The notes: generated by a model not told the origin, from the sequence alone. A stretch of 24,000 nt of DNA from Prochlorococcus sp. AG-402-I21 (GCA_003216955.1 QCHZ01000006.1:26707-50706), one strand, 5' to 3'. Counted from the first letter of the stretch, positions 1 through 24,000 are shown. Numbers and translations: made by a program.

Positions 1-105
1 TTTTGAATTACTGCTGCTAAAAAATGACCAGCCTCATGAAAAAAAATTAGTAGGCCAAGTACAGCTATAGATAAGAGAACGTTCATTAAATAGATTTTGA
101 TTGGG

Positions 106-1386
106 TTATTCTGGCTGTAATTTGTTCGAACCGAAGTAAGGTATTAAGGCTTTTGGTAAATTGATACTTCCATCAGATTGTTGACCATTTTCCAAAATCG
201 CAGCCATGGTGCGCCCTATCGCCAAGCCACTTCCATTTAAGGTATGCAAAAGTATGTTTTTTTTATTCTTATCTTTTGTTCGTATTGAGGAACGTCTGGC
301 TTGAAAATCTCCACAATTGCTACAACTTGATATTTCTCTAAAGGCTTTTGCACCTGGAAGCCAAACTTCCAAATCATAAGTTTTTTTTGCTGAGAAACCT
401 AAGTCTCCTGTGCAAAGCTGAATTACTCGATAAGGTAGTTCGAGCTTTTGCAAAACAGACTCAGCATTTGATGTAATTTTCTCTAAAGCTTCTTCGGATT
501 CTTCTGGAGTAGAAAACCAATACAGTTCAACTTTATTGAATTGATGAAGTCTTATTAGACCTCTCGTGTCCCTTCCGTAACTCCCAGCTTCTCTTCTAAA
601 ACAAGGACTATAAGCTACGTATTTTAATGGCAGCAAATCTCTAGGAATGAGATCGCCTCGATGGAGAGATGTTATTGGAACTTCAGCTGTAGGAGTTAGC
701 CATAAATCATCATCAGCACATCGAAAGCTTTCTTCTGCAAATTTTGGCAGCTGTCCTGAGCCAGTAAGACTAGCTGTGTTTACAAGGGCTGGAGGAAGAA
801 CTTCTAAATATCCTTTCTTAACATGTAAATCAAGCATGAAATTTATAAGTGATCTCTCAAGTTTTGCTGCTTGGTTGAAAAGGGTTACAAATCGACTTTT
901 GGCTATTACTGAGGATTTTTCACTATCCCAGAGGTTTAATTGATTAGCTAGTTCCCAATGTTCTTTTAAATTATTTCCTGAAATAGGTTCACCCCATCTT
1001 TTTATTTCCTTGTTATCTTTTTCGTTTTTCCCTTTAATAGAGTCTTTTTCTGGAAGGTTAGGCAAACAAAGGATTTGTTCATTTAATTTATGTGAAATAG
1101 ATTTTTCTTTCTCTTCAATAATCCCAACTTGTTTTTTTATTTGATTGCCCTTAATGCGAAGATTTGAAACCTCCTCAGAATCTTGAGAAAAACCTTGTTT
1201 TATCTTTTGGCCAACCTCTTTCCCAATTGAATTCCCCTGAGCTTGTAGAGAATTTCTCTTTTCTTCAAGTTCTTTAAGATCTTTGCAGAATTTTTGAAGA
1301 GGTCCTAAATCAATATCCATTCCTCTTGATTTAAGCCCTTCCGCAATTAAATTAGGATTTTCTCTTAGAAGTCTCTGGTCTATCAC
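106..1386 (-). CDS. serS: Seryl-tRNA synthetase
   Basis: 426-aa ORF. The N-terminus (MIDQRLLRENPNLI...) leads into a K/E-rich coiled-coil arm. Class-II aaRS core motifs are present (FRREAGSYGRDTRGLIRLHQF, GSGLAIGRTMAAILEN). Confidence 0.96.
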   Translation of the reverse strand: MIDQRLLRENPNLIAEGLKSRGMDIDLGPLQKFCKDLKELEEKRNSLQAQGNSIGKEVGQKIKQGFSQDSEEVSNLRIKGNQIKKQVGIIEEKEKSISHKLNEQILCLPNLPEKDSIKGKNEKDNKEIKRWGEPISGNNLKEHWELANQLNLWDSEKSSVIAKSRFVTLFNQAAKLERSLINFMLDLHVKKGYLEVLPPALVNTASLTGSGQLPKFAEESFRCADDDLWLTPTAEVPITSLHRGDLIPRDLLPLKYVAYSPCFRREAGSYGRDTRGLIRLHQFNKVELYWFSTPEESEEALEKITSNAESVLQKLELPYRVIQLCTGDLGFSAKKTYDLEVWLPGAKAFREISSCSNCGDFQARRSSIRTKDKNKKNILLHTLNGSGLAIGRTMAAILENGQQSDGSINLPKALIPYFGSNKLQPE

Positions 1387-1508
1387 TATCTAAATATTGA
1401 AGTGCTTTTAGCCTAATCGTTAATTGTTCCTAAAAATATTCACTCTTGTAATTCCTTCTAAATTCAATAACTATTTTGATTAATTAAAATAAAAACTATG
1501 AAAAAATT

Positions 1509-2987
1509 CTAAAAAAGTTTTGGAGATGAAGCTCTTGCTCTGCCGCTAGAAGCCCAATCTTTTAGAGATTCAAGTTGTTCTCTTGCCGTTCTAGAAAGAG
1601 GAACTAGTTGACTTGTGGCGAGTATTAAATCACCTTCAACAAGCTCTCTTTTTTCTGCGAATGCAAGGTACATTGCCTCTATGACTGCTTGTTCTAATTC
1701 TGCACCTGAGAAACCTTCTGTTCTATCGACAGCAACATTTAAATTAATATCTAAATTAGGTCTTCGTTTTTGAAGATGAAGTTCAAGAATGCTATGTCTT
1801 TCGCTTCTGGAGGGCAATTCCAGCATGAAAATTTCATCAAATCTTCCTTTCCTCAATAGTTCAGCAGGAAGCTTATCTATTCCATTTGCAGTAGCTACAA
1901 GAAAAACAGATGAAGTTTTCTCTGACATCCACGTGAGAATATTTGCAAGAACTCTTTGACTAGTTCCTCCATCACTCCTACCATCCCCACCAAAAGCTTT
2001 GTCAATTTCGTCAATCCATAGAATGCAAGGTGCCATTGCTTCGGCGCGCTGAATGGTCTCTCTGGTTCTTGCTTCACTTGCTCCAACTAAGCCAGCAAAT
2101 AATCTTCCTACATCAAGTCTTAATAAGGGCATAGACCAGCTGTTTGCTATCACTTTCGCTACAAGCGTTTTGCCTGTCCCTTGAGGGCCAACTAGTAAAA
2201 CCCCTTTAGGCAATGGCAATCCAAAATTTTTTGCTTCTTCTGAGAAGGCTTGTTTCCTTTGCTTCAGCCAATCTTTCAATATTTGTAAACCACCAACATC
2301 ATTTGGCGACTTATTTGTTTCGCAATATTCCAGTACCTCGCTGCGAGCAATAGATTGGCGTTTCTCTTCCAGTACTTCTATTAAATCTTCTTTACCAATT
2401 TGACCTCTTTGAGCAAGAGCTCTAGCTGCTACTTTACGGATTCTTGATTCACTAAGGCCCCCACATGCATTTGTAAGTTCTTTTAGAACATGATCATCTA
2501 ATTGCGAATTACTTGCTTCAGCAATGTTTGATAAAAGTGTCTTAATTTCTTTTTCTTTAGGTAGGGGAAGATCCAGAATCGTTAGGTCTTCTTCTAAATC
2601 ATTTGAAGGGCTCCATAACCCAGAACTTATAATTATTGTATGTGGCTTTGAGCGCAAGTTAATAGTTAAATTTTTTAGCATTCTTAGAATGCCTGGATCT
2701 TCACAGAAATGGTGAAAATCTTTTAAAAGAAGAATGGTTGGAGAACTTTCATCCAGCTTTTTAAGCCACTCAAGGACGACCATTGGCTGTCTAGAACCTA
2801 GATTATTAGAATTAAGAACATTATTAATTCCATCTATGTAATCCCAAGTTGCAAGTCTTCTGGGGGTAAGCCTTTTAGTAGAATTTTTTAAAAGTGTTTC
2901 AATTCTTTCCTCTTCATTACTTCTTATCCAAATAATAGGAGTTCTTGCTCGAATTAGTAGATCAAGTTGTTCTTCCCAATTAGACAT
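1509..2987 (-). CDS. AAA+ ATPase, Ycf46-like
   Basis: 492-aa ORF. The C-terminal AAA module has Walker A GPQGTGKT, Walker B ILWIDEID and the second region of homology (ATANGIDKLPAELLRKGRFD). The ~230-aa non-ATPase N-terminal domain matches the architecture of cyanobacterial/plastid Ycf46. Confidence 0.85.
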   Translation of the reverse strand: MSNWEEQLDLLIRARTPIIWIRSNEEERIETLLKNSTKRLTPRRLATWDYIDGINNVLNSNNLGSRQPMVVLEWLKKLDESSPTILLLKDFHHFCEDPGILRMLKNLTINLRSKPHTIIISSGLWSPSNDLEEDLTILDLPLPKEKEIKTLLSNIAEASNSQLDDHVLKELTNACGGLSESRIRKVAARALAQRGQIGKEDLIEVLEEKRQSIARSEVLEYCETNKSPNDVGGLQILKDWLKQRKQAFSEEAKNFGLPLPKGVLLVGPQGTGKTLVAKVIANSWSMPLLRLDVGRLFAGLVGASEARTRETIQRAEAMAPCILWIDEIDKAFGGDGRSDGGTSQRVLANILTWMSEKTSSVFLVATANGIDKLPAELLRKGRFDEIFMLELPSRSERHSILELHLQKRRPNLDINLNVAVDRTEGFSGAELEQAVIEAMYLAFAEKRELVEGDLILATSQLVPLSRTAREQLESLKDWASSGRARASSPKLF

Positions 2988-3044
2988 CAGTTATCAAGTA
3001 GGAGCTAGATAAAGCTGAATTAATATAATATCTTCTTATTAAAT

Positions 3045-4193
3045 TTATTTATTACTTTTTGGTTCAAACGGTAATCTATCGGAATCAGATAATACTTCTG
3101 AAGTAACAGATACAGCAGGTTTATCCTGCTGGTTTAGTTGTTCATCCAGAATTTTTTGTAAATTCTCTGGAAGAGATTCTCTGCTAAGGAGAAATGTTTG
3201 TAATCCTTGAAAAATATTTGCAATGACCATATAAAGCAAAACTCCAGCAGGTAGAGGGAAAAATAAGAACATTCCCGTAATCATTATCGGTGTAACTTTA
3301 TTTGCAGTTGATTGTTGTTTGTTTACAGGCATCCCTCTTCCAGAAAGCACCTGAGAAATTACGAGTGTTAAACCAAAACCTGCTACAAGAATTGCAATAT
3401 CCCAATGAATTGCCCCATCTACATAAAAGCCAACATTCCCTAATGCTTTTATAAATAAGAAACCGCTTTTGGCTGCTAGACCAGGTATCTTTGCTTCTAC
3501 AGTCGCATCACCAGGATTAAGGGCATTTACAGTTCCGTCAGGGGAGACTTTTACGATGTCTTCTCCTTTAGTGACTTTCCAAGAGGGAGAAAATTTCGCT
3601 CCATTTTCATATTTCTTCAATTCGTTGACATATGAATCTCCACTCATCGTTTGCAAGTTTATTTTAACTGAATCGCCTGAACCGATCTTTGTGCCGCCAG
3701 GTAGAGATGCAATAACAGGGAAATGATTTTTTTCAGTTATGAATATGGAATGCTTAGCAGTCTTGAAAGGTTTGGGCTCTATGGCTGCTATTTGGTCTGA
3801 TGGCAGAACTTTTAAATTTACTAGATATGGCACGTCAGCAAAAGGTGAACCTCTAAGAGTTGCAAATAAAGCAAATAAAATAGGCATTTGAACAAGGAGA
3901 GGAAGACAACCTGCTAATGGACTCCCGAATTCACCCATTAATTTACCTAATTCTTCCTGTTGCTTTTGAGGATTGCTTGCGTAGCGGCTTTTAATCTCAG
4001 CCTGTCTTTTTTGCATAACAGGTTGAGCTATTTTCATCCTTCTTGCGCTTCTAATTGAGCCAGCGCTAAGAGGAAAAAGTGCTAAGCGGATAACTATGGT
4101 TAATGCGACAATCGCTAGTCCGTAACTAGGAACTAATCCGTAGAAAAAATCTAGGATCGGGATAAGTAGATTGTCGGAGATGTACCCGATCAC
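3045..4193 (-). CDS. yidC: Membrane protein insertase YidC/Oxa1/Alb3 family
   Basis: 382-aa ORF. Conserved core helices are present ([54 protein letters not shown]). It lies downstream of rpmH-rnpA, as in most bacteria. Confidence 0.93.
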
Positions 4194-4277
4194 GGTTTTT
4201 AAGTAAGAAAGTTTGAGGTTGTAAAGCCAGTTTGCCTTAGAAGATGTGCTCTTGTCTCACATATTTGTGAGGGCTCA

Positions 4278-4688
4278 TTAGTTTGAAAAGCCCTGAACAT
4301 CCTTGTCGGGTTTATTGGTGGGTGATTTTTCTATTTTTTTAAGAATGTAAGATTCTGTTTCTCGAAAGTTTGGAATTGATCTCATCTCAAGCCGAGCTCC
4401 GTCTTTTAGAACTAGCACCATATCACCATAAGATCCTAACCCCCTTGGAATTGCTCTAATTTCAGCAATTTGACTATAAACAACTTGGGTTTTATCTCTG
4501 CCTAACCAACCACCTGTTACAGATATTCTACGAGTAGTTATTTTGTATCTTACCCAAAGGGCTCTAACTAAGGCTCCAAAAGTAAAAGGTAAACCTATTA
4601 ATGTTATCCCAGCCATCAAATTTATTATTAAATCTCCACTTGCAGGTCCACCTTCGTAAAAAATGTCTTCATTGGGACTAATTGTCAT
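4278..4688 (-). CDS. Membrane-anchored bacterial PH-domain (bPH_2/DUF304-like) protein
   Basis: 136-aa ORF with two N-terminal hydrophobic helices followed by a beta-rich segment (RRISVTGGWLGRDKTQVVYSQIAEIR...GDMVLVLKDG). Its ATG overlaps the rnpA stop as ATGA (4685-4688), which implies translational coupling. Confidence 0.7.
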   Translation of the reverse strand: MTISPNEDIFYEGGPASGDLIINLMAGITLIGLPFTFGALVRALWVRYKITTRRISVTGGWLGRDKTQVVYSQIAEIRAIPRGLGSYGDMVLVLKDGARLEMRSIPNFRETESYILKKIEKSPTNKPDKDVQGFSN

Positions 4689-5080
4689 TTTGTAATACCA
4701 GCCTTGATGAGTAGTTTGTCACATTCTTTAAGAAGAGTGATGTTGGATTTATCCATACACGTGGGCTTTAAGGAAATAAATACCCAAACTTCTTTATCTA
4801 CTAACATTTTAGATAGTTTGTATGACAGGTGATGGTGGAATAACCGTCGTAGCTTATTTCTAGTAACCGATTTTTTACTTACTTTATTACTTATTGATAT
4901 GGCGCATTTTATAGAAGGCTTAATGTTTGATTTGACTCCTTTGACTCCTTTGACATGAAGCTTTTTATTTGCTTTTGTAACTCTAAGAACCATTGAAGGG
5001 CTGAAGAACCTTGAGCCCTCTTTATATATAAAGTCAAAACATCTATGACCTTTTAGTCTCATATGTTTTGGCAAAACCAT
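4685..5080 (-). CDS. rnpA: Ribonuclease P protein component
   Basis: 131-aa very basic ORF immediately downstream of rpmH. The N-terminus LPKHMRLKGHRCFDFIYKEG fits the RnpA pattern, and the synteny is the classical rpmH-rnpA arrangement. Confidence 0.85.
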   Translation of the reverse strand: MVLPKHMRLKGHRCFDFIYKEGSRFFSPSMVLRVTKANKKLHVKGVKGVKSNIKPSIKCAISISNKVSKKSVTRNKLRRLFHHHLSYKLSKMLVDKEVWVFISLKPTCMDKSNITLLKECDKLLIKAGITK

Positions 5081-5121
5081 TAGAAGAAACTTTTTTGTAA
5101 GTATCTTTATTTGAGCTTTTT

Positions 5122-5259
5122 TTAAACAGTTAAACGAGCTCTTCCACGTTTTCTACGAGTTCTTACAACTCTCCTTCCAGTATGAGATCTCATCCTCACT
5201 CTGAAACCAGAAACTCTCTTCCTTTTTCTACTAGTTCCTCCAAAGGTCCTTTTTGTCAT
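5122..5259 (-). CDS. rpmH: 50S ribosomal protein L34
   Basis: Not in the ORF track because it is under 60 aa. Hand translation of the minus strand gives [45 protein letters not shown], the canonical L34 sequence. ATG is at 5259 and TAA at 5122-5124. Confidence 0.95.
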
Positions 5260-5307
5260 TTCTATTTATGCTCGTATTGGATTAGATATAAAGGTTAATT
5301 TATCAGT

Positions 5308-5883
5308 TCACTGTACGTCTATGTTCCAAGTCCCTAAATATGTTGAGATAGGAATGTCGCCTCCTTTTTGGGAGATTGCTCGGAATTGAAACATACCTCT
5401 TTTTCTAGGATTGAAAATTTTCATTACTACAGCATAATTATCCTTGTTTTTAGGTATTGGTCTTTCCGGGAAGATTTCAATACTGGTTTGTTTATCGTTA
5501 ACTTTTATTAGAGAAGGGATGTTTTCTAAACAACGAGTTCTTTCTGTATATCCACCAACTTTAACCTTGCAGAGACTTAATTTTTTTGTTTTGATTTTTG
5601 CTTCAAAATAATCAGGGACTGCAATCGTCAATTTTTCAATATCCTCTGTTCTCTCTTTCCCTTTGAGGAAGAAGTAATAAGTCGATCTTTCATTCCTTTC
5701 AGAAGAGGATTGATAATATTTAAGTCTCTTATATCCAGGCTCGGGATCCCATTGGTATTCAAAGAACCCTGGGGATGCAAAAGATTTTGGAGCTAGAGTA
5801 GAAGCCCCTGTCCCAAATAAAAAAGCTGAAAATCCAATAAAAAAAACTTTTTTGAAGATTGATAATAATTTCTTTTTGAACAT
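5308..5883 (-). CDS. Secreted hypothetical protein (possibly DUF2808-like)
   Basis: 191-aa ORF with an N-terminal signal-like hydrophobic segment (FIGFSAFLFGTGASTLAPKSFA). The family assignment is from memory only and is not verified. Confidence 0.6.
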   Translation of the reverse strand: MFKKKLLSIFKKVFFIGFSAFLFGTGASTLAPKSFASPGFFEYQWDPEPGYKRLKYYQSSSERNERSTYYFFLKGKERTEDIEKLTIAVPDYFEAKIKTKKLSLCKVKVGGYTERTRCLENIPSLIKVNDKQTSIEIFPERPIPKNKDNYAVVMKIFNPRKRGMFQFRAISQKGGDIPISTYLGTWNIDVQ

Positions 5884-5982
5884 AACTTGAAGTTTTCAGA
5901 AATATTAATCACTTGAATATTTTTCAAGTGCATTTGTACGATCTTCGATGAATATAAGCGTTTGTTGGAAAAAAATCTGGAT

Positions 5983-6360
5983 TTATCGATCTGGACGCAA
6001 ATTTTTTGCTTTACCAAGATAAGGATTTTGTGGTATTTGCTCGTTTGGTAAAGAAACGTAAGCAAGTAGACGAATACATTTCGGTAAATCGTCTTTAACA
6101 AACATCTGCTGACAATCTAAAAGTGCGATTTTTTCCCAGCCAGTTTTTTTTCTAGCAATTGAAGCTGGGAAACAAGCATCTAAGTCTGACGTCACGGAGA
6201 AAGTAACAGAAATAATTTGATCTGGGATCAAATTATTTCTAGAAACTAATTCAACTAACAATTCCTCTACGGCCGAAGTGATTGACTCAATTGAATTGTT
6301 TTCACAAGTCGTTGCTCCCCTTAATGCACGCAGACAAGAGAATTGATTTTGAAAATTCAT
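5983..6360 (-). CDS. aroH: Chorismate mutase, AroH class
   Basis: 125-aa ORF of the right size for monofunctional AroH. It has the hallmark N-terminal LRALRGATTCENNSIESITSAVEELL. Its start overlaps the sppA stop as ATGA (6357-6360). Confidence 0.85.
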   Translation of the reverse strand: MNFQNQFSCLRALRGATTCENNSIESITSAVEELLVELVSRNNLIPDQIISVTFSVTSDLDACFPASIARKKTGWEKIALLDCQQMFVKDDLPKCIRLLAYVSLPNEQIPQNPYLGKAKNLRPDR

Positions 6361-7166
6361 GGCTTATAGAGCCAAAGAATTTGTCCATTTCCTTCCAACT
6401 CTAGGTTTAATGCATTTATAAGATTGTGAATTAATTTACCTCCAGGCAAAAAACCTAGTAATTTTTTTTTGTTTTTGCCAAAGGTAATAGGTTTTGTTTT
6501 TTCATCTAGGTTTGCAATTTTTATAGCAAGTAATTTTGCATCATTTTCATCACCAATTTCATCCACTAGTCCAAATTCTTTTGCTTGCTCTCCAGTAAAA
6601 ACTCTTCCATCGGCAAAACTTTTAACAACTTCTTTGGTTAAATTTCTACCTTTTGAAACTGCCAAAACAAATTGTTCGTAACTACTATCAATCAAAGATT
6701 GTAGTAAAGCTCTCTCTTCAGTTGATAAAGGGCGATCAGGAGAAAGAATATCTTTATAAATTCCACTTTTTACAGTCTCGAATTTAATGCCAACCTTTTC
6801 TAATAACTTAGATAGGTTGTTACCTCTTAAAATCACACCAATAGACCCTGTTATTGTTCCTGGATTGGCAACAATTCTTTCAGCAGCTACTCCTATGTAG
6901 ACGCCCCCTGAAGCAGAGATATTGCCAAAACTAGCTACAACATGACAACCTTTCTCTCTTAGCCTCAAGAGAGCGCTATGGATTTCTTGGCTATCACCAA
7001 CTGTTCCCCCAGGGCTATCAATGCGAAGTAATAGGGCTGGAAACTCTCTTTCCTCAATTTGCTTTAATGCTTTTAGAACATTCTTTCGAGTTTCTGAATT
7101 GATAGCACCTTCAATACAGATTCGTGCCATTCTTTTTTTGGATTTTCGTCTCAAGGGCCAAATCAT
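6357..7166 (-). CDS. sppA: Signal peptide peptidase SppA, 36K type
   Basis: 269-aa ORF with ClpP/crotonase-like S49 motifs (LLRIDSPGGTV, ASGGVYIGVAAERIVANPGTITGSIGV). Confidence 0.9.
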   Translation of the reverse strand: MIWPLRRKSKKRMARICIEGAINSETRKNVLKALKQIEEREFPALLLRIDSPGGTVGDSQEIHSALLRLREKGCHVVASFGNISASGGVYIGVAAERIVANPGTITGSIGVILRGNNLSKLLEKVGIKFETVKSGIYKDILSPDRPLSTEERALLQSLIDSSYEQFVLAVSKGRNLTKEVVKSFADGRVFTGEQAKEFGLVDEIGDENDAKLLAIKIANLDEKTKPITFGKNKKKLLGFLPGGKLIHNLINALNLELEGNGQILWLYKP

Positions 7167-7219
7167 TCAAATTATGCATAACTTTATTGATCTTAAAAAG
7201 GAGATTGCTTTCTGACCTT

Positions 7220-8170
7220 ATGTTTGTCATTTGGAATTGGTTTTTGATGATTTTGCCGTTTGCTCTTTGGGGAACCTCAATGGCCGCGATGGCACCTTTG
7301 GTTAATGCAGCGGGACCTGAGATTGTTGCCTCACTAAGGCTTTTGCCTGCAGGCCTAGTAGTTTTAGCTTCAGTACCTTTCTTAAAGAGGAGTTGGAATA
7401 TTTCAAAAGATGATTTGGTGTGGTTTTTAGTATTTACTTTGATTGATGCAACCCTTTTTCAGATTTTTCTAGCTAAAGGGTTAATGGAAACTGGTGCAGG
7501 CTTGGGTTCTGTTCTTATTGATTCCCAACCTTTGATGGTTGCTCTATTAGCAAGAATTTTGTTTGGAGATGCAATAAATCCAATTGGATGGCTTGGATTG
7601 GTGCTTGGATTGGTTGGCATAATTTGTCTTGGGGTACCTACTGAGTTGCTAGGGAATTGGTTTTTGCTTGGCAAATTTGAATCGGGAAGTAATTTTTTAA
7701 GCCATGGGGAAGTATGGATGATATGTGCAGCGACCTCGATGGCTTTAGGAACGGTGTTGATTAGATTTGCTTGTAGAAACAGCGATCCTGTTGCTGTAAC
7801 TGGATGGCATATGGTTTTGGGAAGTGTTCCTCTTCTGGTATGGCATGTTTTCGATAAAAATTGGCCGTTAATTCCTGATTGGTCGGCTTTTGAATGGACT
7901 TTGATGTCTTATTCAAGTTTTTTGGGTGGCGCACTGGCCTATGGATTATTTTTTTGGTTTGCAAGCCGAAAAGAATTAACAAGCTTTAGTACGCTTGCAT
8001 TTTTAACACCTGTATTTGCCTTGATTACTGGCGGAATTTGGTTGGGCGAGAGACTTTTACTCCTACAGTGGATTGGGGTGACTTTGGTTTTAATTTCAGT
8101 ACTATTTGTAAGTCAGAGGAGAAGATTCTGGGGGGATAAAAGCAATAATGAATTAATAAAAGAGGCCTAA
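7220..8170 (+). CDS. DMT-superfamily (EamA-domain) permease
   Basis: About 10 predicted TM helices in two EamA-like halves. The start is moved to the ATG at 7220 (MFVIWNWFLMILPFALWGTS...), because the track start at 7124 would overlap the divergent sppA 5' end. Confidence 0.8.
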   Translation: MFVIWNWFLMILPFALWGTSMAAMAPLVNAAGPEIVASLRLLPAGLVVLASVPFLKRSWNISKDDLVWFLVFTLIDATLFQIFLAKGLMETGAGLGSVLIDSQPLMVALLARILFGDAINPIGWLGLVLGLVGIICLGVPTELLGNWFLLGKFESGSNFLSHGEVWMICAATSMALGTVLIRFACRNSDPVAVTGWHMVLGSVPLLVWHVFDKNWPLIPDWSAFEWTLMSYSSFLGGALAYGLFFWFASRKELTSFSTLAFLTPVFALITGGIWLGERLLLLQWIGVTLVLISVLFVSQRRRFWGDKSNNELIKEA

Positions 8171-8175
8171 GTTAA

Positions 8176-9285
8176 ATGATAAATAAGCAATTAAAACTTA
8201 TTCTTGTGAGCACCCCTATAGGTTATCTGGGAAGTGGCAAGGGCGGAGGAGTTGAACTCACTATTGTTTCTCTTATAAAAGGATTAATTTATTTAGGTCA
8301 TGAAATTATTTTAATTGCACCAAAAGGATCAAAATTGCCTTTTGAAAGTGAATTACTTGAAATAAGATTAATAGATGGAATTGATCAACCTAGTTGGCAA
8401 CATCTGAAGAAGAAAGATCCAGTTTTAATTCCTTTTAATGGTGTTTTACCAAAGTTATGGGAAGAAGTAATTAATATCGCAAATGAATCAGATGCAGTTA
8501 TTAATTTTGCATATGATTGGCTTCCCTTATGGTTAACAAAAATTCAGTTAATTAAAATATTTCACTTAATTAGCATGGGTGATGAATCACTAATAATGAA
8601 AGATATTATTAGTGAAATAAGTCATTTATTTCCTTTTCAGTTGGCTTTTCATACTAAAAGTCAATCTAAAGATTATTCCTTAAAAACTGATCCAATAATT
8701 GTCGGCAATGGTTTTGATATGGAAAACTATTTATTCAATGAAAATGTGAATGGACCATTAGGTTGGGCAGGAAGAATTGCGCCAGAAAAAGGTTTAGAAG
8801 ATGCAGTAAAAGTTGCGAATTATTTAGGAGAAAAATTATTGGTTTGGGGATTTATAGAAGATAAAAAATATGCCTTTGAAATTGAAAATTCTTTCACAAA
8901 AGAAATTATTGAGTGGAGAGGATTTCTTCCAACGGATAAATTTCAAGAACAATTAGGACGATGTAGAGCGTTGATAAACACCCCTAAATGGAATGAGGCC
9001 TACGGTAACGTGATTGTTGAAGCGATGGCTTGTGGTGTCCCCGTAATTGCATATGATCTAGGTGGACCTGGGGAATTGATCGAAGATGGAGTCAATGGCT
9101 TTTTGGTTAAGCCTAATGATATTGAGGGCTTGATAAAAGCAACAAAATCAATCTCAGAAATCAAAAGACAAAATTGTAGGAATTGGGTTGAAAAAAAAGC
9201 CTCTAACAAAGTCTTTGCAGAACGAGTGGAGAATTGGCTTAATAAAGGCTTAAATAAAAAAATCTCTGAAGACATTCAAGATTAA
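8176..9285 (+). CDS. Glycosyltransferase, GT4 (GT-B fold) family
   Basis: 369-aa ORF. The N-terminus carries a G-rich motif (GSGKGGGVE). The C-terminus carries the GT4 EX7E-type region (EAYGNVIVEAMACGVPVIAYDLGGPGELIEDGVNGFLV). Confidence 0.85.
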   Translation: MINKQLKLILVSTPIGYLGSGKGGGVELTIVSLIKGLIYLGHEIILIAPKGSKLPFESELLEIRLIDGIDQPSWQHLKKKDPVLIPFNGVLPKLWEEVINIANESDAVINFAYDWLPLWLTKIQLIKIFHLISMGDESLIMKDIISEISHLFPFQLAFHTKSQSKDYSLKTDPIIVGNGFDMENYLFNENVNGPLGWAGRIAPEKGLEDAVKVANYLGEKLLVWGFIEDKKYAFEIENSFTKEIIEWRGFLPTDKFQEQLGRCRALINTPKWNEAYGNVIVEAMACGVPVIAYDLGGPGELIEDGVNGFLVKPNDIEGLIKATKSISEIKRQNCRNWVEKKASNKVFAERVENWLNKGLNKKISEDIQD

Positions 9286-11121
9286 TTGGAAAGTTTAACG
9301 AACTCTTTTTCTCCAACTTTAAAGCAACGAAGACGTGGTCTTTTTTGTATTTTATTTATTGGGCTAATAATTTTTGTTTGGCAATTAGGGTCAACAGGTT
9401 TAGTTGATGAAACACCCCCTTTGTTTGCGGCAGCAAGTAGAGCTATGGCAGAAACGGGTAATTGGTTCACTCCTCAGGTAAATGGATTACCTCGTTTTGA
9501 CAAACCTCCTTTGGTTTATTGGTTGATGGGACTGGGATTTTCAATCCCAGGAAATATTTCTTGGGATCCTTTGGGGACCTGGGCTGCAAGGCTTCCTTCT
9601 GCATTATCAACAATTTTTTTAATGCTTGTTTTAGGGGACACAATGATGAAATATCCCCAAGAAGAAAATTATTTCAATAGAAGAATTGCAGTTGTTACGG
9701 CTCTTTTATACGCGTTGTCGCCTTTGGTAATAATTTGGGGAAGAATTGCTGTAAGTGATGCACTCCTTTGCAGCACTCTAGGAATCTGTTTACTTCTTAA
9801 ATGGAGAAGATTCGCAAATCCAGAAGGAGAAGTTTGGTGGTTGTCTTGGGTTTTTTTGTCATTAGCAGTTTTAACTAAAGGTCCTGTCGCCCTGGTTTTA
9901 ACAGGATTAACAATTTTAATTTTTGCATTGGTTCAAAAAAATTTTAGGATTTTAAAAATTTTGAAAGTACTTCCAGGATTTTTTATTGTTTTTATTATTA
10001 GTTTCCCTTGGTACTTAATTGAATTATTAATAGAGGGAAAACCCTTCTTAGATAGTTTTTTTGGGTACCATAATCTTCAAAGATTCACCTCAGTAGTAAA
10101 TTCTCATAGTGAGCCTTTGTGGTTTTTTTTAATAGTTTTATGTATAGCTTCTTTGCCTTTTACCCCATTTTTATTAATAAGTATTTGGAAGAATTTTTGC
10201 AATATATCTAAATTTTCTAGAAGGCTTATCAAGAAACCAGAGAAGTCATTATTTGAGTTTTCATTTTGTTGGTTAATCACTGTATTTGTATTCTTTACTA
10301 TTTCAGCTACAAAGCTTCCAAGTTATTGGTTGCCTGCTACTCCTGCGGCATCAATTTTAATATCACTTTCTTTAACTAATCATGTTAAAGAGGAATTTTT
10401 AAAATCTTACGCCTGGAAATTTACAATATTTTTATCAATATTTTTTTCAATATCTCTCTTTTCTTCAAAGCTTTGGATTCAGCTTCTTAATGATCCTGAG
10501 ATTCCTAATTTCTCGGAAGAATTAACTAATAGCTTTTTACCTGAAAAAGCTGGATTTATTTTTCTTTTAATTGCTGTTCTCGGAATTATATTTTCCTCCA
10601 AAAAAATATATGGAAAACTATTAATTTTGCAAATTCCTATAATTTTATCCCATTTTCTGATTGTTTTACCAACTTTCGATTTGGCAGATAGGTTAAGACA
10701 ACTACCCTTAAGAAAAGCATCAGAATTACTTCTAAATTCTCAAAAAAGAAACGAGCCCTTAGTAATGGTAGGTGCAATGAAACCCTCAATTCATTTTTAT
10801 ACTAATCAGGTCGTTGTTTTTGAAGGTAGATCTAAAAATGCTTTTGTAAATGTTTCAGATCGACTTAAACATGAGAATCGAAGAGGTTGGAAAGGAAGGC
10901 CAATATATGGAACCAATGGCTCAGAAACTTCTCTTTTACTTATTGATAAAAGATCAGTTGAAAAATCTTATTGGCAAGGACTTAATCCAAAAGTTTTAGG
11001 TAATTTTGGTGTATATAGCGTTTGGAGGATTGATAGGGAAAATCTTGAAAAACGAGCTATATCTTTGAAAAAAGAGGGTGTTATTTCTACTTGGAAAAAT
11101 CCTAGACCGGAAAGATTTTAA
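9286..11121 (+). CDS. GT-C fold glycosyltransferase, ArnT/PMT (GT39/GT83-like) family
   Basis: 611-aa polytopic membrane ORF. The first loop has the diagnostic motif (VDETPPLFAAASRAMAETGNWFTPQVNGLPRFDKPPLVYWL). The only start candidate abutting the upstream stop is TTG at 9286, so the exact start is uncertain. Confidence 0.85.
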   Translation: MESLTNSFSPTLKQRRRGLFCILFIGLIIFVWQLGSTGLVDETPPLFAAASRAMAETGNWFTPQVNGLPRFDKPPLVYWLMGLGFSIPGNISWDPLGTWAARLPSALSTIFLMLVLGDTMMKYPQEENYFNRRIAVVTALLYALSPLVIIWGRIAVSDALLCSTLGICLLLKWRRFANPEGEVWWLSWVFLSLAVLTKGPVALVLTGLTILIFALVQKNFRILKILKVLPGFFIVFIISFPWYLIELLIEGKPFLDSFFGYHNLQRFTSVVNSHSEPLWFFLIVLCIASLPFTPFLLISIWKNFCNISKFSRRLIKKPEKSLFEFSFCWLITVFVFFTISATKLPSYWLPATPAASILISLSLTNHVKEEFLKSYAWKFTIFLSIFFSISLFSSKLWIQLLNDPEIPNFSEELTNSFLPEKAGFIFLLIAVLGIIFSSKKIYGKLLILQIPIILSHFLIVLPTFDLADRLRQLPLRKASELLLNSQKRNEPLVMVGAMKPSIHFYTNQVVVFEGRSKNAFVNVSDRLKHENRRGWKGRPIYGTNGSETSLLLIDKRSVEKSYWQGLNPKVLGNFGVYSVWRIDRENLEKRAISLKKEGVISTWKNPRPERF

Positions 11122-11137
11122 TAAAATTGTCCAATAT

Positions 11138-11407
11138 CTATTGAATCGAATTTATTAAATCTTGTTTGCTACATTTTTCTGGGATTAGAATGATGCCTAG
11201 ATCATCCTGAAGCCTCTCTAAATCAATTACCGAGTCTTCAGTTATTGAGCTTATTACCTCTTCAAGACTTGCTCCCATATCATTTGCCATTTCTATCAGC
11301 ATTCTCAAAGTGTCATCTTTTAAAGAGAGACTTACGTTTATTGAAACGTTATGACCTGAGAAATTTTGTGAGTTCATAAAGAAAATATTAAGATATTGTC
11401 GGGCCAT
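11138..11407 (-). CDS. Small acidic hypothetical protein
   Basis: 89-aa ORF, convergent with the GT-C gene across a 16-nt gap. I recognise no motif. An alternative start is MNSQNF at residue 11. Confidence 0.5.
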   Translation of the reverse strand: MARQYLNIFFMNSQNFSGHNVSINVSLSLKDDTLRMLIEMANDMGASLEEVISSITEDSVIDLERLQDDLGIILIPEKCSKQDLINSIQ

Positions 11408-11497
11408 TTGGGGCTATTTTAAAAATAGCTTCAGAAAATGAATTTTTAGGGGTATTTATAATTTGTCTTTTAGGAATTTTTAATCTCACAAAAATTG

Positions 11498-11533
11498 AAA
11501 AAAAAATCTTCCTAAGTAATTACTTAGGAAGAT
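11498..11533 (-). terminator. Rho-independent terminator of isiB
   Basis: Perfect 13-bp stem (atcttcctaagta / tacttaggaagat, 11506-11533) 22 nt downstream of the isiB stop. On the minus strand it is followed by a run of nine U (A-run 11498-11506 on plus). Confidence 0.85.
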
Positions 11534-11554
11534 CTGAAAATTTTTGTTTAATGC

Positions 11555-12070
11555 TTAAAACATTTCGGCTTTTAGTTTCTCAGCCCATCCTGAAAGTCTT
11601 TCATCAGTCATGTCTGATTCACTGTCTTCGTCAAGAGGTAATCCGCAGAATTCTTCTCCAACTACACTTTTTGACTCATCAAAAGTGTAATCAGTCTTTG
11701 CTGTGTACCCAACCATTGAGGCTCCGGCTTGCTGGAAGTATCTATGAAGTTCTTCCATTGCATCGCAATAGTTTTCGGTGTAAGTAGAAGAATCTCCTAA
11801 ACCAAAAATTGCAACTTTTTTACCACTGAGATCTAGCTCTCCAATGTCTTCAAGGATTGAGTCCCAAGCAGTTCCTGATCTTTCAGAGTCAGCACCGGTG
11901 TTCCATGTAGGGATGCCACAAATAACCCCATCATGTCCAGCTAATTCACTAAGGTCATCGACGTCTGAAATATCCTTAGGACCTTCAGCAGAGTCAAGTA
12001 AGCCGTGCAGCCTTTCCGCTATATCTTCGGTTTTACCTGTTGTTGTAGCGAAGTAGATTCCTACAGTCAT
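11555..12070 (-). CDS. isiB: Flavodoxin (long-chain)
   Basis: Start set at the ATG at 12070, giving MTVGIYFATTTGKTEDIAE, the FMN phosphate-binding loop T-T-G-K-T. WNTG and GLGD motifs are present. The product is 171 aa. The track's 35-aa N-terminal extension is AT-rich read-through. Confidence 0.95.
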   Translation of the reverse strand: MTVGIYFATTTGKTEDIAERLHGLLDSAEGPKDISDVDDLSELAGHDGVICGIPTWNTGADSERSGTAWDSILEDIGELDLSGKKVAIFGLGDSSTYTENYCDAMEELHRYFQQAGASMVGYTAKTDYTFDESKSVVGEEFCGLPLDEDSESDMTDERLSGWAEKLKAEMF

Positions 12071-12496
12071 GGAGCAATTTAAAATCAAGAATATTTTAAA
12101 GCAGCTTTGCACATTTAGAGTGAATTTGGCTTTTTTTAAATTTTCTTGTCTATTGAATATTGATTTTTGATACATAAATAAGTCAATATTTGTTCCGCTT
12201 CTCTCTAAGAGGTTGATTCCTATTATTGGTTTTCGTTTTAATGATGATTCTTCAATCTAGTGCTCAAAAGGCTTTTGAAGGAAAACTCATCAGAAATATT
12301 AGAACAAAAAATTAATTGATATTTATTTTTAATTAACTTGAGACAAAAGATTTAAAAATTATTCAAAAAGAGTCTTTCTAAAGATCTTTATCTGAAAACA
12401 TTTGTATTAGTTTTTTAAAGTCTATTTGGCTACTTAGAAAAATTTAAATTTTACTGAATAGTTATTTCTGCTGTTTTTTTACTCATATGATTTGGT

Positions 12497-12943
12497 TTAC
12501 AAATTTGGTCCCATCATTCCGAATCCACTTTGAAGTCCAAAGGAAATGATTACAAAAGTACTAATAGCCAAGCCAATTAAAACCGAGGTGTAAAGCCTAT
12601 TAACTCCATAACCAGCTTCAACAGGATTGAAATCAGCAACTACAAAAGATTTTTTGCTGTATTTACCTCTATCGCTAAGTCCTATTGCTCCTAATGCTGT
12701 TTGAGGTGTAAGAGTGCCGCCTTCATCATCAAGGAACCAAGGCTTGTTGGAACTATTTATAGTAGGTGCCGGCTGAGCTTTAGAAATACCAGAAGTTACT
12801 GAAGAAGAGCTATTAATTCGACTTGAATCTTCTCTGAAAAATCTTGGAAACATGTAGGTATGCCAGAGGCCTATTACTCCAGCCCAAGCAATCATGCTTA
12901 CTCCTGCTAATCCGAAGAGAATTTCTTTAAAACCGAATTCCAT
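12497..12943 (-). CDS. Conserved-looking membrane protein, function unknown
   Basis: 148-aa ORF with N- and C-terminal TM helices (ILFGLAGVSMIAWAGVIGLW; VLIGLAISTFVIISFGL) flanking an S-rich soluble loop. Confidence 0.65.
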   Translation of the reverse strand: MEFGFKEILFGLAGVSMIAWAGVIGLWHTYMFPRFFREDSSRINSSSSVTSGISKAQPAPTINSSNKPWFLDDEGGTLTPQTALGAIGLSDRGKYSKKSFVVADFNPVEAGYGVNRLYTSVLIGLAISTFVIISFGLQSGFGMMGPNL

Positions 12944-13135
12944 AAATCAAACCAATTAATTTACGCCTGTTAAGGCAATGATTCCACCATATCAGAAGTA
13001 AAGCGAGTCAACTTAGAGAGTTATCAAAGCTTCTAAAATCGGCCCAATTTGTTACAGAATCCTTAGTGTCTTCTTTTTGATTCAGCCTTTTTGGCTCTCA
13101 TATGCCAGGATTTGTCACATAAATATCCTAGATGG

Positions 13136-13429
13136 ATGAACACACTTAAATTATTGCTGGTTCTATCTCCAGTTATTTTTACTCTTGCATTTGCAGACTA
13201 TTGGTTACGTAGGTGGGGAGTATTTGTTTGGGATAATGGCCCTACTATTAAAAACGAGCAAGTTTGGGAAGATACTGCAATCGTTGCTGATAAAGGAAGA
13301 CCTGCAGGTGGCTACCCAGTTTTTACTGTTAGAACCTTGGCTGTAAACGCATTGGGAATTCCAACAGTGTTTTTCCTAGGAGCAATATTTGCAATGCAAT
13401 TTATTCGCCGTGGTGTAATAAACGCATAA
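13136..13429 (+). CDS. Small two-TM membrane protein, function unknown
   Basis: Start placed at the ATG at 13136 ([15 protein letters not shown]...), because the track start at 13091 is a TTG. The C-terminal helix is [21 protein letters not shown] strong terminator follows. Confidence 0.65.
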
Positions 13430-13450
13430 CTAAAAAACATAAAAATAAAA

Positions 13451-13480
13451 AAAGGCTTATCAGTAGGTAAGCCTTTTTTT
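13451..13480 (+). terminator. Rho-independent terminator (potentially bidirectional)
   Basis: 9-bp stem aaaggctta / taagccttt with an 8-nt loop, followed by a T-run to 13480 and preceded by an A-run. It lies 22 nt after the stop at 13429. Confidence 0.8.
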
Positions 13481-13590
13481 ATTGAGTAAAAATATATAAT
13501 TAAAATTTTTAGTGAATAATTTTAAATTATATATTTCTTTAATCAAAAAGAAGCAAGACGGCTTATAATCTCTCTAGAAAAAAGTTTGTT

Positions 13591-14118
13591 ATGGAAAGTC
13601 AAGAATCAAATCAGATTGAAAATAATAGCTCTACAGCTGTTTTAGAAAATACTAATACTGAAACCGAAATTGTTTCTTCGGTCAGTCAAGCAAACGTCAT
13701 TAATAAAAAAGAGGTATTCCCTACAGATCAAAATCTGATTTCAGAGATTATTGAGGATGCTTTTCCAAAAGATAAATCAAATAAGCAGTTAGGAATTCCA
13801 CAATCAGATACTTTTGCATTTGCTAGTCGTATATTTTTCTTATGGGTTTGGCCAATAGTTCTCCATAACAAAGTCAGAAATTTAATTAATAATTTGGATT
13901 TTGCGCAGCCTTACTCTAGCCCTGGAGAAAATTCATACACAGTAAGTGATACTGAAACCGTCTACACAATGACTAAAGACGCATTTTCAGGTAAAGGTGG
14001 AATGAAATTTATGGGGATTAGATTTATGTCTATTTGGGTTTTCCCTGTTGCAATAACAGGAGCTGTTATGGAATTTCTATTTGTAGGTCCACTTAAAGGA
14101 ACTAATCCTTTTGGTTGA
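13591..14118 (+). CDS. Hypothetical membrane protein with polar low-complexity N-terminus
   Basis: 175-aa ORF. The N-terminal ~75 aa are rich in E/N/S/T, followed by hydrophobic segments (IFFLWVWPIVL; IWVFPVAITGAVMEFLFVGPL). No motif recognised. Confidence 0.5.
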   Translation: MESQESNQIENNSSTAVLENTNTETEIVSSVSQANVINKKEVFPTDQNLISEIIEDAFPKDKSNKQLGIPQSDTFAFASRIFFLWVWPIVLHNKVRNLINNLDFAQPYSSPGENSYTVSDTETVYTMTKDAFSGKGGMKFMGIRFMSIWVFPVAITGAVMEFLFVGPLKGTNPFG

Positions 14119-14165
14119 TTGATAAATTATTTTATTCTTAAAAGATGGGATAATTAATTATATTT

Positions 14166-14327
14166 TTAAACGTTTCTAAAAGGAAAAAATGGAGTAACTT
14201 TTTTTGTTGGGTTGCTGCTGGCAATGGCTTTACCTCTAATGTACATAAATAAACCAAGTGTGATTATCATTACTGGAGGGTGCAGAGCTAAAGATCTGCC
14301 AATTAGTTGTAGTTCTTCTCCTGACAT
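14166..14327 (-). CDS. Unannotated 53-aa single-TM ORF
   Basis: Hand translation gives MSGEELQLIGRSLALHPPVMIITLGLFMYIRGKAIASSNPTKKVTPFFPFRNV*. A GAAGGAG lies 10-16 nt upstream of the ATG. The ORF is below the track's size cutoff. Confidence 0.35.
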   Translation of the reverse strand: MSGEELQLIGRSLALHPPVMIITLGLFMYIRGKAIASSNPTKKVTPFFPFRNV

Positions 14328-14406
14328 TTGATAAATTAATTCTCCTTCAACTATAGCTTCTAAAGGAGCTGAAGAAAAATAATTTAATATATATAAAAGA
14401 ATTTTT

Positions 14407-14682
14407 CTATTGATTATTATTTCTATAAGTAAGCTTTAAAATTAAAATTGAAAAATTAAAAATAAAGGTAATTATATTTGCAACTAAAATCGGAATTGAA
14501 TGGATCTTTAAAGCGTAAATAATCCAACAAATTAGACCTGTTATAAATAGAATTAACATGATTAATGATACATCCTCTGCTGATTTCGTTTGCCACGTTT
14601 TATATAATTGAGGTATAAAAGCAATTGTGGTGAGCAATGCTGCTGAAAAACCAAATAAATCTATATAGTTAAAATGATTCAT
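14407..14682 (-). CDS. SemiSWEET / PQ-loop (MtN3-like) transporter
   Basis: 91 aa with three TM helices and the PQ motif in TM1 (TTIAFIPQLYKTWQTKSAEDVS). It also has the conserved IPILVANIITF helix, and its length is typical of bacterial SemiSWEET half-transporters. Confidence 0.75.
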   Translation of the reverse strand: MNHFNYIDLFGFSAALLTTIAFIPQLYKTWQTKSAEDVSLIMLILFITGLICWIIYALKIHSIPILVANIITFIFNFSILILKLTYRNNNQ

Positions 14683-14776
14683 CTTTGTTTAATTGGAATG
14701 ATATAGATCAAAACTATATAGTAATAAAAAATTATTATATTATAGTTTTACCCTGTATTAGGAGTATCAAAATCTT

Positions 14777-15043
14777 ATGAGTGATCAGTCTGATTTTAAT
14801 GATGAAGTTTTAAAGGATAAATTGGAAACTTTGTTAGATGAAGATAATGTGATTAAAAAATGGAATGAAGGCCCATTAATAAAATCACTTATCCTTTTGC
14901 CAATAATAATTTTTGTAGTAGGTTTATTTATTGTGAATAAACCAGAAAAACTAATAGATATATTATTTGTATTTCTTTATCCTGCAGCCCTAATATTGAT
15001 AGGGTTAATACTTCTATTCTTTATGCGAAGTAAATTAAAGTAG
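14777..15043 (+). CDS. Small two-TM hypothetical protein
   Basis: 88-aa ORF with an acidic N-terminus and then two hydrophobic helices. Confidence 0.45.
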   Translation: MSDQSDFNDEVLKDKLETLLDEDNVIKKWNEGPLIKSLILLPIIIFVVGLFIVNKPEKLIDILFVFLYPAALILIGLILLFFMRSKLK

Positions 15044-15140
15044 AAGATATTAATAGAATCTTTTACTTTAAATCTTGGATTTTATGTAGCCAATAAGGTA
15101 GTCCCAATGTAAGCTATTAGTAATTAAGCATTAATATCCA

Positions 15141-15308
15141 ATGGCAGGCGGACCATTATTACAACTTTGGGAAAACCTATTACCATTTGCTAAGGATCTG
15201 AGAATTCGCTTTGCAATAGCAATGTTAGGTAATGTTTTAGCAATATTATTTATTTTCACCCTATGTAAAATGTTTATTCCAGGATTGGAAGAACAACTAT
15301 TTAATTGA
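15141..15308 (+). CDS. Unannotated 55-aa single-TM ORF
   Basis: Hand translation gives MAGGPLLQLWENLLPFAKDLRIRFAIAMLGNVLAILFIFTLCKMFIPGLEEQLFN*. Its 3' end overlaps the stop region of the convergent TPR-methyltransferase gene by 12 nt. Confidence 0.35.
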   Translation: MAGGPLLQLWENLLPFAKDLRIRFAIAMLGNVLAILFIFTLCKMFIPGLEEQLFN

Positions 15309-17636
15309 TTTTTTAGCCCAGAATTGATACATTTCTCTAAAAGAATTAGGATTTAATTTTTCAAATTTATCCCATAATTCTAAATCTTTTAAAGAGTCTA
15401 TATCTTTATTATCTATCTGATATTTATCTTTTATATCTTTTGAAAGAGTAAAACCTAGGAATTCCAGATTAGATACTTTTAACATATCTTTAATTTCAAT
15501 TAATGAGTAACAGTTTTCGTGACTATGAAAGCAGAGATCTCTACACATTGATGTTGAGTAGAAATCTGACCAATTAGTTATTTCATTTAACTGTTTTATT
15601 TCTCCATTAAGAACGTCATTTCTGAAGTTCCTTATGCCGTCTATATCTGGTTTTATATCTTTTTCTTTGATTAGATCTCTCGCTTTTAGTATTTTTTCTC
15701 GTGCATACTTGCTGTATAAACCTAACTTTAAAAAACCATTTGGTTCTAGTACATCTAATAGATTTGATAATCCTTTAGTTGGATCACTCATATGGTGGAG
15801 AACGCCTGAACATTCTATTAAATCAAATCTTTTATTAAGTGAGTTTAATTCAAGTAAATCCATTTCTATAAAATTGATATTTTTTAATCCATATTCATCA
15901 ACCTTTCTCTTTGCATATGAGATACTTGAATTGCTTAAATCAATTGCTGTTACTTCGCAATTACTATATCGAGATGCTTCAACTATTTGAATCCCAGTTC
16001 CACAACCAGCTATAAGTATATTTATTTTCTTATTCACTAATTGAACTGAATTAGATTTAATTGTATTTGGAGAAATTTCAGAATTAATAACTGACAGAAA
16101 GTTTAATTTATTTTCTCTAGCATATGAATTATATCTCCATCTAGGATATGGATTTAATTCATACTGATTTTTAACTTTCTTAGATATAGAATCTTTTATA
16201 CTTCCTATTCTTTTAATTCCTTTTAAAATCTTTTTTTCATCATTTAACTCTTTTAATTGTAAATTAAGTAAATTATTAAATTCTTTATTATTTGAGATAT
16301 AATTATTTAAATTAATTATGTCTTCATTTATTGAAGATAGAGATTGGTAACATGAGATTATTGCTAATTTATAGTCTTTGTTTTTCTTGTTATCGATCTT
16401 TTTCTTAAGTTCTTTTAGTTTATCCTTCTCTTCTATGGATATGTAATAGACATACTCATTTAAGAAACATTGTGATCCAAGACCTATAGTAAAGTCAAGC
16501 ATAGCATTACTTATTTTATCTTTATCGGAATAGCTCATAAGAATGTTCTTGCGTATATTTCCTAATACTTTTTCCCATAACGGAGAGCAAAATATTAGTA
16601 GTGAAAGTGCTTTTACTAGTTCCTTATTCTTAATAAGAATGTTAAATTCATTACTCTCATACAAGTCTGATTTTAAAATAGATAATTTTACCAATATTTC
16701 TTTGTAGATCAGGCTTTTTATATTGCCAAATAGTTCTCTATGAGAAATATCTTTTCTATTTAATATATTGGAAAGTAATTTTCTATTTTCTTTTTCTGAT
16801 GTATTTAATAATTCTCCTTTTTTAATTAAATCACATATAAGCTGATAACTTAACTCACTATCTTTATTCAATAAAAGTTCTTTTTTTGCAAGGGAGAGTG
16901 ATCTTTTGTAATCACCGATCTGATTGTATATTGTGGCTAAATTTAAATAACAATTTTCTAATTTATTATTTAGCTCTATAGCTTTCTCTGTATGTAATAT
17001 TGCCTTTTCTATTTCTTGTTTATCTTTATAGCATGCACCTAGATTCAAATGTGCGATAGCAGATTTATTATTTATCTCCAAAGCTTTTAAATAATATTCT
17101 TCTGCTTCATCGTATTTGTTAGAATCTTTATTTAATAAACCTAGATTTATATATGCATCAAAGTAATTTACATCTAGTTCAATTGCTTTTTCAAATGATA
17201 ACTTTGCCTCATCATACTTATTTAAACTTTTTAAAACTAATCCTCTAATACAGTACCCATTAGGTAGACTTGGTTTTAATTTAATTGCTTCTTCAATTAT
17301 TCTTTCTGCTTTTTCTAGATTATGTAATTTATAATATAAAAAAGATAAATTTAATTTCGTGAAAATATGATTTGGAAAATTTTTAGAACATTTTTCATAT
17401 AGTTTAATAGCTTTGTCATTCTCTTCTTTTTCTTCACATATCAGTGCATAATTTGAAATTATGTCTGGATCAGAATACCCATTTTTTAAAAAAGCTATGT
17501 AACCTTTTTCTGCTTCATCTAAATTACCTTTAATATGATTACTTATTGATTTTGCTTTCAGATCCTTTTCTGAAAGCTTTTTAAGTTTTTTAGAAGAACC
17601 AATATTCTCTTGTTTCTTTTTACCGAAACCACTCAA
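15297..17636 (-). CDS. TPR-repeat protein fused to a class I SAM-dependent methyltransferase
   Basis: 779-aa ORF. Residues ~40-260 hold about 7 TPR-like 34-aa repeats (e.g. AERIIEEAIKLKPSLPNGY, AKLSFEKAIELDVNYFDAY, AEEYYLKALEINNKSAIAH). Residues ~530-660 hold methyltransferase motif I ILIAGCGTGIQ, post-I AIDLS, and FDLIECSGVLHHM. The ~270-aa middle region is unassigned. Confidence 0.8.
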   Translation of the reverse strand: MSGFGKKKQENIGSSKKLKKLSEKDLKAKSISNHIKGNLDEAEKGYIAFLKNGYSDPDIISNYALICEEKEENDKAIKLYEKCSKNFPNHIFTKLNLSFLYYKLHNLEKAERIIEEAIKLKPSLPNGYCIRGLVLKSLNKYDEAKLSFEKAIELDVNYFDAYINLGLLNKDSNKYDEAEEYYLKALEINNKSAIAHLNLGACYKDKQEIEKAILHTEKAIELNNKLENCYLNLATIYNQIGDYKRSLSLAKKELLLNKDSELSYQLICDLIKKGELLNTSEKENRKLLSNILNRKDISHRELFGNIKSLIYKEILVKLSILKSDLYESNEFNILIKNKELVKALSLLIFCSPLWEKVLGNIRKNILMSYSDKDKISNAMLDFTIGLGSQCFLNEYVYYISIEEKDKLKELKKKIDNKKNKDYKLAIISCYQSLSSINEDIINLNNYISNNKEFNNLLNLQLKELNDEKKILKGIKRIGSIKDSISKKVKNQYELNPYPRWRYNSYARENKLNFLSVINSEISPNTIKSNSVQLVNKKINILIAGCGTGIQIVEASRYSNCEVTAIDLSNSSISYAKRKVDEYGLKNINFIEMDLLELNSLNKRFDLIECSGVLHHMSDPTKGLSNLLDVLEPNGFLKLGLYSKYAREKILKARDLIKEKDIKPDIDGIRNFRNDVLNGEIKQLNEITNWSDFYSTSMCRDLCFHSHENCYSLIEIKDMLKVSNLEFLGFTLSKDIKDKYQIDNKDIDSLKDLELWDKFEKLNPNSFREMYQFWAKKSIK

Positions 17637-17833
17637 TGTTTTTTATTTAATTAATAGCATTATACTAAAACTTGAAAATCTTATTATTTTAGCTTAATAA
17701 ATCTATTGTTTCCAAACTATAGTTACTGGTTTCTAATTTATATATTATATAGATAATACTATATTTTTAACTCTTTTCACCTCCAGCAAGCCCTAATTTT
17801 TCATATAATAATTAATGTAATCATAGGATAAAA

Positions 17834-18289
17834 ATGCCTTTAAAGTTAGGTGATCAAATACCTGATTTCTCACTTTCAGATCAGCTAGGAGTTTCTAGGA
17901 CGAATAAGCAAGCTAAAGGTAGGCCACTAGTCTTATTTTTTTATCCAAAAGATGATACCCCAGGCTGTACAGCTGAAAATTGCGGCTTTAGAGATAAATA
18001 CGATCTTTTTAAATTATTTGGTGCTGAAGTCTGGGGTGTGAGTGGAGATGATGAAGCGAGCCACAGATCTTTTGCTGACAAAAATAAACTTCCATTTCCA
18101 CTGCTATGTGATACGGATAATTCTTTGAGAAGAGCTTTTGGTGTTCCTAAAGTTCTTGGTTTACTCGATGGCCGTGTGACTTATATTGTCGATTCAAAAG
18201 GTATCATTAGGCATATTTTCAATGACCTCTTAAATGGTCCTGCTCATGTAAATGAAGCACTAAGAGTATTGGGTGAAATAAGAAATTAA
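17834..18289 (+). CDS. bcp: Peroxiredoxin, BCP/PrxQ type
   Basis: 151-aa ORF. The motif FFYPKDDTPGCTAENC has the peroxidatic Cys and a resolving Cys five residues later (CxxxxC), typical of the BCP subfamily. Confidence 0.9.
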   Translation: MPLKLGDQIPDFSLSDQLGVSRTNKQAKGRPLVLFFYPKDDTPGCTAENCGFRDKYDLFKLFGAEVWGVSGDDEASHRSFADKNKLPFPLLCDTDNSLRRAFGVPKVLGLLDGRVTYIVDSKGIIRHIFNDLLNGPAHVNEALRVLGEIRN

Positions 18290-18325
18290 TTTTTTTGTTT
18301 TATAAAACAGTTAAATAAGAAATAC

Positions 18326-18601
18326 TCAAGATACTAATTGTCTACCAATTTCTTTTGCTTGGAGTTTTTCTACAACTGTTTCAGAAGAAATTTTTGCAAC
18401 ATCATTTAAACCGTTTGCATCAAACCAAGGGGCTGTAGCCCAATCGAATCCTTTCCCGAAAGTATTGTCTGGAGAAACTATATACCAATGGCATGCAGTG
18501 TCGGGTACATCCACAGCACATCTTGACCAATTATCACTCCACTGAGGTACTTGAACCCAAAGTAAAGTCGAGAAAAACAGAGAAAATAAAGAATTGAACA
18601 T
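18326..18601 (-). CDS. Small secreted Trp-rich hypothetical protein
   Basis: 91-aa ORF with an N-terminal signal-like segment (MFNSLFSLFFSTLLWVQV). The mature part has two Cys and many W/D residues. Confidence 0.5.
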   Translation of the reverse strand: MFNSLFSLFFSTLLWVQVPQWSDNWSRCAVDVPDTACHWYIVSPDNTFGKGFDWATAPWFDANGLNDVAKISSETVVEKLQAKEIGRQLVS

Positions 18602-19083
18602 TTCTTTAGATTTACTTTATCTTAGTGCTTTTTGTCCTTGAATGAGGATTTGAAAATTACTTCTCTGCAAGATAATCAAAAACTAATTATAAGTTAATTT
18701 AATTAATCTTTCTGTCATTTCTTAAGTACCTCAGGCATAAAATTTCTTGGCTCTTTTCATTATCTACAGTATTTACAATCCATTATTTAAATTCTTGATA
18801 AAGAACGGATCTATCTGTTTTATCTATTTCAGTCATCCTAATTAACGTACAGCTAAGTGTGACTGAAATTATTTCTTCAATAGAAGGCTTATTTTTCAAT
18901 TTTTGTTTTGGATGTAACTTAAATAATTTAATTAAAAATTCTATCTAACGAGTCTTTTTGGCCATAATTTTATATTCAATTTATCAATTCAATATAATTA
19001 TCGATAAATCTAAGGTATTTTCATAAATATTATTTTAAACTGGCTTTTGTTCGTTTATGATAGTTTTCTAAATCTATTTTTCA

Positions 19084-19272
19084 ATGGAAAGAGAAAGTAA
19101 AAATAAATCTTTTCGTATTTGGATTGAGGATATTTGGGAAGAAATAGAGGTTCAAATTTATGGAATAATAGGTTCAATACTCTTCTTCGGTGTAATTTAT
19201 TTTATTTTTCAACCTCTTTGGATGACTACAGTATTTGACCTTTTTTCGAAAATTAAATTACCTGTAGGATAA
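19084..19272 (+). CDS. Small single-TM hypothetical protein
   Basis: 62-aa ORF with an acidic N-terminus followed by the helix IIGSILFFGVIYFIF. Confidence 0.35.
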   Translation: MERESKNKSFRIWIEDIWEEIEVQIYGIIGSILFFGVIYFIFQPLWMTTVFDLFSKIKLPVG

Positions 19273-19322
19273 ATGCACAAGTACTAGAGAATTTATTTCC
19301 AATTAATTTCTATATTGAATTA

Positions 19323-19679
19323 TTAGTTCTCTAAACTTTTCTCTTTAGCGACTAATTCTATAAATTTCCATACAAGTGCATGTTTATAATCGTCCTTATT
19401 AGGACAAGCCGATACTACTTCTTGCCATGAGAAATTATCTTGATCTTTATTGTCTTTTAATGGTGATCCAAAATCTCTTGCAAGATTAGAAAGGAAAGAG
19501 TATCCGAGTCTTTCTGAAGTGTATTGGATGATCTCATCTGAGTAACTCATATAGAGCAAGAGAGTATCAGCTTGATAGTTATGTCTTGTGCATGCACCAT
19601 CAGAGCAACCACTACTCGCAATCTCTAAGCATGCTTTATGGTCGTAGGTTTCCTTGATTAACTCAACTAATGCTCCCAT
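19323..19679 (-). CDS. Hypothetical soluble protein with Cys cluster
   Basis: 118-aa ORF containing CLEIASSGCSDGACTRHNY plus a later Cys. No family recognised. Confidence 0.5.
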   Translation of the reverse strand: MGALVELIKETYDHKACLEIASSGCSDGACTRHNYQADTLLLYMSYSDEIIQYTSERLGYSFLSNLARDFGSPLKDNKDQDNFSWQEVVSACPNKDDYKHALVWKFIELVAKEKSLEN

Positions 19680-19964
19680 TTGATTCCTCCAGCACCTCTT
19701 TGTTATAGCTAATAAAAATTTTAATTACGTCTTCAACCAGATAAATAAATAGAATTTGGAAAATAACTAAATATTAATTTTCGTTGGATCGCGATTAGTT
19801 GAATTTACTGGTTCTTTTTTGGCTTTAAAAATTCTTAAATGAAATTAAAAAAATTGAAAATGCTTATCTTGTTTTTAGCAATTAAAGAAAACTCTTTTTA
19901 AAAATAATAAAAGGTAGGTTAGTGATTGAAATTTCTTTATAAATTTTAAAAAATAATAAATATT

Positions 19965-20390
19965 TTAGTCAACAAATCTTGAGTATAACCATCTAACAAA
20001 CACTCCTATTATTGGAATATTACCAAATGTTCCTGAACAAAAATCAAAATAATCTCTATGTTCTTTAACCTTTCCTTCTTCATCAAATATTAAGCGTGTT
20101 GCTCCATCGTATATAAATTCGATACCTTTTATTTTTAAACCCATTGTCCATTCAATAAAAGCAATATTCTTATTGATGGCAATTGAATGTGATTCTAAAT
20201 AAATATCATCACATCTTTTGATTAATCCATCTTGAGCTTTGATATAGGCATCAATTCCATTTTTTTCCTGAGTAGGATCGATGAATTTAACTTGTTGATT
20301 GTACAAAGATTCCCATTCTTTCCTTGATGGAGCTTTCTCTCCATAGGACAAATTAAAGAATTTTTTTAATTCTTTCTCTGTGATGAGCAT
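19965..20390 (-). CDS. NTF2/SnoaL-like fold protein
   Basis: 141-aa ORF. Size and pattern (YNQQVKFIDP...AFIEWTMGLKIKG...IYDGATRLIFDEEGKVKEHRDYFD) resemble SnoaL-like polyketide-cyclase/NTF2 family proteins. The call is from memory, not aligned. Confidence 0.5.
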   Translation of the reverse strand: MLITEKELKKFFNLSYGEKAPSRKEWESLYNQQVKFIDPTQEKNGIDAYIKAQDGLIKRCDDIYLESHSIAINKNIAFIEWTMGLKIKGIEFIYDGATRLIFDEEGKVKEHRDYFDFCSGTFGNIPIIGVFVRWLYSRFVD

Positions 20391-20505
20391 TTAACTTAAC
20401 GTTAATAAATACAATTTAGATTATTTAAATAGACATCGTGTTGAAGCTATGTCATCAAGATAACTCAGAAATAGCTTAGATTTGGTATCTATTCATTTAA
20501 CTCAT

Positions 20506-20919
20506 ATGAACAGGAAGAACATACTTATTTCTATTGCTGTCCTTGGAATAGGAATAATTCTCTATAAATTGCTTTTAGGACTTGTCCTCCCAATAGCTTT
20601 GTTTGTCTCTCTTGGATATGTTTTGAAGTTTTTACTTAAGAATTCTGAGTCTGATTCAGTTGATGAAGTTTCTCAGATTTTTACTAATAATGAGACCTCT
20701 GAGTCAAGTGACAACATAGTTGAAATCAAAGCCATTGAAGAGGATCAGCCTGTTGAAAAGGATCAGCCTGTTGAAGAGGATCAGCCTGTTGAAGAGGATC
20801 AGCCTGTTGAAGAAGAAAAGCCTGTTGAAGAAGAAAAGCCTGTTGAAGAGGATCAGCCTGTTGAAGAAGAAAAGCCTGTTGAAGAAGAAAGGCCTGTTAA
20901 AGAGGATCAGCCTTGGTAA
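20506..20919 (+). CDS. Membrane-anchored protein with acidic P-V hexapeptide repeat tail
   Basis: Start moved to the ATG at 20506 (MNRKNILISIAVLGIGIILYKLLLGLVLPIALFVSLGYVL), giving two TM helices. The C-terminal 60 aa are ten (E/K)E(D/E)(Q/K/R)P(V/W) units that run directly into the stop codon. Confidence 0.6.
   Translation: MNRKNILISIAVLGIGIILYKLLLGLVLPIALFVSLGYVLKFLLKNSESDSVDEVSQIFTNNETSESSDNIVEIKAIEEDQPVEKDQPVEEDQPVEEDQPVEEEKPVEEEKPVEEDQPVEEEKPVEEERPVKEDQPW
20737..20916 (+). repeat. 10 x 18-bp in-frame tandem repeat
   Basis: Units are phased exactly every 18 bp. There are two main variants, gaagaggatcagcctgtt (EEDQPV) and gaagaagaaaagcctgtt (EEEKPV), in the order D,D*,D,D,K,K,D,K,K*,D* (* = point variants). 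Confidence 0.95.
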
Positions 20920-20963
20920 GCCTCTAGTATTGTATTGCTTTAATTATTTCTCAAGTTTCTTTA

Positions 20964-21191
20964 ATGGATACAAAAATGGATACAAATGTAAAAAAAAGTT
21001 TTTGGGATTCAAAGCCTTATTGGTGTCAACCTTGGTCAATTCTTAGCTTTGGAGTTTTAGTTATAATTTTCAGTTTTACACTTTTAAATAACATTATAAT
21101 AACCTCTATTGTAGGTTTTTTTATTCTTGTTTGGTGGATAATATTTTTAATACTTGCTCCGAATTCGTATCAAGTAAATAATGATAAATGA
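20964..21191 (+). CDS. Small two-TM protein (KPYWCQPWS motif)
   Basis: 75-aa ORF. Its 5' end contains a 12-bp tandem duplication (atggatacaaaa/atggatacaaat) that provides two in-frame ATGs, at 20964 and 20976. Confidence 0.55.
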   Translation: MDTKMDTNVKKSFWDSKPYWCQPWSILSFGVLVIIFSFTLLNNIIITSIVGFFILVWWIIFLILAPNSYQVNNDK

Positions 21192-21287
21192 TAACCATTA
21201 TTTATTAATTTGTTTTTTGAAAGAGCCTTAACAATAAATTATCTAGTAAGATCAAAAAACAAAAAAAGGAAATTTTAAGTTCAGTCT

Positions 21288-21555
21288 TTATTTTTCCTGA
21301 TCACTATTTATTTTTGAAGGAAAGCCTAAGTAAGCACCTGAAAATCGCTTCCGATTGGTCCAGTAAAATTCAACTAACTCTCTTGTGGAAATTGTTATGA
21401 GTGCTTCTCTTCCAATTTCTAGTCCGCCTGAAAGCTTTAGGCTCTTTGTCGATTCCCAGCTTGAAGTGCTTGAAGATTCCATTAGTTACTCCAGTTGATT
21501 GGTTGATTAAATACGAGAAGATCCCCCTACCTCTGTTGAATGCTTCATTAATCAT
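21288..21555 (-). pseudogene. Possible frameshifted gene remnant
   Basis: Two overlapping minus-strand ORFs in adjacent frames (21370-21555 and 21288-21482) could be joined by a single frameshift near 21480. A plus-strand pair shows the same kind of break. The local composition is less AT-rich than the flanks. Confidence 0.25.
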
Positions 21556-21908
21556 GCTCAGTAAATTAAATGATTTTGTAAGAGTGGGTGAAAGAAAATC
21601 GAGATTCTTCGATACGATCGAAACGCATATTCATAGTACATTAGTACTAAATAATGTCAATTTTCTATTCTTGATTGCTTAAAGTGAACTTGCTTATTTG
21701 ATTCGATTATAATTATTATTTTATTGCAACTTACTGAAAATAATATGTGAGAATAAATAAAATTTAGAGTATTTTTGATTATTATTACATATATAGACTA
21801 TATAATAATAATATTTTTTAAATTAATTATGATATGAATTATATTTTATAAATTTTTAATTAAGAGATATATTTTTTTCCAATTTTTAATTGGAATGAAA
21901 TATAAATT

Positions 21909-22103
21909 CTAGATAAATGTAAACTTATCTATTACTAGAATCTCTTGCTCTGAGAAATCACTAGCAGATATGCAATTTATCCATTCTTTATACTCTTGAG
22001 CAATTGCTAATTGATCCCTTGGACTGACCTCTACTGTTCTTTTTAGAATATGAGATAAACCTTTGACTAATAAATCTTCTATACTTTTCGGATTTTCTTG
22101 CAT
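21909..22103 (-). CDS. Cassette gene F: 64-aa acidic hypothetical protein
   Basis: This is the last ORF of the minus-strand cassette, 105 nt downstream of gene E. No motif recognised. Confidence 0.45.
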   Translation of the reverse strand: MQENPKSIEDLLVKGLSHILKRTVEVSPRDQLAIAQEYKEWINCISASDFSEQEILVIDKFTFI

Positions 22104-22208
22104 TTACTTGTGGCATGTATACTATAATAGCTTTTATTAATTGGTTTGTAAAGAGATAAAAGGCTTTGCAAGAACTATTTAGGTGCGATATTTTTATATT
22201 AAAATATA

Positions 22209-22550
22209 CTATGCTGCATTAGTATTTTTTTTCTTATCTATTGATGGTATAAATCCAAATTCTTCTATTTCTTCAACTAATGTAAGCTTGATATCTTCTT
22301 TAGTAGATTTTATATTAATAGTATTGGAATTTATTTTTTTATCATTTTTATTTGAATCTTTGGATTCATTTTTTATAACTATATTTCTATTTATAGATTT
22401 TTTGAGATTATTAATCATATTAATATTTATCAAATACAATGAAAATGCAATCCCAATCAGAACTAGAAAAATATTATGAACAAAAAAATATGAGAAAATG
22501 AATGTCGGAGATAAATACTCTATCACCTGATTTATTTTAATTTCTTTCAT
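22209..22550 (-). CDS. Cassette gene E: single-TM protein with K/N-rich tail
   Basis: 113-aa ORF with a hydrophobic helix (FIFSYFFVHNIFLVLIGIAFSLYLI). It starts 2 nt after the stop of gene D. The antisense ORF 22183-22479 is rejected in its favour. Confidence 0.55.
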   Translation of the reverse strand: MKEIKINQVIEYLSPTFIFSYFFVHNIFLVLIGIAFSLYLININMINNLKKSINRNIVIKNESKDSNKNDKKINSNTINIKSTKEDIKLTLVEEIEEFGFIPSIDKKKNTNAA

Positions 22551-22552
22551 AA

Positions 22553-22873
22553 TTAGGCGACATCCTGTTGAGTACTCTTATTTTGCCTTTCTATTAAGGT
22601 CAGATCATAGGAAGATTGTATTTGATTATTATAATCTAAATCATCAATGAATCTTGATATAGATGTTTTATTTTGAATCCATTTACGTCGTATAATTTTA
22701 GGTAAATGAGGTAGTTCGGCTTCTTTCTTATTAATAGACTTCATGTATCGTTTCCTTTGTCCACTATCTATTGTTGATACATCTCTCTCATTGGATTGAT
22801 AGAGATGTTTTTGGCTGTCTCTTGACGCTGTAATCGCCATTAGCTCTGAAAGACTTCTGATAAATGGAATCAT
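22553..22873 (-). CDS. Cassette gene D: 106-aa basic hypothetical protein
   Basis: Its ATG overlaps the TGA of the upstream 53-aa ORF (ATGA at 22870-22873), which implies translational coupling. Confidence 0.55.
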   Translation of the reverse strand: MIPFIRSLSELMAITASRDSQKHLYQSNERDVSTIDSGQRKRYMKSINKKEAELPHLPKIIRRKWIQNKTSISRFIDDLDYNNQIQSSYDLTLIERQNKSTQQDVA

Positions 22874-23031
22874 GCTGCATACCTCTCTTTATCCCTTTTA
22901 TTTTTATTATTTTTTTGACTTTTATCTTTTCTGTAGGCATTTATATAGTGAACGTCATAAGAACCTAATCCCTCTTCCTTGGGATTGTATAAATGTATGA
23001 ATCCATTCCTAGAATTTGAATTCTTATTCAT
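22870..23031 (-). CDS. Cassette gene C: unannotated 53-aa highly basic ORF
   Basis: Codon-by-codon hand translation gives MNKNSNSRNGFIHLYNPKEEGLGSYDVHYINAYRKDKSQKNNKNKRDKERYAA*. It starts 4 nt after the stop of gene B and ends in an ATGA overlap with gene D. Confidence 0.5.
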   Translation of the reverse strand: MNKNSNSRNGFIHLYNPKEEGLGSYDVHYINAYRKDKSQKNNKNKRDKERYAA

Positions 23032-23035
23032 AATA

Positions 23036-23266
23036 TTAAGCTAATCTACTTTGAAATGTTTTTTCGTTCAAAGTCTCTATGTCGTAAAGAACTTTGGGCT
23101 TGTATTTATCTAGTAATGCCTTCGTGATTCCTTTCTCTAAGTTGTGGATCTCCTCATTTTTTGATCTAATTTGTTTAGAGATTCTAGAGCTGAATTTGAT
23201 GCTTTTCATTTTTAATAATAGTAGAAGGGAAATGCTTTTATGATAATTGTTAGACAAGTGACTCAA
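23036..23266 (-). CDS. Cassette gene B: small basic protein
   Basis: The track ORF starts at a TTG that overlaps gene A by 17 nt. A more likely start is the ATG at 23209 (MKSIKFSSRISKQIRSKNEEIHNLEKGITKALLDKY...), giving 57 aa. It may be a small DNA-binding protein, but this is not established. Confidence 0.5.
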   Translation of the reverse strand: MSHLSNNYHKSISLLLLLKMKSIKFSSRISKQIRSKNEEIHNLEKGITKALLDKYKPKVLYDIETLNEKTFQSRLA

Positions 23267-23921
23267 TTTTTTCTCTGTTTGACAGTAATTTACTTAGTTT
23301 TTTATTTTCATCTTGAAGATTATTGATGACTTTTTTGTAAGTCTCGATTTTTTCTTTGAGCAATTTTATCTTTTCGCTTTCATTCTTTTGAGAGGCTTTA
23401 TTAGCTTTTTTTCTGTTCCCTTTTACTAGGATTCTCACAGTCGCTTCTGTCACTCTTTCGCCGTTCCCAACGGCTTCGAATACCTTTTGCCGCTCCTTAT
23501 CAGTCACTCCTTTGCTTCCCATTAATGCTAACGATCTGGGTGTTAATGATGCAAGCAGGTTGTCGTCTATGTCAGAGCCACCTAGCCAGTTTGTGTATGC
23601 GCTTACAAGGTCAATAGCAAATCTTTCTGAGCAGTTAATCGCTCCAGACTTTAAGAAGGCTCTCCAGTTCCCTGGCTTGATGTTGCTTTTTATGTCTGAG
23701 AGGTTTGCTGCCACGGCCCTTAGCGATTGCCCAACACAGCTAAGCTCGTCGTTGATTTCAACGACAGATTCTTTTACATATTCCACCTGTGCGGGCACTA
23801 GACCCTTGGTGACTTCGCTATTGAGCGGGATATTAGCTAAGTCAACCACCTCTGTAGGCGATAATTCCATTGGTTTAGCTGAATACTTTTCTAATATACG
23901 TCTTGTGACGAATCGGAACAA
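23250..23921 (-). CDS. Cassette gene A: DUF3102-like protein with C-terminal coiled coil
   Basis: 223-aa ORF starting at TTG 23921, or 206 aa from the ATG at 23870. The central segment GNWRAFLKSGAINCSERFAIDLVSAYTNW resembles, from memory, the G-W..WL....S.RTA..YM core of the phage/plasmid DUF3102 family. The K/E-rich C-terminus has heptad character. The gene is distinctly less AT-rich than the downstream cassette genes. Confidence 0.6.
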   Translation of the reverse strand: MFRFVTRRILEKYSAKPMELSPTEVVDLANIPLNSEVTKGLVPAQVEYVKESVVEINDELSCVGQSLRAVAANLSDIKSNIKPGNWRAFLKSGAINCSERFAIDLVSAYTNWLGGSDIDDNLLASLTPRSLALMGSKGVTDKERQKVFEAVGNGERVTEATVRILVKGNRKKANKASQKNESEKIKLLKEKIETYKKVINNLQDENKKLSKLLSNREKIESLV

Positions 23922-24000
23922 TGGGTACTTATGTACTATCTTTTAGCTTTTTATTCTATAGCGTCAGAGTGCATTGTAATTTGTAGATTTAGTTTAATTT

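Follow-up and report, generated by a model that had tools for sequence, protein, structure and literature searches.

What is a compact row of six small, co-directional genes doing at the end of a 24,000-nt stretch of the Prochlorococcus sp. AG-402-I21 genome (hereafter, the window)? The original prediction took the block for a mobile or accessory cassette truncated by the edge of the window, which raises the question of whether these genes can still move, derive from something that once did, or have always belonged to the chromosome.

Gene content and coding evidence

ORF translation of the window located all six predicted minus-strand ORFs, here named A to F (Table 1), and bore out their tight spacing: B is separated from C by 4 nt, C and D overlap by ATGA, D lies 2 nt from E, and E lies 105 nt from F. 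The TTG-initiated, 223-aa version of gene A exists as an ORF, but the ATG start is most likely, since the 17 "codons" following the TTG lack codon periodicity (conservation at positions 1/2/3 of 0.91/0.93/0.87 across 83 unique sequences, against 0.94/0.94/0.56 in the gene A coding sequence) and most gene callers report 206 aa. Similarly, of the two lengths and the overlap or short gap initially allowed for gene B, most orthologs display the 57-aa form, which leaves a 40-nt gap after A (58 aa in the NCBI record). All six genes are also called in an independent NCBI record.

Table 1 Features of the six-gene block and its surroundings in the window.
Feature	Position	Strand	Description
Gene A	23250-23870 (206 aa, ATG at 23870) or 23250-23921 (223 aa, TTG)	-	All-helical, DUF3102-like
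Gene B	23036-23209 (57 aa, ATG) or 23036-23266 (76 aa, TTG)	-	Basic, pI 9.9
Gene C	22870-23031	-	53 aa, basic, very hydrophilic; C-terminus -R-x-A-A
Gene D	22553-22873	-	106 aa, basic; C-terminus -D-V-A
Gene E	22209-22550	-	113 aa; single long hydrophobic (membrane) segment, ~residues 13-47
Gene F	21909-22103	-	64 aa, acidic; C-terminus -FTF-x, not Ala type
Tentative seventh co-directional gene "G"	21288-21482	-	64 aa; behind promoter 21660-21633
AT-rich spacer	21683-21908		226 nt, 13.7% G+C; two short palindromes
Gene A promoter/leader	23893-23940	-	Nearly invariant in 83 unique sequences; no 3-nt periodicity
-10-like GATAGT of gene A	23940-23935	-	In conserved leader
GTAC-ATAA-GTAC	23936-23925	-	Gene A leader
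TTCCGATTCGTCAC	23918-23905	-	LLI version of the family's inverted repeat, gene A leader
F promoter-like site	22124-22152	-	-35 TTTACA 22152-22147, 17-nt spacer, -10 TATTAT 22129-22124; consensus scan
Promoter-like site downstream of F	21633-21660	-	TTGACA, 16 nt, TACTAT; conserved
GTAC-TAAT-GTAC	21647-21636	-	Within promoter-like site 21633-21660

Conserved lengths and low median dN/dS (A 0.04, F 0.09, C 0.18, D 0.25, E 0.36, and B 0.45, at dS ~1) mark these ORFs as more than chance, and by this measure all six genes are under purifying selection. Gene C is present in 21/21 genome loci and gene B, the least conserved of the six, in 17/21. Gene D is exactly 106 aa long in 21/21 loci, with an invariant N-terminus (MIPFIRSL) and a DSGQRKRY motif, and gene F, second in conservation, falls into one 90% identity cluster with the NATL2A protein WP_011295054.1. 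The products of B to E are basic (pI 9.3-9.9) and that of F acidic; as first described, they include two very small basic proteins, a basic 106-aa protein, and a protein with one hydrophobic segment (E, with a tail rich in Lys and Asn). No Pfam, PHROG, or NCBIfam family was assigned to any of the six proteins, and hence no primase, helicase, excisionase, or other replication or mobility family in these databases. For gene F, the AF2 model comprised just three helices, at a pLDDT (65) that does not permit a fold search, and a PDB profile search came back empty. Further downstream, the region including "G" and its promoter (21290-21660) retains a median 78% nucleotide identity across 37 unique sequences, with conservation of 0.87/0.86/0.77 at the three codon positions of the minus frame; "G" is called as a gene on one contig (L034) and has no Pfam family.

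Synteny and inheritance of the block

Across 21 species-level Prochlorococcus genomes, A to F and both flanks are collinear and occupy the same chromosomal slot, between glyQ and a DUF6737/AhpC flank. The same type of locus was found in 76/80 metagenomic loci, and those with enough flank all read glyQ..A-C-D-E-F. Genome and metagenomic loci were retrieved through gene A, so alleles lacking the block are not visible in this set; an AhpC-anchored look-up, which is unbiased with respect to presence or absence, yielded one long independent contig only. Pairwise distances in the cassette correlate with those of the flanking TPR-methyltransferase gene (rho 0.65-0.83), and the flanking conserved genes themselves reach 0.71 and 0.81. 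Since synteny is conserved across the clade, the mobile-cassette reading is not supported, and every gene A-derived LLI-type locus with enough flank carries the block collinearly. Judged by these comparisons, it is a fixed, vertically inherited operon of NATL-type Prochlorococcus that is not mobile at present. We take this clade to be LLI on the basis of the NATL2A cluster membership and the placement of that strain.

An integrase, replication module, or tRNA attachment site had been expected just past position 24,000. In related genomes this position is followed instead by a short variable spacer and then by glyQ, a porin, a 2OG oxygenase, and a solute-binding protein, with no integrase, primase, or att site, and the nearest tRNA gene, tRNA-Ser(CGA), lies 5-7 kb away, beyond these four conserved genes. 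The window itself includes no tRNA gene, and neither the window nor the 10-kb flanks of the 21 related genomes include an integrase; the sole exception at this locus is an integrase-like ORF located directly after F, at the position of the spacer, in one metagenomic contig (L082). No integrase remnant or att-like repeat was detectable in the window or in complete genomes. A putative integrase pseudogene at 21288-21682 was rejected (tblastn with four integrases returned nothing), and what resembled att direct repeats on either side of the cassette in L082, L004, and L006 amounts to short imperfect AT-rich matches at chance level. There was no Rfam match in 20000-24000 at E<=1. On this reading the block is not an island boundary, the variable DNA being the short glyQ-A spacer and the region beyond tRNA-Ser.

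The extreme AT richness and both palindromes noted downstream of F are present, yet the suggestion that they mark an end or origin does not hold: not one column of this spacer is conserved across 46 unique orthologous sequences, its length varies from ~170 to 465 nt between genomes, and it gives way to another conserved co-directional promoter and small ORF. The mosaic composition of the block was also confirmed, with 41.7% G+C in gene A against 20.8% in gene E. Gene A has a GC3 of ~0.49, compared to 0.18-0.31 for the core genes on its flanks; this value is foreign to the host and near that of the element-borne copies described below.

The lead gene and its relatives on integrase-bearing elements

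Gene A had been described as reminiscent of DUF3102 (PF11300). This uncharacterised family is typically carried by phages and plasmids; it has no known function, and membership would therefore explain little. The resemblance lies below the Pfam threshold: the window protein has no DUF3102 match at E<=1 (gathering cut-off 24.4 bits), and weak matches in 10/22 close relatives, which fall in the same core region as the motif below, remain under this cut-off (best E 0.003; 15.8 bits). It is however recovered through remote homology, as 6/94 distant members of the HMMER-defined family match DUF3102 (best E 1.2e-11) and a G-N-W...S-x-R motif around residues 53-98 aligns to profile positions 27-71, as well as through fold. 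When the structure model (pLDDT 85) was compared to BFVD with Foldseek, an uncultured marine virus supplied the top match, a DUF3102 protein (E 6.7e-6, probability 1.0, TM 0.47/0.40), and four further DUF3102 phage proteins ranked 3, 8, 11, and 18. On this combined sequence and model evidence, gene A is DUF3102-like. The predicted coiled-coil tail was supported both by the model, in which HTH-like short helices and a basic stretch accompany a leucine-zipper-like C-terminal coiled coil (residues 164-205), and by PDB sequence profiles, which gave coiled-coil or zipper matches only. Gene A is a probable DNA-binding regulator. A Foldseek search of the PDB had no significant match (best E 1.6, QatB).

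With 136 clusters at 50% identity, the wider family is a small one, known only from metagenomes; sequence-level searches of 50,697 phage records, 72,556 plasmid records, and IMG/VR contigs turned up no relative. The members nearest to gene A outside LLI are carried by small elements (6.4-8.3 kb), where they adjoin tyrosine recombinases, a position that upholds the proposed family link between the lead gene and mobile DNA. On contig L022, a recombinase homolog lies directly upstream of the gene A homolog. Contig L024 carries two tandem units of 6.45 kb, 99.8% identical, with an integrase divergent from the A homolog; homologs of this integrase carry PF00589 and bear the name integrase in Prochlorococcus genomes. 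A second element, on L028 and L029, has the same arrangement, and L123 and L124 are circular permutations of each other (100% identical, with 123-127-nt terminal repeats), i.e., this element assembles as a circle; its integrase scores 30.8 bits against a cut-off of 27.1 bits. All family members on elements with a recognisable backbone, of three distinct types, adjoin an integrase; the remainder have surroundings that look island-like or consist of small ORFs, or their contigs are too short for a judgement. A layout of A-like gene, small genes, and inward-facing integrase also recurs at or beside the LLI locus itself, in L082 through the integrase-like ORF after F, and in L011, where a second A-like cassette and an integrase fragment sit in tandem upstream of the resident cassette.

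No tRNA gene was found on the contigs carrying related elements. For genes B to F, profile searches detected no relatives on the mobile elements (best E-value ~0.02 in a database of ~800 ORFs). Candidates compared, among small genes beside gene A relatives, were a 59-aa ORF of L022 that resembles D by eye (E 0.5), transmembrane proteins of L030 and L032 that have a QR[KR]RY motif in common with D (E ~0.02), and a 55-aa ORF of MIT 1307 compared to C (E 0.15). Among the six genes, gene A is by these searches the only one that ties the cassette to mobile DNA.

Promoters, leader repeats, and C-terminal tails

The leader of gene A is homologous to those of the mobile-element copies. The start codon in this family is preceded, at a distance of 47-50 nt, by an inverted repeat in the leader, and sequence comparison shows the position of the repeat to be fixed across the family. 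The form GACG-N1-6-CGTC occurs 20 times in 756 kb, including 17 occurrences at -47 to -50 of non-LLI A homologs; in L123 both half-sites are changed (TTGGAC/GTCCAA), and LLI genomes have a degenerate left half in the TGACG/CGTCA repeat. LLI genomes display a further repeat, GTAC-N4-GTAC, for which 20/20 occurrences in 372 kb (3.2 expected) are located at the two promoters that bracket the cassette. Gene F is preceded by a promoter-like site whose -35 block, TCTCTTTACAAAC, hardly varies among 46 unique sequences, with the rest of the E-F spacer unconserved. A consensus-scan promoter for gene A (TAGAAT, 23958-23953) was set aside as it falls in unconserved sequence, the conserved -10-like box being GATAGT.

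The conserved inverted repeats of the gene A leader may also be RNA structures that control translation or stability and not protein-binding DNA operators, a reading we regard as somewhat unlikely. Their location downstream of the -10-like box probably places them in the 5' UTR, both arms change together in L123, and the window leader folds moderately better than shuffled sequences (z = -2.4). On the other hand, GTAC-N4-GTAC overlaps the -10 boxes of two promoters and combines a free spacer with fixed half-sites, as protein sites typically do. No Rfam family matches, and LLI genomes have lost the TGACG arm from a sequence that nonetheless stays invariant, so that the hairpin is not kept in this clade. 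An alternative hairpin pairing CCAUUG with the start-codon region was rejected: its upstream arm is invariant, but the sequence around the start codon is not.

The C-termini of B to E have a distinct signature, a non-polar residue followed by Ala. An [AVILM]A end is found in 65% of 71 unique orthologs of B (usually -VA or -AA), 95% of 85 of C, and 74% of orthologs of E (usually -AA), and D ends in [AVIL]A in 100% of 71, as opposed to 0.8% of background ORFs (P ~5e-8). The terminal Ala codons of the four genes differ (GCT, GCA, GCC, GCA), i.e., conservation is at the amino-acid level. In Synechocystis, ssrA-type tags ending in -LVA or -AAV lower reporter protein levels (PMC2860132). The excess of such ends over background suggests that the tails of B to E are proteolysis tags.

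Origin and role of the operon

We consider this block to be a chromosomal operon fixed in the NATL2A-type (LLI) clade and, with a fair degree of confidence, a regulatory module that was domesticated from an old integrative element and no longer moves. The gene A protein is predicted to bind the leader inverted repeats as a zipper-mediated dimer, which would place its own operon, A to E, and the downstream small gene under its control. Products B to E would be short-lived and turned over through their ssrA-like tags, with E as the putative membrane-acting member of the set, and F would be expressed from its own promoter. As to the role of the operon, our preferred guess is immunity or exclusion against related elements or phages.

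That the block is instead a live integrative element, tycheposon, or phage satellite, with its integrase, replication module, or tRNA site just past the window edge, is very improbable. The integrase-associated relatives of gene A, the tRNA-Ser(CGA) gene 5-7 kb upstream in related genomes, the variable glyQ-A spacer, and the integrase-like ORF of L082 would all fit, but this reading is largely refuted by the constant position and gene order in 21 genomes and 76 metagenomic contigs, by a divergence that tracks the flanks (dS ~1), by the four genes separating the block from the tRNA, and by the lack in the window of any tRNA, att-like repeat, or integrase remnant and, among the block proteins, of replication or defence families. 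It is less far-fetched, yet unlikely, that the operon is native to LLI without mobile ancestry, and that elements took up the host gene A with its promoter or both inherited an ancient family in common. Gene A alone, and not B to F, is common to the elements, it is under very strong purifying selection in LLI, and neither integrase remnant nor att scar was found, all as expected of a native operon. Against this stand the phage proteins among DUF3102 fold relatives, the small metagenome-only family whose members on recognisable elements all sit beside an integrase, the recurrence of the element-like layout in L011 and L082, and the foreign GC3 of gene A, close to that of element copies.

A toxin-antitoxin, abortive-infection, or exclusion module, in which E or another small basic protein acts as effector, labile partners restrain it, and A regulates the set, concerns the output of the operon and is compatible with domestication. 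Small, tightly coupled genes, the membrane segment of E, degron-like tails on B to E, a lead regulator with operator-like repeats, and its kinship to mobile-element genes are all suggestive of such a module. We still judge it distinctly unlikely, as no PADLOC defence model was matched beyond noise (E 0.015-0.039), no Pfam or NCBIfam toxin or antitoxin family was identified, and clade-wide fixed synteny is unusual for defence islands.

Returning to the domesticated module, a broader proposal is possible but doubtful: that small (~6-8 kb) circularising tyrosine-recombinase elements form a new family in marine picocyanobacteria, with a DUF3102-like, self-regulated zipper protein and its fixed promoter-operator leader as hallmark, and that the LLI ecotype keeps a domesticated copy wired to two chromosomal promoters, driving proteolysis-tagged micro-proteins that possibly provide standing immunity against elements or phages. 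If the domesticated-module reading is right, a streamlined ocean cyanobacterium would have turned a mobile-element part into a permanent, clade-defining operon, a set of "hypothetical" genes would gain a candidate regulator with two predicted binding motifs, four micro-proteins would carry a testable proteolysis signature, and the poorly understood "cryptic" integrase elements of Prochlorococcus would have a hallmark gene by which to find them in metagenomes.

Several known systems resemble parts of this picture. With DUF3102, gene A has the core region and G-N-W...S-x-R motif in common, and its best fold matches are DUF3102 phage proteins; it adds a C-terminal basic stretch and zipper. Proteins B to E are similar to ssrA tags recognised by ClpXP or ClpAP in the final non-polar residue and Ala (-AA, -VA, -IA, or -LA, in 65-100%), but in these last two residues only, and their tails are genome-encoded and not added by tmRNA. 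Prophages and phage-inducible islands have master regulators such as CI/Cro-type repressors and Stl of SaPIs. Element-borne A genes are likewise divergent from or adjacent to an integrase, and the promoter region of gene A likewise contains a palindromic site, the gene product being a predicted dimer. Unlike these repressors, to which it has no sequence or fold relationship, the LLI gene A is the first gene of a fixed chromosomal operon, and no element remains for this putative regulator to control. Tycheposons, with a quoted size of 10-20 kb (Hackl et al., bioRxiv 10.1101/2020.12.28.424599), differ from the block in the window, which has no integrase, tRNA or partial-tRNA repeats, or replication genes and is not variably present among loci retrieved through gene A, and also from the related elements, which are smaller (6.4-8.3 kb) and have no tRNA gene on their contigs. 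Prochlorococcus elements have nonetheless been described as tandem copies and circular forms (Hackl et al., bioRxiv 10.1101/2020.12.28.424599), and like tycheposons and "cryptic" integrase-only elements, those bearing gene A relatives carry a tyrosine recombinase whose family is represented in Prochlorococcus genomes and occur both in tandem copies and as a circular assembly.

A six-gene block fixed in the LLI clade

The six minus-strand ORFs (A–F, window ~21909–23921) lie at the positions and with the junctions originally predicted. Their lengths are kept across 21 orthologous loci (D is exactly 106 aa in every one, B is 57 aa in most), and median dN/dS, with dS near 1, is 0.04 for A, 0.09 for F, 0.18 for C, 0.25 for D, 0.36 for E, and 0.45 for B. 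All six are real genes, B being the weakest case. Computed protein properties also agree with the original description of B, C, and D as basic and of E as a single-TM protein. For the lead gene, A, conservation at the three codon positions is alike between TTG 23921 and ATG 23870 (51 nt; 0.91/0.93/0.87) and reads 0.94/0.94/0.56 in the gene body (83 unique sequences). The 51-nt stretch is thus best read as a non-coding leader, with A most likely 206 aa, the length also given by the majority of gene callers. A 144-aa antisense ORF inside gene A (window 23512–23946, plus strand), with antisense ORFs at the matching place in two orthologous loci (L004, 10192–10557; L006, 10192–10509), is probably a by-product of this gene's high G+C.

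Elsewhere the window encodes serS, an AAA ATPase, yidC, glycosyltransferases, a flavodoxin, a TPR-methyltransferase, and AhpC. F shares a 90% cluster with a protein of NATL2A, the type strain of LLI. When one genome per species was scanned, gene A turned up in 22 loci, every one of them in Prochlorococcus, and in 21 of these the order of A–F and the downstream flank matches that of the window. Upstream of A, the same 21 genomes carry a divergent glyQ, an OprB-type porin, a small ORF, a 2OG-Fe(II) oxygenase, and a solute-binding protein, all conserved. Metagenomes added 80 gene A loci (genome and metagenome loci alike were retrieved through gene A), of which 76 are LLI-type; wherever LLI-type contigs had enough flank, C-D-E-F follow A, and 25 contigs reach glyQ too. 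Pairwise distances among the cassette proteins track the distances seen for the neighbouring TPR-methyltransferase (rho 0.70 for A, 0.81 for D, 0.83 for E, 0.65 for F), about as well as those of flanking conserved genes do. From this collinearity and these distances, the block is fixed and vertically inherited in the LLI clade.

The block had been proposed to be mobile or accessory, which its conserved synteny in 21 genomes and 76 metagenomic loci contradicts, an outcome named at the outset as refuting the proposal. Nor does the suggested integrase or tRNA gene adjoin it in related genomes: tRNA-Ser(CGA) lies 5–7 kb from gene A, beyond the glyQ, porin, oxygenase, and solute-binding genes, and neither a recombinase nor a primase or helicase is present in the flanks of the 21 collinear genome loci. 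Past this tRNA, gene content varies between genomes (L004 1–4800 compared with L006 and other loci), which suggests that the real genomic island lies there, away from the cassette; an MBOAT gene, a formyltransferase, and a 351-aa ORF beyond the tRNA occur in MIT 1012 only. The sole variable part at the locus itself is the glyQ–A spacer (0.4–5.2 kb, beyond window position 24000). In the eight loci L002, L003, L007, L010, L013, L014, L018, and L020, it is occupied by a 214-aa 2OG-Fe(II)_Oxy_5 gene in one or two copies, by genes for TPR proteins, or by others, none of them an integrase.

Other features of the window include a long low-G+C block (0.23–0.26; 14400–17700) over the 779-aa TPR and SAM-methyltransferase gene, which shows 70–85% identity between genomes next to an AhpC at 95–100%. 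An ORF at 20482–20919 encodes an N-terminal hydrophobic segment and, after it, acidic repeats of the PVEE(D/E)Q type in tandem, and an ORF in the opposite frame (20720–21046) encodes LLK(R/K)IS repeats.

Gene A relatives on integrase-bearing elements

The window protein of gene A has no significant match in Pfam, PHROGs, NCBIfam, or PADLOC, and the original reading of it as DUF3102-like is borne out through its relatives and its predicted fold. DUF3102 is the most recurrent weak match among 22 close relatives, always at a G-N-W...S-x-R core. Profile searching across 1.84 billion representatives returned a small family (136 clusters), and 6 of 94 members match DUF3102 outright (best E 1.2e-11). 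In the AlphaFold model (pLDDT 85) the protein is helical throughout, and its C-terminal helix spans 40 residues. An uncultured marine virus supplies the model's best BFVD match, a DUF3102 protein (E 6.7e-6), four further DUF3102 phage proteins rank high in the same search, and Foldseek found no similar fold in the PDB. Leucine-zipper and coiled-coil proteins, matched over residues 150–200, are all that sequence profiles retrieve.

No gene A relatives were detectable in sequenced phages, plasmids, or IMG/VR contigs. They do sit beside tyrosine recombinases on small elements, and a mobile ancestry, in line with the original link to mobile DNA, is supported. P0137, 57% identical to gene A, is carried on a 6.45-kb unit. 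One locus (L024, 1154–7454 and 7603–13902) has two copies of this unit in tandem, 99.8% identical, and several contigs of about 6.3 kb have a single copy. P0137 is transcribed divergently from the gene for a 509-aa protein whose full-length homologs (48–55% identity) carry PF00589 and are named integrase/Tyr recombinase in Prochlorococcus genomes. The left flank of L024 holds a 79%-identical remnant of the unit's right end, and in L025 (1678–2409) a distant paralog of gene A (243 aa) is found just beyond the unit; together with the tandem copies, these indicate that arrays of related elements occur. A second element type (L028/L029) has the same arrangement of gene A-like gene and integrase. 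Two contigs from different JGI samples (L123, 1–8386; L124, 1–8382) are 100% identical circular permutations with 123–127-nt terminal repeats, and represent a circle or tandem array of about 8.26 kb. They carry a tyrosine recombinase (above the Pfam threshold), a gene A relative, 384-, 122-, 70-, and 46-aa genes, and a TPR cargo gene. In another Prochlorococcus lineage (L022), a 51%-identical gene A homolog follows a 487-aa ORF homologous to the integrases of gene A-bearing elements. No tRNA gene was found on the contigs of these elements.

Two LLI-type loci also bear integrase-like sequence. In a single-cell genome (L011, 202–2194), a second cassette immediately precedes the resident one in tandem, on the upstream side of its gene A, and comprises a 233-aa paralog (A'), a 108-aa two-TM protein ending in -KRAA, and a 113-aa Cys-rich protein, followed by an integrase C-terminal fragment (1971–2194, minus strand); this three-gene cassette recurs on L030–L033. 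In a metagenomic contig (L082, 4272–5606), a 444-aa AT-rich integrase-like ORF (PF00589 at 20.5 bits, below cut-off) lies directly after F, facing inward, where it replaces the conserved 21288–21660 region in front of a DUF6737 gene. Gene A alone is common to cassette and elements, with no significant relatives of B–F on the latter.

Leader repeats, protein tails, and codon bias

The LLI gene A leader is recognisably the same as those of the element copies: in both, an inverted repeat comes after a -10-like box, which reads GATAGT or, in L024, a perfect TATAAT. The 756 kb of DNA retrieved contain 20 sites of the form GACG-N1-6-CGTC, and 17 of these sites, each the sole copy in its locus, fall at -47 to -50 of non-LLI gene A start codons. 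Both arms are changed in L123 (TTGGAC/GTCCAA), which argues that symmetry rather than sequence is kept; the left arm is degenerate in LLI genomes (TTCCGATTCGTCAC). The -10 box is overlapped by another symmetric motif, GTAC-N4-GTAC, with half-sites fixed and spacer free. Exact copies number 20 in 372 kb against 3.2 expected, all at the gene A promoter or the promoter downstream of F.

Conserved features flanking the cassette (window coordinates)
Feature	Position	Strand	Remarks
Gene A leader	23940–23893	minus	nearly invariant in LLI genomes
Promoter-like site downstream of F	21660–21633	minus	conserved; TTGACA-16-TACTAT
64-aa ORF, co-directional	21482–21288	minus	in conserved stretch behind the promoter-like site; weak periodicity

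The conserved stretch behind the downstream promoter has ORFs on both strands, its weak periodicity favouring the tabulated one; it has no Rfam match and may be a structured RNA. A conserved -35 block of its own precedes F, and the AT-rich stretch at 21683–21908 is unconserved, as are its palindromes.

The small proteins share their C-termini: a non-polar residue plus Ala ends 65% of unique orthologs of B, 95% of C, 100% of D, and 74% of E, compared with 0.8% of 400 background ORFs (P about 5e-8). Since the terminal Ala of B–E is encoded by different codons, the selection is at the protein level. In L022, MIT 1307, L030, L032, and L011, the small ORFs immediately 3' of gene A relatives end in -AA as well. 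By analogy with Synechocystis, in which ssrA-type tags ending in -LVA or -AAV reduce protein levels (PMC2860132), the B–E tails are probable Clp degrons.

GC3 of gene A is 0.43 in the window (median 0.49, range 0.40–0.54, in 21 orthologs), with flanking core genes at 0.18–0.31. From gene to gene along the operon, GC3 drops from 0.49 in A through 0.40 in B, 0.32 in C, and 0.29 in D to 0.18 in E, with F at 0.21. Because synonymous sites at the cassette are near saturation (dS about 1), this bias is maintained and no leftover of recent transfer. Its source may be codon selection, gene conversion from element copies, or an overlapping feature.

A putative domesticated regulator and its alternatives

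The best-supported account, which we consider somewhat favoured overall, is that A–F form a domesticated regulatory module. Gene A would encode a zipper-dimerised, DUF3102-like predicted DNA-binding protein whose symmetric target sites would lie at two promoters, its own and the one downstream of F. It would thereby control a set of short-lived micro-proteins, B–E, with E in the membrane, and F would be expressed separately. A putative toxin–antitoxin or exclusion activity as the cassette's output would be compatible with such a module. The repeats could possibly act at the RNA level in the case of the TGACG repeat, and less so for GTAC-N4-GTAC, with its fixed half-sites and free spacer.

That A–F are themselves a live element is very unlikely: relatives of A do accompany recombinases, and an integrase-like ORF adjoins F in one contig, set against the block's conserved synteny across the clade. 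The opposite direction, in which elements captured a host gene A, is possible; the sharing of gene A alone would fit it, and the occurrence of the gene A-like/integrase arrangement on more than one element type and at or beside the LLI locus would fit descent from elements. The noteworthy features are an operator-like leader shared with element copies, C-terminal tails resembling degrons, a GC3 anomaly that is maintained, and small integrase elements that are circular. The cassette relates to known kinds, namely DUF3102-type mobile-element proteins and decayed integrative elements. Hackl et al. mention "cryptic" integrase-only elements, which the gene A-bearing integrase units resemble.
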